The notes under the pieces are model-generated. The model was not told the origin of the DNA. It searched no databases and saw only the letters and a program-made list of their open reading frames with translations. From positions 580,919 to 644,918 of the forward strand of contig JAHPZA010000003.1 in NCBI GenBank assembly GCA_019058445.1: 64,000 nt of DNA. Reading direction: 5' to 3'. The DNA comes from Promethearchaeota archaeon. GTDB taxonomy: Archaea; Asgardarchaeota; Lokiarchaeia; Sigyniarchaeales; SOKP01. The translations under genes were made by a program, and so were the position numbers. This document shows, one piece after another, positions 1-64,000 of this stretch. Positions within the stretch are counted from its first letter, which is position 1. Every line of letters starts with the position of its first letter.

Positions 1-66
1 TTTATTGTGTTAGATATATAGAGACAAAAATTATTTAATGCTCTCTTATTTCATTACCTATCTTAG

Positions 67-1305
67 ATGTTTGTTGAATATTTTTTTTATCTGAAACAGA
101 GGCTCCCAGTTAGCATTATAGAGTATATGACCTTAATAGAAGCGCTTAATCAAGGTCTAATTCGAAATATGGTAGATTTTTATTATATCTCTCGATCGAT
201 TTTATGTAAGAATGAACATCATTTTGACTTATATGATATAGCATTTGTGAATTTTTTTAAAGATGCTGGGCTTAAATTTCCTGATGAGATAAAAGAAGAA
301 CTTTGGAAATGGTTAGAAAAAAATTTAACAATATTGCATCTTCCCTTTGATCTCGGAGAACTGACTCGGTACTTCGATTCAGAAGATTTAGAAAGGCAAT
401 TTAGGAAACTATTAGGAGAACAAGATCAAGAGCATAATTTTGGAGATAAATGGATTGGTACTCAAGGAACCTCGCCTTTCGGACATTCTGGCAGGAATCT
501 TGGGGGTATGAGGGTTGCAGGTGATTATAGTATACATAGTGCCATAAAAATTGCACAAAAGAGAATTTTTAAAGATTATAGAAAAGATCTAACCCTCGAT
601 ACTCGCCAAATCAAAGTAGCTTTAAAAAGGCTTAAGAGATTAGATGACATTGGGAAAAAGGATGAGTTGGATCTGGATAAAACGATTGATGAGACCTGTA
701 AGAATGGGGGAGATATCGAATTAATCCTTAAAAAAAGGAGAAAAAACAATGTAAAAATTGTACTTTTAATGGATGTTGGCGGGACGATGGACCCCTATAC
801 GCATATGGTCAATCTCTTATTCTCTGCAGCGTATAATTTATCCCATTGGAAAGATTTTAAGTACTATTACTTTCATAATTGCATCTATAATAAATTATAC
901 TTTAATGCACGGCGAAATGCAGATGAATCCATCGATTTTGAAGATTTCTTAAGGAAATTCGACAGTTCATATCGAATAATTATAGTAGGAGATCAGACAA
1001 TGCACAGGAGTGAATTGAAAGATCCTCGTGGAGCCATTTACGATGGAGCTACCAACAAAAAGCCAGGTATATATTACATCAAAAGACTAGCACGCCATTA
1101 TAAAAAAAATATTGTTTGGTTAAATCCCGAAGATTTCTCGTTTGAATGGATGACATGGACAAGATTAGTTATATCTAAAATTATTCCTACATTCGGTTTG
1201 ACAATCCAAGGGATTGAACAAGCAATGGACTTTTTGAGAAATAATGGAAAAAATATCTTTAGCTCTGTAGACATGCTTAAAGGTGTAAAATTAGCTTATT
1301 ATTAG
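67..1305 (+). CDS. CoxE-like VWA domain protein (MoxR-associated type)
   Basis: MIDAS-like LLMDVGGTM, family motifs KWIGTQGTSPFGHSG, YYYFHNCIY, VGD, VWLNP. Confidence 0.85.
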   Translation: MFVEYFFYLKQRLPVSIIEYMTLIEALNQGLIRNMVDFYYISRSILCKNEHHFDLYDIAFVNFFKDAGLKFPDEIKEELWKWLEKNLTILHLPFDLGELTRYFDSEDLERQFRKLLGEQDQEHNFGDKWIGTQGTSPFGHSGRNLGGMRVAGDYSIHSAIKIAQKRIFKDYRKDLTLDTRQIKVALKRLKRLDDIGKKDELDLDKTIDETCKNGGDIELILKKRRKNNVKIVLLMDVGGTMDPYTHMVNLLFSAAYNLSHWKDFKYYYFHNCIYNKLYFNARRNADESIDFEDFLRKFDSSYRIIIVGDQTMHRSELKDPRGAIYDGATNKKPGIYYIKRLARHYKKNIVWLNPEDFSFEWMTWTRLVISKIIPTFGLTIQGIEQAMDFLRNNGKNIFSSVDMLKGVKLAYY

Positions 1306-1412
1306 GAAGCCGTTAATTTCTTTTGAAAAATTAGAAAAAGATTATTTAATTCATTTAAATTTAATTAACATAAGAATATAATATTCTTAATTAAAAATTT
1401 TTTAGATAAAAA

Positions 1413-2837
1413 ATGTTCGTAGAATATTTTTACTACCTCAAAGATCGCTTGCCTATCAGTATTACAGAATATATGACTCTTATGGAAGCCCTCGATAAGG
1501 GAGTTATACATAACATGGTGGAATTCTACTTTGTATCAAGAAGTATTCTCTGTAAAAATGAGCACCATTTTGATATTTATGATATTGCCTTCGCAAATTT
1601 TTTCAAGGATGCTATGGTAAGCTTTCCAGAAGACATCAAACAAGAGATCTGGGATTGGCTTAATAAAGAAATGACTCTTCAAGAATTAGCGATGGGTTTA
1701 CAAATGATGATGAGTCAATATGGTCAATATATTATCGTCGAAGATCTAAAGAAATTTCTGGAAGAGCTATTGAAAAAAGAAGGAGTCAAAATGGATGGAA
1801 AGATATTAATAAGCGATCCAAGTCAAATAACAGATGAAATTTTAGAATGGCTTCAGAAAAATATGAGTCCTGAAGAATTATCCGGAAGTTTTCAACAACT
1901 TATAGATGGGAAATTTGACTTAGAACAAATGCAGAAACACTTTGAAGAGCTTTTAAAAAAACAAGACGAAGAGCATAATTTCGGGCATCATATGATAGGT
2001 ACCCAGGGAGATTCCAGGTTTGGGAATATGGGGCAAAACCCAATGGGAATGCGGGTTGGTGGTTCTTCGGGAATGCGTATGGCAATACAAATAGCTCAAA
2101 AACGAGTTTTTAAAGATTATCGTAAAGATATTGTATTGGATACGAGGCAAATTAAGGTGGCACTCAAACGACTTAAAAAACTTGAAGAAATTGGAAAAAA
2201 GGACGAGTTAAATATCGATAAAACCATCGACCACACTGCAAAAAACGGTGGAGATATTGATATCATCTTCGATAAACGGCGAAAAAATGATGTAAAACTC
2301 TTACTATTAATGGATGTTGGAGGGAGTATGACTCCTTATGCGCATTTAGTCAACCTTTTATTTTCGGCCGCGAATAATATGTCTCACTGGAAAGACTTTA
2401 AACCATACTACTTTCATAATTGCATCTATGAAAAGTTATTTTTCAACGCACAACGCAATCCAGATGAATCAATTGATTTTGAGGATTTTTTAAAGAAATA
2501 TGATAACAAATATAAGGTAGTTATGGTAGGAGATGCCGCAATGGCCAGCTATGAGCTTACCGAGCGGTATGGATCAATTTATTATTATCATAGAAATGAA
2601 ATGCCTGGAATCCATTATATCAGAGAGCTTGCATACCACTTTAAAGACAATATTGTCTGGTTAAACCCTGAGCTTATAAGAGATGAGTGGCAACCTTGGA
2701 CCAGAAAAATTATATCCAGCGTGATTCCGATGTTCAATTTAACCATCGAGGGGATTGAGGAGGCAATGGATTTTCTGAGAAAAGGTGGAAAAAATATGTT
2801 TACATCTGTCCAAAAACTTAAAGGATTTACATATTAA
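1413..2837 (+). CDS. CoxE-like VWA domain protein, tandem paralog with internal duplication
   Basis: Close paralog of 67..1305; LLMDVGGSM MIDAS; about 60 extra residues in the N-terminal helical region. Confidence 0.85.
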   Translation: MFVEYFYYLKDRLPISITEYMTLMEALDKGVIHNMVEFYFVSRSILCKNEHHFDIYDIAFANFFKDAMVSFPEDIKQEIWDWLNKEMTLQELAMGLQMMMSQYGQYIIVEDLKKFLEELLKKEGVKMDGKILISDPSQITDEILEWLQKNMSPEELSGSFQQLIDGKFDLEQMQKHFEELLKKQDEEHNFGHHMIGTQGDSRFGNMGQNPMGMRVGGSSGMRMAIQIAQKRVFKDYRKDIVLDTRQIKVALKRLKKLEEIGKKDELNIDKTIDHTAKNGGDIDIIFDKRRKNDVKLLLLMDVGGSMTPYAHLVNLLFSAANNMSHWKDFKPYYFHNCIYEKLFFNAQRNPDESIDFEDFLKKYDNKYKVVMVGDAAMASYELTERYGSIYYYHRNEMPGIHYIRELAYHFKDNIVWLNPELIRDEWQPWTRKIISSVIPMFNLTIEGIEEAMDFLRKGGKNMFTSVQKLKGFTY

Positions 2838-2982
2838 AAAAACATAATAAAATCTTAATTCATATTTCATTAAGTTTTATCTTTTGTCTCAATTTCTTAG
2901 CTCATCTTTTCTAATTGTAAAGAATTAAAAGAGATTAAACGTTTGGAAAATATATTATTACAATAATTCAAAATAACCGGCC

Positions 2983-3663
2983 ATGAAGTATGAAGCGATA
3001 ATCTTTGATCTTTTCGGCACTTTAGTTGATAATCCTACATTTCAAGAATATCATCAATTATTATCTCAAATGGCTTCCATTCTTTCGATATCATCTAAAG
3101 ATTTTTCTCGTCTTTGGCTCGATACTGCTAAAGAGAGATCCACTGGGATTTTTAAAACAATTGAGGAAAATATAAGATATATTTGTAATGAACTCCAAGT
3201 CAATGTGAAAGAAGATCAAATAAATAAAATCCTAGAATTAAGACTAAATCTTATTCGAGAAGATTTAGCGCCTAAATCTGATACGATAGATACATTATCC
3301 GAACTAAAGAAACGAGGTTTCAAAATAGGGCTCATTAGTAATTGTTCTTCAGATATTCCAATTCTTTGGAATAGCACTCAATTCGTCAAATTTATAGATG
3401 TAGCTATATTATCATGTTCTGTAGGTTTGAAAAAACCAGATCCTAAAATCTATAAAATCACCTGCAAGAGATTAAATGTTTTGCCTCAAAATTGTTTATA
3501 TATTGGTGATGGAGACAGCAATGAATTAGCAGGCGCATCTCAAGTAGGAATGGATGCTATTTTGATTCGGGACCCATCTCAAAAAGATCCTTATTATATT
3601 GACAAGGAAGAATGGAATGGTCAAAAAATATCAGCTTTGAATGAGGTTTTTAAATTTTTATGA
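2983..3663 (+). CDS. HAD-superfamily hydrolase
   Basis: FDLFGTL motif I, ISN, KKPDPKIY, YIGDGDSNE. Confidence 0.9.
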   Translation: MKYEAIIFDLFGTLVDNPTFQEYHQLLSQMASILSISSKDFSRLWLDTAKERSTGIFKTIEENIRYICNELQVNVKEDQINKILELRLNLIREDLAPKSDTIDTLSELKKRGFKIGLISNCSSDIPILWNSTQFVKFIDVAILSCSVGLKKPDPKIYKITCKRLNVLPQNCLYIGDGDSNELAGASQVGMDAILIRDPSQKDPYYIDKEEWNGQKISALNEVFKFL

Positions 3664-3680
3664 GATATGAATGAGAAAAT

Positions 3681-5210
3681 CTATCTCTCCTTAGCTTTAA
3701 TTTCTACTCCATCCACAACAGTAACACTGGTTGTTGAGATTCCTTCTTCTTTCATATAATAGTCTAAAGTTCTTTTATCAACTTCTTTCATATAATTTTT
3801 CAATTTTCCATCTATGTCAGGCGATATTTTAAATTCATTAAAGTTTTCAAGAATATCATTAACCTGTTCTGTCGCTGTTGCTATCATATCTTTTGCTCCC
3901 TTTTTGAACCATGTAGTTCTACGATTTCGATCGACAAGCTTAGGAATAAATAACTCGTTTTTCATGAAGTTTCTTGTATGTTTTTCCCCTAAGAAACTTA
4001 CCCCTTTCTGAGTGCTCGTTGCTACTTTTCTAATGACATCCAATCCAATTGTATCTTCATTTACTTCAATTCCTTCAAATGCTCTTTTAACCATTCCTGC
4101 TAATTCATTATCAATTGCCGTGAGTTCTAATGCTCCTGCAAGAGTTGCCTCGTATGTTCCAGCACATGTGATAAAATTAATACCCGCTTGTGCTGCGAAC
4201 ATCAGTGTCAGAAATCGTTCAAATCCATTTTGAATATCGAAACATTTTGAATCAGTTACTCCCGCTACAGCTCTCGAGGGGATATTATAAAATTTGGATA
4301 ATTGTGCGATGCCAGTAGTAATTAACCCTGTTTCAATCGCTCCTATCGCAAAATTTCCAGAGCGCATATCAGTCATATGAGAAACAGAACCATAAAAGAC
4401 TGGTGATTTAGGATTATAAATTTGAGCAAGTATTATTCCTGCGAGAATTTCGGCATTAGTTTGTGTTAATAAGCCGGCTAAGGTAATAGGTGCAGAGGTA
4501 CCTCCTAAAGCTTCTGGTGCAATGACAACAGGCTGTTTATACTTACCAAATACTTTTAGACCATTTGTCATTATTTTTGGTAATTGTAATGGACTTGTAG
4601 GGTTGAAAATTCCAAATAATCGTGGTCGTTTAATCAGCTCATTTTCCCCTCCAGCAATGATTGACGCCATTTTAATAGAATCTTGACTGACTAACTTGCC
4701 AAAAACTCCATGTCCATAAGGCTTGTGTAAATTCTTCATCCAATGATATAAACATACTACATGTAAAGTGGTATATTTCACATCACTTGGCCAATAATCA
4801 ATTTGAGAAGCAAATAAGTGTTCAGAGCTGTCTACCACTCGCATTTGATTTATAGTGTCTTGTAGAATGGATTTCCTTACCCCTTTTTTCCGAGAGGGGT
4901 CATACATTTTTACAGGAGCACCAATCGGAAGAAAGTAAATATTTTGAATATTAACTTCAATATTATATTTCCCATCTGGTCCGTGTAATTTAAAGGAATT
5001 TGGAACTAATTTTAACTTTTCTTTGACTATTGATTCTGGAAATTTCACAAAATCCGAACTTTGTTCGCTCATTGCCCCATTTTTCTCGAGTAATTTTCTT
5101 GTTTCCTCGCAATCTATTTTAATTCCAACCGTTTCTAGTAGTTTCAATGTGGCAGAATGGATATCTTTTATTTCATCTTTTGAGAGCACTTTAGTTTGAT
5201 TTAGTTTCAT
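3681..5210 (-). CDS. Trimethylamine methyltransferase (MttB) superfamily, non-pyrrolysine type
   Basis: NPTSPL, SAPITLAG, NAEILAG, DMRSG, TDSK..D.Q.G.E; Val rather than an amber codon at the Pyl-equivalent site (AGVTDSK). Confidence 0.9.
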   Translation of the reverse strand: MKLNQTKVLSKDEIKDIHSATLKLLETVGIKIDCEETRKLLEKNGAMSEQSSDFVKFPESIVKEKLKLVPNSFKLHGPDGKYNIEVNIQNIYFLPIGAPVKMYDPSRKKGVRKSILQDTINQMRVVDSSEHLFASQIDYWPSDVKYTTLHVVCLYHWMKNLHKPYGHGVFGKLVSQDSIKMASIIAGGENELIKRPRLFGIFNPTSPLQLPKIMTNGLKVFGKYKQPVVIAPEALGGTSAPITLAGLLTQTNAEILAGIILAQIYNPKSPVFYGSVSHMTDMRSGNFAIGAIETGLITTGIAQLSKFYNIPSRAVAGVTDSKCFDIQNGFERFLTLMFAAQAGINFITCAGTYEATLAGALELTAIDNELAGMVKRAFEGIEVNEDTIGLDVIRKVATSTQKGVSFLGEKHTRNFMKNELFIPKLVDRNRRTTWFKKGAKDMIATATEQVNDILENFNEFKISPDIDGKLKNYMKEVDKRTLDYYMKEEGISTTSVTVVDGVEIKAKER

Positions 5211-5352
5211 AATTGAACCATTTCATAAAATTTGACTAACTTTGAGAATAAGATAATTTATAATTAATTATATAAATAATGAAAAGAAAAAAACAATTAT
5301 AAGTTCTAATATAAATCGAAACTCAAATTAAATAATAAAATATGAAAGAAAA

Positions 5353-7032
5353 ATGAAAGACTATTCAGAATGGGAACCCATTATAGATTATGAAAATGAC
5401 TCTCCGTGGGTGGATCCAAATCGACCGTGGTTAAAAGCTCGGCCACCTACTGTACCTAAAACAGTAAAATTTGACCCAATACCAGTTCATGAATTCATAC
5501 GACAATCTGCTCTCCAATTTCCTAATAATGTGTGTGTATACCATAAACCAACTGATAAAAAATATACATACAGAGAATTGATTCATTATGCTGATAGAAT
5601 TGCTCATGCTTTACATGATTCAGGAGTTGGAAAAGGTGATGCCGTAGGTATCATGTCGGGAAATTGTCCTGAATTTTTATTTTGTGTTTTGGGAATTTTA
5701 GAAACAGGAGCCTCGGTAGTACCAATTAATCCGCTACTCAAGGAGACGGACGTAACTCATATTGTTAAAGAGTCTGGAAATATCAAGGCCATATTTGTTA
5801 CAAGGGCTAATTTTCGAACTATCAAAAAAACCAGAAAGCAAGTTGAAGTTCCGGAGGTAATAATAATTGCAGATGAGGAGGGCAAGGAAGGTGCTGTCAC
5901 ACTTACAGAGTTTATAAATGATTTTGCTCCTAAGAAGCCTGATGTAGATATTGATCCTGATAACGATATTGCGGCATTATTATTCACAGGCGGTACCACA
6001 GGTTTACCCAAAGGTGTGATGTTATCCCACACCAATTTAGTAGCAGATGCTCTTGTAACCATTTATCAAACAGAGGAACCACTGGAAGAACTAGAAGCAA
6101 CTGCCGGAACAGGTGTAAATTTATCAATATTGCCATTATGCCACACATTTGGATTTACTGTAGTGATTATCGCAATGCGAGCAGCTATGATGCTCGTGAT
6201 GTTCGCTTCTTTTGATCCCGCGGAAGTTCTTGAAGCTATTGAATATTATAAAATTGAATTATTTGTGGGCGTACCTGTAATGTTTCAAATGGTTATTAAC
6301 TGCCCTGACTTTACGGAACGGGATCTCTCTAGTCTTGAGAGAGCTGCCTCTGGATCGGCGGCATTGGCACCTGAACTCGCGAGAAAATGGGAGGAAGTGG
6401 TAGGAACAAAAGTTGGTCAAGGATATGGACTCACCGAAACCTCACCCATTACACATGGAGCTGTACTCTGGATGGATATCATTGCAGAGAGTATAGGAAT
6501 TCCTTATATCGATACGGATGCGAAAATTGTTAATCCAGATACCTTAGAAGAGCTTCCACCTAATGAAGTGGGAGAGTTATTAATCCACGGACCCCAAGTA
6601 ATGAAGGGTTATTGGAAGCATCCTGAGGCAACAGAAAAAACAATTGTTAACGATTGGTTAAGAACAGGAGATTTAGCAAGAATGGACGAAAAAGGATATT
6701 TTTATATCGAGGGACGTACTAAGGATATGGTAAAGTATAAGGGCTATAAAGTAATGCCACGAGAAGTTGAAGAAAAACTAATGGAACATCCAGCAATTCT
6801 AGAAGCAGGTGTGGCCGGTATTCCCGATCCTAACATTGGCGAAACTATTAAGGCATGGATAGTTCTGAAACCTGAATATAGAGATAAAGGAATTACCGAG
6901 AAAGAGATTATAGAATGGTCTAAAGAACGACTAGCAGGATATAAATATCCGCGTCATATAGAGTTCATAAAGGCATTACCACGAACAGCAGTAGGAAAAA
7001 TATTTCGCAGGAAACTTCGGGAAATGGAATAA
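5353..7032 (+). CDS. Long-chain acyl-CoA ligase (AMP-forming)
   Basis: FTGGTTGLPKG, GYGLTE, WLRTGD, LPRTAVGK. Confidence 0.92.
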   Translation: MKDYSEWEPIIDYENDSPWVDPNRPWLKARPPTVPKTVKFDPIPVHEFIRQSALQFPNNVCVYHKPTDKKYTYRELIHYADRIAHALHDSGVGKGDAVGIMSGNCPEFLFCVLGILETGASVVPINPLLKETDVTHIVKESGNIKAIFVTRANFRTIKKTRKQVEVPEVIIIADEEGKEGAVTLTEFINDFAPKKPDVDIDPDNDIAALLFTGGTTGLPKGVMLSHTNLVADALVTIYQTEEPLEELEATAGTGVNLSILPLCHTFGFTVVIIAMRAAMMLVMFASFDPAEVLEAIEYYKIELFVGVPVMFQMVINCPDFTERDLSSLERAASGSAALAPELARKWEEVVGTKVGQGYGLTETSPITHGAVLWMDIIAESIGIPYIDTDAKIVNPDTLEELPPNEVGELLIHGPQVMKGYWKHPEATEKTIVNDWLRTGDLARMDEKGYFYIEGRTKDMVKYKGYKVMPREVEEKLMEHPAILEAGVAGIPDPNIGETIKAWIVLKPEYRDKGITEKEIIEWSKERLAGYKYPRHIEFIKALPRTAVGKIFRRKLREME

Positions 7033-7059
7033 ATAACTCTAAAAGTTTTACATAATTTC

Positions 7060-7079
7060 AATTTTTTTAATTTTTTTTT
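7060..7079. terminator. Oligo-T terminator tract between convergent genes
   Basis: T7 and T9 runs shortly after the stop at 7032. Confidence 0.5.
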
Positions 7080-7122
7080 ATGTTAGCTGAAAAGTACCAA
7101 TAATTAAGATTTAGTTATTTAA

Positions 7123-8799
7123 TTAGGAAATTTGTGTTAGGTAATTATCATCTATAGATATTTTCAATGATTCATAGAAGATAGAGCCATATTTCTGATA
7201 AAAATCTCTCTTACTCTTCATGATAAAATCTTTATTCTTAACTTCTACGTTTCCCTTTGACCAAAATATTTTACCTTGATGATTTAAATTGATTTTATCA
7301 TTCTGTTTAATGATTTCTCCAGATTTTATTACATATTCTATATTGGATAATGAATTTCTAAAAGTTTCATGATCTTTAGAAATATCAATTTCATTAATAC
7401 TGAGATCTAAAATATTGAGATCTGCATCTGCCCCTTCGCAGAGAGATCCTTTAATATTTCCTAATCCTAATGATTTTGCTGGACTTGCACGAGTTAAAAT
7501 GATATATTCGTTAAAAGTCAATGTTTTATCGTTTTCCTGTAAAACACTGTTAGTTAGGAAATCCTTATTCATTCCATCCATAAATTTGTCTCTCGCATCT
7601 TTGCTTACTAGCCATGTGGCAATCTCTGGTACATTGTGGATATTAGCATAGTTAGGATAATTCACAGAGAATTGTAATTGCCATTTATTCTCTACGTTAA
7701 GCGCTATGTCAATCCCATTTGCCCATAGAATGCAATCTTGAATATTTTTTTTATCAAATTTTCTTAATATTGCAAAAACATCGCCCTCAAATTCTACTGC
7801 TGAGCTAATAAGAGTTTTCTCATTCTCACTTCCATTGCCTTTCAATATAGATTTAATTAATCTTCGATCTGATGTAATGCAAGGATTTATTTTATCAAAT
7901 CCTACAAATCCTAAGTCAACATCAATAGTCTTATTTTCATTTAAATTATTAATCAATTCACTGTTATTCCCATCTATATTATAAGCACATGCATGAGCCA
8001 TATGAAAGATTTGTGAGCGCTGTAATTCAGGATCTAAATGGGAGTTAGGTTCCAAGCTTAATGATTTTACCTTATCTATTATTGTAAACAAATTATTTTT
8101 TGCTTTAATTTGTTCATACCCTTCTATATGAGCATGTACAGAATGAGGCATTCCCAATTGTTCATTAGCTTTTGTTAAATTTTCATATACATCCAAAGCA
8201 GAAAAATTATATAATCTCCCCTTAGCCGATACATCTTTTCTTAGGGTTTTAAAATTCCAGCTCTCAGATTCGAAAGGATTATATACTTTAAATCCGAATC
8301 CTTTGGTCATTAATAGTAGATCTGATAAAAACACCGCAAGATTATCTATCTTTCCTTTTTGATATTCTAATTCTAATGGCCAGAGGTTACTTACATTCAA
8401 TAACATAGCTTTATCTAAAACGGGTAAACTCTTAAAATTAAAGATAGTGTACCTTGCTAAAGAGGGAAAGACGTTCGCTTCAAGAATGAATGTATAACCG
8501 TTAGCGATATAAGATCTGGCAATGTAATCCAATGTTAAGCCATTCCATATTTCTTTAAATTCAGTGTTATTCGCTCCAATTAGCCGAGCCCAGTTAACTT
8601 GTTGCGAAGCAAAATGGCCATGAATATCTAAAGCACCGGGTATAACAGTTTTATTATTCGCATCAATTATTTTAATATTGTTCTGATTTGAAAATTTTTC
8701 TACGATTTTTCCATCTTGAATAAGGATATCCTTTATTTCTCCCTCAATTTTCCCTAAGGGATCAAATATTAATCCATTTTTAATCAATGTTTTTGGCAT
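7123..8799 (-). CDS. fwdA: Formylmethanofuran dehydrogenase subunit A-like amidohydrolase (divergent)
   Basis: DIHGH, YIANGYT, GFKVYNP, PHSVHAH, TRASPAKSLGL..KGSL..GADAD; operonic with fwdD/B-like genes. Confidence 0.8.
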   Translation of the reverse strand: MPKTLIKNGLIFDPLGKIEGEIKDILIQDGKIVEKFSNQNNIKIIDANNKTVIPGALDIHGHFASQQVNWARLIGANNTEFKEIWNGLTLDYIARSYIANGYTFILEANVFPSLARYTIFNFKSLPVLDKAMLLNVSNLWPLELEYQKGKIDNLAVFLSDLLLMTKGFGFKVYNPFESESWNFKTLRKDVSAKGRLYNFSALDVYENLTKANEQLGMPHSVHAHIEGYEQIKAKNNLFTIIDKVKSLSLEPNSHLDPELQRSQIFHMAHACAYNIDGNNSELINNLNENKTIDVDLGFVGFDKINPCITSDRRLIKSILKGNGSENEKTLISSAVEFEGDVFAILRKFDKKNIQDCILWANGIDIALNVENKWQLQFSVNYPNYANIHNVPEIATWLVSKDARDKFMDGMNKDFLTNSVLQENDKTLTFNEYIILTRASPAKSLGLGNIKGSLCEGADADLNILDLSINEIDISKDHETFRNSLSNIEYVIKSGEIIKQNDKINLNHQGKIFWSKGNVEVKNKDFIMKSKRDFYQKYGSIFYESLKISIDDNYLTQIS

Positions 8800-8810
8800 A
8801 GTTTCAGCAC

Positions 8811-9191
8811 CTATTTTTCTTTACTTTTAATAGATTTTAAGATTTGATTAAAGCTAGTTATAGGATCTCTTGTTGCTTCTACATTTACAACTATATTCTT
8901 ATATTTAATGTCATTAGATTCACAGCTAGTAAGTTGATTAGCCCAAATTGAGATAGGCATGAGAATGGTCCCTTGAGGTATATTTTCATCTTTCTCAACT
9001 CGTAAAATGACATCTCCATTGTTATTGGTCACTTTTATATGTAAACTTGAAGTTAAATTCAATTTATCAAAATCTTTCGGATTAAGCATTCCGATTGGAA
9101 TATTTTCTTCCAAGGATTTTTCATCTCCAAACGCAAGCTCACGAGCTTGGTCATGATCAAACATTCTCATAGTATTTAATATCATATCCAT
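8811..9191 (-). CDS. fwdD: FwdD-like molybdopterin dinucleotide-binding subunit (divergent)
   Basis: 126 aa, LNPKD..KL, VTNNNGDV, GTILMPISIWAN; lies between the A- and B-like genes. Confidence 0.78.
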   Translation of the reverse strand: MDMILNTMRMFDHDQARELAFGDEKSLEENIPIGMLNPKDFDKLNLTSSLHIKVTNNNGDVILRVEKDENIPQGTILMPISIWANQLTSCESNDIKYKNIVVNVEATRDPITSFNQILKSIKSKEK

Positions 9192-9194
9192 TAT

Positions 9195-10505
9195 TCAATC
9201 ACCACCTCCACCTGGATTTATTTTATTAATGATTTTTATTAATAATTCCTCATCAGAAGGTATATTACTTGGAGGATTAAGAATTGTCTTGAGTTCAATC
9301 GGAACTTGATCTAGCCTAATTGCAGTTCCTGAAGTTTCAATTCCCGTAATTGCCGTTGGTAATACTATATCGGCAAGGTACGTAGTGGCAGATTTTTTAT
9401 TATCTATCACAATGATTGGTTTTTTTGCTAGTTTCTGACTCAAATTGCGAGGTAGATGAGAGATAGGATCGGTACCAACGATAATTGAACAGTCAAAATC
9501 TTCGCTATCAATTTTTGAGACGATATTTTGCTCAGAATTAACAAGCTGATGATTCTTAAACTGTAGCCCACCGATTTTACCACATATTGATAAGGATACG
9601 TGATCAAATCCCGCCATATTAAAATGGCCTCCCATCATTATTAAAGAGACTCGTCCTTTTTCTTGTTTGCTATTTATCATTTGTATTAATTCCAACAATT
9701 CGCGAATGATGTTCGACTCAGTTTGAGGTCGTAAAAGACCTTGTCCTAGAATTATAACCCCATTTTCAGCTTCGGATAAGTGTAATAATATTCTTTTTAG
9801 ATCGTCTCTATCGAGACCCGCAACTCCCTCTGAGGAGATGGTATTAGCAACACAACATTCTTCTTTTAATACTCGAATCAATTCCAAGTCCTTATTAGGC
9901 TGGATTTGTAAGGCCAAATCTCGGACACCCATTACATTAAAAGAGGCGGTCTTAACAGGATCGATTATAATAAGGGTTCTGATCTCACGTCCAGTCATTC
10001 GAAATTTACCTCTTGAAAAAAGAATTTTATTTAACAAACGAGGGATTGATTCTGCTGCATTGGCACCCCATAAAACTATTAAATCAGCTTTATTAATGAT
10101 CTCAGTATTAGTTGTTAAGGTTAGTCCCGTGCTTTGAGCAATGTTTAATACTTTTCCTTGACATATTGAGGAATTTGAATCAATAAAGCCATCAATTGCT
10201 TTTGCTAATTCGATTCCTTTTAATTGAGCTTCACAAGTCACATTAGAGAATCCATATAGTAGGGGTTTGGAGGAATTCTTAATGACTTCTACCGTTTTTT
10301 CTAATGCATCCTCCCAAGAGCATTTTTCTAAAACTTCATTTTTTTTTATCAGAGGATTTAAAATTCGATTGTTTGAGGTAAGTTGATCAAATCGTTCTTT
10401 ACCTTTTAAACAAGCTCCTAAAACCTCATCTATAAATAATCCATCACTTCTTACAATAATATCATCACAAAGTAAAGAACATCCCGCACAAGGAACTCTC
10501 TTCAT
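9195..10505 (-). CDS. fwdB: FwdB-like subunit (divergent)
   Basis: CAGCSLLCDD...C 4Fe-4S motif, PLLYG, ADLIVLWG.N, GHFN, GTDP, GIETSGTA.RLD.VP. Confidence 0.82.
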   Translation of the reverse strand: MKRVPCAGCSLLCDDIIVRSDGLFIDEVLGACLKGKERFDQLTSNNRILNPLIKKNEVLEKCSWEDALEKTVEVIKNSSKPLLYGFSNVTCEAQLKGIELAKAIDGFIDSNSSICQGKVLNIAQSTGLTLTTNTEIINKADLIVLWGANAAESIPRLLNKILFSRGKFRMTGREIRTLIIIDPVKTASFNVMGVRDLALQIQPNKDLELIRVLKEECCVANTISSEGVAGLDRDDLKRILLHLSEAENGVIILGQGLLRPQTESNIIRELLELIQMINSKQEKGRVSLIMMGGHFNMAGFDHVSLSICGKIGGLQFKNHQLVNSEQNIVSKIDSEDFDCSIIVGTDPISHLPRNLSQKLAKKPIIVIDNKKSATTYLADIVLPTAITGIETSGTAIRLDQVPIELKTILNPPSNIPSDEELLIKIINKINPGGGGD

Positions 10506-10536
10506 TATTATATCTCCAAAAATTATTATTAAATTT

Positions 10537-11034
10537 TTATTGGTAATCTATTTTAACGGCTTTGCGAGGGCAATATGTTTCACAAACTCGACATTCCCGT
10601 TCTCGGCCCTCTGCTTCTAATCGCCGACAGTGCTCTAGATTTAATAGCTCACATTTTCCTCCTTTCACTTGAAATAATTGATGTGATTCAGGGGGGTAGT
10701 CTGGAGCTTTTCCACTTAATGTAGGAGGACAATATCTTGCATTTACTGGACAAATTGTAACACAGATACCGCATCCATCACATAAATCCTCATCAACATC
10801 AATTCTAAGCTCTTTTTTCTTCCCCTCTTCAGCTCCAATTAATTCTTTTAAAGTATCATATTGCTTTTTATATTTTGGTTCTAATAAAGGAGTACAATCA
10901 TCAATTTTTACTTTGCCTTGTAGTAGGTCTAATGCAAAAGCCATACACGTAGGTTTACCACATTTTTTACAATTTGTCTTGGGTAAAAATTTATACAGTT
11001 CCATAAAGTTTGAAACGGGAATTATTATCACCAA
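10537..11034 (-). CDS. Fe-S protein: N-terminal RnfB/CdhE-type FeS domain plus FwdG-like 2x[4Fe-4S] ferredoxin; probable start ATT at 11022
   Basis: LPKTNCKKCGKPTCMAFA..C; CDGCGICVTICP; CRVCETYCP; first gene of the fwd-like operon. Confidence 0.8.
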   Translation of the reverse strand: MVIIIPVSNFMELYKFLPKTNCKKCGKPTCMAFALDLLQGKVKIDDCTPLLEPKYKKQYDTLKELIGAEEGKKKELRIDVDEDLCDGCGICVTICPVNARYCPPTLSGKAPDYPPESHQLFQVKGGKCELLNLEHCRRLEAEGRERECRVCETYCPRKAVKIDYQ

Positions 11035-11215
11035 TAACTATCAAATTTGTCTTATTTCCAAATAAACTAAGTTTAACATACAATTAATTTCTTTAGTTTA
11101 TGTAATATAAATCGACGTTTACTTTATAGATTTTTAATAAATGTAGGTAGTAAGTATCCTTAATGATGCGAAATGCAAGAAAAAAATTTAAAATTAAGAT
11201 TGTTCTATTTCCATT

Positions 11216-11923
11216 ATGACTGAAGCTTTGTATATGAATGATTCCTATTTAAGAGAGTGGGCCGCTAAAGTTATTAGTGTCAAAGACGATAAATATATCG
11301 TCTTAGATAGAACTGCTTTTTACCCAAAGGGAGGAGGACAACCCTGGGATGAAGGATTTATAACTAAAAATGGTCAGAAATTCAAGGTAATATATGTAGG
11401 TAAATTTTCAGGTCAGATCAGTCATGAAGTTGATAAACCGGGTTTAAATAAAGGTGATAATGTATCTTGCACACTAGACTGGGAGCGAAGATACACCTTT
11501 ATGAGATATCATACTGCGTGTCATTTGATTTCTAATGTGCTTTATACTAAAGCCAACGCAAAAATAACTGGCAATCAAATAGAATTGGATAAAACTAGAA
11601 TGGATTTTTCGATGAAGGATTATTCTCCCGAAAAATTAAAAGCCTATGTTGAGGAAGCAAATAGAATTATCAAAAGTGACCTCCCTATTTCGGTTGATTA
11701 TATGTCTCGAGATGAGGTCATAAAAAATCCGGAGTTTGCCCGTTTAGCAAAAGGTCTACCTGAAGTTAATGAATTTCGAATAATAAAAATTGGAGAATTA
11801 GATAAACAAGTTGATGGTGGAACACACATCAATCATTTAAAAGAAATTGGGAAGATCGAAGTCATTAAAACAGCCAATAAAGGTAAAAATAATAGAAGAA
11901 TGTACTTTGTTCTAAAAGAATGA
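11216..11923 (+). CDS. alaXM: Alanyl-tRNA editing protein, AlaX-M type
   Basis: TAFYPKGGGQP, MRYHTACH, DGGTH. Confidence 0.9.
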   Translation: MTEALYMNDSYLREWAAKVISVKDDKYIVLDRTAFYPKGGGQPWDEGFITKNGQKFKVIYVGKFSGQISHEVDKPGLNKGDNVSCTLDWERRYTFMRYHTACHLISNVLYTKANAKITGNQIELDKTRMDFSMKDYSPEKLKAYVEEANRIIKSDLPISVDYMSRDEVIKNPEFARLAKGLPEVNEFRIIKIGELDKQVDGGTHINHLKEIGKIEVIKTANKGKNNRRMYFVLKE

Positions 11924-12044
11924 AGATAAGTATATGGTGTTTTAAAACTAAGAAATATCTTTTTTAACTTCTTAATCAATTAGTATTTATTAAATTATTA
12001 TCATAATAAATCAAGAATTTTAATATTAAAACGAGAGTTTAAAG

Positions 12045-13445
12045 ATGAGTGAACGTGAGGAAATAACTGAAAAAAAACATGGATTCTTGGAGATCAATTC
12101 TTATAGCATATCTCAAGGACTCATAAATTTTAATATTGGCGCGTTTGGAGCGTATGTATTTTTTTTTTATGAGACAGAAGTTTTGCTAAATGTGGTAATA
12201 CTTGCATTAGCCATGAGTATATATGCTGCTTGGGATGCCATCAATGACCCCTGCATGGGGAATTTAACTGATCGATCCTTTTCTTTTACCGAAAAATGGG
12301 GACGCCGTTTTCCATGGGTTGCCCTTGGAGTATTTCCATGGGCAATTCTATATATTTTCATTTTTACGGTTCCTGACGTTGATCCTAATACAGGGGGATG
12401 GCTAATTTTTACCTATGTTTTAATTATTCTCGTTGCATATGATACTTTTTATACGATATGGAATATTAATTCTGAAGCGTTAATGCCCTTTAAATTTCGG
12501 GATTTTGACGAACGAAGAAAAGTATCAGGTATAAAAGCGATCTGGGGCATCATTGGCTTGGTTCTGGGGATTGCTGTTCCTCCGCTCTTTGTGGAGTATG
12601 GCGACAAGTCAAGTTATGTGATGCAAGGCATTATTCTAGCTATAATTGCTGTAATTCTTGGAGCCTTAATGTTACCTGGACACCGAGAAGATAAAACATT
12701 AATAGGACAATATTTAGAATCCGTACAGGAGCATAAAAAGGATGTTAGTTTTTTCAGGGCTTTAATTGAATCATTAAAGAAAAAAAATTTTCTTATAATG
12801 ATTACACTTCATTTTCTATATAGTATTTTGACAGGACTATTGATCGCATCGGGAAATTATTTTATAAGATATAATCTTAAGGAGGATCCTTCAGCATTTC
12901 TCCTTGTAATGCTATCATACTTAATAGCGAGTTTAGCAACAATTCCAATATGGATAAGAGTAGCCCAAAAAATGAATAATAACAAAAAAATGATAACAAT
13001 TGGTTCAGTGTTTATGGGATTGATGGTATTATTAATCATGTTTGTCAATTCGCTTATCTCATTCATAATTGTTATTGGTTTAGTAGGAATTGGTGGTGGT
13101 ATATTCTTCGTTATGCAAGATGTTATAAATGCAGATGTAATCGATGAAGCTGTTGTTTTAGATGGTGTACGGAGGGAAGGTACATATTTTGGGATTAAAT
13201 TCTTTATTGGCCGCTTTTCAAATGTCTGTGTATTTATTACACTAGCAGTCGTTCACATTGCTACAGGTTTTAATCCCGTTGTAGAAAATCAAACCCCACT
13301 CGCTTTATGGGGAATAAAAATACATATGTCATTAATTCCGGGAATAGCTCTTTTAATAGGGGCCTTAATTTTTTGGAAATGGTATGATCTTAGCACAGAT
13401 CGATTGGATGAAATTCAAGCTAAGATAAAAGAACTAAAATTCTAA
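12045..13445 (+). CDS. MFS transporter, GPH/MelB-like family
   Basis: WDAINDP..G.LTDR...WGRRFPW, ADVID....G.RREG.YFG; about 12 TM. Confidence 0.88.
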   Translation: MSEREEITEKKHGFLEINSYSISQGLINFNIGAFGAYVFFFYETEVLLNVVILALAMSIYAAWDAINDPCMGNLTDRSFSFTEKWGRRFPWVALGVFPWAILYIFIFTVPDVDPNTGGWLIFTYVLIILVAYDTFYTIWNINSEALMPFKFRDFDERRKVSGIKAIWGIIGLVLGIAVPPLFVEYGDKSSYVMQGIILAIIAVILGALMLPGHREDKTLIGQYLESVQEHKKDVSFFRALIESLKKKNFLIMITLHFLYSILTGLLIASGNYFIRYNLKEDPSAFLLVMLSYLIASLATIPIWIRVAQKMNNNKKMITIGSVFMGLMVLLIMFVNSLISFIIVIGLVGIGGGIFFVMQDVINADVIDEAVVLDGVRREGTYFGIKFFIGRFSNVCVFITLAVVHIATGFNPVVENQTPLALWGIKIHMSLIPGIALLIGALIFWKWYDLSTDRLDEIQAKIKELKF

Positions 13446-13657
13446 TTATTCTTTTTTTCACTTTATTTTCATTCAATATATGGAATTGTTCTTCTATAAA
13501 AAATAAGCTCAAATGAAAAGAAAAATATAACCAAAACTGATAAAAAATTCATAAACAATAAACAATAGAGTTATTTTGAAAAAAGCTCTTTATTATATAC
13601 AGAATAAATTAAAAACAATGATATAAAAAAACTATTAATGAGAGTGGAGTTAAAATT

Positions 13658-14509
13658 ATGGAAAATGAAGAGGTTACGGAAAATGCAGTAAAAGAGGCAA
13701 TGATGGATCAGAAAATGTTAGCCATTAAGAAAAATATGGCAAAAATCAAGTATAAAATTGTTGTTATCTCAGGAAAAGGAGGAGTTGGAAAGACCACCGT
13801 AGCTGTCAATCTTGCAATTAGTCTTGCCAGTTTAGGTTTACGTGTTGGAGTATTAGATGTAGATATCACAGGCCCAAATGTTGCTAAAATGTTTGGAATA
13901 AGTCCAGAATTAAAACCGAGAGTCGACCCGGAAGCAAAGAAGTTTTATCCAATTAATGGTCCTTTGAATGTAAAAGTAATGAGCATGGCCTTTCTTACCA
14001 TAAATCCAGATGAACCCGTTATTTGGAGGGGCCCTATGAAAATGGGCGCTGTTCGTCAATTTTTAGGCGATGCAATTTGGGATGAACTTGATTATCTTGT
14101 GTGTGATTTACCTCCGGGAACTTCAGATGAAACATTGGACATCCTTCAACTTATTCCTGATGAAATTATAGTTGTTGTCTCGACTCCCCAAGAAGTTGCC
14201 ATAATGGATGCACGAAAAACAATAAAAATGGCAATGGTAATGGAAAGAAAAGTGCTTGGCTTAATTGAAAATATGAGTGGATTTAAGTGCCCTCATTGTG
14301 ATGGATACATTGATCTTTATCCTCCAGGAGGCGGTGAAAAAGCTGCTAAAGATTTTAACATTAAATTACTCGGAAAGATTCCTTTCGAAGCCGAAGTTGG
14401 ACAGCAAGGAGATCAAGGCTTACCCTTTGTACTTAAATATCCTGAATCAGAGAGTGCGAAAGCATTTAAAGAAATTGTAAACAAAATTAGAGGAATTTTG
14501 GAAACCTAA
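13658..14509 (+). CDS. Mrp/NBP35/ApbC Fe-S cluster carrier ATPase
   Basis: SGKGGVGKTT, WRGP, DLPPGTSD, ENMS..CPHC. Confidence 0.93.
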   Translation: MENEEVTENAVKEAMMDQKMLAIKKNMAKIKYKIVVISGKGGVGKTTVAVNLAISLASLGLRVGVLDVDITGPNVAKMFGISPELKPRVDPEAKKFYPINGPLNVKVMSMAFLTINPDEPVIWRGPMKMGAVRQFLGDAIWDELDYLVCDLPPGTSDETLDILQLIPDEIIVVVSTPQEVAIMDARKTIKMAMVMERKVLGLIENMSGFKCPHCDGYIDLYPPGGGEKAAKDFNIKLLGKIPFEAEVGQQGDQGLPFVLKYPESESAKAFKEIVNKIRGILET

Positions 14510-14801
14510 CGAATTTTAATTTTCTTTTTTTCAATTAGTAAAGAATAATTCTATATTCACTTAGCATTCACAATTAATTAAAGTATAATCTTGTAAATGG
14601 AATCACGATTTTAATAATACTAAGGCGTTTTAAAGAAATATTATCAATCAAATAGCTAAGGGTTTTTCATATGAGCGGTCAAGAAAAATCTATAGATTAT
14701 AGTATCATGAAAGCTATTGTAATGCCTCAAGAAAGTTATAAAAGTTTGAAATTTGTATATACTTATTTTAAAGAAGGTTAATCCTAAAAAGAAAAAGATT
14801 A

Positions 14802-15284
14802 TTATTTAGTTCCATTTCGCAGTTTCCGAATTGCTTCTGTGAAAAATCCAAAATCCTGTATTGGAGCTTCTTTTTCTTTATCTTTTAGAATGTTAAAATA
14901 ATCTTCAATCTGTATATATAATAATTTTCTAAACTCATCAAAAATCGAGACATCTAGGCATTCTAGATTACCAAGTTCTTTTACATATGAACTATAAAAC
15001 ATATCTAATGCTTTTTCAACCTCATCTCGTAAGTGGTCGAGTTTTACTCCATGAGTTAAAATTGCGATTAAAATCAAATTATATTTATAGACTATTACCA
15101 TGTCCACATCTAATCCTTTGATATTAATCTCTTCAATTTTCCCCAAATTATCCTTACCAAATAAAGATAATGCCCCTACAAATGAAGATAATAATACGGG
15201 ATTAATCTCTGTATCTAAGATAAGATCGAGTAAATACTCTCCGCTCTCTTTACAAATTATAATACCCTTTATAAATTCCCTAAT
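14802..15284 (-). CDS. Longin-like domain protein; ORF extended upstream of the track start (15146) to an ATT at 15284
   Basis: Frame open to TAA at 15318-15320; the extension reads IREFIKGIIICKESGEYLLDL...NPVLLSSFVGALSLFGKDNLG, like a longin N-terminus; GAGGT 7 nt upstream. Confidence 0.65.
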   Translation of the reverse strand: MREFIKGIIICKESGEYLLDLILDTEINPVLLSSFVGALSLFGKDNLGKIEEINIKGLDVDMVIVYKYNLILIAILTHGVKLDHLRDEVEKALDMFYSSYVKELGNLECLDVSIFDEFRKLLYIQIEDYFNILKDKEKEAPIQDFGFFTEAIRKLRNGTK

Positions 15285-15497
15285 TTTTAAAACCTCTACC
15301 TTATTATCATTCTTAGCTTACTTTCTGATAATAAATATATAAAAGTACCTTATTTTATAATCTTATATAATATTCTACTATTATGTTTCGAAAGTGACAA
15401 CAAAGTTAATTATCTACGATAATTCTTTTATGAACTCACTTACAGAAACAATATCCTCCTCTTAGATTATGTTTGTATTAAAAAAATTGAGAATTTT

Positions 15498-16394
15498 TCA
15501 AAAATCAGCGGTTTTCTTCTTAAAAATTAAATCTCCAATTTTTACTTTAAATATTCTCTCCATTAGCACACACTTGGCTTTCAATAAATAATAAACCTCT
15601 TTATTAGGTATTTCCATTCCATAGAGCGTTTCAAAATTACCTTGTCCCTTTGATAAGATAATCCCATTTTTTTCATAAAAATATGTTTTAAACTCATCAG
15701 TAGCACTCGGGATATCTACTCCTGGTACAGGATTGCTTTCAATAACTTTCACTATCTTTGTCAATCCAATGGATTCAGCATCCTTCAGTGTTGCATCATT
15801 TATAATCGGTTTTGAACGTACAGCAACGATAATCTCTATGTCAGAGTAAAGATTTTTAATTGTTTCCACTAAAAGTTTATCAAATACAATTTCTCCACAA
15901 TTATCAGCCAAAATTAACAACTGTCCTTTATTTTCATTAATTCTTTCTATTGAAGCTTTAAATTCATTATAGTCGTTAATTTTAAATTTATTTGAGGAGA
16001 AGTTTTTAATGTCATTAATAAGATCTATTTCATGTTGCGAAGCAAAATCGACTGTATTTCCTAGAGCTGCTGCTGCTATAGCCTCGAAGAGAGGGTCTTC
16101 GGTGTGATTGACAATGAATTTGACATCATCGTAATATTCTAAAGCAAGCTTATTATATTTATCTTTAAGATGTTCATAGGGATCTTCTATACCCAACATC
16201 TCCGCAACAAGATTGTAAGAGAAAGTGCCAACTATTGGAGCAGAAATTTCGTTTATATCACTTTCAATTAGGTATTCCATAACCCTTTTCTGGGCTGAAA
16301 TAACCGTTTCACGTGAAATATCTGGTTTAATTATCGTAAATGCTCTTAATATTTGGTTAAAAAGGCATCCAATGCATTCTGGCTCTAATTTCAT
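15498..16394 (-). CDS. DUF89/ARMT1-like damage-control phosphatase
   Basis: EC..C, DPY..LK, GN..DF, DNCGEIVFD, PIINDAT, SKGQGNFE, LKAKC. Confidence 0.9.
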   Translation of the reverse strand: MKLEPECIGCLFNQILRAFTIIKPDISRETVISAQKRVMEYLIESDINEISAPIVGTFSYNLVAEMLGIEDPYEHLKDKYNKLALEYYDDVKFIVNHTEDPLFEAIAAAALGNTVDFASQHEIDLINDIKNFSSNKFKINDYNEFKASIERINENKGQLLILADNCGEIVFDKLLVETIKNLYSDIEIIVAVRSKPIINDATLKDAESIGLTKIVKVIESNPVPGVDIPSATDEFKTYFYEKNGIILSKGQGNFETLYGMEIPNKEVYYLLKAKCVLMERIFKVKIGDLIFKKKTADF

Positions 16395-16515
16395 CTTTAA
16401 ATAAAAGATATTTATTTTTTAAGAAAAAGAGTAAATTCTCTAAGATAGAAAAATGAGGAATAATTTTAAATTCTTTTAAATAAAGATAAGAAATAACTAA
16501 CTAATTTAAAAAAAC

Positions 16516-17829
16516 TTGATTCAAATGACAGAGTATGAAATACAAGAAAAATTAGATATTAAACTTACTTTCCTCATAGGATTCGCTTTTTTCTGCACCT
16601 CGATATCTTGGTCGTTATATAATCAGCAAGTGCCAATTAGTCTTTTAGCATATATAAGCAGTATTGCAATTGTTGGTTTAATAATGGGGCTTGATAATCT
16701 TGTTGGCGTAATTGTTCAACCAATAATGGGAAATGTCTCAGATAACACGAGAACAAAATGGGGAAGAAGGATGCCTTATATCATGATTGGCATTCCTGTT
16801 TCAGCTATATTTTTTGCTTTAATTGCTTTTGAAACATCTTTATTTAGTCTATTATTTTTTATGTTTTGTTTCATCATTGCAATGTCTTTTTACAGATCTC
16901 AAACGGTCGCTTTAATGCCGGACTTTATACAGCCGCAACATAGAAGTAAGGCCAATTCAATCATAAATATGATGAGTGCCATTTCATTAGTTGCTGCTTC
17001 GCTCATCAGTCTTTTTTTGGTCGATCTTAGCTTGCAACTTGCTTATATAACAGTTTCTATAATTATGATTATCGGTTTGATTGTATTAATATTAACGGTC
17101 AAAGAAAAAAATGCGTACAGCTATCAATTACTCTTAATGGCAGAGGCAAGTGGGGCTGAAAAAATTGTAGAAATGAAAGAAAAAGTTGGTTTAAAAGCAA
17201 GTTTTAAAGACGTACTTGAAGAAGATGATAAAAGTACCATTACCATGTTGTTTGCAATATTTTTCATCTCCGTTGGATGGGCTGCTCTAAACGCTTTACT
17301 CACTCCTTATGGAGTAATAATCTTAGGTTTAACAAGAGGACAAGCAGGAGGATTAATGCTTTATGGAGCAATAGCTTTTCTGGTTTCTGCTTTTCCTTTA
17401 GCTGTTTTAGCTGAAAAATATGGAAGAAGATTGTTTATTAAAATCGGACTCATGATATTTAGTGTTTCTTTAATACTAGGTTTTTTCATTCGAGATATAT
17501 TATTGGTTTCAATCCTAATTTTATTTATAGGGATTGCATACGCTTGTATCATCGTTAATACGATAGTAATCATATGGGGATTAGCTCCCTCTGAAAAGAA
17601 AATCGGCACCTATACTGGAATGTACTATTTATTCACCTTCTCAGCTGAAATATTTGGACCGGGATTAGTAGGTTTAATAACAGACTTAACTGGCTGGGAA
17701 TATTTCTTTCTAAATGGAGCTATTTTTCTCATTATTGCTTTAATTTTAATGTTTTTTGTCAAAAGAGAAGAAGCTGAGCTCACAGAAGCAGAAAAATTAG
17801 CGAAGAAAAAAGCAATTCAAGAAATCTAA
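16516..17829 (+). CDS. MFS transporter (SLC45/MalA-like)
   Basis: G..SDNTRTKWGRRMPY, ALMPD, RSKAN; about 12 TM. Confidence 0.87.
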   Translation: MIQMTEYEIQEKLDIKLTFLIGFAFFCTSISWSLYNQQVPISLLAYISSIAIVGLIMGLDNLVGVIVQPIMGNVSDNTRTKWGRRMPYIMIGIPVSAIFFALIAFETSLFSLLFFMFCFIIAMSFYRSQTVALMPDFIQPQHRSKANSIINMMSAISLVAASLISLFLVDLSLQLAYITVSIIMIIGLIVLILTVKEKNAYSYQLLLMAEASGAEKIVEMKEKVGLKASFKDVLEEDDKSTITMLFAIFFISVGWAALNALLTPYGVIILGLTRGQAGGLMLYGAIAFLVSAFPLAVLAEKYGRRLFIKIGLMIFSVSLILGFFIRDILLVSILILFIGIAYACIIVNTIVIIWGLAPSEKKIGTYTGMYYLFTFSAEIFGPGLVGLITDLTGWEYFFLNGAIFLIIALILMFFVKREEAELTEAEKLAKKKAIQEI

Positions 17830-17938
17830 TATTTAATCATTTATTTTTTTTTCTATTTTAATATAATGGGATATTAATAGAAAGGAAACCATTTATAAAA
17901 AAAAAGAGAAATTGATTTTGCATATATTAAATTTTAAT

Positions 17939-18376
17939 TTACTGATACATATCTGATGAACGTTTATCTTTCTTTTCCAGGTCCTCTTTCTTTTTCATAA
18001 ATTCTTTTAGCAATTTTGAGCCTGTTTCATCCCGTTTAAGTACAATTTGGGTTAACACATTTTGCTTTCTTTGAAGCTCAAGTAAAGTGTTAGCGATATG
18101 GTTCATAAGTTGAAATTGGGTCTCGCACATATTTACCAAATCTTCATTAGTGCACTCATCACAGTGTTCAGCACAATTCCTCCAATCTTGAAAAAAAAGA
18201 TCAATATTAATATCATCAACAGTTAAGAGGGTTTTTTCACATTCTTCGCAATTCTTTTCCGCTCGAATTTTCAAATCTCCAATGATTTTTTTTAAAGTCT
18301 GAATCAAATTCCACTTATCTTGATCTGAGAGTTCTTTAAACTCTTTTTCGGTTAAAAAATCGATCTCTTCTGCCAT
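17939..18376 (-). CDS. Hypothetical coiled-coil protein with Cys clusters
   Basis: 145 aa; CEEC, CAEHCDEC and a further C; helical charged composition. Confidence 0.7.
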   Translation of the reverse strand: MAEEIDFLTEKEFKELSDQDKWNLIQTLKKIIGDLKIRAEKNCEECEKTLLTVDDINIDLFFQDWRNCAEHCDECTNEDLVNMCETQFQLMNHIANTLLELQRKQNVLTQIVLKRDETGSKLLKEFMKKKEDLEKKDKRSSDMYQ

Positions 18377-18424
18377 AACTCATCAATTTAAATTAATTAA
18401 AGATTAAAAAAAAAGATAATTGAT

Positions 18425-18577
18425 TTATAATCCAATCTCGATCTTAATAGATTTCTTATCTTCTGGGACACCCTTAGCTGATTTTATATATCCAAGAATT
18501 AAGTTAATTAACATTTCTCTCATAAGATCATTTAAAGGAATTTCCTTATCATCAATTATTAATTTGACTTCCGTCAT
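18425..18577 (-). CDS. Small 50-aa protein resembling the C-terminal domain of MobB (not in ORF track)
   Basis: Hand translation MTEVKLIIDDKEIPLNDLMREMLINLILGYIKSAKGVPEDKKSIKIEIGL*. Confidence 0.7.
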   Translation of the reverse strand: MTEVKLIIDDKEIPLNDLMREMLINLILGYIKSAKGVPEDKKSIKIEIGL

Positions 18578-18702
18578 AAGTAAATCTTAGATAATTTAAG
18601 TTTTAAACCTTCAGTTAATAATTTGAAAATATTGAAGAATTTCTTAAAAAATTGTTGTAATTCTTAAATCTATTATAACTTTTATAATGTATATAAGTAA
18701 AA

Positions 18703-20124
18703 TTAGCCGCTATTTCGGGAATTTAGAATTTGTGCCCTTTCAGAAAGAATTTTACTAATATTTTGGTGATCTTCTTCAAAATATTTTAATGCAAGAACCC
18801 ATAACAAAATTCCCGGTATTGCAATTACTCCAATTAATATAGCCACTAATTGATAATCATAGCCAGTAATAGAAATCAATATTCCTGCGATTAAAGGTCC
18901 GGAACCAAAAGCTATTGTTTCTAACAAACGATTCCAAGATGTTATTTGTCCTTGTGCCTCAGGTAAATTAATATCTTGTAAAACTGGTGGTTGATTTATC
19001 TCATATAATGAAGAAATCGCCCTAGAACTGAGATAAATACAACCAAATAACCATATAACTGGAAAAGAGAACAGTAAAGCAATATCTTTTCCCTGTTCTA
19101 CCGTTAAATAGGGTAATGGGAGAAAAAACATAATAACGAAGGCAAACGCACCGTATGATAGGGCTACAATAATAAAATACAACCGGCGTGTATGGTTTTC
19201 TTGCGATACTTTATCAGAAAATCTCGCTAAGATTACTTGACCGATGACTCCCCCGCTTAGCCCAAAGATTGCTAAAAAAACACCTGTAGCGAAGGGTGAA
19301 AAATTATGAGGTTCTGTTTGCATATAGGGGAGAATTATAATTATTAAACTTCCTAAGAAAACGCTAGTAAAAATACCCTCGATCAAAGCAACCAAATTTG
19401 TCTTACTCAACATTGTTTTTTTCATCATTTCCCTATCAATTTGAAAATCGTATTTCACGGAATCTTTCTTAAGCACATCCAATAACTCTTTATGTTGGGC
19501 ACCCCTTTTAGGTTCTTTTATTTTGAAAACCATTATCACTCCTGAAATTAAAATTGCTAAACCCATTCCACTAAAGACAAGTCTCCAAAATCCAATTTGG
19601 ACTAGATAGCCTGCAATCACAAAACCAACTAATTGAAAAGAATGTCTCGAAACTGAATAGATTCCAAAGAATCTTGAACGATGTGTTTTCGGTATAATAT
19701 CATTAGAAAGTGAAATTACACTAGTATAATTTCCTCCTGCGAAGAATGCAAATATCATTATAAAGAAAAAGAAATACCACCAAGTTTCCATTCCCCTACC
19801 TTCATTAGCAAAGCTCAGCATAATAAAGCTAAAACCTCTAGCAAGAGCTACTATGAAAAGAATGTATGTGCGTTTAAAATTATGATTATCTATAAACTTG
19901 CCAAAAAACACCCCAGATACCGAGGTTACCCACAACATTGATGTGATGAGAAGTCCCATTTCAAAGGCATGAAACGGTTCTCCGGGCCAAAATAAAAAGG
20001 ATAAGGGAACAATTAGAATGAATATCCCGCTAAATGACATAGAAAAAAATCCAGTTAAAACATAGAAAGGCCATATCGTTTTAACAAGATTAAAATCAGA
20101 ATCTTCGTGATTTTTATTAGTCAT
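18703..20124 (-). CDS. MFS transporter
   Basis: About 12 TM, FGKFID motif A, RSRFFG, GFWR..F, KEPKRG. Confidence 0.85.
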   Translation of the reverse strand: MTNKNHEDSDFNLVKTIWPFYVLTGFFSMSFSGIFILIVPLSFLFWPGEPFHAFEMGLLITSMLWVTSVSGVFFGKFIDNHNFKRTYILFIVALARGFSFIMLSFANEGRGMETWWYFFFFIMIFAFFAGGNYTSVISLSNDIIPKTHRSRFFGIYSVSRHSFQLVGFVIAGYLVQIGFWRLVFSGMGLAILISGVIMVFKIKEPKRGAQHKELLDVLKKDSVKYDFQIDREMMKKTMLSKTNLVALIEGIFTSVFLGSLIIIILPYMQTEPHNFSPFATGVFLAIFGLSGGVIGQVILARFSDKVSQENHTRRLYFIIVALSYGAFAFVIMFFLPLPYLTVEQGKDIALLFSFPVIWLFGCIYLSSRAISSLYEINQPPVLQDINLPEAQGQITSWNRLLETIAFGSGPLIAGILISITGYDYQLVAILIGVIAIPGILLWVLALKYFEEDHQNISKILSERAQILNSRNSG

Positions 20125-20233
20125 AAGATTATTGGGGCTAAAGCCAAGTTTTTATGGTTATTAGAATGAGATTTTTTTTATTAATTTATTGAAATAAAAA
20201 AAAAGGGAATTTATACTTTAATTTTATCGCATC

Positions 20234-20629
20234 CTACATTGTTTCTCGATAATAGACATAGATGTTAAGCACTGTTAATACGATAAGAATTGCATTAGCA
20301 ATCCAAGTCCCTACTTGAGCTGTTGCTGTACCTGGAATCGCGAATGCGCCCCATATACCTATGATTACCATTAGGATTAACCATATGATTGCAATTTCCC
20401 AAAATATTTTTGCCTTTTCTAAATCATCTCGCTTAATAGCCAGTACGTTACCAATTCCGAGAACTAAAATACTTGCCCCAACTTGCCGTAGATTGATCGG
20501 ATTAAATATTTCTGCTTCGGTTATTTGAGCATATGTATCTGGGATTACTAAAAAAAGAAACGCATAAATAAAAGCGGGAATTGCATTGATAATAAATACA
20601 ATTTTTACTTCCTTTGAGAGTTCTGCCAT
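20234..20629 (-). CDS. 4-TM membrane protein, paralog of 23681..24076
   Basis: Start set at MAELSKEVKIV to match the paralog's MAEISKEVKIV; four hydrophobic segments. Confidence 0.8.
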   Translation of the reverse strand: MAELSKEVKIVFIINAIPAFIYAFLFLVIPDTYAQITEAEIFNPINLRQVGASILVLGIGNVLAIKRDDLEKAKIFWEIAIIWLILMVIIGIWGAFAIPGTATAQVGTWIANAILIVLTVLNIYVYYRETM

Positions 20630-20901
20630 ATAATTTACCATTTCTTTATTTTTTACAATTTTTTATTGGAATTTCCTTTTCGAAAAGATAGCTAATTAAT
20701 TTAGGAAAGAATTTTATATAAATTTTACAGATCTGTCAATTTATCAAAAAATACTTATTCAAGTTTATGGGCACACTAAAATGTTGGTTGTGAGAGAAAA
20801 ATAATAAGGATGGAGGAGTAGTTCCTATTTTTATATTTATGTTTTTAGTCAATTTAAAAAAAGTTAACAATCTCATTATCTTTATGCTACAATTTAAAAA
20901 A

Positions 20902-23595
20902 ATGGCTCAAGACAAATTAGGTTTAAACGAGACTGAAGCGCTCTGCTATGAACTGCTTCTTATTAAAGGTAAACTTACTGCTGGAGAAGTCTGTATTTAC
21001 GCTAAGCTTGATGAAGAAACTGATTATGAGACAATTAAGGGAATATTGCATAACTTTGTTGAGAGAGGTCTTGCGCAAAAACTCCCAAAAGCTAAGGGAT
21101 TAGTCGATATTTACACGGGAGTTCCTCCGTTTGAAGGATTAATAAACCATTTAGACGATTTTTCCAAAGAGATTGGAGATCTGAAGAAAGAAATCGACAC
21201 TTCCTTGCAAAATCTTAGAGAGGAGGCGCAAAAAGAGGTATCAGAAATCCGTACCAATGTAGAGACAATAATTAATGATGAGAAAGCTGCTATTGATAAT
21301 GGCGTTTCTCAAACCAATATCACTTTATCTCAAATTGTTGAATCTTCTACTTCAGAATATACTGGAGCTTCAGATAAAAGCAAGCAAAAAGTCGAGGAGA
21401 TTACCAATACATCAAAAGCAAAAATTGGAGTAGATTTAGAGAAATTCGAGAAAGCGAGTGTAGATAATATTAACATATTTAAAGAAGAATCAATAAATCG
21501 GGGCAATGAGGCAAAAGATACAATTATTAGTAAATTTGGAGGTTTAGATGAGGAAGTAAAGAATCTATTCACCCTTTCAAAAGACAACTTTGCTAGTACA
21601 TTAAATTCAGCTAAAGATAAATCCATTGCTGATAATAATTCACAACAAGAACAATCCTTGGAGAAAATAAATAATTGGAAAACTGAAACTTTTACTGAAT
21701 TTGAGAATTTGTCAAAAACAACAGGAGATCAATTAGATATAAATCTAAGCAATTTGAAAACAAAAAATCTAGAAAATGCAAAAACACTTAAAGAAAGAAT
21801 AATAGAGCAAAGAAACAGTTTTAAAACAAACATCGATAATAATATTACTTCAAGCCGTGATAAATTAAACGAAACCCTCACAAAGCTCGGTGACGAGGCT
21901 GTAAAGAATTTATCAGAACTTCAAAATGGGCTATCACAAGCATTAGAACAAGGAAATTCAACGTTAAACAGCACTTTAGAGCAGCAGAAAAATTCTCTTA
22001 ATGAATATCTCACTCAAACTTCTACTGATTTAAATTCCAGTTTCAATAATCAAATTACCTCCCTAGATTCGGGCCTAAATGAACAAAAAGATGATTTTAG
22101 CAGCAAAATGAATGACCAATTAGTAAAATTCTTAGAATTTGGAAAAACATTTTTCAATGAAACCAGAGATCAATTCGCAGGTAAAATTAAATCTGTTATT
22201 GAATTTGTCAAAGAAAAGTTTAAAGAATTTAAAGTGGCCACTCAAAATCAGTTTGATACAATCAAGAGCGAGGTAGATACGAAATTTAATGAATTCTCAG
22301 GAAATGTTGCTACTGTTATTGAGAACCTAAGAGAATCGTCCTCATCAAGCATGGAATCAATTGGAAATGAAGTGAAAGGGAAATCGACTCAATTTACTGA
22401 TGAAGTAAAATCGCAGCAGGGAGCTTTGTTAGAAAACCTTGAAAAAGAACTTGCTCAAAATTCAAACAATTATTCTAATCAATTGGATACCGATTTATCT
22501 GAAATCGAAGTGGGTACTGAGGGCGCTTTAAATGAAACAAAAGCAAGTTTGGAAAAGACGATTACAAAATCAAAAGATATAATAAGTGAAATAATTACTA
22601 AGGTAAGTACTGGATTTGAGGTTTTAGCCAAAACTTTTGAGGAAAAAACAAGCAGTAAGGCAGAAGCCGTGATTACAGAAATTTCGACAAAATCGGATGA
22701 AACAGAAGGGAAGTTGACAGATTCTATTGCAAAAGGGACAGAAATTAGCACTGAACACTTTTCAAGTTTCATAAAGAATCTTGAGAGCCCAATCAACTCA
22801 GTTAATGAAAAACTCGGAGCGTCAGTGAATTCATCAAAATCGAGTATAGATTCAAACCTGGATTTATTAATGCAATCCTACTTAGAAACTATTGGTGCTG
22901 CAGAAGATAATTTTGCATCATCCGTTAATGGATTAAAAGAAACTCTTCCAAGTCAAATAAACAGTATCAATTCAGAATTTCAAGGTTCTACTGATAAAGT
23001 TGGGAATGATACTATTAATAAAATTGATGCTCTCACAAATCAAATGTTAGAATCATTTGATAATGCTGTTGCGGGAGTTTCAGATCCCGTGAATAAAGCT
23101 GTTGAAATTGCGAATAACGGAAAAGCTACTTTCGAAAACATTTGGAGTGATGTGAAATCAATGGAGCTTCTCACAGCAGAAGGGACATGGCAGATTGCAA
23201 CACAATACACGATTATGGCTTATCTCGAGGCTATGATAAAAAGGACAAAAGCACATCTATTAATTGTAGTTCCCACTATGTCATTATTACCTCTAAATGC
23301 CATATTAAAGACTAAAATGATGCAAAAAATTACCATTGCATGCAAAATAACTGATAAAGAAATGGCCAACAAACTTACTGCAAAAGACAACGTAGATCTA
23401 CGTTCTATAACCGAGATGATTGTCTCCGCTATAGGGGCCAATCGAGATCAAGAAGAAGCTTTTTATGGACCCTATACCGAAAATCCAAAAGAGATGGTCT
23501 GTACGATAACCCAACAAGACGAACTCATCAGAATAATTGCTGAAATGCTGTCAAGCTTTTACAGAGGTCGTTCAGTAAAATATACTAAAGATTAA
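20902..23595 (+). CDS. TrmB-type wHTH + very long amphipathic helical region + TrmB effector/PLD-like C-terminal domain
   Basis: LGLNETEALCYELLL..G.LTAGEV wHTH, Y.GVPP, about 680 aa helical insert, C-terminal AMIKRTKAHLLIVVP..NRDQEE; probable start ATG 20902 (track 20839). Confidence 0.75.
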   Translation: MAQDKLGLNETEALCYELLLIKGKLTAGEVCIYAKLDEETDYETIKGILHNFVERGLAQKLPKAKGLVDIYTGVPPFEGLINHLDDFSKEIGDLKKEIDTSLQNLREEAQKEVSEIRTNVETIINDEKAAIDNGVSQTNITLSQIVESSTSEYTGASDKSKQKVEEITNTSKAKIGVDLEKFEKASVDNINIFKEESINRGNEAKDTIISKFGGLDEEVKNLFTLSKDNFASTLNSAKDKSIADNNSQQEQSLEKINNWKTETFTEFENLSKTTGDQLDINLSNLKTKNLENAKTLKERIIEQRNSFKTNIDNNITSSRDKLNETLTKLGDEAVKNLSELQNGLSQALEQGNSTLNSTLEQQKNSLNEYLTQTSTDLNSSFNNQITSLDSGLNEQKDDFSSKMNDQLVKFLEFGKTFFNETRDQFAGKIKSVIEFVKEKFKEFKVATQNQFDTIKSEVDTKFNEFSGNVATVIENLRESSSSSMESIGNEVKGKSTQFTDEVKSQQGALLENLEKELAQNSNNYSNQLDTDLSEIEVGTEGALNETKASLEKTITKSKDIISEIITKVSTGFEVLAKTFEEKTSSKAEAVITEISTKSDETEGKLTDSIAKGTEISTEHFSSFIKNLESPINSVNEKLGASVNSSKSSIDSNLDLLMQSYLETIGAAEDNFASSVNGLKETLPSQINSINSEFQGSTDKVGNDTINKIDALTNQMLESFDNAVAGVSDPVNKAVEIANNGKATFENIWSDVKSMELLTAEGTWQIATQYTIMAYLEAMIKRTKAHLLIVVPTMSLLPLNAILKTKMMQKITIACKITDKEMANKLTAKDNVDLRSITEMIVSAIGANRDQEEAFYGPYTENPKEMVCTITQQDELIRIIAEMLSSFYRGRSVKYTKD

Positions 23596-23680
23596 TTTCT
23601 TTCTTTTTTATTTTATTTAAACTCCAAATAGATTATTAATAAAAAAAAAAGGATTTTGATTTAAAAAATTCTTTTTTATT

Positions 23681-24076
23681 CTATTTTAAATCTCTATTAT
23701 AGAAATAGGCGTTAAGTATAATTAATACGATTAGTATTATACTATCAAACCACGTTGTTTGTGTATATGTAGGAGAAAGTGGAAGTACAATTAATTCCCA
23801 TATGTTTAGCGCAAGGATTACAACACACCACAATATTGCAAATTCAATTATAAATTTGACCTGTTCGACTTCTGCTCTCTTTAAAGCAATCAGAGCCATA
23901 ATAGCAAGCACTAAAAGTGTTCCTCCAAATGCCCTCCAATAGTAAGGATCAAACACTAATGGATCGACTAAACTGGCATAGGTTTCCGGGATTACTAAAT
24001 AGAGAAATGTAAAGATAAGCGCGGCAATAGCATTAATAATTAACACTATTTTCACTTCTTTTGATATTTCTGCCAT
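23681..24076 (-). CDS. 4-TM membrane protein, paralog of 20234..20629
   Basis: Colinear similarity (LVIPETYA vs LVIPDTYA). Confidence 0.8.
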   Translation of the reverse strand: MAEISKEVKIVLIINAIAALIFTFLYLVIPETYASLVDPLVFDPYYWRAFGGTLLVLAIMALIALKRAEVEQVKFIIEFAILWCVVILALNIWELIVLPLSPTYTQTTWFDSIILIVLIILNAYFYNRDLK

Positions 24077-24447
24077 TTATAAAATCATCTCTTGAGATTT
24101 TTAAAGTATTTATTGGATTTGGTTTTTTTAAAAAGATTTAATGTAATATTAGATGGATGTTTATTTATATATTTTTAAAACTTTAAGAATAAACCATCAG
24201 AAATTTGGAAAAAATGAGAATTTTACATTATTTCTGATTAATTTTATTCTTTAAAACAAAATGTTAATAAATTAATTATTTTAATATCTTGAAAGTTAGA
24301 AAGTCTAATAAATCATTATCCAAAGAATTATATTTCTAAAAATAAAAGAAATCATGATAAGCTGCTTTTTGATAAGGGTGAATAAATATTTCTTGAATTA
24401 AACCCGATTCAATTAGTTTACCAAAATTCTGCTAATTTTGAAAAAAT

Positions 24448-25497
24448 GTGAATATTATGAAGAATAAATGGATTTTGTATGGAGCATATGGATATACAGG
24501 GAGATTAATAGCTGAAGAAGCATTATTAAGAGGTCATAGACCTGTATTAGGAGGCCGTTCTAGAGAAAAACTTATACCCTTAGCGAAAGAATTGAATTTA
24601 GATTATAGAATATTTAATTTAGAAAATAAAGAGAACCTATATAAAACGATTTCAGAATTTGATTTGGTTTTTCATGCTGCAGGACCTTATATCCATACAA
24701 GTAAACCAATGGTTCAAGCATGTTTAAAAGCAGGAATAAACTATTTGGATATAACTGGTGAAGTACCCGTGTTCGAACAGAACTTTAGATATGATGAGGA
24801 GGCCCGTGAAAAAGGGATTGCTATAATTTCAGGAGTAGGATTTGATGTTGTACCCACAGATTGTATGGCAAAGTATGTAAGTGAACAAATTAGTAATCCA
24901 TCGCAGTTAGAACTTGCTATTGCTGGTGAAGGAGGGATAAGTCCTGGTACCCTTAAAACAATCTTCGAACATATTTCTACAGGAATATTAATCCGTGAAA
25001 ATGGCCAACTTAAAAATATATCTCTTGGAAAGGGAACACGTGAAGTGACTTTCTCTGATAGAGTACGAGAAGTAACACCAACAGTCTGGGGAGATCTAGC
25101 CTCTGCTTATCTTACAACAGGAATTCCGAACATAAGTGTTTATATGCCTTATTCGAAAACTCTTGGAGATTTAATGAAAGCCACAAGGTTAAAGAAAGAT
25201 AGAGTTAATGAGTGGATCGAAAAAAATATTCAAGGACCTGATGAGTTTACAAGAAACACCGCACGATCATATATATGGGCTCAAGTAACTAATAATAATG
25301 GTCAAGAGGCTCAAGCTTGGTTAGAAACAATGGAAGGTTATAAATTTACTGCTCTTGCTAGTGTAAGGAGCGTTGAAAAAGTTTTTGAATTATCTCCGAA
25401 AGGTGCTTTAACTCCTGCTTTAGCATTTGGAAAGGACTTCGTTCTAGAACTCCCCGAGACAAAGCGTCTCGATAATATTGAAATATTGGTAAATTAA
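24448..25497 (+). CDS. Saccharopine dehydrogenase-like NAD(P)-binding oxidoreductase
   Basis: YGAYGYTG, AGPY, YLDITGE, GFDVVPTD. Confidence 0.88.
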   Translation: MNIMKNKWILYGAYGYTGRLIAEEALLRGHRPVLGGRSREKLIPLAKELNLDYRIFNLENKENLYKTISEFDLVFHAAGPYIHTSKPMVQACLKAGINYLDITGEVPVFEQNFRYDEEAREKGIAIISGVGFDVVPTDCMAKYVSEQISNPSQLELAIAGEGGISPGTLKTIFEHISTGILIRENGQLKNISLGKGTREVTFSDRVREVTPTVWGDLASAYLTTGIPNISVYMPYSKTLGDLMKATRLKKDRVNEWIEKNIQGPDEFTRNTARSYIWAQVTNNNGQEAQAWLETMEGYKFTALASVRSVEKVFELSPKGALTPALAFGKDFVLELPETKRLDNIEILVN

Positions 25498-25618
25498 GTA
25501 AGATTTTTCGTTTTTTTCCTTATTTTTTTGTTATAGTTTATTTGAATAGTGTTAAATTGTTTCGAATCTATAATTTCTTAATAGCTATCTTTAAACATAA
25601 CTTTATAGTTGGTTCAAT

Positions 25619-26470
25619 ATGGTTTTCGAAACTCTACTATTTGAATTAAGGGATGATGGGATCGGTATTTTGACACTCAACCGACCTGACAACTTAAATG
25701 CAATGTCCTTTCAAATGTTTGAAGATCTTAACCACATTTTTGATGATTTGATGATAAACTTAGATTGCAGAGTTGTCATCTTAAAGGGTCAAGGACGGGC
25801 TTTTTGCGCCGGTTTAGATTTAAATGAAATGAATGTGTTGAATACTAGAAGAAAACCAGAGGAATACAAGAAATTTTATTATTTAAATATTCCCGAAGTA
25901 TTAAAAAACAGAGTTTACTTTCAATCAAGGTTAAGTCGAGTGATTATGAAAATGAGAAAAATCAGCCAACCAATAATTTCTATAATACATGGTCCAGCTA
26001 CGGGTGGTGGATTTGCACTAACTTTAGCATCTGACATAAGAATTGCAGGAGAAAAAGCAAAATTTAATAATGCGTTCATTAAATTAGGGCTTTCTGGATC
26101 TGATGTGGGTACTAGCTATTTTTTACCTCGTCTCATTGGAGTATCTAGAGCTACGGAAATTCTGTATACTGGTAGATTTGTCGATGCCGAAGAAGCAGAG
26201 CGAATAGGTCTTGTTTGCAAAGTGGTAAACGGGAATCAAAATGATTTATTAGCTGCTGCAATGGAAATTGCCGAAGAACTACTCACCAAAAGTCCACTCG
26301 GATTAAGAATGACAAAAGAGGCTATCAATTTATCTCAAGATTCACCGAGTTTGGAAACAATGATCCAGTTAGAAAATCGAGCACAAATGATAGCTAGTGC
26401 ATCAAATGATGTGTTAGAGGGTATGTTAGCCTTTTTTGAAAAAAGAAAGCCGAAATTCCCTAAGCTTTAG
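25619..26470 (+). CDS. Enoyl-CoA hydratase/isomerase family protein (copy 1)
   Basis: LNRP..LNA, AFCAGLD, GPATGGG, ASDIR, FFEKRKP. Confidence 0.92.
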   Translation: MVFETLLFELRDDGIGILTLNRPDNLNAMSFQMFEDLNHIFDDLMINLDCRVVILKGQGRAFCAGLDLNEMNVLNTRRKPEEYKKFYYLNIPEVLKNRVYFQSRLSRVIMKMRKISQPIISIIHGPATGGGFALTLASDIRIAGEKAKFNNAFIKLGLSGSDVGTSYFLPRLIGVSRATEILYTGRFVDAEEAERIGLVCKVVNGNQNDLLAAAMEIAEELLTKSPLGLRMTKEAINLSQDSPSLETMIQLENRAQMIASASNDVLEGMLAFFEKRKPKFPKL

Positions 26471-26568
26471 GAATGCTTTAAACAAATGAATCTTTAAAAT
26501 GTTTGAAACTTTTAATTAAAACTATAGGATATAATCCTTATAAAAAAAATGTAGAAATTGATAAAAAT

Positions 26569-27429
26569 ATGGAACTTGAAACTCTATTATTTGAATTGAG
26601 GGATGATGGTATTGGGATTTTAACTCTCAACCGTCCTGAAAAATTAAATGCTATGAACTTTCAAATGATTGAAGATCTTCATCAAATATTCGATAATTTG
26701 ATAGTGAATTTAGATTGCCGGGTTTTAATTTTAAAAGGTGCTGGAAGGGCGTTCTGTGCAGGATTAGACCTAAGAGAGTCTGCAATACTTCAAACGAAGA
26801 AAAAACCCCCGGAACTGAAAGAAAAGTTTTTCTATGCAAGAGCTCCTGATAAGGACATAATTAAAGCAAAAATGTATGGCCAATGGAGAACTTCTCATTT
26901 AATTCCTAAGATGCGAAAAATCAGCCAACCCATTATAGCAGTTATTCATGGTCCTGCTACGGGAGCGGGATTTACATTTGCTTTAGCCTCTGATATTCGA
27001 ATTATAGGTGAGAATGGAAGGTTTGCTAATTCTTTCATAAATATTGGATTTTCAGGATCAGATTTGGCCAGCAGTTACCATCTACCTAGATTAATAGGTA
27101 TGTCCCGAGCTGCCGAGATTTTATATACTGGACGATTTGTTAATGCCGAAGAAGCCGAAAAAATAGGGCTAGTTTTTAAGCTAGTAAAAGGTGATGAAAA
27201 TAAATTATTAGCAAGTGCAATGGAAATTGCTGAAGAACTTCTTACAAAAAGCCCACTAGGCCTTCGGATGACAAAAGAAGCTATTAATTTAACTATGGAT
27301 TCACCCAGTTTAGAGACCATGATGCAAATAGAAAACCGATCACAAATGCTTTGCTCAACTTCTGCAGATCTTATGGAAGGAATAAATGCTTTCTTTGATA
27401 AAAGGAAGCCTAAATACCCAAAGTTATAA
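26569..27429 (+). CDS. Enoyl-CoA hydratase/isomerase family protein (copy 2)
   Basis: Start moved to ATG 26569 (MELETLLFE) by alignment with its paralogs. Confidence 0.92.
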   Translation: MELETLLFELRDDGIGILTLNRPEKLNAMNFQMIEDLHQIFDNLIVNLDCRVLILKGAGRAFCAGLDLRESAILQTKKKPPELKEKFFYARAPDKDIIKAKMYGQWRTSHLIPKMRKISQPIIAVIHGPATGAGFTFALASDIRIIGENGRFANSFINIGFSGSDLASSYHLPRLIGMSRAAEILYTGRFVNAEEAEKIGLVFKLVKGDENKLLASAMEIAEELLTKSPLGLRMTKEAINLTMDSPSLETMMQIENRSQMLCSTSADLMEGINAFFDKRKPKYPKL

Positions 27430-27449
27430 TAAATCAAGAGGGATGAAAT

Positions 27450-28295
27450 GTGGATTTAGAAACTATGAAATTTGAACTGCGCGATAATGGGATAGGAATC
27501 CTCAGTCTCAACCGCCCAGAAAAATTGAATGCGATTTCATTTCAGATGGAAGAAGATTTCCATCAAGTTTTAGATCATTTAATGGTGAACTTGGATTGTA
27601 GAGTTCTTATACTGAGAGGAGAAGGGCGAGCATTTTCTGCGGGCACAGATCTTCAAGAAGGATTAACGTTAAATTCTAAAAAAACCCCCGAGGGGTATGA
27701 TAGATTCTATTTTTTAACCGTAAAGGAACCTATAAAAAGGAAGATGTATCATCAATGGCGCATTACTCAAATTATTGTTAAGCTACGCAAAATATCACAA
27801 CCCATTATTGTTCTTGTTCAAGGAGCAGCAGCTGGCGGAGGGCTTGCTTTCGCATTGGCATCAGATATAAGAATTGTAACGAAAGATGCAAAATTTATTA
27901 ATGCTTCAATCAATATTGGGCTTACAGGAGCTGATATGGGGGGGAGTTATTTTCTTCCCCGATTAATTGGAAGAGCTAGAGCTTCTGAAATTCTAATGAG
28001 TGGTAGAGTTGTTGATGGGATTGAGGCAGAAAGCATAGGATTAGCAGTAAAACTCGTCGATGAGGCAGATTTGTTAAATACTGGACTAGAAATCGCAGAG
28101 GAACTATTAACTAAAAGTCCACTCGGATTAAGGATGACAAAAGAAGCTATAAATCTTTCTTTAGATTCCCCAAGTTTAGAAAATATTGTTCAGTTTGAAA
28201 ATAGTTCAATTATGATTACATTTTCCTCCAAAGACGTCAATGAAGCTTCAAGTGCATTCTTTGAAAAAAGAAAACCGAAATATCCATTAAAATAA
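27450..28295 (+). CDS. Enoyl-CoA hydratase/isomerase family protein (copy 3)
   Basis: Same crotonase motifs; GTG start. Confidence 0.92.
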   Translation: MDLETMKFELRDNGIGILSLNRPEKLNAISFQMEEDFHQVLDHLMVNLDCRVLILRGEGRAFSAGTDLQEGLTLNSKKTPEGYDRFYFLTVKEPIKRKMYHQWRITQIIVKLRKISQPIIVLVQGAAAGGGLAFALASDIRIVTKDAKFINASINIGLTGADMGGSYFLPRLIGRARASEILMSGRVVDGIEAESIGLAVKLVDEADLLNTGLEIAEELLTKSPLGLRMTKEAINLSLDSPSLENIVQFENSSIMITFSSKDVNEASSAFFEKRKPKYPLK

Positions 28296-28403
28296 TCTTT
28301 TCTTTAACAACTTGAAAAAACTTTTTTTTGATCGATAAACATTTTATATGCTCTTTTTCAACGATCAGTTATAACTAATTCAACTTAAAAAGGTAGATTA
28401 TAA

Positions 28404-29519
28404 ATTACATCAAATAAATTATGGTATAAAGTGGCTAGAGCAATAATTAAAGCTGGCAGTTTACCCATCCCGATTGTGGATACCTTTTATGAATTACTTA
28501 AGCTATTATTGACTGAAGAGCAAGCCGAGTTTATCTTGATATTTAGCAAAAAACCATCGCTAAATATGGATGAAATTAGAAGTAAAACTGACTTAGATGA
28601 TAATGCGATACATAAAATGCTGAATGATTTAATGTATAACGGCATAATTACAGGAACACGTAGTAATCGTTCTGGAATTAGAGTTTATCGGTTATTACCT
28701 CCATTTCCAGGGATTTTTGAAGCCCAATTTATGAGGGGAGAGAGGGGAGAAAAACAAAAGAATTTAGCGAGAGTATTTGATAAGTTATTCGATGATTGGA
28801 GTAGCGGTATTCAAATGAATTATGATAATATGATCCCTCAATTTAAAAATGCACCTCCAATAAATAGGATTGTCCCGGTTGAAGAGGAAATAGACATAGG
28901 AAATGAAACCGTACTACCCTATGAAGTTGTCCAAAATATTATAGGGCGGCATGAATTTATTGCTGTAACAAATTGCTATTGTCGTCATGAGAAAAGTCTT
29001 ATAAATGAGCCATGCAAATTAGATGCTCCAATACAAAATTGCCTTTTGTTTGGGAAAAACGCTCAATTCTCAGTAGAATACGGGTTTGCTAAGCAAATAT
29101 CTAAAGAATCAGCTCTGAAAATATTAAAAGAAGCAGAAGATTATGGCCTCGTTCATAAAGCATTTCATACCCACCAAGATATAGAAAGAGGTGAGGAGGC
29201 CATTTGTAGCTGCTGCAAGTGTTGCTGTGGCGTATTTCAACTCCATTATAAAGGGGTTGCTCCAATCCATACTGTATCTTCCTATATCGTAATGTTAAAC
29301 AAAGAAAAGTGCATTGGCTGTGGGATGTGTATAGAAAAATGCCCCATGGAAGCAATTAATTGGTACAATTCAGATGTAGAAATACTTGAAAATAGATGTA
29401 TTGGTTGTGGTGTATGCGCCTACCATTGTCCTGAAGACGCACTCAAATTAGTAAAAATTCAATCAAGAAATATATTTATTCCCCCTCCAAAACTTCTTAA
29501 AGAGTTAAATAATCTTTAG
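28404..29519 (+). CDS. 4Fe-4S binding protein with N-terminal HTH-like region; probable ATT start at 28404
   Basis: CYCRH, ICSCCKCCC, CIGCGMC...CP, CIGCGVC...CP; frame open from 28404, directly after TAA, with AGGTAG upstream. Confidence 0.85.
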   Translation: MTSNKLWYKVARAIIKAGSLPIPIVDTFYELLKLLLTEEQAEFILIFSKKPSLNMDEIRSKTDLDDNAIHKMLNDLMYNGIITGTRSNRSGIRVYRLLPPFPGIFEAQFMRGERGEKQKNLARVFDKLFDDWSSGIQMNYDNMIPQFKNAPPINRIVPVEEEIDIGNETVLPYEVVQNIIGRHEFIAVTNCYCRHEKSLINEPCKLDAPIQNCLLFGKNAQFSVEYGFAKQISKESALKILKEAEDYGLVHKAFHTHQDIERGEEAICSCCKCCCGVFQLHYKGVAPIHTVSSYIVMLNKEKCIGCGMCIEKCPMEAINWYNSDVEILENRCIGCGVCAYHCPEDALKLVKIQSRNIFIPPPKLLKELNNL

Positions 29520-29665
29520 TTTCCAGTATACTTGAATCTTATTGATTAAATATTTCAAATCTCTTTTTTTTCCAACTGATAACAACTTGTATTTGATCGA
29601 ATAATGTTTAAAAAGTGTGAATATTGTTTTTCTCAAATTCAAGATATAAAATAAAATGAATAAAT

Positions 29666-30601
29666 ATGGGAATGTTAGAAGATAAGGTTGCTATTATAAC
29701 TGGTGCTGCCCGAGGGATAGGGCGGCAAGAAGCACTAAGTTTTGCGAAAGAAGGATGTCATCTTTTAATTAATGATTTAGGGTGTTCTCTAGACGGTTTT
29801 GGAAGTGAACGAATTGCAGATAACATTGTTAAAGATATAAAAAAAATTGGGGTTAAAGCAGTTGCTAATTATGACTCTATTTCAAACTTTCAAAAAGCAA
29901 AAGAAGTAGTAGATCAAGCGATTTCTGAATTTGGTAAATTAGATATTGTAATCAATAATGCAGGAATTTTAAGAGATCGGATGAGTTATAATATGACCGA
30001 AGAAGAATGGGATGATGTTATATCAGTTCATTTAAAGGGAACTTTTAATATGTGTCGGCATTCTGCTGCCTATTTTAGGGAACAGGGAAAGTCAGATAAA
30101 AAATTTTCTGGCAGAATCATTAATGCGATTTCAGATGCGGGAGTATTAGGAAATCTTGGGCAATTAAATTATGGAGCCGCCAAGGCTGGAATTGCTGCAA
30201 TGACTTTAATATTATCTAGGGAATTAAAGAAATATGCTACTGTCAATAGTGTAATTCAAATAGCAAGAACCAGATTCACCTTAAACTCTAGTGCGCAAAT
30301 TGCTAGACTTATGAACAAAAAGGATGAGAAGGGTTTTGATATATTTGATCCTGCTAATGTTATTCCAATTGTAATCTTTCTTGCTTCGAATAAAGCTAAA
30401 AAGATTAGTGGAGAAGTATTTCGAATTGCAGGTGATAAATGCTGGATTTTACGGGGATGGCATTCTGTAAACCGAATAGATAATAATAGTAAAGCGTTTT
30501 CTCCCCAAGTTCTTGGTGAAAGAATAAAACAAGAATTATTAAAAGGTATTCCCAAAAAAGAGACAGTGATGGAAATCTTTAGTCAATTGGTAAATATGTA
30601 A
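29666..30601 (+). CDS. SDR oxidoreductase, (3R)-hydroxyacyl-CoA dehydrogenase/MFE2-like
   Basis: TGAARGIG, NDLG, NNAGILRD, NYGAAK. Confidence 0.9.
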   Translation: MGMLEDKVAIITGAARGIGRQEALSFAKEGCHLLINDLGCSLDGFGSERIADNIVKDIKKIGVKAVANYDSISNFQKAKEVVDQAISEFGKLDIVINNAGILRDRMSYNMTEEEWDDVISVHLKGTFNMCRHSAAYFREQGKSDKKFSGRIINAISDAGVLGNLGQLNYGAAKAGIAAMTLILSRELKKYATVNSVIQIARTRFTLNSSAQIARLMNKKDEKGFDIFDPANVIPIVIFLASNKAKKISGEVFRIAGDKCWILRGWHSVNRIDNNSKAFSPQVLGERIKQELLKGIPKKETVMEIFSQLVNM

Positions 30602-30611
30602 CAAGATTAAT

Positions 30612-31496
30612 CTATTCAAAGGCACTAAATATCCATAAATTTAGAAATTTTTTTCTTAGTTCTAAGGCTAATTTTGGATCTAAGACATTCAAACACGCGA
30701 AAATATCTGAAGGATTTAACGGATTTTGAAGTTTTAAAATTACCCTTTCCTTATCAAATATATCGTAGAAAGTGGGTATTCTTTTAAAAGTATATTTTAT
30801 CTCCAAACCATTTTTTTTTGGAGATATGTTAAAGAAATCTTCAAATTTGCTAATAAATTCATTAAATAGCTTTATATTATTTAATTCATTCTGCTCAGGT
30901 GAGATTTCTTGATCCGGGTCAAACGAACATAAATATTTTATATTAACACCCCGATCTAACACCGTAGACATCTCTTTAATAATACGTTTTAAGAAGGGAA
31001 GTCTTTTAACCGAATTAGGGTTTAAAGAAACATTTATTAATAATTCTTCCTCTAATTCCTTTATACTATTAATATAAAGGGATTCAATGGAAATATAGCC
31101 TAAGGCTGTAGACCAAAAAACTCTTGAGGTTTCACTTCTCTTCATTAAATCAGATTTGTATAAATCAGATTCTAATTTTTTTGCTATATTTATTAAGGAA
31201 GTAATTTTTCTCTGATTTTCTTCCGTTAAATGAGAGATTAAATTGTGAAACGCTAGATTCGGAGGGATGGCTATATATTTTTTTGGTCGAGATTCTTGAA
31301 TTCTTATTAATCCCTTTTCTTTTAAGTCTTCTAGTACTTCATAGATTCTTCCACCTGGAACACTTGATCTTTTACTTATTTCTTTAGCTGTTAAAATATT
31401 TGTAGGTAATAGTGAGATATAAGAAGCTATAGCATATGAGGATAACTTCATATTTTTTAGAAATTCCTTTAATTCTTCAATTAAATTATTATCCAT
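30612..31496 (-). CDS. TrmB family transcriptional regulator
   Basis: LSSY...YISL, TAKEIS..S.VP..RIYEVL..L.EKGL, SRPKKY.A.PP; C-terminal effector domain. Confidence 0.9.
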   Translation of the reverse strand: MDNNLIEELKEFLKNMKLSSYAIASYISLLPTNILTAKEISKRSSVPGGRIYEVLEDLKEKGLIRIQESRPKKYIAIPPNLAFHNLISHLTEENQRKITSLINIAKKLESDLYKSDLMKRSETSRVFWSTALGYISIESLYINSIKELEEELLINVSLNPNSVKRLPFLKRIIKEMSTVLDRGVNIKYLCSFDPDQEISPEQNELNNIKLFNEFISKFEDFFNISPKKNGLEIKYTFKRIPTFYDIFDKERVILKLQNPLNPSDIFACLNVLDPKLALELRKKFLNLWIFSAFE

Positions 31497-31693
31497 TAAT
31501 TATCAGCTTTCTATTGAACCGAGTATTAGCAGTATATTACTATCTGTAAAAGAATATAAATATTTACAGAATAATAACAGTGTATTTCTTTCGTTAGAGG
31601 AATTTTAAAACAAATTAAAAAAGAGGGATTTATATTAGATATTTAAAATTATCATTTTACTATTATTTTAATTACAAATTTAGGCGGGAGAAT

Positions 31694-34102
31694 ATGATCG
31701 AATTTGTAAAATCACTAGATTTATCGGATAAAGCAATCTCTCTTTATCAAGCTCTTTACGGTAAAAATCCATTAACAATTAATGAAATACATTTATTAAA
31801 ACCTAAGTTGTCAAAAAAAGAGCTAATTGAGATTATTAATGAATTGTTTCAAACAAAATTATTAATTAAAATCAGTTCTAAGGATGCTTCAATTATAGGG
31901 CATTATATTGCGATACCACCATTTTCTATTTTAGGTGATTTAGTTTCTCAAATTAAAGATTCGCTCGTTGGAAAAGAAGGATCTGCCACGAAATTTGAAA
32001 CTGTAATAAATAATATCTTCAATAACCAGAGTAAAATAGAGTTAGAAAATATTTATAAGGATTTTCAAAGACTCCAAAGTGATGTTAAGAATGATATCAC
32101 TACAATAAAAAAAGAATTGGATGCCCTCTTAGACGAAATAGAAAGTAAAGAAGATAAATTAGAATTTTTAACTAAATACGAGGAAGAATTAAAAAATATC
32201 ATAAATTCAGAGTTAGCCTCAATTGTAATTATAGTTCTTCAAATGAAAGCTGAATTTCAGGAAAAACTTAAAAAAATAGGCATTTCAAATACACAATGGA
32301 GTGCGCTAAAAGATGAAATAAAAAATACTTTAGCATTAGGCGTTCATGAAAAATCCGGGGAATTGGGAGAGATTCTTTCAGAAGAATTCAAGGATATTCA
32401 CAACACTTTAGAGCAGAAGCAGATCAATGTTCTAAAAGACAGATTTGAGCAGAAATCGATATATTTAGGTATTTTAAATTTGTTTAAAACTGAGATAGAT
32501 AAATTCCATAAAGCGCTACTTATGAAAAAGAAAAATTTGGAATTAGACATGAAAAACCTAGAAAAGGTTATGAATACAGAAATTGCAAATACTTTTCAAA
32601 AATCAATTACAAATGCTTCAGAAAATAGTTTATTCTTAGATAATTTCTATCATACATTTTTGGAAGAATATAGTGGAGCAGATCAAATATCTGTTGATAA
32701 TTTCTGGCCGATATATAGCAAGGCCAAAATCAGCGAAGAAATTTTATCCTATTTAAAAAAATCAAAAGAAGAACTTATAGTGATTATTCCCGAAATAGAG
32801 GGATTTATTCTTCAGAAATCTTTAAAAAGTATAGCCGAAGGACCTAATATACAAATTATTTCTTCTGATCCTCATGAGAGCGAAACTATTCAATCATTAG
32901 TTACCAAGAAAAATCTCGAGTTTAAAAGATTAGAAAATAATGATTTTATTGGAATTTTAAGTGATAATTCCTATTTAATATTAGGATTATATCGTAAATT
33001 TGAGAAAGATCCCTTAAAAAATGTAATAGGTTTTGGAACTAATAATAAACAAATGATTAATTTCTTAATGCCTATTTTTTTAGAGAAATTAGATGCCGCT
33101 AAGCCTCCAAAAAATCTGCAAATTAATAATAGATTTAATTTTATCATTAGAAACATAAATGATATTAAAGGAAAGAAAATTAGTAAGCTTCTCCAAGAAG
33201 TTCTGGATATTGCTTTTCAAATGGAGGGCATCTCTTTAGATGTGTTAGAATTAAAAATATTAATTAGTAAATTAAAAAATGTAAATGCACCATTAAATAA
33301 TGATTGGAAACAGCATGTGGTTGAGAAAATTGATGATTTTAATCAGAAATTCTCTAAGTTAATATTAGCAATTCCCCCAGAATTTAGAGAATCTGCTATT
33401 CCAGCTTCAATTGATGAAAGTGAACCTGTAGCATTAACCAGAGATATCAAATTAGAATATGTCGAAGATATGAATGCGATGTTTGATCTATTTTTAGAAA
33501 AAATTGAGGATCTTAAAGGAACTGAAATCTCAGGTTTAATAGAAAATATGATTGAGATGGTCATTAAATTTCAAGGACATTCAAATATTGTAGAATGGAA
33601 AGAAAATTTGAATACCATTAATGAAACGCTACAAGAACCGTTTAAAGAAAAACTTAGAGATGAAATAACTAATTGGAAAACTGATCTCCTTATACCAACA
33701 ACTCCTATAGAGTCATATTCTATACCTTCAGAACAGAAAATAGTAGATGATATCACTCAATCAGGAGAAGCAACCAAAATTGAAGAAGAATATTACAGTC
33801 CCGCTTTAGCAGAATTAGCGGAAAATCCTGAAGAAGTACCCTCAGATATCGAAAAGGATGAAGGTATTAACGAGATTTTTAGTGAGATCTCTCAAAATTT
33901 AGATCAGCTTATTGGGACTGAAATAAGTAAAAAACTACAAGCGATAATGGATATCGTTCTTGAAACTAAAGGGTATTCTTTGGGTCTCAAAGATATGAGA
34001 CAATGGATAAGCAAACTACGTATGATAAAAATTCCCCTGGTAGATGAAGTTAAATCTACATTTAAAGAAAAATTAGAAAAGTGGAAAGGAGAATGCTCTT
34101 AA
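31694..34102 (+). CDS. TrmB-type wHTH + coiled coil + PLD-like domain + three copies of a ~70-aa helical repeat
   Basis: N-terminal wHTH ending YIAIPP; SKEELIVIIPE; three C-terminal repeats with G.EIS..L..G.S...W. Confidence 0.72.
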   Translation: MIEFVKSLDLSDKAISLYQALYGKNPLTINEIHLLKPKLSKKELIEIINELFQTKLLIKISSKDASIIGHYIAIPPFSILGDLVSQIKDSLVGKEGSATKFETVINNIFNNQSKIELENIYKDFQRLQSDVKNDITTIKKELDALLDEIESKEDKLEFLTKYEEELKNIINSELASIVIIVLQMKAEFQEKLKKIGISNTQWSALKDEIKNTLALGVHEKSGELGEILSEEFKDIHNTLEQKQINVLKDRFEQKSIYLGILNLFKTEIDKFHKALLMKKKNLELDMKNLEKVMNTEIANTFQKSITNASENSLFLDNFYHTFLEEYSGADQISVDNFWPIYSKAKISEEILSYLKKSKEELIVIIPEIEGFILQKSLKSIAEGPNIQIISSDPHESETIQSLVTKKNLEFKRLENNDFIGILSDNSYLILGLYRKFEKDPLKNVIGFGTNNKQMINFLMPIFLEKLDAAKPPKNLQINNRFNFIIRNINDIKGKKISKLLQEVLDIAFQMEGISLDVLELKILISKLKNVNAPLNNDWKQHVVEKIDDFNQKFSKLILAIPPEFRESAIPASIDESEPVALTRDIKLEYVEDMNAMFDLFLEKIEDLKGTEISGLIENMIEMVIKFQGHSNIVEWKENLNTINETLQEPFKEKLRDEITNWKTDLLIPTTPIESYSIPSEQKIVDDITQSGEATKIEEEYYSPALAELAENPEEVPSDIEKDEGINEIFSEISQNLDQLIGTEISKKLQAIMDIVLETKGYSLGLKDMRQWISKLRMIKIPLVDEVKSTFKEKLEKWKGECS

Positions 34103-34135
34103 TGGTTTATTTCAGAAGCATATAAAAAATAAGTT

Positions 34136-34291
34136 CTATGTTCCATACTTTTCTTTCCATTTTTTTATTTTTTCGTCAGTGCTATCACTCATTTGACATC
34201 TTGGGTGGATTTGATCTTGTCTTTCAAATTCCTTTTCTAAAAGATCATCCAAATCATCTTCCTCATCAATTTCTTTTTCTTTTTCTTTCAT
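34136..34291 (-). CDS. Small acidic 51-aa protein (not in ORF track)
   Basis: Hand translation MKEKEKEIDEEDDLDDLLEKEFERQDQIHPRCQMSDSTDEKIKKWKEKYGT*. Confidence 0.55.
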   Translation of the reverse strand: MKEKEKEIDEEDDLDDLLEKEFERQDQIHPRCQMSDSTDEKIKKWKEKYGT

Positions 34292-34537
34292 AAAAATAAT
34301 TCACGCAATTTTAGGAGTTTATTTCTGATAAATAATAAATCTTTTCTGCAAAAATACTTTCTATTTATAGAATATAACTTGTAGATTATACTTCAAATTT
34401 ATTTTAAAATGATTATCTCCAAGACTTCTATAGTTTATAATTAAAATAGAGATAATATCGTTATATATATAAATCTTCTTGAAACTGCCATTTCACGAAT
34501 AATAGAATAATTGAGAAAGAAGAAATGTTGTAGGATT

Positions 34538-35674
34538 TTATTGTGTTTTAATTGATTCCAAAATTGCATCTGTAATGTATTTATATTCTTTTCCTAATTG
34601 CTTCTTATAATTCACATATCTAAAGTTGAAAACACACAAAGGGCAAGATGATACAATTTCATTTGTGTTTATTTCATTTATTAGTTGAGCTCCAATATCG
34701 ATACATAATCCACTATCGATGCCTCGTATTCCTGAACCTGCTCCGCAACAAGGCGAATTTCCACGATTTTTTTCTAAATTTTCTATAGTTAAGCCACAAT
34801 TGGCCAATAGTTCACGGGGTTCATTATAAATATCCATTCCATGAATTTTTCGGCCCATACGGCAAGCATCATGATACGTGATTTCTCTGTTTAATGGATT
34901 TAATTTAATTTTTCCCTCTTTTGCTAAATCATACACAACCTGAACGATATGCTTAACATTAATATCCCAGTCGTTAAGGTAATTCGGATAAACATTATTA
35001 AACGCATATAAACAGCCTCCACAGGTAACAATTATGTTTTTAATACCATGTTTCTTAAACCGTTCAAAATTCTCTTGGAATATCTTCTTTGCTAAAGTCA
35101 GGTTGCCAGCAGAATATACATATTCCCCACAGCAGGGCTCATTTTTCAAAATTTTAAAATTATAGCCCCCCTCTTTTAAGATTTCATAAGATGCAGTGGC
35201 GCTTTCTTTTACTCTAAAAGATGACATGCATCCCAAATATAAAAGTGTATCAGAATCGGCTTCCTCATATTTTTCTTCACCTCTATATGTTTCAGGCAAC
35301 CAATCTAAACGTTCTTCAGGTTTACCACTCACTGAATTATCATTGTCAACGATACCTTTGATTATCTTATTATGAATCTCATAGGGAGCCTTACCTTGCT
35401 CCACTAGTTTTGCTTTAGAAGCATGAATGATTTTAGAAATGGGGATATTTTGCTGGCAAGTAAGATCACATAGAGCACATAAAGTACAAGTATAAAGTCC
35501 GAATTTTTCATCCTCACTAATGTCTCCACCATTAAATACTTTTTTCGCAATTTGTAACCTTCCATTTGGGGATTGGAAAGGATTTTGAGTTGCGATAAAA
35601 GTATCACAAACTTCATTACAATTTTTACAGTCTATGCATGAATTAATATCTTCTAATATCTTATTTTCATCCAT
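34538..35674 (-). CDS. HdrD/GlpC-like Fe-S oxidoreductase (CCG domains)
   Basis: CIDCKNCNEVC, CTLCALC...C, EPCCG, YHDAC, CCGAG, SSCPLC. Confidence 0.9.
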   Translation of the reverse strand: MDENKILEDINSCIDCKNCNEVCDTFIATQNPFQSPNGRLQIAKKVFNGGDISEDEKFGLYTCTLCALCDLTCQQNIPISKIIHASKAKLVEQGKAPYEIHNKIIKGIVDNDNSVSGKPEERLDWLPETYRGEEKYEEADSDTLLYLGCMSSFRVKESATASYEILKEGGYNFKILKNEPCCGEYVYSAGNLTLAKKIFQENFERFKKHGIKNIIVTCGGCLYAFNNVYPNYLNDWDINVKHIVQVVYDLAKEGKIKLNPLNREITYHDACRMGRKIHGMDIYNEPRELLANCGLTIENLEKNRGNSPCCGAGSGIRGIDSGLCIDIGAQLINEINTNEIVSSCPLCVFNFRYVNYKKQLGKEYKYITDAILESIKTQ

Positions 35675-35760
35675 AATTTAACCAACTTAAATGCTTTAGT
35701 TGTTAGATATTAATAATTTACTTTTTATTTGTAATAAAATAATCGATTTCTCAGAGAAAG

Positions 35761-36504
35761 CTATTCTTTTAAACACTTCACGATTACATTTACAAAAATT
35801 TTAACAAATATTTTGGTAAGCTTAACATTTTCTCTAATATATTTTGCGACTTCCAGCTGGAACGCATTAGACTTAGCTTTTCTATAGAATTGATGAGTAA
35901 TATAGCCTCCAGAATATGCAAGGTTAAAATCCGATATCGCTAATCCGTCATCTAAAGTAAAATCCTTTGATAATTCCCGAACCATATCTGAAAAACCCCA
36001 ATATCTCTTAGAATCTTGGGATTCTGAAGAATATACAATTTTAAGGGTTTTTCCAAATATATTACCAATAATTATATCCGGATAATCTCTCTGCGGTTTG
36101 GTAAATCCATGGAGGTCAATAACTAAACACTTATCGTAGACAGATATGCATTCATTGTAAAAATCTTCTAATGTTTGGTGGTAAAAGTAGTGAATTTCTT
36201 TTGCTTCTGCAGAATTGTGGTTAAACGCTCCATGAGCTCTTGCAGGGCGGTTAAAATCCACCTTACTCCTATGGATTTTGCTTAATATATAATAAGGCTT
36301 TATATCAAACTTTCTCAATACTTGAAGGATCCTTTTTGTAATAAGATATTTATTTTTATCCGCTAATTGAGTGCCTACGAGTTTATCTGGGATATTATTC
36401 GGTTTTAAAAAGCCACCGTGTGGACATGATAAAATAAATGGAACGGATCCGGGTCTACATTCAACATATTTTTGGAAACGCTTCAAGATAACCTCAAGAA
36501 ACAA
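35761..36504 (-). CDS. N-formylglutamate amidohydrolase-like protein
   Basis: LSCPHGG, VDFNR, IDLHG, YSGGYIT, AFQLEV. Confidence 0.8.
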   Translation of the reverse strand: MFLEVILKRFQKYVECRPGSVPFILSCPHGGFLKPNNIPDKLVGTQLADKNKYLITKRILQVLRKFDIKPYYILSKIHRSKVDFNRPARAHGAFNHNSAEAKEIHYFYHQTLEDFYNECISVYDKCLVIDLHGFTKPQRDYPDIIIGNIFGKTLKIVYSSESQDSKRYWGFSDMVRELSKDFTLDDGLAISDFNLAYSGGYITHQFYRKAKSNAFQLEVAKYIRENVKLTKIFVKIFVNVIVKCLKE

Positions 36505-36557
36505 GCTTCTTATAATAAAAAAAATAATAAACGATTTGATTTAAAAATGTAAGATTT

Positions 36558-36905
36558 TTACGGTAAGGCATCTAAAAATGTTAAAAATACATTCTGTGAG
36601 GGCTCAGGTAAGTCAGTAATACTTTTCTTGACTTTCTCTATAAAATCTTCTTTTGATGCTGCTTCAGGAAGTATATAATTATCAATATCTTGAAACTTTT
36701 TGACAATTTTCTCGTATGCTAAGATGAGATTATCAAGATGTTTGCTTACTTCTAAGGCCCATTCGGATTCTAATTTAACCTTTTTCTCTTTTTTATTTTC
36801 CTTTTTTTCTTTCTTTTCCTTCTTATCTTTCTTTTTATCCTTTTCTTCCTTATCTTTGTGTTTATCTTTAGTTTTTTCTTTGTCTTTCTTTTTTTCTTTT
36901 CCCAT
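36558..36905 (-). CDS. Hypothetical protein with K/D/E-rich low-complexity N-terminus
   Basis: First ~45 aa almost entirely K, E and D; helical C-terminal domain. Confidence 0.7.
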   Translation of the reverse strand: MGKEKKKDKEKTKDKHKDKEEKDKKKDKKEKKEKKENKKEKKVKLESEWALEVSKHLDNLILAYEKIVKKFQDIDNYILPEAASKEDFIEKVKKSITDLPEPSQNVFLTFLDALP

Positions 36906-37133
36906 TTTATCTCAATTCCTCGGAATTTTTTATTATCCAAATAATAATTGATAGATATTTAAACTTTAGTTCTAAAATTGTTTTTTCAAATTTAAGTAAT
37001 GTAAAATATCTTGTATTAAATGAGTTATAATAATTTATTTACCGTAAAAACCAAATTTTTAAAAGTTCTAAAAATTTTCTCTAAATACAAATTAGTAAAA
37101 AATAATTTAGTCACTAATTGAGGTAAAGGGATA

Positions 37134-37436
37134 TTGGCAATAAATGAGGTTATAAGTTTTCTCAAAAAGAAAGGCTTTCGTGACACTTTTCAAGTGCTTA
37201 CACAATTTAAGAATTTTGAAACTGACAAACATACGTTCTATAATGAGTTAAACAAATTTAGCTATTACAATTCTTTTTTCAGAGTGAAAGAAGACTTAAT
37301 TGACAAAGGTCTAATCAAAATTGAGAAAAATGCAAAAAAGAAGATGGTTAAGCTCACCAAAAAAGGATTAGATGTTTATAATAAGTTGGTCGAAATAAAC
37401 GATCTCATTAATCATACAGCCGTCAAAAAGAAATAA
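37134..37436 (+). CDS. Small basic winged-helix DNA-binding protein
   Basis: LIDKGLIKI...VKLTKKG wing motif; GAGGT SD, TTG start. Confidence 0.75.
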   Translation: MAINEVISFLKKKGFRDTFQVLTQFKNFETDKHTFYNELNKFSYYNSFFRVKEDLIDKGLIKIEKNAKKKMVKLTKKGLDVYNKLVEINDLINHTAVKKK

Positions 37437-37507
37437 TCTAAATCATATCAAAATTTAAAACCTCTTTTTTCTTTTTTTATTTTTAAATTATAAGCTAATG
37501 ATTCAAG

Positions 37508-38137
37508 ATGATTCTTAAAAAATTAACAGTTGGACAATTATTTACGAATTGCTATATTTTTGGCTCTGATGAGCATGTTGTCATCATCGACCCAGGTGGC
37601 GATAGCAATGTCATCATTAAAAGTGTTGACGAAGAATTTAACGCAAAACCTATAGCAGTGTTATTGACTCACGGTCATTTTGATCATTCAACTAAAGTTG
37701 GTAGGATCAAACGTAATTACCAAATACCACTAATGTATAATAAAAAAGAGTATGATTCTGGAATTTTTTCGCAAATAGAAGCTGATAGATGGTTAGAAGA
37801 AGGTGATACAATTGAAATTGATGATATAACTCTTCATGTATTAGAAACTCCGGGGCATTCTCCTGGTAGTTTGACTTTCTATTCTAAAGATGTTAAACAA
37901 CTAAATGGTATCAAATGTGATGGAATTATCTTCACAGGAGATTTATTGTTTCGCAGAAGTATCGGCAGATCTGATTTTGGTGGGGGAGATCAAGGACTTT
38001 TGTTTAGTAGCATTAAAACAAAAATAATGTATAATTCGAATTTAACAGATAATTTTTTAATTTTCCCCGGACATATGGGCAATACATCAATTGGCGAAGA
38101 ACGTAGAATGAATATGTTTAAAACTTATTTTTTATAA
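37508..38137 (+). CDS. MBL-fold metallo-hydrolase (glyoxalase II-like)
   Basis: THGHFDH, TPGHSPG, FTGD, PGH. Confidence 0.92.
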   Translation: MILKKLTVGQLFTNCYIFGSDEHVVIIDPGGDSNVIIKSVDEEFNAKPIAVLLTHGHFDHSTKVGRIKRNYQIPLMYNKKEYDSGIFSQIEADRWLEEGDTIEIDDITLHVLETPGHSPGSLTFYSKDVKQLNGIKCDGIIFTGDLLFRRSIGRSDFGGGDQGLLFSSIKTKIMYNSNLTDNFLIFPGHMGNTSIGEERRMNMFKTYFL

Positions 38138-38153
38138 AAAACATAGAAAGAGA

Positions 38154-38594
38154 TTAATCAATTTTTAATGTATTTATATCATATTCTATTTTTTCTCCCC
38201 TTCCTATAATTTCAGCTAAATCTTTCATAAATGAATTCATTAGGAACGTTTTTGTCTGTTCAGAAGCATTATAATTTCCGATGAATTTCTCAATAAACAA
38301 GTTGATTATCTTTTTATGAGTTTCGAAAACTTTTTTCTGTTTAATATTTTTTTCGCATTTTAAAATAAATTCAATACCAGTGAGCTTATCCTTAGTGAGA
38401 AAAAATTTACTATTTCCCAAATCAATTATTTTCACTTCTTCTTCTCCAATTTTTTGAGCGATTGTTTGTAAAGTCGTAAAAAAATTAGATAAATAATCTG
38501 GGTCTAGCTCCTTGGAACTTGGAAGAGTATTCTCTTGTAAATAAATTAGTTCTCCTCTGTGGTTAAGAATATATAATCCAACTACATCAGACAT
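38154..38594 (-). CDS. Longin-like domain protein
   Basis: GLYILNHRGELIY hairpin, helix LSNFFTTLQTIA, three strands, C-terminal helices. Confidence 0.65.
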   Translation of the reverse strand: MSDVVGLYILNHRGELIYLQENTLPSSKELDPDYLSNFFTTLQTIAQKIGEEEVKIIDLGNSKFFLTKDKLTGIEFILKCEKNIKQKKVFETHKKIINLFIEKFIGNYNASEQTKTFLMNSFMKDLAEIIGRGEKIEYDINTLKID

Positions 38595-39122
38595 AATTCA
38601 GATAACTTTTATATATAATAGCGATAATTTTCTTAAAATTCTAATATTATATTTTTGATTTTTAAGAAATAAAAAGATATATATTAAATTCATAGTGAAT
38701 AACAAAATAAGTTTATGCTACTATTTCAAAAATAATTATTACTTTAGAATAAATGATTGATATTTTATTTCATCCATTATCCCAATAAGATGTACTTTGA
38801 TTTTCATTTTATTCGATTTTAATGTTTTAACTAAGATTTTTCAAATTATCTATACCTTTCTACGTTAAATCATGGAGAAGCTCTACACGAAAATTAAAAT
38901 TTTAAGATAGTTCTTTTTAAATAGGGGACTATAAGATTAGGATTACATAGAATCAGTTTGCATACTTGAATATGACTTGGTAAATCTGATGTAAGGGAAT
39001 ATATTGACCCACTTAACTTAAAATTTTTATTTTTAATTTTCCGTTAAAAGTAAAAGATTAAAAGTACCATCCAATATTATTTTTATAAATATTAATTTTT
39101 TTAGTGGTATTGTGAATCAGTT

Positions 39123-39407
39123 ATGATTGATGTTAATGAAGTAAAGGCAATAATAAAACGTTTTGAGGAGAAAGAAGGCGTTCGGGGAGTAATCATCTGT
39201 GATTCTAGCGGGCTTCCAATAAAATCTAATCTTCCTACCGACCAGACAGAAGAGGTCTCTGCTTATATTACAGCTCTAATTGGAAAATCTCGCCAATGTG
39301 TTGATGCTTTAAAGGAGGGTAATTTGAAATTTATAAGGCTGGAAACCTCTAAAGGAGAAGTTATGATTGCCCTGGAGGACAATCTTATCCTAATTATCTT
39401 AAAATAA
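39123..39407 (+). CDS. Roadblock/LC7 domain protein
   Basis: GVRGVIICDSSGLPIKS, FIRLETSKGEVMIA; 94 aa. Confidence 0.9.
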   Translation: MIDVNEVKAIIKRFEEKEGVRGVIICDSSGLPIKSNLPTDQTEEVSAYITALIGKSRQCVDALKEGNLKFIRLETSKGEVMIALEDNLILIILK

Positions 39408-39771
39408 ACTCGAGACTTTTTTATATCTATCAATATCCTTTTTTTAAAATAATCTTAAATAGAAAATTCACATTTAAACTTAGAAATTTTTATTAAACAT
39501 AAAGTATAATATTGAATATTTTTTCTTGAAAGCACTAGAAAGAAAAAATCATAACTGGTTATTGGCCTTATGCTTTCCTTCAAATAAAAATTTTAAAAAA
39601 TCTGTGATAAAAAATTAATATGATTAGGATTTATATTTTAGATACTAATAAAAAGTTTAAATTTATTTTTGAATATTTATACTATATATTCAAGTTATAT
39701 CTATTCTAAAGAATAAAAACAATCTTAAAATTCTATTTTTACCGATTTAAAGTTAAAAGAGAGTTCTTCCA

Positions 39772-40122
39772 ATGAGTAAAGCAGATATTGAGAAAAAATT
39801 AGCACAACTAATGGATACCGTTCCAGAGTGCGAAGGGTTAATCGCAGCAGATTTAGATGGTAAGGTGATTGTAGGGCAGACAATTACAGAAATGGATCAT
39901 GCGAAAATTGCAAAATCCTGTGTATCAATCATTAAAGATTCCAATACCTTAGGGAACAATATTGACAAGGGATCTCTGAGAAATACCACAATTGAGCTAG
40001 AAGAGGGTTTTGCAGTATTAGTAGGCTCAGATAAAACGGTGTTAATTGCTGTAGCCGGAATTGATGGAAAAGCATCACTTGGGCTTCTAAAACGAAATTT
40101 AATAAGTATTTCTAAGTTATAA
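39772..40122 (+). CDS. Roadblock/LAMTOR/MglB-like protein
   Basis: EGLIAADLDGKVI, IELEEG, LIAVA...ASLGLL; 116 aa. Confidence 0.85.
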   Translation: MSKADIEKKLAQLMDTVPECEGLIAADLDGKVIVGQTITEMDHAKIAKSCVSIIKDSNTLGNNIDKGSLRNTTIELEEGFAVLVGSDKTVLIAVAGIDGKASLGLLKRNLISISKL

Positions 40123-40226
40123 TTTTATTTTCTTCTTTTTTTAACTCTAAGTTACATTATAAATAACAGACTCTACTATTCTTTACAATATCAAAATTAG
40201 AAAGGAGTATTTAAAAAGTGATTATT

Positions 40227-43200
40227 TTATTTCTTATCGTCTAACCCTTCTTCTTCCAGAAGCGAATCTAAATCAGCAGTTTTTTTCGGTTTGGCTTTTT
40301 TTGGCTCTTCTTTCTTTTTTCTGAGGGCTTTTTTCGGTTTGGATTTTTTGTCTTTTTTGGTTATTTTTAGTCTCTTTTTTTTCTTTTTCTTTTGTTCAAC
40401 CATTTGCCTTGTTGAGATTCGCCCTTTTTTGGGCTTCTTTTTTTTTTTCGGTTCTTTTATAACTTTTTTTGGAGGTAATTGTAATTCCACCTTTTCAGGA
40501 GGGTGTTCCACAGGAGATTCTTCAGCTTTTTCAATAGGTTCTTCCTCAGCTTCAAGCTCCTCTTCTAATAGTTCATCCAAATCAACCGTCTTTTTTGCTT
40601 CAAGCTCCTCTATATCTTCTTCTTTCTCTTTAACTTCAGGAGGTTCAAGTTTTAATTCAGAAACCTTCACATACTTTCCTCTCCTTGGACGCTTCTTTTC
40701 AACTTCTTTAACTTGTTTCTCAAGCTTTTTCTTAGTTGATCGATAATAAAAAACTGTAATCACACCAATAAGTGCAATGAATGCTAAAATGAAATACATG
40801 AAATAGCCAATAAAATAATCAAATAATGGTTTATGAGCAACATCCAAATCAATCGTCATGTGAGCTATTATTATCTCTCCTGAAACAATATTTTGGGCAG
40901 TTATTGTTATTTCTACATCCAATTCATCTGAGTCGATATCTCCTGCATCCAATTCGATGGTAATTGTTGTGGATTCTCCTGATATAAGGCGATCCAAAAT
41001 GGTATTATCTTCTCCTTTAATTTCATAATCAACACTATTTTCATCAATTTCTATATCTATTTCAAGAATTTGTAAAATTGAATTTCCAGTATTCCTTAAA
41101 CCTACTTTTATGATAGATATGGTATTTGTATAAATAAAAGACTCATCTTCCTCACTACTTAACCGTATACTATTAGTTTGTACAATAATATCAATATCAA
41201 GATTTTGACTCCCATTTAGAGTAATTGTATCTCCGAACCAAACCAAACGAAATAATTTACTTACCTCTGCATTGATTTGTTTAAGTGAAGAATCTATTTT
41301 TAGATTAATATAGCCATTTGGACCTGTTAAGCCAGAGGTTATATTTATCCATGAATCTCCATCATAATATTGACAATATACTTTTTTATTAGATAAAGAA
41401 ATATCGAATTCTGTTGCTAAATTCGCGCTAATAATAAAAGTTTTTCCCTCAATAGGGGTTTCTGGATTTATCGTGATATTCCAAAATTTAGTAGGGCTTT
41501 TCAATCCTATAGTAAGGTTAACTGAATGATAAATACTTATATAATCTTTATTTATAACGTTAGCAACAAAAGTACAATTTTCCGGTAGATAGGTACACTT
41601 GTCTTTCTCAAAATATTGCAAAATAGCACGACTAGATCCTGGTTTCTTTAAAGCTATAATATATCCTTCGTAAGTCTCCTCTTTCTCTGGTATGAGTAAT
41701 GAATATTCATCACTTACATAAGTGCCCGCATGATTATCTTCAATATATACATCAAGAATTGTTTTCACACCACCCTGTCGAATGGGAGCATTTATACCGT
41801 CCCAAGTTAAATCATTTTCAATCGAAGGTACTGTTAAATTAACACTAAATGTTTTTGTATCGCCAGATTGTCCGAAGGATTTTAAATTATGCGTAATAGA
41901 AGTACTACTATCTATAATCCATTCCTCATTTTGGTATGAAACTAGCTTTACTTCAATTCTTACATCGAGATCATATCCAAAAAGGTCTCTATTTTGGATT
42001 GTGGCCTTAATTTGAATTTCTTCTTCTGGATTAAGAATTGTCTCATTTTGCATGAAATTATTGAGATAAACATCGAATTCATATCCCGTATAATCTTTTG
42101 TATATGTGAAAATTCCATCATCAATAGAAATTGAAGTATTTACCGGATAAAATCCGGGATTATATTTCCCCGTTGTCTCATTTACTATGCCTATTAACAT
42201 CTGAGCATCATAGGGATAACCTTTAGAATTATTGAGCTGTACCGTACCGGCAAGCAAATATTTATCCGCGATATTATCAAAAGTACAATTTTCTAGGACT
42301 AATTCATAGGAATCTATATATATTGGTATTTTATTGCATCCCACAATAGAATCATTTGTCCAAAAATACCCTAAATAATATGTTCCTTGAACGGGAATAT
42401 CCTGAGTAATATTATAAATTGTTTGATGATTAAAATCATAAAAAAGAAGAGTTTCATCTTTTGATAAATTGCCGTTTGTATATTCAAGATTATTTATTAG
42501 AGTTCCATTTGGATAATATAATGATACATTAACAAAACCGCTCTTTGGTGCTAAGTTATTAGGACCTTGAATATCGGCGCGAATTGAAATATTATCTCCA
42601 AACATGAAACCATTGGATTCCCATAGGATTCCTTTGTAATTAATATAACTATGCATTCCGCTATCTTTTATTGCATTAAACCCCGTTAAATAAAGCGAAT
42701 AAGTTCCATTATATTCCGTTCTTTCGGAAAGTGAAGTGTTAATTATGCTTGTAGATACAATAACTCTTAAGTATCCCGGCATATTTGGCATCAACGATTC
42801 ACTGGTTTGAGGGAATATTTCAGTACCGCCTGGGGTAGTTAAATTATGAGCGGTATAATAATTAGGATATATAAACCAAAGTTGAGTAAAGTTCCACTTA
42901 TAAGCATTAAATTTATCTAGATCTAAGGTGTAATTAAAGACCCATTCTGGATCATAGTCATAATTTGCATTGTAATAAGTTGTAGCATTTTCAACTCTAT
43001 AGGCAATCGCAGTATAATTTACATCAAATTTGAAACCTTTAATATATGTCATATTCCATGTTAGATTTACCCGGAAATTATTTAATGCATTTATTTTGAT
43101 TGGATTAGCAAAACTATAGTTCCATATTCCAAATCCCCATTCAAGATTTGGACTATCACTATATTCGATTTTAAAATTATTTAAATATTCTTCATTTTCA

Positions 43201-44699
43201 ACTTGTAATGTTTTTTGAGTATCAATTTCAAAATCGGATGGCATATAAGCTCTTGTTACATTCAATTTAAAAAGATGAGCATCTAAATATATGGTATTAA
43301 GAGCTCGAGTATTTAACTTACTTCTTGCTATATTCCATGAATTTCCATTATCTTCTGAGATTTCTATTTGATGGTCCACCTCATTGTCTCCATAACCTCC
43401 AGTATGAAGAGTAACTAAACTATAAACCCCGCTCGAAACATTTGATTTAATCACAATATAGTAAATGGATCCGTTTAAATTATTAGTATTAGCTGTATCA
43501 AATTCAAAATAAGTTAAATCATCATCGTGGTAGCTATTGAAATCTAATTGTATCGAATCTAACAACTGGTATAAATCTGGCTCAATGAGTAAATTAGTCC
43601 TTGCCAGATTGTTTTTGTTATCAGAGTTAATAGTATCATTTGCTCGATAGAGAGTTATGTTTAAGTGACCAAACCTTGCTAGATCCAAGTCTAGAGTTCT
43701 TATCCACGCATGAAACCCATTTACTGTTGAATTATATCCTTTTAAATCAAATTCTAAGGCTATCCAATTATCATTTGTTATTGGCAATTCTAAAAGAACA
43801 AATGCGTATACATTGAATTCATTCACTGTTACGTTGAAAATCTTATCTAGTTCACCTGATCTATCAAACAAGAATTGAAATAGTACGCAGTCTGATTCAT
43901 TAATGAAACCTAGATTTTCATTAATAATTTTCAGATCTTCAATATTAAATGGACCTTGAGTATGATTGTATCTAAATGTAGTTGTTACATTTTTCCATAT
44001 TTTACTAGTAGAGTTTAACCATTTCATGTAAACAGTAACATCTACGCTTTTATTAAGATTAAATTCAAAATCTAGGTTAAACCCACCAATGTTACTTCTA
44101 TTAAATGGTAAATCTATACTTGGACTGGCATCAGAAAAATTTGCACATATCGTAAGGTTTACAATCCCATTAGCAGAAGAAGTTATATTCCAAAATGTAC
44201 TAGAACTAGATGTTAAATCATCTATTCCTTTACCTACTTCACCTATTCCCTCTTTAACTATTGCAGACGAATCATCTCGTACAAAACCATATTGTTCAAA
44301 AAAGGAACTACTTGGATTTAACGCGCTATCATCTTCTATGATATATTCAGTGGTATAATTATTATTGAACTCAAATATAAAATCTCCAGAATCGAGATAC
44401 ATATTGTCTGCGGGAGCAGGAATTTCAAAATATCCATTTTCATTATCCATAGTGCGAGACTGATTTTTCATATAAGTTCTAACTGTTTGGTTAACCCCTT
44501 GACCAGTTATATCGCTTGTCAAGTTATATGTAGCACTCTTTGGATAGTTGGTGTTCTCCTCATGAAAGGGAACAGTAGAATTTTTTGTATCCATTAGTGG
44601 ATTATCCCCGGTAAAGGTGGCAATATTTGAAAAAAGTATTAAAATTAAGAGAGTACTTACTAGTACTATTCCTTTGACTTTGATTTTGTGCTGAATCAA
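40227..44699 (-). CDS. Large type I membrane surface glycoprotein with charged cytoplasmic tail
   Basis: N-terminal signal segment, many N-x-S/T sites, beta-rich body, one C-terminal TM, ~165-aa E/K-rich tail. Confidence 0.82.
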   Translation of the reverse strand: MIQHKIKVKGIVLVSTLLILILFSNIATFTGDNPLMDTKNSTVPFHEENTNYPKSATYNLTSDITGQGVNQTVRTYMKNQSRTMDNENGYFEIPAPADNMYLDSGDFIFEFNNNYTTEYIIEDDSALNPSSSFFEQYGFVRDDSSAIVKEGIGEVGKGIDDLTSSSSTFWNITSSANGIVNLTICANFSDASPSIDLPFNRSNIGGFNLDFEFNLNKSVDVTVYMKWLNSTSKIWKNVTTTFRYNHTQGPFNIEDLKIINENLGFINESDCVLFQFLFDRSGELDKIFNVTVNEFNVYAFVLLELPITNDNWIALEFDLKGYNSTVNGFHAWIRTLDLDLARFGHLNITLYRANDTINSDNKNNLARTNLLIEPDLYQLLDSIQLDFNSYHDDDLTYFEFDTANTNNLNGSIYYIVIKSNVSSGVYSLVTLHTGGYGDNEVDHQIEISEDNGNSWNIARSKLNTRALNTIYLDAHLFKLNVTRAYMPSDFEIDTQKTLQVENEEYLNNFKIEYSDSPNLEWGFGIWNYSFANPIKINALNNFRVNLTWNMTYIKGFKFDVNYTAIAYRVENATTYYNANYDYDPEWVFNYTLDLDKFNAYKWNFTQLWFIYPNYYTAHNLTTPGGTEIFPQTSESLMPNMPGYLRVIVSTSIINTSLSERTEYNGTYSLYLTGFNAIKDSGMHSYINYKGILWESNGFMFGDNISIRADIQGPNNLAPKSGFVNVSLYYPNGTLINNLEYTNGNLSKDETLLFYDFNHQTIYNITQDIPVQGTYYLGYFWTNDSIVGCNKIPIYIDSYELVLENCTFDNIADKYLLAGTVQLNNSKGYPYDAQMLIGIVNETTGKYNPGFYPVNTSISIDDGIFTYTKDYTGYEFDVYLNNFMQNETILNPEEEIQIKATIQNRDLFGYDLDVRIEVKLVSYQNEEWIIDSSTSITHNLKSFGQSGDTKTFSVNLTVPSIENDLTWDGINAPIRQGGVKTILDVYIEDNHAGTYVSDEYSLLIPEKEETYEGYIIALKKPGSSRAILQYFEKDKCTYLPENCTFVANVINKDYISIYHSVNLTIGLKSPTKFWNITINPETPIEGKTFIISANLATEFDISLSNKKVYCQYYDGDSWINITSGLTGPNGYINLKIDSSLKQINAEVSKLFRLVWFGDTITLNGSQNLDIDIIVQTNSIRLSSEEDESFIYTNTISIIKVGLRNTGNSILQILEIDIEIDENSVDYEIKGEDNTILDRLISGESTTITIELDAGDIDSDELDVEITITAQNIVSGEIIIAHMTIDLDVAHKPLFDYFIGYFMYFILAFIALIGVITVFYYRSTKKKLEKQVKEVEKKRPRRGKYVKVSELKLEPPEVKEKEEDIEELEAKKTVDLDELLEEELEAEEEPIEKAEESPVEHPPEKVELQLPPKKVIKEPKKKKKPKKGRISTRQMVEQKKKKKKRLKITKKDKKSKPKKALRKKKEEPKKAKPKKTADLDSLLEEEGLDDKK

Positions 44700-44870
44700 A
44701 AGAATTACCGTGTATAATCCAATTTAATTTATTTATTAAGTTAATTAATTGTATTAAAATTTGCTAAATTTTTTAAACTTATTAGAAAGCTTTAGTTTTT
44801 TGTAAAATTATATAATTCCTTAAACCATTTTATTACTTATATATCTACCAAACATTTAAGTAGACCGAAT

Positions 44871-46220
44871 ATGAGTGAAGAATTAATTCTTAATAGAATA
44901 GAAAGCAATAGGGAAGAATATATTGAATTTTTTAGAGAATTAATCAAAACAAAATCATATAATCCCCCGGGCAACGAAAAAAATGTTGCGCTAAAGATAG
45001 AAGAATTCTTAAAAAAGTCAAACATCAAATGCGATATCTTTCCTTTTGGAGATAATCGTGCCAATTTAATTGCATATTTAAATGATCAGTTTGAAGGTAA
45101 AAATTTGCTGTATAATGGACATATGGATGTTGTTCCTCCAGGGAATGTTGATGATTGGAAATATCCTCCCCTTTCAGCAACTATAAAAAGGAAAAAATTT
45201 ATTTACGGTAGAGGCACTGCCGATATGAAAGGAGGTGTAGCGGCAATGGCTATAGCTTTAAAAATTTTGAAAGATTTAGAGATTGAATTATCTGGAAATT
45301 TAATTTTTAACGCAGTCGCTGATGAAGAAACAGGAGGGAAGTTTGGGACAGGATGGTGTTTAGAAAATGTGTTAGAATCAATTAAATGCGACTTTGCTAT
45401 TGTAGGTGAGACTTCAAATTATAAACCATTATCACATGCCATTGTTTTAGGTGAAAAAGGGCGTGTACAACTTAAAATAATTACTAAAGGGATATCTGGT
45501 CATGCTTCTGTACCATTTCTAGGGAAAAATGCTATTTACATGATGAGCGATTTAATGCAAAACTTAGATAAATTGGATGATTTAATGCCGAAAATTAAAC
45601 CTCCTATCTCATTAGAAAAACTTAAAACACTTTTACGTGCCTCTTTTCCAAATCAAGAAAGTTTTGAGCGTGTCTATAAGGAGCAACCACTCTTAGCTAA
45701 CGTATCTAAAGCACTTACCCAGTTCACTAAAATAGTCACAATGATTAAAGCAGGAATAAAAGAAAATGTGATCCCAGATCATTGTGAAGCAATAATGGAC
45801 TTTAGATTACTTCCCGGGCAAACTAAAGAAATGGTTCTTGATGCATTAAGGCAATTAATTACAGATATTGGATATGAAGTGAAGGATGAACCAACAGGCC
45901 ATCCAGATGAGTATTTTTTCTATTTAGAAGTAGAAGGTGCTGGTAAACCGTCATATTGGAGTGACTGGGAAAATTCCGAAGATTTAAAGATTTTCTATGA
46001 TATTGTTGAGAAATGTTATAATAAAAAACCGTTTTATTTCTTATTACCAGCTTCAGCAGATGTCAGCTATTTACGAAATACTAATTATTGCAAAAACTCA
46101 ATTATTTTTGGTCCTGGAGTCGGAACTACGGCCCATTCTGTGGATGAATATGTTGAAATCGAAGATTTCATTAACGCGATAAAGGTTTACACCCTTTATG
46201 CTTACAATTTCTTGAAATAA
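44871..46220 (+). CDS. M20 family metallopeptidase (ArgE/DapE-like)
   Basis: NGHMDVVP, GRGTADMKGG, ADEETGG, GHAS, AHSVDE. Confidence 0.92.
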   Translation: MSEELILNRIESNREEYIEFFRELIKTKSYNPPGNEKNVALKIEEFLKKSNIKCDIFPFGDNRANLIAYLNDQFEGKNLLYNGHMDVVPPGNVDDWKYPPLSATIKRKKFIYGRGTADMKGGVAAMAIALKILKDLEIELSGNLIFNAVADEETGGKFGTGWCLENVLESIKCDFAIVGETSNYKPLSHAIVLGEKGRVQLKIITKGISGHASVPFLGKNAIYMMSDLMQNLDKLDDLMPKIKPPISLEKLKTLLRASFPNQESFERVYKEQPLLANVSKALTQFTKIVTMIKAGIKENVIPDHCEAIMDFRLLPGQTKEMVLDALRQLITDIGYEVKDEPTGHPDEYFFYLEVEGAGKPSYWSDWENSEDLKIFYDIVEKCYNKKPFYFLLPASADVSYLRNTNYCKNSIIFGPGVGTTAHSVDEYVEIEDFINAIKVYTLYAYNFLK

Positions 46221-46297
46221 TGATCTTTTTTTAAAATAAATACTTATTTATTTTTTTTAAATTATTATTTCTTAAAACACCTATCGAGCAAACACAA

Positions 46298-47476
46298 ATG
46301 CATGATATCAAACTTGAAGATACTATACTTGTAATAGATACCTCGAGATCGATGCTAAGAACAGATTTGAAACCTAATAGACTCATAATTGCATTGCTGG
46401 CCGCAAAGAACTTTATTCAAACCAAATTTGCAATTGATCCTAAAGATAGGATTTCAATTGTCTGCTTTGGCAAAAATTCTCAAAAAATGACATCATTTTC
46501 TCAAGACGAAACACTTTTGATAAAAACTTTACAAGAAATTCAAGTATCTGGTAAAGGAGTTGTTCATGAAGCTATTGCTCTTTCATTACAAATTATTGTT
46601 GAAGAAATGAGAAAGCTCGGTGGAAAAGTAAATAGAATTTTCATTATAAGCGACAATAAGTTAAAAACTGATCCTGCGAGATTAGAGAAATTAATTAATG
46701 TTTCAAAAGGATTAGGCGTCTTTATTGATACCTGTCAGATAGGAAAACCGTCAGGTACAAATCAGAATATTTTAAAAAAAATTGCTCAATTAACAAACGG
46801 AGAGTATGGATATTTTACTAATGAAAAAGCTATAATAAATTCTGGGAAATCTTTTGCTTCTAAAAAGATGATTCAGCAAGCACCAGACTTCTATAGACCC
46901 CAAGTAGAAGAAAAATCACCACCGTTAGTGAGTGAAATAGCATTATCATTAAGAAGACCTAGCGTCATGGAAATTCGATTTATGATGAGGAATGGAGGAA
47001 AGGAGCAAGAAAAATGTCAAATATGTCATTCAATTAAAGCTCCTACGGGTTCAGATTTTTACACGGAAGGACGATTTTGTCCCAATTGTGATCGCCCCAT
47101 GCATTTATCGTGTGCATCAATGTGGGCAGCCAAATCTGAACACAAAGAAAACGTGTTCCGATGCCCGTTTTGCTATTTTCTATTAAAACTTCCGAAATCT
47201 GCTTCAAAATTAATGAAGGCAAAGGAGGAGGAACCTAAAAAGGTAAGCATAATTGACGATGATAACTACAAAAAAACAAGGATGATCGAAATTGATGAAA
47301 AAAATATCAGTCAAATAGATGAGTCATGCACGTATTGCCATAATATTTTTTTAGGTGAATATAAAGTATTCCAGTGCATAAAGTGCGGATCATATTATCA
47401 TGAACCTTGTCTTCAAAAAATCTTTAATGAACTCAAAGCTTGTATGTTCTGTGGAGCTGAAATTATCCTTGAATAA
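46298..47476 (+). CDS. VWA domain protein with two C-terminal RING/PHD-like Zn fingers
   Basis: IDTSRSM MIDAS; CQIC..CPNC..H..C..CPFC and CTYC..CIKC..H..C..CMFC. Confidence 0.85.
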   Translation: MHDIKLEDTILVIDTSRSMLRTDLKPNRLIIALLAAKNFIQTKFAIDPKDRISIVCFGKNSQKMTSFSQDETLLIKTLQEIQVSGKGVVHEAIALSLQIIVEEMRKLGGKVNRIFIISDNKLKTDPARLEKLINVSKGLGVFIDTCQIGKPSGTNQNILKKIAQLTNGEYGYFTNEKAIINSGKSFASKKMIQQAPDFYRPQVEEKSPPLVSEIALSLRRPSVMEIRFMMRNGGKEQEKCQICHSIKAPTGSDFYTEGRFCPNCDRPMHLSCASMWAAKSEHKENVFRCPFCYFLLKLPKSASKLMKAKEEEPKKVSIIDDDNYKKTRMIEIDEKNISQIDESCTYCHNIFLGEYKVFQCIKCGSYYHEPCLQKIFNELKACMFCGAEIILE

Positions 47477-47606
47477 TTTGAACATAATAGTTTCTATTGA
47501 AAAAGCAGATTAGACGCTTTTAAATATTAATTAAATCTTGGTTTTGTTTAAAATATTTAAGGGAACAATCGTTTTATTAATAATAAAATAAATGAGGTAG
47601 TTCAAT

Positions 47607-49664
47607 TTGACTAAGAGTGGAAAAAGTAAAAATAAATGGATCGTAACTAGCGCTTGGCCTTACGTGAATGCTATACCTCATTTAGGAAACATGATTGGCA
47701 GTGTCCTGTCCGCGGATGTTTTTGCGAGATTTCTTAGATTAAAAGAAAATGATGTAGTCTTCGTCTCAGGTTCAGATGCTCATGGCACACCTGTCGCAGT
47801 AGCAGCTAAAAAACAAGATATTCCTGCTGAAGAATTAGCAATGAAAAATCATGCGATAATTAAGAAATTATTTGAGAGATGGAATATATCTTATGATAAC
47901 TACACTCAAACACATAATCCAACTCATATTGAATTTGTTCAAAATTTTTATCTTGACATACAAAAAAATGGATATATCTTCGAAAAAGAGATAAAATCAC
48001 TATACTGCGCACATGATAATTTATATCTTCCAGACAGATTTGTAGAGGGTATTTGTCCACATTGTAAAGATGATAGAGCACGCGGAGATCAATGTGATGC
48101 ATGTCAAAAACTATTAACGCCTCTTGAATTGATAGAACCAAAATGTGCGATTTGCGGAAAAACTCCAGAAATACGGAACACAAAACATTGGTATATGGAT
48201 TTTCCAAAATTACAGGATCGCCTTGCCGCACTAATTAAAAATAACAAAATTATCCCTCCAAATGCTAGACAAGTGTGTCTAAATAGTATTGTCGAAGGTC
48301 TTCCAGAGAGAGCAATAACCAGAGATTTGGAATGGGGTATCCCTGCTAAGTTCAAAGGTGCTGAGGAAAAAACAATTTATGTCTGGTTCGAAGCTGTTTT
48401 GGGCTATGTATCTGCTGTAAAGGAATGGGCAGAAAAAATCGTAAAGAAACCAGAACTCTTCGATTATTTTTGGAAAGATTCTAATACTAAGACAGTGTAT
48501 TTTATTGGAAAGGATAACATCATTTTCCATTTAATTGTATTTCCCGGATTGCTTTTAGCATATAATGAGAATAAAAAAAAGCAGGACCAATTAGTGCTTC
48601 CCTATAATGTTTCATCCACCGAATTTCTCATGTATGAGAATGATAAGTTCTCTAAATCTAGAAGAGTAGGTATCTGGATAGATGAAGCTTTGGAATTAGC
48701 CCCTTTAGATTATTGGAGGTTCAATTTATTATACAATAGACCAGAAAAAAGTGATACGTCCTTTTTATGGTCTGAATTTGATAATAATATTAAAACACTA
48801 AACGATAATATCGGTAATTTTATTCATAGGACGCTTACATTTATTAACAAGCAATTTAAAGGGATCATACCAAATAAAATTGAGTATGACAATATCGATA
48901 AGAAGTTCATTTCAAATCTAAATACAATTAGCGAAAGAATAGGAAAGCTTTTAGAACAATTTAAGCTTAGAAAAGCGTTAAGAGAAATAGTAACATTTGC
49001 TAAAGAAGGAAATGTGTATTTAAATGATAAAGCTCCCTGGCATTTAATTAAAGAAAATAAGGAAGCTGCGGGGAATGTTTTTAATATATGCGCACAAGCA
49101 GTTTATGCTTTTGGTGTGCTATTAGCACCATTCATTCCTGAAACTTCCGAAAAGATTTTGGATTTTTTAAACGTCTCTGAAAAATTAACTCCACTTTCAT
49201 GGGATAACATTAATGAAGATGCTTTAAAGGCAGGTCAAAAAATAAATACTCCAAAACCTCTTTTCCAAAAATTAGATATTAATGAAATGCAAGAAAATCT
49301 TGAAAAAATAAGAAAAAAGAAAGAAGGCAAAGGTGAAGTTGAATTGGTCTCATATGATGAATTTTCGAAATTAGATATAAGAGTTGCTCTAGTTGAAAAA
49401 GCAGAAAAAGTGCCGAAAGCAGATAAATTGATAAAACTGTCCATTGATTTAGGAACTGAAAAAAGAACTTTAGTAGCAGGATTGGCAGAATTTTATGATG
49501 CCAAAGATTTAGTGGGTAAAAAAATAATCATTTTAGCAAATTTAGAGCCAAGAAAACTCAGAGGAATAGAAAGTCAAGGCATGCTTTTAGCTGCTGATGA
49601 TGGTAAAAACGTAGCAATGTTAATCCCAGATAAGGATATAGCCCCTGGTTCAAAAATAAGGTAG
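47607..49664 (+). CDS. metG: Methionine--tRNA ligase
   Basis: PYVN..PHLGN, Zn knuckles, YVWFEA, KFSKS, C-terminal tRNA-binding OB domain (SQGMLLAA). Confidence 0.97.
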   Translation: MTKSGKSKNKWIVTSAWPYVNAIPHLGNMIGSVLSADVFARFLRLKENDVVFVSGSDAHGTPVAVAAKKQDIPAEELAMKNHAIIKKLFERWNISYDNYTQTHNPTHIEFVQNFYLDIQKNGYIFEKEIKSLYCAHDNLYLPDRFVEGICPHCKDDRARGDQCDACQKLLTPLELIEPKCAICGKTPEIRNTKHWYMDFPKLQDRLAALIKNNKIIPPNARQVCLNSIVEGLPERAITRDLEWGIPAKFKGAEEKTIYVWFEAVLGYVSAVKEWAEKIVKKPELFDYFWKDSNTKTVYFIGKDNIIFHLIVFPGLLLAYNENKKKQDQLVLPYNVSSTEFLMYENDKFSKSRRVGIWIDEALELAPLDYWRFNLLYNRPEKSDTSFLWSEFDNNIKTLNDNIGNFIHRTLTFINKQFKGIIPNKIEYDNIDKKFISNLNTISERIGKLLEQFKLRKALREIVTFAKEGNVYLNDKAPWHLIKENKEAAGNVFNICAQAVYAFGVLLAPFIPETSEKILDFLNVSEKLTPLSWDNINEDALKAGQKINTPKPLFQKLDINEMQENLEKIRKKKEGKGEVELVSYDEFSKLDIRVALVEKAEKVPKADKLIKLSIDLGTEKRTLVAGLAEFYDAKDLVGKKIIILANLEPRKLRGIESQGMLLAADDGKNVAMLIPDKDIAPGSKIR

Positions 49665-49665
49665 G

Positions 49666-50910
49666 TTATACTTTTAGGCTAAAGATTGGATTTAAACGAG
49701 CAATCATATCTCCTAAATCTAATTGAATTGTTTTTAATGCTATGCTTCTTCCACGATATTCAAATTGTAAATTGGTAACATCACGCACTATTTTTACTCG
49801 TTCTGTATCCGATCGTAATTCACATTCGAAATATCTTTGATCTTTATATTCCATGATACTTCTCACTTTTTTTATATCTGGAAAAGCGTATCCTCCTCCA
49901 TGAGGCAAAATATTAGCAGTTCTCAAATTTTCTAATACTTCTAGTCGCTCTCCTCTTTCAATAAAATGCATATTTCTTAAGGTGGTCTCAGATAAATTTT
50001 GTTTGCCTTTAAACAGATACGCCGCAATATCTGCTCTTAATGTTATGGGAAAAATGTTATTTCTAATTGCTTCAGAATTTATATCTGTACAATTAGTACC
50101 CAAATACATAGTGTTATAATCTTTTAAGAATTGATGAGGTTGATTACAGATAATTTCATAATTATTTCCAAATAACTTATCCGCTATAATACGTCTCTTC
50201 ATATTTGAAAACTCTAATGCCTTATTATTAAACTCTAAATATTCATCTGCTTCATTATCAATAAGAATATATTGCTTTCCAAATACGGTGGTCTCTTTTA
50301 TTGCTGTATTTCTTAATGTCTTTGATTTATCGATATAAAGTCCTATTCCATATTTATCATCTCTAAATTCTGGAGCAGAACCATGAATCATAAACATATA
50401 GGGGGGTAAATCTAAGCCAGAAAGGTTTTTCGTTTCAAAACAGTTAATAAAATGATTTGAGATTCCATAATCCCAATTTATTTGAATATTATCATAGTAT
50501 AATTCTGTAGCTTTTACTTCATCAATTCGCGTTATTATCTTATAAGCATTGGGTAATTCATCTAAACCACCTACAAGAATTCCACAATGGTTTGGCTTTA
50601 CGTTTAAAAAAATGAGTTTCTGCTTTCCATTTCCCCAATTTAATTTTCCCCCATAACCTAAACCAGAATTCCATCGAAATGCATTTCTCGAAATTGTTTC
50701 ATCTGGAGATGATATAAATAAAGCCTTCGGGTCAAAACCGTATTTCTCTTGTAAAAGATGAATCTGGGCAAGCCCATACTTCATATTTGCTTTACATAAC
50801 TTTGACGCACCATCATTTAAACCGGTAGAAAATATAAATTCTTTTGCTCTTTTTAATAATTCAATTTTTTGTAAATGGGATACTTTTTGCGTAATGCTGG
50901 TTGAGCCCAT
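49666..50910 (-). CDS. Divergent RtcB-like protein (RNA ligase fold)
   Basis: Ordered motifs PD, HCG, NHF, HGS, HQ, PHGGG and terminal LK parallel the RtcB active site. Confidence 0.7.
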   Translation of the reverse strand: MGSTSITQKVSHLQKIELLKRAKEFIFSTGLNDGASKLCKANMKYGLAQIHLLQEKYGFDPKALFISSPDETISRNAFRWNSGLGYGGKLNWGNGKQKLIFLNVKPNHCGILVGGLDELPNAYKIITRIDEVKATELYYDNIQINWDYGISNHFINCFETKNLSGLDLPPYMFMIHGSAPEFRDDKYGIGLYIDKSKTLRNTAIKETTVFGKQYILIDNEADEYLEFNNKALEFSNMKRRIIADKLFGNNYEIICNQPHQFLKDYNTMYLGTNCTDINSEAIRNNIFPITLRADIAAYLFKGKQNLSETTLRNMHFIERGERLEVLENLRTANILPHGGGYAFPDIKKVRSIMEYKDQRYFECELRSDTERVKIVRDVTNLQFEYRGRSIALKTIQLDLGDMIARLNPIFSLKV

Positions 50911-51082
50911 TTTACCTTTTTTAAATCCGAATGTAATTTATATGATTATTGAAATTATATATTATACACTTATATATATATTCTTGAAAATTGTGATATA
51001 AAGATATAACATTCTTTATTGAATGAGAATGAGAAAATATCGATTTAACTAAAATAGTTGGATATATGTGTACTAAAGTAAA

Positions 51083-51733
51083 ATGGAAATAATGACCGAC
51101 AATAATATAGTGTTATTTGATTACCTCAACAATACTAAAATTAATGGGGAATTTAACGGTTCTATCATATCTAAATTTAAGGAATATGTGAATTATTTAA
51201 TTTTTTCTGATAATATTAAGATTTCTGAGGATGATGGGATTCAAATTTCCCAAGGATTAATGGTGGGATTTGAAAGAGATGTAAACAAACATCTCGCATT
51301 TTCTAAAAAGGATGATTTTATATGGAGAGATCTTGAGAATTGTCCATTGGAGTATTCAATTTTAGTTCCAAGTGTGATTATGGAACAATATGATGAGGGG
51401 CAATTCTCTGATGCGTTTCCTTTTACTATCACAATGCTTCATACGGCAGGATTATATCAAAAAGAACCTGATGGATTATATGTGGATCATTTAGATTTTT
51501 TTCAGGGTGAAATACTGAGGAATCCTGTCGGATTATTTAATAGAGGAATCTGTATTGCCGATAGAGTTGTAATAGATCATAGAGGAGATCCTGTTTTTTA
51601 TGATTCTATCTTAGTAGGTCGAAATGAAAATGATATCTTAGAAGTTAGTTATGAGCCATTAGTTAATGTGAAAATGGATTATGATGTAGTGCGTTTCATC
51701 ATAATTTTAGGAATTGAAAATCTAAAAGAATAG
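51083..51733 (+). CDS. Hypothetical protein
   Basis: 216-aa ORF with no motif I recognise. Confidence 0.6.
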   Translation: MEIMTDNNIVLFDYLNNTKINGEFNGSIISKFKEYVNYLIFSDNIKISEDDGIQISQGLMVGFERDVNKHLAFSKKDDFIWRDLENCPLEYSILVPSVIMEQYDEGQFSDAFPFTITMLHTAGLYQKEPDGLYVDHLDFFQGEILRNPVGLFNRGICIADRVVIDHRGDPVFYDSILVGRNENDILEVSYEPLVNVKMDYDVVRFIIILGIENLKE

Positions 51734-51754
51734 TATTTCTACAGGATGTAAAAA

Positions 51755-52972
51755 TTGCTCATATATGAAAACAGAAAAGCAAAGCTACTTAATATATTTA
51801 AAATAGGGATTAATCCATTCAAAAAATTTGTAGCGACTGGTGAAATTAAAGAAGAGCTCGGATTTGTCACTTCCAGAAAGGAGTTGACGGAATCCATCAT
51901 TGATATAATTGAAAATAATAAAAACATCATATTACCAATTATTGGTGAAGTTGGAGCCGGAAAAACACACTTATTTTGGAATTTAAAAAAGAAGCTTCAT
52001 AATCATAATACATTTTATATTTCATTGGAAAATTATCGGAAGTTTTATTACAGTCTCTATTCAGAGTATATTGAAGAACTTGGAGTTGGGTTCTTAAGAA
52101 GTATTGCTAATGAATTATGTAATAAATGGGGCGCACTTGAGAGAAAATTTGGATTTTTTCACGTAGCTGACATTGAAAAGGTGCGAGAAACAGCATTCGA
52201 ACAAATATCAAAAAATTTTGAAGATAAAATCGCCTTAAATGATATAATTAACGCAATTACAGCTCATCAATTAGATCCTTATAAAAAATTGGAAGCAGAA
52301 AATTGGTTATTAGGAGAACTCATGGATTTTAGAGATTTAGCTCATCTTAATCTTTTATATGACCTCCGAAAAAAATCATATGCATTTACTATGTTAAAAA
52401 TTACAATTGAAAATTCAAAACTAGGAAGCGTTTTATTTATTGATGATTTTGAGAAGATTATTTCATTAATGAAAAAATCTGAAGAAGGCTCTGAGGAGAT
52501 TTTTGATCCAAGTTATCTTTATGGCAGTGAGGGAAGTACTTTAGATAATAGAGCGGCTCAAAAAATTCTTGATAAAATCTTAAATTTACAAAAAATAAGA
52601 AGTATTAAAATAATAATTACGTTAAATTCAATTGATTCCTTAGAAGAAATAAAAAGAAAAATTCAAGAAAAAGACAAGAAATTATTGCTCTTGTTTAAAA
52701 ATCCACTTTTTCTATCAAATTTTGAAGAAAATGATATTTTTGAGTTTTATAAAAAAAATATGAAAAATTTCTTGAAATCGGTTAATTATCTTGAATTCAT
52801 GGAAGAATATCCAGACTCTTACTTTCCATTGAATGAGAAGACGTTGAGAAATATTAATGACAAAGTTAATGGGAATCCAAGAGAAATCTTAAAACTTTTA
52901 ATAAAAATCTTTAACGAGATTATTTATTCAGATGAGAGCTTAGAAAATATCATTCACTCTTATGAAAATTAG
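51755..52972 (+). CDS. P-loop AAA+-type ATPase, BrxD/DUF2791-like
   Basis: NPF, Walker A GEVGAGKT, A..WL.GE, Walker B LFIDDFE, GNPRE. Confidence 0.75.
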   Translation: MLIYENRKAKLLNIFKIGINPFKKFVATGEIKEELGFVTSRKELTESIIDIIENNKNIILPIIGEVGAGKTHLFWNLKKKLHNHNTFYISLENYRKFYYSLYSEYIEELGVGFLRSIANELCNKWGALERKFGFFHVADIEKVRETAFEQISKNFEDKIALNDIINAITAHQLDPYKKLEAENWLLGELMDFRDLAHLNLLYDLRKKSYAFTMLKITIENSKLGSVLFIDDFEKIISLMKKSEEGSEEIFDPSYLYGSEGSTLDNRAAQKILDKILNLQKIRSIKIIITLNSIDSLEEIKRKIQEKDKKLLLLFKNPLFLSNFEENDIFEFYKKNMKNFLKSVNYLEFMEEYPDSYFPLNEKTLRNINDKVNGNPREILKLLIKIFNEIIYSDESLENIIHSYEN

Positions 52973-52979
52973 CTTAAAC

Positions 52980-53726
52980 CTATAAACTTTTTAATAAAAG
53001 CTTTTGATATATATCAATTTCATTTAAAAACATCACTTTATATTCATTTTCCCATTCAGAGCTTTCAAAAAGTTCTCTGAAAGATTCTAACTTACTCACA
53101 CTCATGGCTGAATTAAAAAAGGTGAGTAAAAGAAATCTAAATGCCTTTTTTGTAAACATCTGGTAAATTTCAGCAGCATTTAATAACTCATACAAGTGCT
53201 CTTCATTTCTAATAAATTTCTTTAATACGCTTGAGATGAGATCTTGAAGCGCTACATCTGGATTTTGCAATAATTTAAAAAATTTTTTGAAGGTATTGAT
53301 AGGAATGGTTTCATAAAGCAACATAGCTTTTAACGCATTAATTGAAATTGGTAAGTATTCATCTAATAAGGCATATTCTAACATATTAAAAATTTCTTCA
53401 GAAAGTTGAATATGATTAGCTATCTTATTTATGGCACTTAGAATCTCATTGCGAACCCATCTATCCGAGGAATAATAGTGTTCTATCAAGAAGTTAAGGT
53501 ATTTATCATCTAGACTCTGTTCCATTCCGATTTGTCCAAGAGTATATATCAAATTTAGTTTAATCTGACTAAAAATCTCTGGATTATAATTTTCTACAAA
53601 GTAATCAATAATGGCTAAATATTCTTTTTTAGGATTATTGCCCAATTCAATCAAGAAGGTATTAATTTCATCTGAATCCTTAGACGCTTTGATTTTTTCA
53701 AACTTTTCAATCAATTTTCCCATCAT
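52980..53726 (-). CDS. HEAT/ARM-like helical repeat protein
   Basis: LIYTLGQIG, DRWVRNEILSAINKI, ISINALKAM. Confidence 0.7.
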   Translation of the reverse strand: MMGKLIEKFEKIKASKDSDEINTFLIELGNNPKKEYLAIIDYFVENYNPEIFSQIKLNLIYTLGQIGMEQSLDDKYLNFLIEHYYSSDRWVRNEILSAINKIANHIQLSEEIFNMLEYALLDEYLPISINALKAMLLYETIPINTFKKFFKLLQNPDVALQDLISSVLKKFIRNEEHLYELLNAAEIYQMFTKKAFRFLLLTFFNSAMSVSKLESFRELFESSEWENEYKVMFLNEIDIYQKLLLKSL

Positions 53727-53764
53727 TATTTTTAGATATAGTATTAAAAAAAAACTTTATTATT

Positions 53765-54505
53765 CTATACTTTTTTTCCAACAACGCCTACATAAATAGC
53801 AGTTTCACTTTTTCCATCAATATCCAATATTGTATTTAGTTCATCATCGAAAATTGCTCCAATTGCACAAGCTCCTAACCCGAGAGCTTCAGCAACAAGA
53901 TAAAAATTCTGACCAATATGCCCACAATCTAGATATATGTACCGGTAGCATCTCTGTAAATATTTCCATTTAGATCGTTCTATAATCGCAGTAAATATGA
54001 AATTCACAGCCGAATTAAAAGCCATTTTTTGCCCTAAACATCCATTCGCAACTTCAGTGCGAAAATCCCCAACTTTTATTAATTCTAAGCTGTGTTCTGG
54101 AATATTAAAGTGATACACTCCTTTTTGTAATCCCTCAACATTATTTACTACAGGATAAATTTCAATAGGATATAACCCGCCAGCTGAAGGGGTAATTCGG
54201 TAAGAAAATTGGGTAAAAAGACGAGTAAGCCCTTCCATTCCAAATAGGAGAAGACTAATATCCATCAGAGTAAGAGAATTTTTTGAGAAATTCCTTGTAG
54301 AATGCCTCTTCACTAAAATGTCCCAGAATTTTATTGTATCATCAAATTCAGGTGAAGGGAGTTTAGTTTTCGATATCGCATTGTCATAAATTTTGTAAGT
54401 TTTTGGCTTTTTTGACCAATCCAAATAATGTTGAGGTAAATTCTCCCTTGTGTATTTAGATTTTTGCTGAAAATTATCTCCATAATTTTCGGAAGATCCA
54501 TTCAT
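53765..54505 (-). CDS. SagB/ThcOx-type nitroreductase family protein
   Basis: RHSTRNF, PSAGGLYP, KY..R.YRY..LDCGHIGQN. Confidence 0.9.
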   Translation of the reverse strand: MNGSSENYGDNFQQKSKYTRENLPQHYLDWSKKPKTYKIYDNAISKTKLPSPEFDDTIKFWDILVKRHSTRNFSKNSLTLMDISLLLFGMEGLTRLFTQFSYRITPSAGGLYPIEIYPVVNNVEGLQKGVYHFNIPEHSLELIKVGDFRTEVANGCLGQKMAFNSAVNFIFTAIIERSKWKYLQRCYRYIYLDCGHIGQNFYLVAEALGLGACAIGAIFDDELNTILDIDGKSETAIYVGVVGKKV

Positions 54506-54658
54506 AATATAAATGATTGAACTTCAATTTAAATAATTTGAGTTAAATTGAAAATTATTCTTCAGTTTTAAGCTATAAACAAATCATTTTTAAAGAGTAA
54601 ATTATTCATATTCAAACCCAGCTATAATCACTTTTAGATTAATAAAAAATTTGCACAT

Positions 54659-55303
54659 ATGACTCAAGACCTTAAACAATTCCGACAAGCTAAAAAGATT
54701 AGAATATTTCGTATTTATTTAATCATCGAGCTAATAATCTTAATTCTCTCAATTATTATTCCGCATAATATTATAATTTTAATCCACGCTTATTACGGCT
54801 GTGGACATCATAGCGGAGGAATAGACGGGGATCTCTGGGAATGGGGCAGAGCTCTTGGATGGACAGCCTTGATATGGTTTATTATATCCTTTTTTCAAGG
54901 ATTTACTATTAACAAACACGCCAAATTTTTTCTTAGAAAAAGAAAAGCTCGAGATTTGCACTGTATCAGTTCTATGCTATGTATTTTGTTTTTTCTTTTA
55001 CATATTTTTTTCCTATTTATTTCAGAACCTTGGAGATCCATCTTTTTGTTGAGAGATAGAAAGCATTTTCCTTATCAATTATTTCAATTCAAAATTGGTA
55101 CCGGAATATATATGGCGATTGTAATGTCCTTAGTTTCCATATTATCCTTCGCAGCCCGGGATGCAAAAGTTATGAAAAAGATAGGGTATAAACGATTTCG
55201 CATAATTCACTGGATAATGATTATCTCCACAATTATTCTAATCATCCACATCGTATTCATAAATACGGAAATTTGGATTATAAGCGGTCGTAAAATTAGG
55301 TAA
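54659..55303 (+). CDS. Ferric reductase-like heme b transmembrane protein
   Basis: TM helices with paired His (LH..LLH; FRIIHW..IIH). Confidence 0.7.
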   Translation: MTQDLKQFRQAKKIRIFRIYLIIELIILILSIIIPHNIIILIHAYYGCGHHSGGIDGDLWEWGRALGWTALIWFIISFFQGFTINKHAKFFLRKRKARDLHCISSMLCILFFLLHIFFLFISEPWRSIFLLRDRKHFPYQLFQFKIGTGIYMAIVMSLVSILSFAARDAKVMKKIGYKRFRIIHWIMIISTIILIIHIVFINTEIWIISGRKIR

Positions 55304-55338
55304 TCCTAAAAAAAATAATATAAAAAAAAAGTATTATT

Positions 55339-56871
55339 TTAAAATTTATCTTCATCCTTGTACCAAGCTGGATACCAGCGATAGTAATCTTCCGGGAACG
55401 CTTTTTTTAGACCCTCGTAAGTTGCTTTTACTAATGCGATTTTACCATCTCGGTCGCGATTGGTAGCGATTAACTTCTTTTCTTCAAGGCTTTCAAAGGT
55501 TTTTCTAATTGCTGAGCGACTGCCGCCTATATCTTGTCTTACATCATCAGGAGTCATATAAAGACCTGGATTAACTTTATAGTCATGTGCAATCACCTTT
55601 AAAATATTTTCCTCATTTATCTCTAATCCTTTAAATTGAGATTCCTTTTTTGAGACAAGAGGAGCGTTAACCTCATCATTCCAACGTAGTCTCATAGGTT
55701 CATTATTCTCTGGCAACATAGAGGCAAAACGGTAGATTATCATCTTTTGTATTTCAGAAGTCCCTGCGACAATTTCGCCGATTTTTCCTTCTCTAACAAT
55801 GCGTTCTGCTCCATAGAATTTAGTAAGTCCATCTCCACCCATTGCTTGTACCGCTAAAAGCCCAGCATCTCTCACATATTCACTAATGAACCATTTTGCG
55901 ATGGATGCATTAATCATAGGTTCTTGTCCGTCATCCAATTGTTTGGCACAATTATAAGCGAAAACGCGTCCCATTCTGTATTTGGCAATTAATTCTGAAA
56001 TTTGGTTTTGAACTCCAGGGAATTGGTTAGTGGATCTCCTAAATTGAACCCGCCTCTTGGTATAATAGAATAATAGCTTAATAATGTCTTTAATTACTCC
56101 AACATATACTGCACCTGCAATAAGGCGTTCGAAATTTAAACCCGCCATCATTACGTTCCAGCCTTTGCCTACGGCTCCAACCCGATTCTCATCAGGAATT
56201 CTAACATTATTAAATGATAGATATGTGTTAGGTACATTATCGAATCCAATTAAAGGATTTACTCTTTCCAAATGAAATCCTGGCAATCCTTTTTCAACGA
56301 TAAAAGAAGTGATATGAGAATACTGCTTACGATCAGACTTGTCTTCACTGGTTTTCGCATAAATAAAATAGCGATCAGAAACACCACCACCAGTGATATA
56401 TCTTTTCTTACCATTAATTATCCACTCATCACCTTCTTTCACGGCCGTAGTCATGACATTCGCAGCGTCAGATCCTGCATAAGGCTCAGTAATACAAACA
56501 GCACCTAATTGGTCTCCACTTGCCATTTGAGGTAGCCATTTCTGTTTTTGCTCCTCTGTAGCATATCTTAACATTTGTTCTAAACCAGCAAGCATAGATA
56601 CTACAAATACATGACCGACTGAATAAAGCCTTCCTAGTGCTTCCGCAACGATACATGAACCCGTGGCACCCAATTCTAATCCACCATATTCTTTGGGAAT
56701 TCCTGCTCCAAAATATCCTTCGGCAGCAACTTTTTTCACTAAAGGCCAAGGAAATTCTTGTTTCCAAAAGAAATATTCAGCATCTTCAAAATTCTCATCG
56801 ACAAACTGATTTACTTTCTTGGAAATTGCCTTTTGCTCCTCAGTCCACCAAAAAAAAGTTTCATCACTCAT
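55339..56871 (-). CDS. Acyl-CoA dehydrogenase with C-terminal winged-helix extension
   Basis: ITEPYAGSD, NGKKRYIT, RVQF, MGGDG, GTSEIQK; extra ~125-aa C-terminal region. Confidence 0.9.
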   Translation of the reverse strand: MSDETFFWWTEEQKAISKKVNQFVDENFEDAEYFFWKQEFPWPLVKKVAAEGYFGAGIPKEYGGLELGATGSCIVAEALGRLYSVGHVFVVSMLAGLEQMLRYATEEQKQKWLPQMASGDQLGAVCITEPYAGSDAANVMTTAVKEGDEWIINGKKRYITGGGVSDRYFIYAKTSEDKSDRKQYSHITSFIVEKGLPGFHLERVNPLIGFDNVPNTYLSFNNVRIPDENRVGAVGKGWNVMMAGLNFERLIAGAVYVGVIKDIIKLLFYYTKRRVQFRRSTNQFPGVQNQISELIAKYRMGRVFAYNCAKQLDDGQEPMINASIAKWFISEYVRDAGLLAVQAMGGDGLTKFYGAERIVREGKIGEIVAGTSEIQKMIIYRFASMLPENNEPMRLRWNDEVNAPLVSKKESQFKGLEINEENILKVIAHDYKVNPGLYMTPDDVRQDIGGSRSAIRKTFESLEEKKLIATNRDRDGKIALVKATYEGLKKAFPEDYYRWYPAWYKDEDKF

Positions 56872-57094
56872 CTTATATTCCTTTTATAATTAGTTTTAAA
56901 CCAAAATTATTGTAATTTTTGATTTTAAGTATTACGTATGTAAAATTTTCATTTTTGATAAATCTTAAAGTTTTATAGTTCGATTTTTTTACATTTCTCA
57001 CTGACAATTATGTTATTGCTCTTTAGATAAAATTAATTAGAAGCATATTCTTATTTTAAATTTACATATAATATAATCCCAGAAGTAAGAGCTG

Positions 57095-58720
57095 ATTGAA
57101 ATATCTATTCCAGCATCCATTCGAGAAGGTCCTCGAACTACAAATACCTTAGTCAAGAAAAGATATTTAATTCTATATTTTACTTTAATTACAGTAAGCT
57201 CTCAACCTACATTATTATGGTTCTGGTATTTTTGGCAATTATTTCCAAAAGAAAGTATTCTTTTCTTTATATTCTTCCCTTTAGCGTTTCTTATTGGTGT
57301 CATAATTTTAATTATAAGTTCAATAATTATTGCCAAATTCTTTCTTTCTATTATAAATACAATTCATAAACCTAAAGAGGGAATCTTTAACAGGAATAAG
57401 AAAGATAAAGATTATTGCTATTGGAGTATGAGAAATATCATCAAAAAGTGGCCTTTATGGTTGACAAGGCAATTAAACTTACCACTTCTTGAAACACTCG
57501 CACTTAAAGTTTTGGGAGTAAAATCCTTTAAAATTAACTGTGTTAATGGGGGCTGGCTTGATTGTGAGTTTATTGAATTTGGAAAAAATATTAAAATTGG
57601 CCAAGGAAGCATTATCATGTCTAATATTATAATTAGAGATAGACTAATGATAAAAAAAGTGGTGTTAGAAGATAATGTAATCGTTGGCGCTCACTCTGTT
57701 GTCTGTCCGGGAACGATAATTAAAAAAAATACAATCCTTGATGCGCTTTCAATGACTTCAATAGGTCAAGTGCTCGAAAATGATTCTGTCTATAGGGGCA
57801 CACCAGCAAAGAAAACCATGAATAACCAACCAATTGCAAATATAGATGAGTTAGAAAAAGTCATATTTACACAAAAAATTAAGAGTAGAGAAGAAAATGA
57901 GGATTTAAGGACTGATATGAAAGAGATGTCAGTTCCCTTTCATGTGTATATCCTCTCAGGATGGTGGATCATGGGAGGCTCTTTTATTATCCCGGGATTT
58001 TTGTTCTTTATATTTATGTATTGGTTATTAATTCCAAACCTGTTTTCAAACCCATTTTCTTTAATTCTCTTATTAAACTTAGAGATTATCCTCATTATTT
58101 TACTTACACCAATCATCCTCATAGGAATATACTTACTACACTTATTTTTTGTAGCATTATTTACAAGCATTTTTTACCATTTCGCTGATTACAGAGGTCC
58201 GGCACAAGGGATCTTTGACAGGAATTTAAATGAGCATTGGAAAGCCTTAGATTATTATCATTGGCGATCCTTTCTTTTAAAATATCCTGTATTTGTATTT
58301 CTCAGATCTCCTTTTCCTTGGCTGCTGAATTGGGAACTAAGATTTATTGGCTCAAATAAAATAGGGAAGGGTACTGTATTTGAAGAGTGTTTCATTCATT
58401 CGCACTTAAATTTCGGGAACAATTGTTATATGGGTACATTTGCCCATATCAGCAATCACATGGTTGATGGTGTGTATGGCACCGAAAATTTAACGTTTTA
58501 TGGTGCAAAAATAGGGGATAATTGTGTATTTAATGCCTTAATTGGGGGAATGCCCGGCTTAGAGGTAGGTGATAATGCCACCTTTTTACCTATGGCAACT
58601 ACTATAAAATATGATAAGATGGAAGACAATGGAATCTATATAGGTTTTCCTGCGCGTAGATTGAATAAAGAAACAGCAAAAAAATTTATAGGTGAAGAGT
58701 TTCATGACAGCGGAGAATGA
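57095..58720 (+). CDS. Membrane protein with two TM-hairpin + LbH (hexapeptide) acyltransferase units; start extended to a non-canonical codon at about 57092-57107
   Basis: Frame open from TAA 57086-57088 with no ATG/GTG/TTG before 57428; the extension IHKPKEGIFNRNKKDKDY is homologous to the downstream gene. Confidence 0.78.
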   Translation: MEISIPASIREGPRTTNTLVKKRYLILYFTLITVSSQPTLLWFWYFWQLFPKESILFFIFFPLAFLIGVIILIISSIIIAKFFLSIINTIHKPKEGIFNRNKKDKDYCYWSMRNIIKKWPLWLTRQLNLPLLETLALKVLGVKSFKINCVNGGWLDCEFIEFGKNIKIGQGSIIMSNIIIRDRLMIKKVVLEDNVIVGAHSVVCPGTIIKKNTILDALSMTSIGQVLENDSVYRGTPAKKTMNNQPIANIDELEKVIFTQKIKSREENEDLRTDMKEMSVPFHVYILSGWWIMGGSFIIPGFLFFIFMYWLLIPNLFSNPFSLILLLNLEIILIILLTPIILIGIYLLHLFFVALFTSIFYHFADYRGPAQGIFDRNLNEHWKALDYYHWRSFLLKYPVFVFLRSPFPWLLNWELRFIGSNKIGKGTVFEECFIHSHLNFGNNCYMGTFAHISNHMVDGVYGTENLTFYGAKIGDNCVFNALIGGMPGLEVGDNATFLPMATTIKYDKMEDNGIYIGFPARRLNKETAKKFIGEEFHDSGE

Positions 58721-59732
58721 AAAAACTCAAGGTCCGCATGAAAATTCAGTGGATATTGCTAAGTATCCAATTACTACCAATGTATTCGCGTGGTCACCCG
58801 CTTCAATTTTAATTTATTTATTATTACACATCTTTTCTTTTTTGATACCTTCTTTAATGATATTAACATTTTATTCTGGTGCACTTGATTTTGATCTTAT
58901 ATCAAATTGGTGGAGAATCCTTCTTATTTTTTTAGATATAATGGTATGGTGGTGGATTTATTTATTATCGGGGCTACTCTTAGGAAAATTATTATTGATT
59001 ATACTCGGATTAATTCATAAACCAAGAGAAGGTTTATTTAAAGTAGATAGGAATGATAAAGACTATTACTATTACTGCCTACGATATACCATAAAAAAAT
59101 TCATTTTCTGGACATGGAACAATTTTTGCTTTCCTTGGGTGTCCAACTTAGCTTTTAAGATCTGTAATATGAGAGCGGATTTTAAATCTACGATGTTCGA
59201 TGGATGGAGTGATTTAGAGTTTATTGAATACGGAAATAACATCATGATTGGACAAGGTGCGGTCGTACTTTCAAGTATGATCATAGGAGATCATTTTTTA
59301 ATTAAAAAAGTAATCATTGGAGATCATGTGGTTTTAGGAGGCAATTCAATTGTGAGTCCCGGGACAGTTATTGGCAGTGGAACTACTTTAGGAGTATGGG
59401 CAAGCACTCACATAGGACAAATATTAGAATCAGACTGGATTTATATTGGAAGGCCCGCTAGAAAGTTTAAGCAAACGAAAATCATTTATGAAGAGAGTAA
59501 AAAAGAAAGTGAAGTTGGTACCTTTAGACGGTTGGTCGATACAAACGAAAAAGCTCCACATACTGTAAAACGATATGTTAAGAAAGACATGGTAGGGATT
59601 GCAATAGATAATTTAGAAAAACTCTACGAAAAATGGAAAGAATCAGTAGAAGTGAAAAATAAAAAAGAATTAAAGAAGAAGTATAAGAAAAGTAAAAGAG
59701 AAATTAAAAAGAAGCAATTTAATGAGGTATAA
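58704..59732 (+). CDS. Membrane protein with one TM-hairpin + LbH acyltransferase unit
   Basis: IHKPREGLF..DKDY, hexapeptide repeats VIIGDHVVLGGNSIVSPGTVIG, G.PAR; overlaps the upstream gene. Confidence 0.82.
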   Translation: MTAENEKTQGPHENSVDIAKYPITTNVFAWSPASILIYLLLHIFSFLIPSLMILTFYSGALDFDLISNWWRILLIFLDIMVWWWIYLLSGLLLGKLLLIILGLIHKPREGLFKVDRNDKDYYYYCLRYTIKKFIFWTWNNFCFPWVSNLAFKICNMRADFKSTMFDGWSDLEFIEYGNNIMIGQGAVVLSSMIIGDHFLIKKVIIGDHVVLGGNSIVSPGTVIGSGTTLGVWASTHIGQILESDWIYIGRPARKFKQTKIIYEESKKESEVGTFRRLVDTNEKAPHTVKRYVKKDMVGIAIDNLEKLYEKWKESVEVKNKKELKKKYKKSKREIKKKQFNEV

Positions 59733-59882
59733 TTTTTAAAAAAAAATCGTATTTTCTTAAAACTTTAAATACTAAATTAGCTCTATAAATACTATATTAC
59801 TAAATTTATTCAAGAAATTTAGTTACCAAAAAAAAAAAAATCAATTTTTAAAAATTAATTTAATATAAGGTGTAAGGATAAA

Positions 59883-60581
59883 ATGGTATCAACTCTAGGT
59901 TATCTTGATGGCCTTACGGCTACAGGTATTATATTGTCTGCTGTTATATTCGGTCTTTTGTCTTTTCATTCCGCCAGAAAATTGGATGCTAGACTCCTAG
60001 CTGTGGCAGGGGTGATGATGATCTTTATAGGACTTTTTTGGTTAGGACCTTTTGTTGATTTTCTTTCAATACTATTTACAGGTAAAAATATAAGACCTAT
60101 ATACGTTTATGGTTGGTTATCCTATGTCTGGGTGGCTCCTGCGATCATCGTATCCATGTACCTAGGTTCTGAGCTTTTGGTTCCGGAAAAAAAGAAGATA
60201 GTAATAGCAATTTACGCAATATTGGGTATAATTTTTGAATTTCTTATTTTTCTAGACGTATCAGGAACTTTTACATTTACGCTAAACAATCCCGGTCAAG
60301 ATACAATTGACTCCAGCTTTAATCGAACCTCTCCCACTTATTGGATCATTATCTTTTTTCTAATCTCAACATTGATATTTGAAGGTTTTGGTTTTGCGAT
60401 TAAAGCTAAACAGGCAACTGGTGAAATACGGAAAAAATTCACTTTTCTATCAATTGGTTTCATAGTATTCGTAGTATGCGGTGCTATTGACTCGATTTTA
60501 CCTTTAGGAGTTGCGATTGGATTTAGCAGAGCGGTAATGATGTCGTTTTCATTGTGGATGTACCTTGGTCTTAAGACATAA
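59883..60581 (+). CDS. Stand-alone 7-TM membrane protein
   Basis: Seven hydrophobic segments in 232 aa; no soluble output domain. Confidence 0.8.
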   Translation: MVSTLGYLDGLTATGIILSAVIFGLLSFHSARKLDARLLAVAGVMMIFIGLFWLGPFVDFLSILFTGKNIRPIYVYGWLSYVWVAPAIIVSMYLGSELLVPEKKKIVIAIYAILGIIFEFLIFLDVSGTFTFTLNNPGQDTIDSSFNRTSPTYWIIIFFLISTLIFEGFGFAIKAKQATGEIRKKFTFLSIGFIVFVVCGAIDSILPLGVAIGFSRAVMMSFSLWMYLGLKT

Positions 60582-60760
60582 TTAATAATCTAATATTTTT
60601 TTTTATTTATTTCAATCGGGAGTTTTTACCTTAGAGAATTTAGGGTAATTAAAATGAAATTCATAATTAAAAGTTTAAATAAATTTTAATCATAATACTA
60701 TTAAATAATGATTTAAAAATTTGAAAAATTAGCAATGAATTAACCAGAGGTAGACATAAA

Positions 60761-61461
60761 ATGGTTTCTCAAATGGGTTTATTAGATGGCCTAACTGCCT
60801 TAGGAGTTATTATCTCTTCTCTCATCTGTGGTTCCTTATCTATTTACAATTCAAAAAAACTGGATGCAAAACTCCTTTATTATCAGGATTATCAATGGTT
60901 TTATCAGGTTTATTATATCTGGGACCTGCTACTGATTTTATCTTAGTCTTAACAACTGGAAAAAATATTAGGCCGATATATTGGTATGGAATTTTAAGTT
61001 ATATGTGGGTAGGAGCATCAATACTACCATCTATGTACGTAGGTGCTGAACTTATAGCTCCTAAGAAAAAGAAGGTTATATTAGTAATATATCTAATTTT
61101 AGGTTTAATTTTTGAAGCATTCTTATGGTTAGATACTTCAAATGCGTTTACTTTCACGCTTGGCACCCCAGGGGAAGATTTAATTGACGCAAGTTATAAT
61201 CGGAATCATCCAACTTTCTTCTTTATCGCATTTTTTCTTTTGTCAGTTTTTATTTTTCTAGGAATAGGTTTTCTTGTAAAAGCTAAACAAGCCACTGGTG
61301 CAATAAGAAAAAAATTCATATTGATGTCTTTAGGATATTTAGATTTTGTAATTTGTGGGATGCTGGATTCTTTATTTGCTCCGGGTATAATGCTGTTTTT
61401 TGTTAGACTTGCAATGATGGGCAGTTCATGGTTAATCTATATTGGATTAAAACCGGGATAA
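60761..61461 (+). pseudogene. Frameshifted paralog of the 7-TM protein (or a sequencing indel)
   Basis: ORFs 60761..60946 and 60895..61461 together align to 59883..60581; one base is missing near 60876-60879. Confidence 0.75.
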
Positions 61462-61602
61462 CAATTTTAAACCAATTTTTTTTAAATTTAATTTTTATTT
61501 ACTCTTTTATATACTAAAGAATTAAATTAAACCAAGAAATCATATTCATTAAAAATGGATTTAATGAAAAAAACAAATTTGAGAATATAACCAAAACTTT
61601 AG

Positions 61603-62358
61603 GTGATAATAATTATTAAATTAGTGTTATTAAGGCATGGAGAAAGTGTATGGAATAAAGAAAACAGGTTTACTGGCTGGACTGATGTGGATCTTTCAGA
61701 GAAAGGAATTGAAGAAGCAAAAGAAGCGGGAAAAAAATTAAAGGAAGAGGGTTATATATTTGATGTAGCATATACTTCCGTGTTAAAACGGGGTATTAGA
61801 ACACTTTGGATCGTATTGGATGAGATGGATTTAATGTGGATCCCCGTCTATCGATCATGGAGATTAAATGAAAGACATTACGGGGCTTTACAGGGCTTCT
61901 ATAAATCCAAAATGGCAACTGAAGTAGGGGAAGAACAAGTATTAATTTGGAGGAGAAGTTATGATATCCCTCCTCCCGCTCTAAAGACAAGTGATACAAG
62001 ATATCCCGGTAACGATCCAAGATATAAAGAGATAAATCCCGATGAAATTCCATTGACAGAGTGTTTAAAAGACACTGTAGAGAGGTTTATGCCATATTGG
62101 CACGATACTATTGTCCCTACTCTTAAGGCTGGGAAAAAAGTATTGATTTCTGCACATGGCAACAGTTTACGAGCATTAGTAAAATATCTTGATAATGTCC
62201 CAGAAGAAGAAATTGTAAGCCTAAATATTCCAACAGGAATCCCTTTAGTATATGAGCTTGATGAGGATTTAAAACCAATAGAGCATTATTATCTTGGCGA
62301 TGCTGAAGAAATCCAAAAGGCAGTTAAAGCCGTTGAAGACCAGGGGAAAGCTAAGTAA
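61603..62358 (+). CDS. gpmA: 2,3-bisphosphoglycerate-dependent phosphoglycerate mutase; probable start ATT 61612
   Basis: LRHGES.WN..NRFTGW, LNERHYG, WRRSY, AHGNSLR. Confidence 0.96.
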
Positions 62359-62426
62359 ATAAATTGAAGTAATTTTGATTTATAATTCGAATCATAAAAA
62401 AATAAACAAGAAAAGGTTGCTAAGAA

Positions 62427-62996
62427 TTGACAAAAAAAAAATTTCGGGCTAGAGCATTCTTTTATCCTCTCACAACGATTATTGCTGGGGTAGATATCAA
62501 TGATAAACCAAACTTCCTCACAATTGCTTTCTGCGGAATGTTTCATTATAAACCTCCAATGCTTTACATATCTTCCGGAAAGGCTCACTATTCTAATCAA
62601 GGCATATTGGAAAATGAAACATTCAGTGTAAATTTTCCGTCAGTTGATATGGTTAAAGCAACCGATTACGTTGGAATGAAATCAGGAAAAGAAATTGATA
62701 AAGCCTTACTATTTGATGTCTTTTATGGAGAACTAAAAACTGCTCCAATGATAAATGAGGCTCCCATGAATCATGAATGTAAATTGGTAAAAGTTCTTGA
62801 TTTTGGTGGAACGAATGAAATATTTGTCGGAGAAATCATTCAGACTTATATTGATGAAGAATGTCTAGTAAATGGAAAGCCTGATATAAGAAAAATACGA
62901 CCCATATTATTTTCTGGTTATAATAATAATTATTTAGAGATAGGGAATAATATCGGTCAGGCTTATAAAATTGGTCGTGACTATGAAAAAAAATAG
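62427..62996 (+). CDS. Flavin reductase / flavoredoxin family protein
   Basis: KPN, HYSN.GI, FSVN.P, DYVG..SG, APMI.E.P...EC. Confidence 0.88.
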   Translation: MTKKKFRARAFFYPLTTIIAGVDINDKPNFLTIAFCGMFHYKPPMLYISSGKAHYSNQGILENETFSVNFPSVDMVKATDYVGMKSGKEIDKALLFDVFYGELKTAPMINEAPMNHECKLVKVLDFGGTNEIFVGEIIQTYIDEECLVNGKPDIRKIRPILFSGYNNNYLEIGNNIGQAYKIGRDYEKK

Positions 62997-63044
62997 AATC
63001 TTTTTTTTTTAATTTTAATAAAGTACATTATGTAACTAATTTAT

Positions 63045-64000
63045 TTAGCTTTGAAATCTAATTATATCTATTTTTAAAAGGGAAGCTAAATATTCTAAAG
63101 ATTTAAGATAATTACCATAAGCTATTATCCAGTGATGTCCCAATCCAAATTTTTCAACGATTTCCAAATATTTATTTATTGAAGTCGGTAATTTTACTCG
63201 GATTGGATTTCCGGGGAACACCATTTCTGTTTTGATCGCTTCTCCTTCAATTATACCCATTCGATAGGTCCCTTTTCGACCCACTAAATTTACCATGGTT
63301 ACTTTTCCCAGTTTTGAGGGGAATAACACGCAAAGTCCTCTATTCGCAAGTCTTACGTTGGCAAGTTCAATTTCTTGATGACTTTTAGCCAACTCAAAAG
63401 AGCCGCTTCCACAATGACTCCCTATAATACTATTATCATCCTCAAATAAATATAAGGGATCAATATTGTGGACAGGACTTCCCGATAAGTTCATTAAAAT
63501 ATACATAAGGATGAGTGCATTGATATCACCTTCACAAGCTCCTGGAATGCCCTCATCTGCCAGAAGACTAAATGCTAAACAAAGCTCTCCCATATAATCG
63601 GGGTAACATTCTATGGTTACTCCAGAGATGTGCTCAGTTTTTAGAATCCTTTTTAAGGCCAAATAATTCTTTATAGCTTTTATTCCATCAGATTCACTCA
63701 CAGAAATTTTACCCACTTTTTCCCTTACATCCCCCCATAAATCTGAGGCACTATTATCAGCTATATAATTAACCTCTTCCTTAAATTTATCAATTCCAAT
63801 TGATATAATTCTTGGTCCAAAGATTTCTTTAACCGAATATTCATCACAGATTACTTCAGCCATGCCCTGAGTTCGATGCCCTATTTTTAAAAATCGTAAG
63901 GATTTCATATTATTTTTTAAGGAACTACATGTGGCATAAGTCTTTATTTTTTCAAGAGCTTGTTCATCATCTCTATAAACAAATATGCATTCCTTTTTTA
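63045..64000 (-). CDS. L-fucose/L-arabinose isomerase family protein, 5' end beyond the window
   Basis: ECYP, ACEGD, HCGS, GHHW; frame stays open upstream of 63908 to the window edge. Confidence 0.8.
   Translation of the reverse strand, partial: KKECIFVYRDDEQALEKIKTYATCSSLKNNMKSLRFLKIGHRTQGMAEVICDEYSVKEIFGPRIISIGIDKFKEEVNYIADNSASDLWGDVREKVGKISVSESDGIKAIKNYLALKRILKTEHISGVTIECYPDYMGELCLAFSLLADEGIPGACEGDINALILMYILMNLSGSPVHNIDPLYLFEDDNSIIGSHCGSGSFELAKSHQEIELANVRLANRGLCVLFPSKLGKVTMVNLVGRKGTYRMGIIEGEAIKTEMVFPGNPIRVKLPTSINKYLEIVEKFGLGHHWIIAYGNYLKSLEYLASLLKIDIIRFQS

Follow-up and report, generated by a model that had tools for sequence, protein, structure and literature searches.

A single long open reading frame lies on the forward strand at positions 46298..47476 of the window, which denotes the whole stretch of 64,000 nucleotides that was analysed (contig 3, 580919-644918). 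In the host genome this locus corresponds to 627216-628394 of contig 3, and the strand opposite the frame carries many stop codons. The frame encodes a 392-aa protein in which an N-terminal VWA domain is followed by two zinc fingers. The host genome comprises 4.6 Mb in 10 contigs and is 92.6% complete. The window has a G+C content of ~31%, includes roadblock/LC7 and longin-like genes, and yielded no match when scanned against Rfam. The features of the locus are as follows.

44871..46220, + strand: upstream neighbour, M20 peptidase (Pfam)
46221..46297, + strand: AT-rich intergenic region, in which a T-run follows the stop codon of the upstream gene and a TATA-like stretch lies ~40 nt ahead of the ATG
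46298..47476, + strand: coding sequence of the 392-aa VWA + RING + RING protein (ORF list and translation), with an ATG start and the stop codon at 47474-47476
46316..46852, + strand: VWA domain, residues 7-185, with D14-x-S16-x-S18 and D119 kept and the MIDAS Thr position occupied by an invariant Gly87
46853..47011, + strand: linker, residues 186-238, disordered at 194-205, in which FASKK and PL..EIA..LRRP are conserved
47012..47188, + strand: RING 1, residues 239-297, predicted variant RING of the C4HC3 type, better conserved than any other module
47189..47320, + strand: variable acidic/basic linker, residues 298-341, with one helix followed by a disordered stretch
47321..47464, + strand: RING 2, residues 342-389, predicted C4HC3 RING with the ligand spacing of the p44 C-terminal RING from C360 to C382
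47607..49664, + strand: downstream neighbour, methionyl-tRNA synthetase (MetRS; Pfam)

The gene is genuine and under strong constraint, and a chance open reading frame is excluded. The searches gave 401 homologues, the best 120 of which are ~393 aa long and 56-94% identical to the protein, and the orthologues can be aligned from Met1 to the C-terminal end. In a search among 1.8 billion proteins, 40 clusters at 50% identity matched with E<=1e-30. Homologues were listed as the best 120-150 matches, and all of the matches listed were members of the Asgard family or prokaryotic VWA proteins. Close homologues carry depositors' labels of Promethearchaeota or Lokiarchaeota metagenome-assembled genomes, and the source is accordingly an Asgard archaeon, probably a Lokiarchaeion. 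The gene order M20 peptidase, VWA/RING gene, MetRS is kept at 12 of 12 orthologous loci in the same taxonomic family, and in a genome of a sister family (L030) a diverged VWA/RING copy lies one gene away from MetRS. The position beside these two neighbours is therefore conserved, and they suggest no function for the VWA/RING gene. Judging from its composition, the intergenic region 46221..46297 probably holds the gene's own promoter.

The VWA domain was matched over residues 9-176 by the Pfam models VWA_2 (2e-14), Ssl1 PF04056 (2.3e-12) and VWA (1e-6). The Ssl1 model scored 47.6 bits against its curated cut-off of 27, and the generic VWA model scored 29.5 bits. The earlier note had likened the N-terminal half to TFIIH p44/Ssl1 through a D.SR.M...DLKPNRL motif and to Rpn10 through its opening LE.T...D, and both likenesses are visible in the alignments: the alignment with human p44 contains D-x-S-R-[ST]-M and an identical DLKPNRL, and the alignment with Rpn10 begins at the N-terminal LE-x-T...D. 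The VWA opens with a strand at residue 7, to which residue 62 of human p44 is aligned. Replacement of the MIDAS Thr by Gly87 leaves the metal site incomplete. In the linker that follows the domain, A187, S188, K189, K190, P209, L210, L218, R219 and R220 are invariant in the orthologues.

How specific these likenesses are was assessed against bacterial VWA proteins. Human p44 is the best sequence match of solved structure (33.6 bits), but small bacterial VWAs reach 45-65 bits with the same 392-aa protein, and against the orthologue profile they align by hhalign with E 1.2e-36 at 25% identity. Outside the family, no proteins score higher in sequence against the VWA than these small BatA/BatB/YfbK-type proteins, some of which come from Patescibacteria and some of which are named Ca-activated chloride channel homologues. 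By sequence comparison, the VWA core is clearly homologous to small bacterial VWAs. The caveat raised beforehand, that bacterial BatA/B-type domains also carry part of the p44 motif, proved sound, as small prokaryotic VWAs share D-x-S-x-S-M...D..P-x-R-L. These proteins nevertheless differ from the family: their MIDAS Thr is retained (Gly87 here), zinc fingers are absent and membrane anchors are frequent. A BatA-type protein was ruled out on the missing MIDAS Thr, on the NCBIfam BatA score (22 bits against a cut-off of 380) and on the profile control against the PDB; the BatA Pfam model has no match in the 392-aa protein.

In that control, a search of all PDB sequences with the orthologue profile gave only p44 (8.6e-11) and Rpn10 (2.3e-10) at E<=1e-5, and no BatB-type protein. 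A profile built from the nearest bacterial small VWAs did retrieve BatB-type proteins, at about 4e-45 to 2.5e-35, with Rpn10 at 3.5e-21 and p44 at 6.6e-14. The ranking thus shifts towards p44 and Rpn10 in the Asgard family, but the absolute scores of the bacterial profile to both proteins are above those of the family, so that the shift could in part stem from the loss, common to both sides, of classical MIDAS features. The Pfam models behave similarly. On the 392-aa protein the Ssl1 score exceeds that of the generic VWA model, and the reverse holds in the nearest bacterial VWAs. Above its cut-off, the Ssl1 model detects nothing but the VWA/RING family in the 301 Asgard genomes, 75 of which have a match, and it gave nothing at E<=1e-5 in 14 control genomes. 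It also matches 11 of 31 bacterial small VWAs weakly (best 1.8e-8). The proposal that the protein is an archaeal relative of the p44/Rpn10 VWA clade therefore stands in part: a likeness is measurable by Pfam, PDB and Foldseek comparisons, but these do not establish membership of that VWA clade, and bacterial VWAs score higher. The family is an unproven candidate relative of the p44/Rpn10 VWA lineage.

A proteasome-associated receptor of the Rpn10 kind, in which the VWA would dock on the proteasome or its ATPase while the fingers handle ubiquitin-like tags, is very improbable. Rpn10 carries UIMs after its VWA and has no zinc fingers, whereas here two zinc fingers make up the C-terminal half, and neither Pfam at E<=1 nor sequence inspection revealed a UIM or another ubiquitin-binding motif. 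An Rpn10-type receptor was ruled out on the missing UIMs. The likeness itself is generic, given that the bacterial control profile matches Rpn10 better, and to our knowledge archaea lack the 19S lid, the binding partner of Rpn10.

The two fingers share the pattern C-x2-C...C-x2-C-x4-H-x2-C...C-x2-C, that is, a C4HC3 arrangement with eight ligands suited to a cross-brace. The ligands of finger 1 are C240, C243, C261, C264, H269, C272, C289 and C292, and those of finger 2 are C344, C347, C360, C363, H368, C371, C382 and C385. Comparison of 32 homologues with 24-70% identity shows 15 invariant ligands out of 16, the exception being C371, which at least 90% of them keep. This, together with the Pfam matches, bears out the earlier description of a VWA followed by two CxxC-CxxC-HxxC-CxxC fingers. 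In close orthologues, the share of invariant positions is 53% in RING 1, 38% in RING 2, 24% in the VWA and 5% in the second linker. A recent internal duplication of the fingers was ruled out, as the BLASTP match between them covers only 9 residues (E 0.048).

The ligand spacing (x2, x4, x2) is of the PHD/p44 type rather than the classical C-x-H-x2-H. The 392-aa protein scores below the curated Pfam cut-offs for zf-RING_2 (18.8 against 27.3 bits), PHD (19.4 against 24) and Prok-RING_1 (18.4 against 29.1), and the C1_4 model has no match in it or in other family members. Within the family, zf-RING_2 is matched by 16 of 32 members at E<=0.001 (best 6.3e-8), single members match ANAPC11, FANCL_C, SLX1_C or rbx1, and the family profile aligns with RING-H2 E3s at 6e-8 to 1e-5 (Arkadia, 5.8e-8). 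In 32 diverse members, RING 1 keeps I242 (C-x-I-C) in 97%, W276, which lies four residues after ligand 6, in 100% and P290 (C-P-x-C) in 94%. These residues occupy what we take to be the E2-contact positions, assigned from knowledge of c-Cbl-type RINGs rather than from a residue-level structural alignment. The corresponding positions in RING 2 hold Tyr, Ile/Met and Arg/Met, without the Trp and Pro of E2-binding RINGs. A linchpin Arg is present in many active RINGs; RING 1 has Tyr or Phe at this position. The family-wide Ile/Trp/Pro set suggests that RING 1, which looks like the catalytic finger, is an E2-recruiting module, and by analogy RING 2 would be more like an interaction module, comparable to the p44 RING that binds the p34 VWA.

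An AlphaFold2 model built from the 32-sequence alignment (mean pLDDT 82.6, pTM 0.69) has a confident VWA and two zinc modules, with pLDDT <50 at the linker stretches 194-205 and 311-324. The Foldseek comparison proposed beforehand was led, against the PDB, by full-length p44/Ssl1 chains (E 8e-18 to 1e-13, ~395 alignment columns), followed by the isolated Ssl1/p44 VWA (TM 0.85-0.86), Rpn10 (0.80-0.84) and BatB (0.71). The ranking of the model favours p44/Ssl1, by small margins; the advantage of p44 over Rpn10 and bacterial VWAs is 1-3 Z units. Foldseek with the C-terminal half alone returned no match at E<=0.001. Both fingers were aligned collinearly with p44, only weakly (E 0.05-0.2). Residues 206-392 were also modelled separately (pLDDT 75.7) and compared with 48,161 representative chains in a wide structure search that did not use Foldseek. 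There, p44 RINGs were the top 3 of the 48,161 chains for RING 2, and the middle module modelled as a RING nearest FANCL and Slx1, with the extended zinc finger (eZnF) of p44 absent among the matches listed for it. It had been considered that the fingers might model as PHDs or other non-RING folds; the nearest solved structures are instead E2-binding RINGs and the p44 RING, and in the models both fingers are RING folds, not PHDs.

Full-length matches to the protein occur in all genomes of three families in the host's class (68 of 68, 7 of 7 and 1 of 1). The 26 remaining families of the phylum, represented by 224 genomes, gave none; the matches there were to separate VWA-only or RING-only proteins, and a full-length relative outside the host's class was ruled out on these grounds. 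Within its order, the gene is near-universal (68/68 and 7/7 genomes of two families), and each genome carries 2-6 family members. A quick maximum-likelihood tree of the Asgard family separates three groups: the clade with the gene studied here, a GTPase-linked clade and a long-branched subfamily without a MIDAS. Members of the MIDAS-less subfamily have one RING and a C-terminal zinc ribbon. Of the VWA proteins in the PDB, yeast Tfb4 (p34) alone is matched by the profile of this subfamily (E 2.1e-4, 23.8 bits, second half of the domain); the Tfb4 Pfam model has no match in the subfamily, and its ESM Atlas match is p44, not p34.

The paralogues bring small GTPases into consideration. At 7 of 7 sampled loci from two taxonomic families, members of the GTPase-linked clade lie head-to-head with, or two genes from, a gene for a GTPase of ~400 aa that is Gtr1/RagA- or Arf-like. 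The host genome lacks both this paralogue and its GTPase orthologue, a joint absence set against the presence of the paralogue in 4 of 4 congeners, and the MIDAS-less paralogue of the host genome (contig 2, 19302-20120) lies downstream of a small Ras/Arf-like GTPase gene. These linkages, together with the report that p44 uses its RING purely for protein-protein contacts (PMC6422496), speak for a non-catalytic scaffold that takes no part in ubiquitin transfer, for example a small-GTPase-regulated assembly in the manner of Sec23/24-Sar1 or of ArnA/B-type VWA-zinc modules. However, the orthologue group studied here has no GTPase neighbour, and the Ile/Trp/Pro set of RING 1, kept across the family, is hard to explain without an E2-type partner. 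A GTPase link and ligase activity are compatible with each other, and a purely non-catalytic role appears somewhat unlikely.

The reading preferred here, with a probability of about 0.5, is that the protein is a cytoplasmic ligase adaptor of the RING type, for ubiquitin or a ubiquitin-like protein. The partly retained MIDAS face of the VWA would serve to dock a substrate or partner protein, RING 1 would recruit a charged E2 of the host's own E1/E2/ubiquitin-like system, and RING 2 may act as a second protein-protein module that binds a partner or supports RING 1. Such a system is encoded in the host genome, which has five matches to UQ_con (E2), seven to ThiF/E1 and five to ubiquitin-like proteins, with at least three E1-E2 clusters that include ubiquitin-like genes. 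On contig 10, one cluster brings together genes for a RING protein, a ubiquitin-like protein, an E1 and an E2; contig 9 has another. The E2 genes include 386591-387022 and 497610-498086 on contig 10 and 222131-222382 on contig 9, and the ubiquitin-like genes 758188-758379 on contig 9 and 495951-496115 on contig 10. The RING 2 part of the family profile also matches RING proteins encoded in or beside two of the E1-E2 clusters (2.5e-8 and 1.3e-6). The ligase-adaptor reading is favoured by the complete cross-brace fingers, the conservation of RING 1, these ubiquitin genes, the near-universal occurrence of the gene and the proposal that Ssl1 is itself an E3 (given in a passage of PMC4094531 that cites Takagi 2005). 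Against it stand the location of the VWA/RING gene outside all ubiquitin gene clusters, the RING and PHD Pfam scores below cut-off, the PHD/p44-type spacing and the Tyr or Phe at the linchpin position. A RING fold need not entail ligase activity, given that the RING of p44 serves only for interaction.

RING-type ubiquitin ligation is a eukaryotic hallmark, and the TFIIH core subunits other than the XPB and XPD helicases are usually regarded as eukaryotic inventions. A p44-type VWA with two predicted RINGs in one Asgard class would be a candidate source of the p44/p34 scaffold, and the family is a new candidate E3 of the archaeal ubiquitin system. The repeated linkage of its paralogues to Rag-like GTPases points to a possible archaeal tie between small GTPases and ubiquitin-type signalling. 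A full-text search of the literature on Asgard archaea or Lokiarchaeota together with Ssl1, TFIIH, Rpn10, vWA or RING returned nothing that describes this VWA/RING family; the sole TFIIH-like Asgard report found concerns a Rad25/XPB-like helicase (PMC9258230). Sequence databases already label homologues "VWA domain-containing", with an Ssl1-like domain.

Among known systems, close parallels to the predicted RINGs are the variant (C4HC3) RING modules of the E3s FANCL, Slx1, Listerin and Nse1. Other eukaryotic VWA + RING proteins likewise join a docking VWA to a RING, but differ in domain order and VWA subtype. Plant RGLG1/2 combine a copine-VWA with a RING, and fungal Ste5/Far1 are scaffolds with RING, PH and VWA domains (PMC3023161). 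Neither RGLG1/2 nor Ste5/Far1 gave a sequence or structure match in the searches with the 392-aa protein.

TFIIH p44/Ssl1 shares with the protein the module order (VWA, zinc module, C-terminal RING), a nearly equal length (395 against 392 aa) and nearly the same ligand positions in human p44, and RING 2 and the p44 RING have the common spacing C-x2-C-x4-[H/C]-x2-C-x10-C. The individual modules differ. The p44 middle module is a C4 eZnF that interlocks with the eZnF of p34, whereas here it is a full eight-ligand C4HC3 finger; the last RING of p44 is C4C4 (Pfam C1_4, PF07975) and that of the Asgard protein C4HC3. The N-terminal extension that precedes the p44 VWA and contacts XPB (PMC6422496) is absent from the 392-aa protein. 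In TFIIH the C-terminal RING of p44 binds the p34 VWA (PMC6422496, PMC4094531).

These shared features, together with the Ssl1 Pfam score above cut-off, the lead of p44 among solved structures by sequence, in Foldseek and for RING 2, and, as a lead only, the ESM Atlas, whose closest named clusters beyond the family itself are eukaryotic p44 (0.91), raise the question of a true functional counterpart of p44/Ssl1. In such a counterpart the VWA would bind and stimulate an XPD-like helicase during repair or transcription, with a p34-like paralogue as the partner of the fingers. An XPD-like helicase is indeed encoded in the host genome, on contig 6 (region of 104702-105253), and the Tfb4 match of the MIDAS-less subfamily, at only E 2.1e-4, also speaks for a counterpart. 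Nevertheless, the VWA/RING gene shows no linkage to the XPD-like helicase gene, the earlier suggestion of an XPD partner finds no support, and some of its paralogues are linked to GTPases rather than to repair genes. The Tfb4/p34 Pfam model has no match in the host genome, although it matched no control genome either. The missing C1_4 match, the finger of eight ligands in place of the eZnF, the absent N-terminal extension and the small structural margins point the same way. Moreover, among the Asgard genomes searched the family occurs in a single class, where each genome has several paralogues, whereas XPD is widespread in archaea. The protein is thus probably not a p44 orthologue in the functional sense, and a role as its direct counterpart is decidedly unlikely.

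Descent of p44 from the Asgard family is possible. In a fuller scenario, which is rather unlikely, the family would be the surviving stock of the lineage behind TFIIH p44 and p34, and perhaps the Rpn10 VWA, the TFIIH core having arisen from a VWA-RING ligase-type family in which duplication, already in archaea, had produced p44-like forms with a MIDAS and p34-like forms without one. Among prokaryotic proteins, the Asgard family comes closest to TFIIH p44/Ssl1 in overall build.

The VWA double-RING family includes a sister clade, 28-32% identical to the studied protein, whose members are found beside GTPase genes. At six loci, a gene for a Gtr1/RagA- or Arf-like GTPase of about 400 aa lies head-to-head with the sister-clade VWA double-RING gene, and at a seventh locus the GTPase gene is two genes off, with a SNAP-like TPR gene in between. 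The loci sampled (L036, L031, L037, L034, L035, L049 and L033, each with its own local coordinates) come from two taxonomic families, and the combination of sister-clade VWA double-RING protein and Rag/Arf-like GTPase looks like a conserved gene pair. The gene coordinates at three of these loci are as follows:

L036:6978-8189, minus strand; 8399-9592, plus strand
L031:6767-7969, minus strand; 8157-9386, plus strand
L037:9616-10770, plus strand; 8251-9483, minus strand

The GTPase-linked paralogue is present in all four congeners of the source genome (E about 1e-113). Searches of the whole source genome found neither this paralogue nor an orthologue of the partner GTPase, the best match to the latter being only 36% identical. 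Either both genes were lost jointly, or the genome, which is 92.6% complete, was not assembled across this region.

The VWA-GTPase pairing may extend past the class with the RING fusion, because in G064, a genome of another Asgard class, a VWA gene lies head-to-head with a Rag-like partial ORF; the VWA domain of its product matches the family profile at 1.6e-8.

L046:1474-2877, minus strand, 467-aa VWA protein
L046:2960-3526, plus strand, partial ORF with 33% identity to the Rag-like GTPase

Sybindin/longin and roadblock/LC7 are GTPase-regulator domains typical of Asgard archaea. A candidate for the former and a gene of the latter kind are neighbours of the studied VWA-RING gene, about 6 kb upstream. 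Of three sizeable ORFs close to the studied gene, none matches a Pfam model at E<=0.001.

38154-38594, minus strand, sybindin/longin-like, sub-threshold (20.7 bits; cut-off, 25)
39772-40122, plus strand, roadblock/LC7 (8e-7)
40227-44699, minus strand, ORF of 1490 aa
49666-50910, minus strand, ORF of 414 aa
51083-51733, plus strand, ORF of 216 aa

Elsewhere, the source genome carries two ubiquitin-type gene clusters and an XPD-like helicase with DEAD_2, HBB and Helicase_C_2 domains, the latter bearing an RPB9/TFIIS-type zinc ribbon at its N-terminus (Pfam Zn_ribbon_RPB9, 7e-6).

Contig 10, 492700-498100 (L020, L026), RING protein (554 aa; zf-RING_2, 7e-8), ubiquitin-like gene, E1 and E2
Contig 9, 221015-224400 (L022, L027), E1 and E2, then a 7TM protein with a RING-like finger at its C-terminus
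Contig 6, around 104702-105253 (L002:262-2448, minus strand), XPD-like helicase

Further family members are encoded on contigs 9 and 2. The tandem pair contains the VWA and finger 1 region together with zinc-ribbon matches, and the MIDAS-less paralogue (388 aa) consists of a VWA domain, one C4HC3 RING, an acidic linker and a zinc ribbon, with a small GTPase gene upstream.

Contig 9, 146607-149023 (L017, L018), a tandem of two diverged family members (447 and 482 aa)
Contig 2, 19302-20120 (L016:1426-2592, plus strand), MIDAS-less paralogue
L016:720-1283, plus strand, small Ras/Arf-like GTPase

Pfam Tfb4 gave no match to the MIDAS-less subfamily. Against the PDB, the sole VWA match of the subfamily profile was yeast Tfb4 (TFIIH p34; E 2.1e-4), a profile similarity that hints weakly at a pair of the p44/p34 kind.

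Follow-up and report, generated by a model that had tools for sequence, protein, structure and literature searches.

A Lokiarchaeia gene pair encoding three transmembrane left-handed beta-helix units with superfamily-level kinship to the Pls/PosA polymerisation domain

The window analysed here is the whole 64,000-nucleotide stretch of DNA, and it contains two overlapping genes, gene 1 and gene 2, whose features are collected in Table 1. The host is an Asgard archaeon of the Loki type, and homologues carry the names Promethearchaeota or Lokiarchaeota. The open reading frame that holds gene 1 spans 57089-58720 (543 codons), and the first ATG, GTG or TTG in this frame is the ATG at 57428. The 5' extension of the gene made in the original prediction is right, because the 113 codons 5' of this ATG encode a transmembrane (TM) hairpin and the sequence HKPKEGIF..DKDY. 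The ATT at 57095, which was then taken as the start, is two codons off; orthologues align to the gene 1 product from codon 57101 (query residues 2-3 to 537), and by homology the start is placed at ATA 57101. The start of gene 2 is most likely ATG 58704, because AGGTGA is found upstream of it and the public gene call (P0003, 342 aa) is 100% identical to the gene 2 product; the overlap of the two genes given in Table 1 follows from this start.

Table 1. Features of the two-gene locus (positions refer to the window)
Feature	Position	Strand	Basis or remark
SD-like CTGAT	57092..57096	+	4 nt 5' of gene 1 start; upstream sequences of 30 loci
Gene 1, C-type and A-type units in one chain	57101..58720	+	539 aa, ATA start, TGA stop
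TM hairpin 1	57158..57364	+	gene 1 residues 20-47 and 53-88, AlphaFold2 secondary structure
Linker HKPKEGIF, strand 94-97	57365..57388	+	alignment and AlphaFold2
LbH domain 1, ends in GTPAKK (57797-57814)	57551..57823	+	residues 151-241, PF00132 38.5 bits (cut-off 27), AlphaFold2 coils
TM hairpin 2	57938..58195	+	gene 1 residues 280-315 and 321-365, AlphaFold2
Linker RGPAQGIF of A-type unit, strand 370-373	58193..58216	+	alignments and AlphaFold2
LbH domain 2, loop N452 H453 .. D456 G457, then GFPARR	58358..58660	+	residues 420-514
SD-like AGGTGA	58689..58694	+	9 nt 5' of gene 2 ATG, within gene 1 3' end
Gene 2, one-unit protein (B type)	58704..59732	+	342 aa, 17-nt overlap with gene 1
TM hairpin 3	58797..59015	+	gene 2 residues 32-61 and 70-104, AlphaFold2
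Linker HKPREGLF, strand 110-113	59016..59039	+	alignments and AlphaFold2
LbH domain 3, including GRPARK (59448-59465)	59223..59474	+	gene 2 residues 174-257
C-terminal long helix, K- and E-rich	59589..59726	+	gene 2 residues 296-341, AlphaFold2

Comparison of 30 loci showed that the predicted gene 1 start codon is ATT in 23, ATA in four, ATC in two and ATG in one (that is, ATT, ATA or ATC in 29 of 30), and in 26 of the loci no in-frame ATG, GTG or TTG occurs from the upstream stop to this codon. The equivalent of the CTGAT element in the orthologues is AGTGAT, located 4-8 nt 5' of the start codon. The 3' end of the 16S rRNA reads ...GGATCACCTCCT, and GTGAT is enriched 3-7 nt 5' of ATG among 2306 long ORFs. 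The region 57066-57426 is identical in a contig that the same study obtained from a different sample. We considered a GTG start inside AGTGAT, or a -1 slip on TTTTAAAA, and rejected both, because the distance from GTG to ATT varies (9, 10, 11 or 13 nt) and no conservation was seen for the slippery run. Since the conserved start is non-ATG, public gene calls shorten the gene 1 protein by 30 to 120 residues. Bacterial infC has an AUU start codon; gene 1 is similar to infC in having a non-AUG isoleucine start codon conserved across many species, whereas it is an archaeal gene for a putative membrane enzyme and lies behind an SD-like element. Non-AUG initiation in Asgard archaea could be tested cleanly with gene 1.

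The three units, two in gene 1 and one in the overlapping gene 2 as originally predicted, could be aligned with each other over their full length. In each unit a TM hairpin is followed by a [KR]P.[EQ]G.F strand and a pair of helices, after which come a left-handed beta-helix (LbH) and G.PA[KR]. Among the columns invariant in all three units are one R, one P, the pair PG, the G of the [KR]P.[EQ]G.F motif and the G.P..K of G.PA[KR]. The AlphaFold2 models (gene 1, pLDDT 86.4 and pTM 0.84; gene 2, pLDDT 76.8) agree with this plan, since every unit runs from two long helices through a short strand and two helices to the beta-helix coils, and both chains together have the expected six TM helices and three LbH domains. 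The two helices after the strand span residues 103-125 and 128-137 in unit 1 of gene 1, 377-401 and 408-416 in unit 2, and 119-139 and 144-153 in gene 2 (see Table 1 for the other elements). The first TM helix of unit 1 is rich in aromatic residues and was missed by a crude hydropathy scan at a threshold of 1.6. The beta-helix should lie in the cytoplasm according to the positive-inside rule, because the flanks of TM hairpin 1 are rich in K and R and its loop is short. In LbH domain 2, the N452 H453 .. D456 G457 loop is invariant in the family (columns of alignment A3); the length of the C-terminal long helix of gene 2 differs between orthologues. By its PF00132 score above the gathering cut-off, gene 1 can be assigned to the hexapeptide-repeat (LbH) acyltransferase superfamily, and gene 2, with 24.5 bits, is just under the cut-off; homologues of gene 2 do carry PF00132 in the precomputed annotation.

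When units were typed by their best hit against six reference units, all of the 137 units were assigned without ambiguity to three types (A, 47; B, 47; C, 43). In the linker of the C type, H, P, G and F are each kept in at least 93% of the 43 units. All 31 orthologous loci that were typed have the C-A+B arrangement, and the paralogous sets are A B C or A-B C. The types thus follow the cyclic order A>B>C throughout, with fusion points that shift between C-A+B, A+B+C and A-B+C. The single chain P0243 (797 aa; five cluster members) has three matched unit stretches, and in P0125 (808 aa) a gene-1-like sequence reads through into a gene-2-like one. The stoichiometry A:B:C may not always be kept, because one set in the window's own genome, on contig C3 at about 264 kb, is composed of A and B units only. 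Gene 2 lies downstream of gene 1 on the same strand in 30 of the 30 best loci and in all 31 typed loci; together with the single-chain fusions, these results speak for conservation of the two genes as a pair. In one form or another, the system occurs in 68 of 68 genomes from the family to which the window belongs, in 7 of 7 of the sister family and in the one genome from each of two further families of the class, and in the window's family the A/B/C sets are often present in several copies per genome. The homologues are publicly annotated only as 'hypothetical', 'acyltransferase' or 'isoleucine patch superfamily', and a cluster look-up of ten further single-unit representatives gave almost no names.

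The original prediction was that the two proteins form a 2+1 hetero-pseudotrimer. In the two-chain model, the LbH domain of the gene 2 product touches both of those in gene 1, and the gene 1 TM helices are contacted as well; the modelled interface includes residues 455-461, 463 and 465 of LbH 2, as well as LbH 1 and the TM helices. The complex score was 0.80 (0.79-0.82 among runs) compared with 0.00 for the best of three controls, which supports the predicted assembly; the three runs had at least 78% of contacts in common, and the partner pLDDT was at least 75. When the score was calibrated, 116 of 157 solved complexes attained the mark, as did 2 of 215 mismatched pairs; these figures hold only roughly here because our own alignments were fed to the complex model. 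Part of the score may also be owed to likeness to solved homotrimers, because LbH trimers are textbook structures. It could be argued from the public names 'acyltransferase' and 'isoleucine patch superfamily', and from the two-unit locus on contig C3, that the genes encode ordinary, independent membrane-anchored O-acetyltransferases, which are neighbours by chance and each make their own homotrimer. We judge this very improbable in view of the fixed cyclic order of types, the shifting fusion points, the three-unit single chains and the difference between the complex model and its controls; moreover, gene 1 cannot build a homotrimer of three LbH domains because its chain holds two different units.

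The matches in the PDB, by Foldseek as well as by sequence and profile, were limited to gamma-carbonic anhydrases and LbH enzymes of the soluble kind. Among solved folds, CoA-dependent acyltransferases such as AntD, maltose O-acetyltransferase and Pcryo_0619 come nearest, the best being AntD (E = 3e-13 by profile and 7e-06 by Foldseek), and the solved soluble enzymes match the coil part only, from profile position 147 onward. Mitochondrial complex I has gamma-carbonic-anhydrase subunits, which are heterotrimers on the membrane arm, and these were among the sequence matches, as would be expected if the units formed a non-catalytic or non-acyltransferase LbH assembly, such as a gamma-carbonic-anhydrase-like membrane module, a scaffold or a transporter accessory. 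However, the carbonic-anhydrase matches are confined to the LbH coils (E = 1e-5 to 1e-8). Gamma-class carbonic anhydrases have three conserved histidine ligands for zinc at the subunit interface, and no such three-histidine site is present in A, B or C units, because the coil histidines kept in at least 93% of the units are H200 (unit numbering) in the C type, H199 in the A type and none in the B type. Instead, a distinct group of polar residues is invariant in each type, a finding that points to catalysis or specific binding, and we regard a non-catalytic or non-acyltransferase assembly as improbable.

The original prediction also proposed a likeness to poly-amino-acid synthetases (Pls). The unit profile A2 matches P0367 (1713 aa) with E = 2.8e-28 in three stretches, the first of which covers positions 21-257 of 265, and P0367 is a bona fide Pls/PosA synthetase (TIGR02353, 471.1 bits against a cut-off of 423.1; adenylation domain model, 392.2 bits). 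With the C-type HMM alone, the first unit of P0367 scored 60.1 bits (positions 27-250). These profile comparisons show that the kinship with Pls/PosA is real at the superfamily level. In contrast, gene 1 and gene 2 scored 50.6 and 37.4 bits with TIGR02353, below the cut-off of this 695-position model and limited to profile positions 107-226, and the natural three-unit Asgard fusion P0243 scored 54.3 bits. A weak match to TIGR02353 is by itself unspecific, because the model also gives weak matches in 14 of 14 control genomes. The TM and linker part of the match is visible only with the HMMER alignments and the type-specific HMMs; when the unit alignment was compared with a single Pls-type sequence by hhalign, the LbH part alone was aligned (96.8% probability).

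TM2 and the linker are part of the unit profile's match to Pls/PosA-type synthetases and to three-unit membrane proteins that stand alone, whereas its match to the solved soluble LbH enzymes is confined to the coils; the units do not group with ordinary soluble acetyltransferases. Failure of the chains to assemble, lack of pairing of the genes and grouping with ordinary acetyltransferases were all checked as outcomes contrary to the original prediction, and none of them was found. With respect to the Pls domains C1-C3, the three-unit plan corresponds, three tandem units of a TM pair and LbH being present across the two genes, but a one-to-one correspondence of A, B and C does not hold, because all bacterial repeats match the C type best. 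The N-terminal adenylation and thiolation domains that Pls has in the same protein are absent from gene 1 and gene 2. Foldseek with the gene 1 model and three sequence or profile searches found no structure of a Pls-type membrane domain in the PDB, and a literature search on Pls cryo-EM structure, TIGR02353 and Asgard hexapeptide transmembrane acyltransferases returned nothing relevant in the library searched. To our knowledge, the mechanism of the Pls polymerising domain is unsolved, and we know of no activity, substrate or product for members of the superfamily without adenylation and thiolation (A/T) domains.

Neighbourhoods were compared at 13 ortholog loci (18-20 kb) and eight paralogue loci, and no neighbour was conserved across genera. 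As originally noted for this locus, no adenylation or carrier domain is adjacent in the 13 ortholog loci (Pfam on representatives). In some genera an acyl-CoA dehydrogenase lies divergently upstream of the gene pair, and in one other genus three 3-hydroxyacyl-CoA dehydrogenases and an SDR are nearby; naming a substrate from these neighbours was rejected as too weak. The only studied relatives are polymerases, and this genome does have one pair of an AMP-ligase and an 81-aa carrier, so that a true Pls-like polymerase, making an amino-acid homopolymer and fed by adenylation and carrier proteins encoded elsewhere, has to be considered. However, the suggested co-occurrence with such adenylation-carrier (A-T) proteins in trans failed: only 10 of 71 genomes of the family, some of them incomplete, and 4 of 36 high-quality ones gave the PF00550 carrier domain, against 68 of 68 for the system, and as a control this domain was recovered from 11 of 14 known genomes. 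The genome's sole carrier gene has homologues in 4 of 101 genomes of the class and sits in a LuxC/LuxE/AMP-ligase cluster, and no NRPS adenylation domain in this genome scored above the cut-off (best 199 bits against 317.4). An A-T donor in trans is unlikely because of this rarity of carrier domains, and we consider the polymerase reading unlikely as well.

The scarcity of carriers would also suit a transferase or polymerase that depends on aminoacyl-tRNA, or is otherwise independent of thioesters, with a new donor on an LbH scaffold, and in two genomes an AlaX-like trans-editing gene adjoins paralogous sets. Nevertheless, the AlaX gene is on the opposite strand amid unrelated genes, the nearest solved folds are CoA-dependent as described above, and we know of no LbH enzyme using aminoacyl-tRNA; we give this possibility little weight. 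Since a phosphopantetheine carrier could not be detected in most of the genomes that have the system, the donor is most likely a CoA thioester, that is, acyl-CoA.

Taken together, we consider it probable that the products of gene 1 and gene 2 are the two chains of a single LbH acyltransferase, embedded in the membrane and pseudo-threefold, that belongs to the Pls/PosA polymerisation-domain superfamily. Gene 1 would provide a C-type and an A-type unit and gene 2 a B-type unit. The three TM hairpins would form a six-helix bundle, topped by the three cytoplasmic LbH domains, which would be joined by the [KR]P.[EQ]G.F strands and pack about a pseudo-threefold axis. The enzyme would accept an acyl (or aminoacyl) group from a cytoplasmic thioester, most likely of CoA, and hand it to an acceptor that sits at the membrane part or is threaded through it. 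Translation of gene 1 would start at the conserved AUU/AUA/AUC codon that follows the SD-like element, and that of gene 2 would be coupled to it within the overlap.

We propose more tentatively, as a possibility that is itself rather doubtful, that the six-helix bundle is a conduit and not an anchor, and that the proteins are a carrier-independent, CoA-fed machine for transmembrane acylation or polymerisation, by which a Lokiarchaeia-specific membrane or extracellular molecule would be built or decorated. Such a machine would be an LbH counterpart of the MBOAT/HGSNAT-type acyltransferases and a free-standing, ancestor-like form of Pls, with its dosage set by the AUU start, and the paralogous A/B/C sets would then make or modify different products. 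No searched genome of the window's Lokiarchaeia family lacked the system, and yet it is poorly annotated; it may therefore mark a modification of the envelope or lipids not yet described in the archaeal group closest to eukaryotes. This naturally split version, free of A/T domains and with three subunits that have become different, also provides a simpler handle on the catalytic interface and on the role of the membrane bundle in Pls-type domains.

Among known systems, the soluble LbH acyl-CoA transferases (AntD, maltose and galactoside O-acetyltransferases, QdtC and WcaF-type enzymes) share with the units the coil region and G.PA[KR] (PF00132), but they have three identical chains without the TM hairpin and linker module, and the match covers about the last 110 of 265 positions, with a query TM-score of at most 0.22. 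Bacterial stand-alone three-unit membrane LbH proteins, such as P0361 and P0371 (Elusimicrobiota, 651-683 aa) and P0337, which has an N-terminal SDR, resemble the Asgard pair in having three units and no A-T domains, and the P.[KR]EG.F motif after TM2 of the Asgard units is also seen in P0371; with 157-184 bits they score in an intermediate range on TIGR02353, and they differ in being single polypeptides with less differentiated units. The C-terminal polymerisation domain of Pls/PosA has the same three repeats of a TM hairpin, a strand with two helices and LbH, with six TM helices in total and, in models, a probable pseudo-threefold packing. Unlike Pls/PosA, gene 1 and gene 2 come from an archaeal host and have no adenylation or carrier domain in cis or nearby, and the set of units is split over two genes (three in paralogues) and has diverged into three fixed types.

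Reading frames and structure predictions define the layout of the pair. In the ORF scan, the gene 1 frame was open from 57089 to a TGA at 58718-58720, and no ATG, GTG or TTG was found in it upstream of ATG 57428; the 113 codons preceding this ATG specify a hydrophobic hairpin plus HKPKEGIF..DKDY, a module with which gene 2 also opens. Gene 2 ends at 59732 and likely starts at ATG 58704, which has AGGTGA 9 nt upstream and from which the reading is identical to a public gene call of 342 aa; the genes would thus overlap by 17 nt (coordinates are summarized in the table). In the alignment, the three units, their paralogues and their homologues were homologous along the entire unit, with invariant [KR]P.[EQ]G.F after TM2, R and P in the linker, and G, D, PG and Y.G.P..K in the coils. 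The AlphaFold2 models (gene 1, pLDDT 86.4 and pTM 0.84 with 44 sequences; gene 2, pLDDT 76.8 with 43 sequences) gave every unit the same succession: a pair of long helices, then a short strand at EG.F, two more helices and coils of a left-handed beta-helix (LbH). The original prediction of two units in gene 1 and one in gene 2, each with a TM pair, a linker and an LbH, was confirmed by these results. Since K/R-rich stretches lie before TM1 and after TM2 and the loops are short and acidic or neutral, the LbH domains would be cytoplasmic by the positive-inside rule.

Coordinates of the genes and related features in the window and on other contigs (C3, C4, C9, C10) of the same genome; L numbers are locus handles
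Feature	Location	Strand	Remark
Acyl-CoA dehydrogenase, 510 aa	window 55339-56871	-	divergently upstream of gene 1
CTGAT, Shine-Dalgarno (SD)-like	window 57092-57096, 4 nt 5' of gene 1 start	+	counterpart of AGTGAT of orthologues
Gene 1	window 57101-58720	+	C-type and A-type units; proposed ATA start
Gene 2	window 58704-59732	+	one B-type unit; likely ATG start
Two tandem paralogous membrane-protein genes	window 59883-60581, 60761-61461	+	downstream of gene 2
Further set	contig C9 256.0-258.8 kb (L039 10028-12756)		A, B, C as three genes
Further set	contig C3 264.4-266.2 kb (L040 9434-11233)		A and B units only
Carrier cluster	contig C10 291-297 kb (L053 3181-9252)		81-aa carrier, AMP-binding enzyme, Fe-ADH/LuxE fusion, LuxC acyl-CoA reductase
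364-aa ORF	contig C4 335.5 kb (L001)	-	best TIGR02353 match of the genome, 46.2 bits

Orthologue start codons, an SD-like element, a paralogue and the pattern of public gene calls together place the start of gene 1 at ATA 57101. In 30 orthologous loci including the window (the others are loci L010-L038), the codon preceding the conserved S-I-P-[AS]-S-.-R-.-G-P-R-T-T-N is ATT in 23, ATA in four, ATC in two and ATG in one. An in-frame stop lies 0-25 codons 5' of this codon, most commonly four, and 26 of the 30 loci have no ATG, GTG or TTG in between. AGTGAT is found 4-8 nt 5' of the conserved codon in most of these loci; we regard this element as an SD site because of the 3' end of the 16S rRNA in the window's genome (GGATCACCTCCT) and the enrichment of GTGAT in 2306 long ORFs of that genome, which peaks 3-7 nt 5' of ATG. 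The GTG within AGTGAT was rejected as a start, its spacing to the conserved codon being variable (9-13 nt). On contig C9, the C-type paralogue with a single unit carries ATG at the equivalent position, and 57066-57426 is identical to a 361-nt contig that the same study obtained from a different sample. Public calls for relatives begin at assorted internal Met residues (417, 461, 486, 499, 507 or 508 aa versus about 537), because the conserved start is ATT, ATA or ATC in 29 of the 30 loci, and lose 30-120 N-terminal residues, a TM helix included. These comparative data suggest a conserved non-ATG start in the gene 1 orthologues. The previously proposed extension upstream of ATG 57428 was correct, but its start at 57095 was not, as homology across the 30 loci indicates the ATA two codons downstream.

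From 39 loci we extracted 137 units and assigned each to the type of its best match among six reference units, which gave 47 A, 47 B and 43 C units with no ambiguous case. The cyclic order A>B>C was kept without exception. All 31 orthologous loci have fused C-A followed by B; paralogous sets consist of three separate genes (A, B and C) or of fused A-B followed by C, and lone A-B also occurs beside them. A Promethearchaeota protein (P0243, 797 aa, five cluster members) has three matched unit stretches in one chain, and in P0125 (808 aa) gene-1-like sequence reads through into gene-2-like sequence. The invariant polar residues are specific to each type: HKP.EG.F, W.D.EF and GQG are found in B and C, and H133, E174, H199 and N209 (unit numbering) in A.

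Searching 301 genomes of the phylum with gene 1 (E<=1e-10) gave matches in all 68 genomes of the window's family, all seven of the sister family and the single genome of each of two further families of the class, and, one genome excepted, weak matches (1e-11 to 1e-15) in the rest of the phylum. The fused orthologue (E<=1e-160) occurs in 40 of the 68, and the remaining genomes have paralogous forms. Homologues share 55-87% identity and carry the annotation hypothetical protein or acyltransferase. A 131-aa CxxCxxCC (PF03692) gene adjoins the C9 set, and four other genomes also have it beside sets. In genomes G049, G207, G264, G156 and G109 (loci L054-L059), three or four LbH sets lie in islands of about 25 kb, interspersed with genes for heliorhodopsin, UvdE UV-endonuclease, DUF1295, DUF6512, C-N hydrolase, Zn-ADH and AlaX-like proteins, and no common logic is evident.

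The complex of whole gene 1 and residues 1-285 of gene 2 was predicted with a separate alignment of our own for each chain. The model scored 0.80 (runs 0.79, 0.80 and 0.82) against 0.00 for the best of three controls, although part of this score may come from likeness to solved LbH trimers, which are abundant among solved structures; no Pls-type complex has been solved. The runs shared at least 78% of contacts, and the partner pLDDT was at least 75. In calibration, a rough guide here since the alignments were our own, 116 of 157 solved complexes attained the mark, against 2 of 215 mismatched pairs. Residues 455-465, the invariant loop of the A-type unit, lie in the modelled interface together with TM helices and with coils of both gene 1 LbH domains, supporting the 2+1 assembly proposed originally.

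Domain searches found no adenylation (A) or thiolation (T, carrier) domain in genes 1 and 2 or adjoining genes, as had been noted. A trans-encoded A-T protein had been considered as donor. The window's genome has 38 ANL-type matches, all below the cut-off for NRPS adenylation domains (317.4 bits; highest score 199), and one carrier gene (81 aa), inside an AMP-ligase/LuxE/LuxC cluster. Homologues of this carrier occur in 4 of 101 class genomes. Of the 71 family genomes searched for any PP-binding domain, 10 gave a match, as did 4 of the 36 of high quality; the control search was positive in 11 of 14 known genomes. Because of this rarity, a carrier-fed, Pls-like mechanism is unlikely as the general one, and a CoA thioester would be the simplest donor. 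The carrier cluster, itself rare in the class, also has a weak PPTase-like gene and adjoins PIG-L, GNAT and glycosyltransferase genes. Of 13 ortholog loci, 7 have the acyl-CoA dehydrogenase directly next to gene 1; the C-terminal extension of this protein (about 120 aa) gave winged-helix-like matches that were weak throughout (TFIIE_alpha, E 0.005; TrmB, 0.079), and the protein may be an acyl-CoA-sensing regulator. The tandem membrane-protein genes matched no family in the Pfam search, and the second copy is broken into two ORFs that overlap (60761-60946 and 60895-61461), as if by a frameshift.

The top NCBIfam match of both proteins was TIGR02353, the terminal domain of the poly-amino-acid synthetases Pls and PosA, confined to the first LbH of the model (50.6 bits for gene 1 and 37.4 for gene 2; cut-off 423.1). 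Such weak matches alone prove nothing, since they lie far below the cut-off and the model also responds in 14 of 14 control genomes. We therefore searched 1.84 billion representative proteins with a unit profile (13 units, 265 positions), which gave 6465, 857 and 114 matches at E<=1e-3, 1e-10 and 1e-30, respectively. Among the best 150 was P0367 (1713 aa), which has passing scores of 471.1 bits on TIGR02353 and 392.2 bits on the adenylation-domain model and matches the profile in three stretches (E 2.8e-28), the first covering positions 21-257; a second NRPS-type protein, P0384, behaved likewise. Stand-alone proteins with three units and no A-T domains (651-683 aa; TIGR02353, 157-184 bits), two of them named Elusimicrobiota, are intermediate between the NRPS-type and Asgard proteins, and one (P0371) has P.[KR]EG.F after TM2. 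Solved soluble LbH enzymes match the profile solely from position 147 on. Genes 1 and 2 are therefore assigned by homology to the superfamily of the Pls terminal domain, in line with the proposed Pls-likeness; they lie outside the Pls/PosA family in its defined sense. In the bacterial proteins, each of the three repeats scores best on the C-type HMM, so that A, B and C cannot be equated with C1, C2 and C3. A metagenomic protein (P0337, 960 aa) has an SDR (ketoacyl-reductase-like) domain N-terminal to a three-unit Pls-like membrane domain, a fusion which hints at acyl or keto-acyl substrates for some of the stand-alone members. The 364-aa ORF on contig C4 differs in build from genes 1 and 2, with several TM helices at its N terminus and just one LbH, at the C terminus.

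Sequence searches and Foldseek found no Pls-type membrane domain in the PDB, and the PosA paper (PMC10522769) states that this domain was without experimental structure in 2023 and presents an AlphaFold model with the same elements as these units. The literature searched contained no published description of such an Asgard split Pls-like system; new are the three fixed, cyclically ordered unit types with fusion points that shift, the carrier-protein test and the comparative evidence for a conserved non-ATG start of gene 1. The gene pair is a genuine, conserved relative of the Pls polymerisation domain that is split and lacks A/T domains; it most likely works as a 2+1 pseudo-trimeric membrane acyltransferase.
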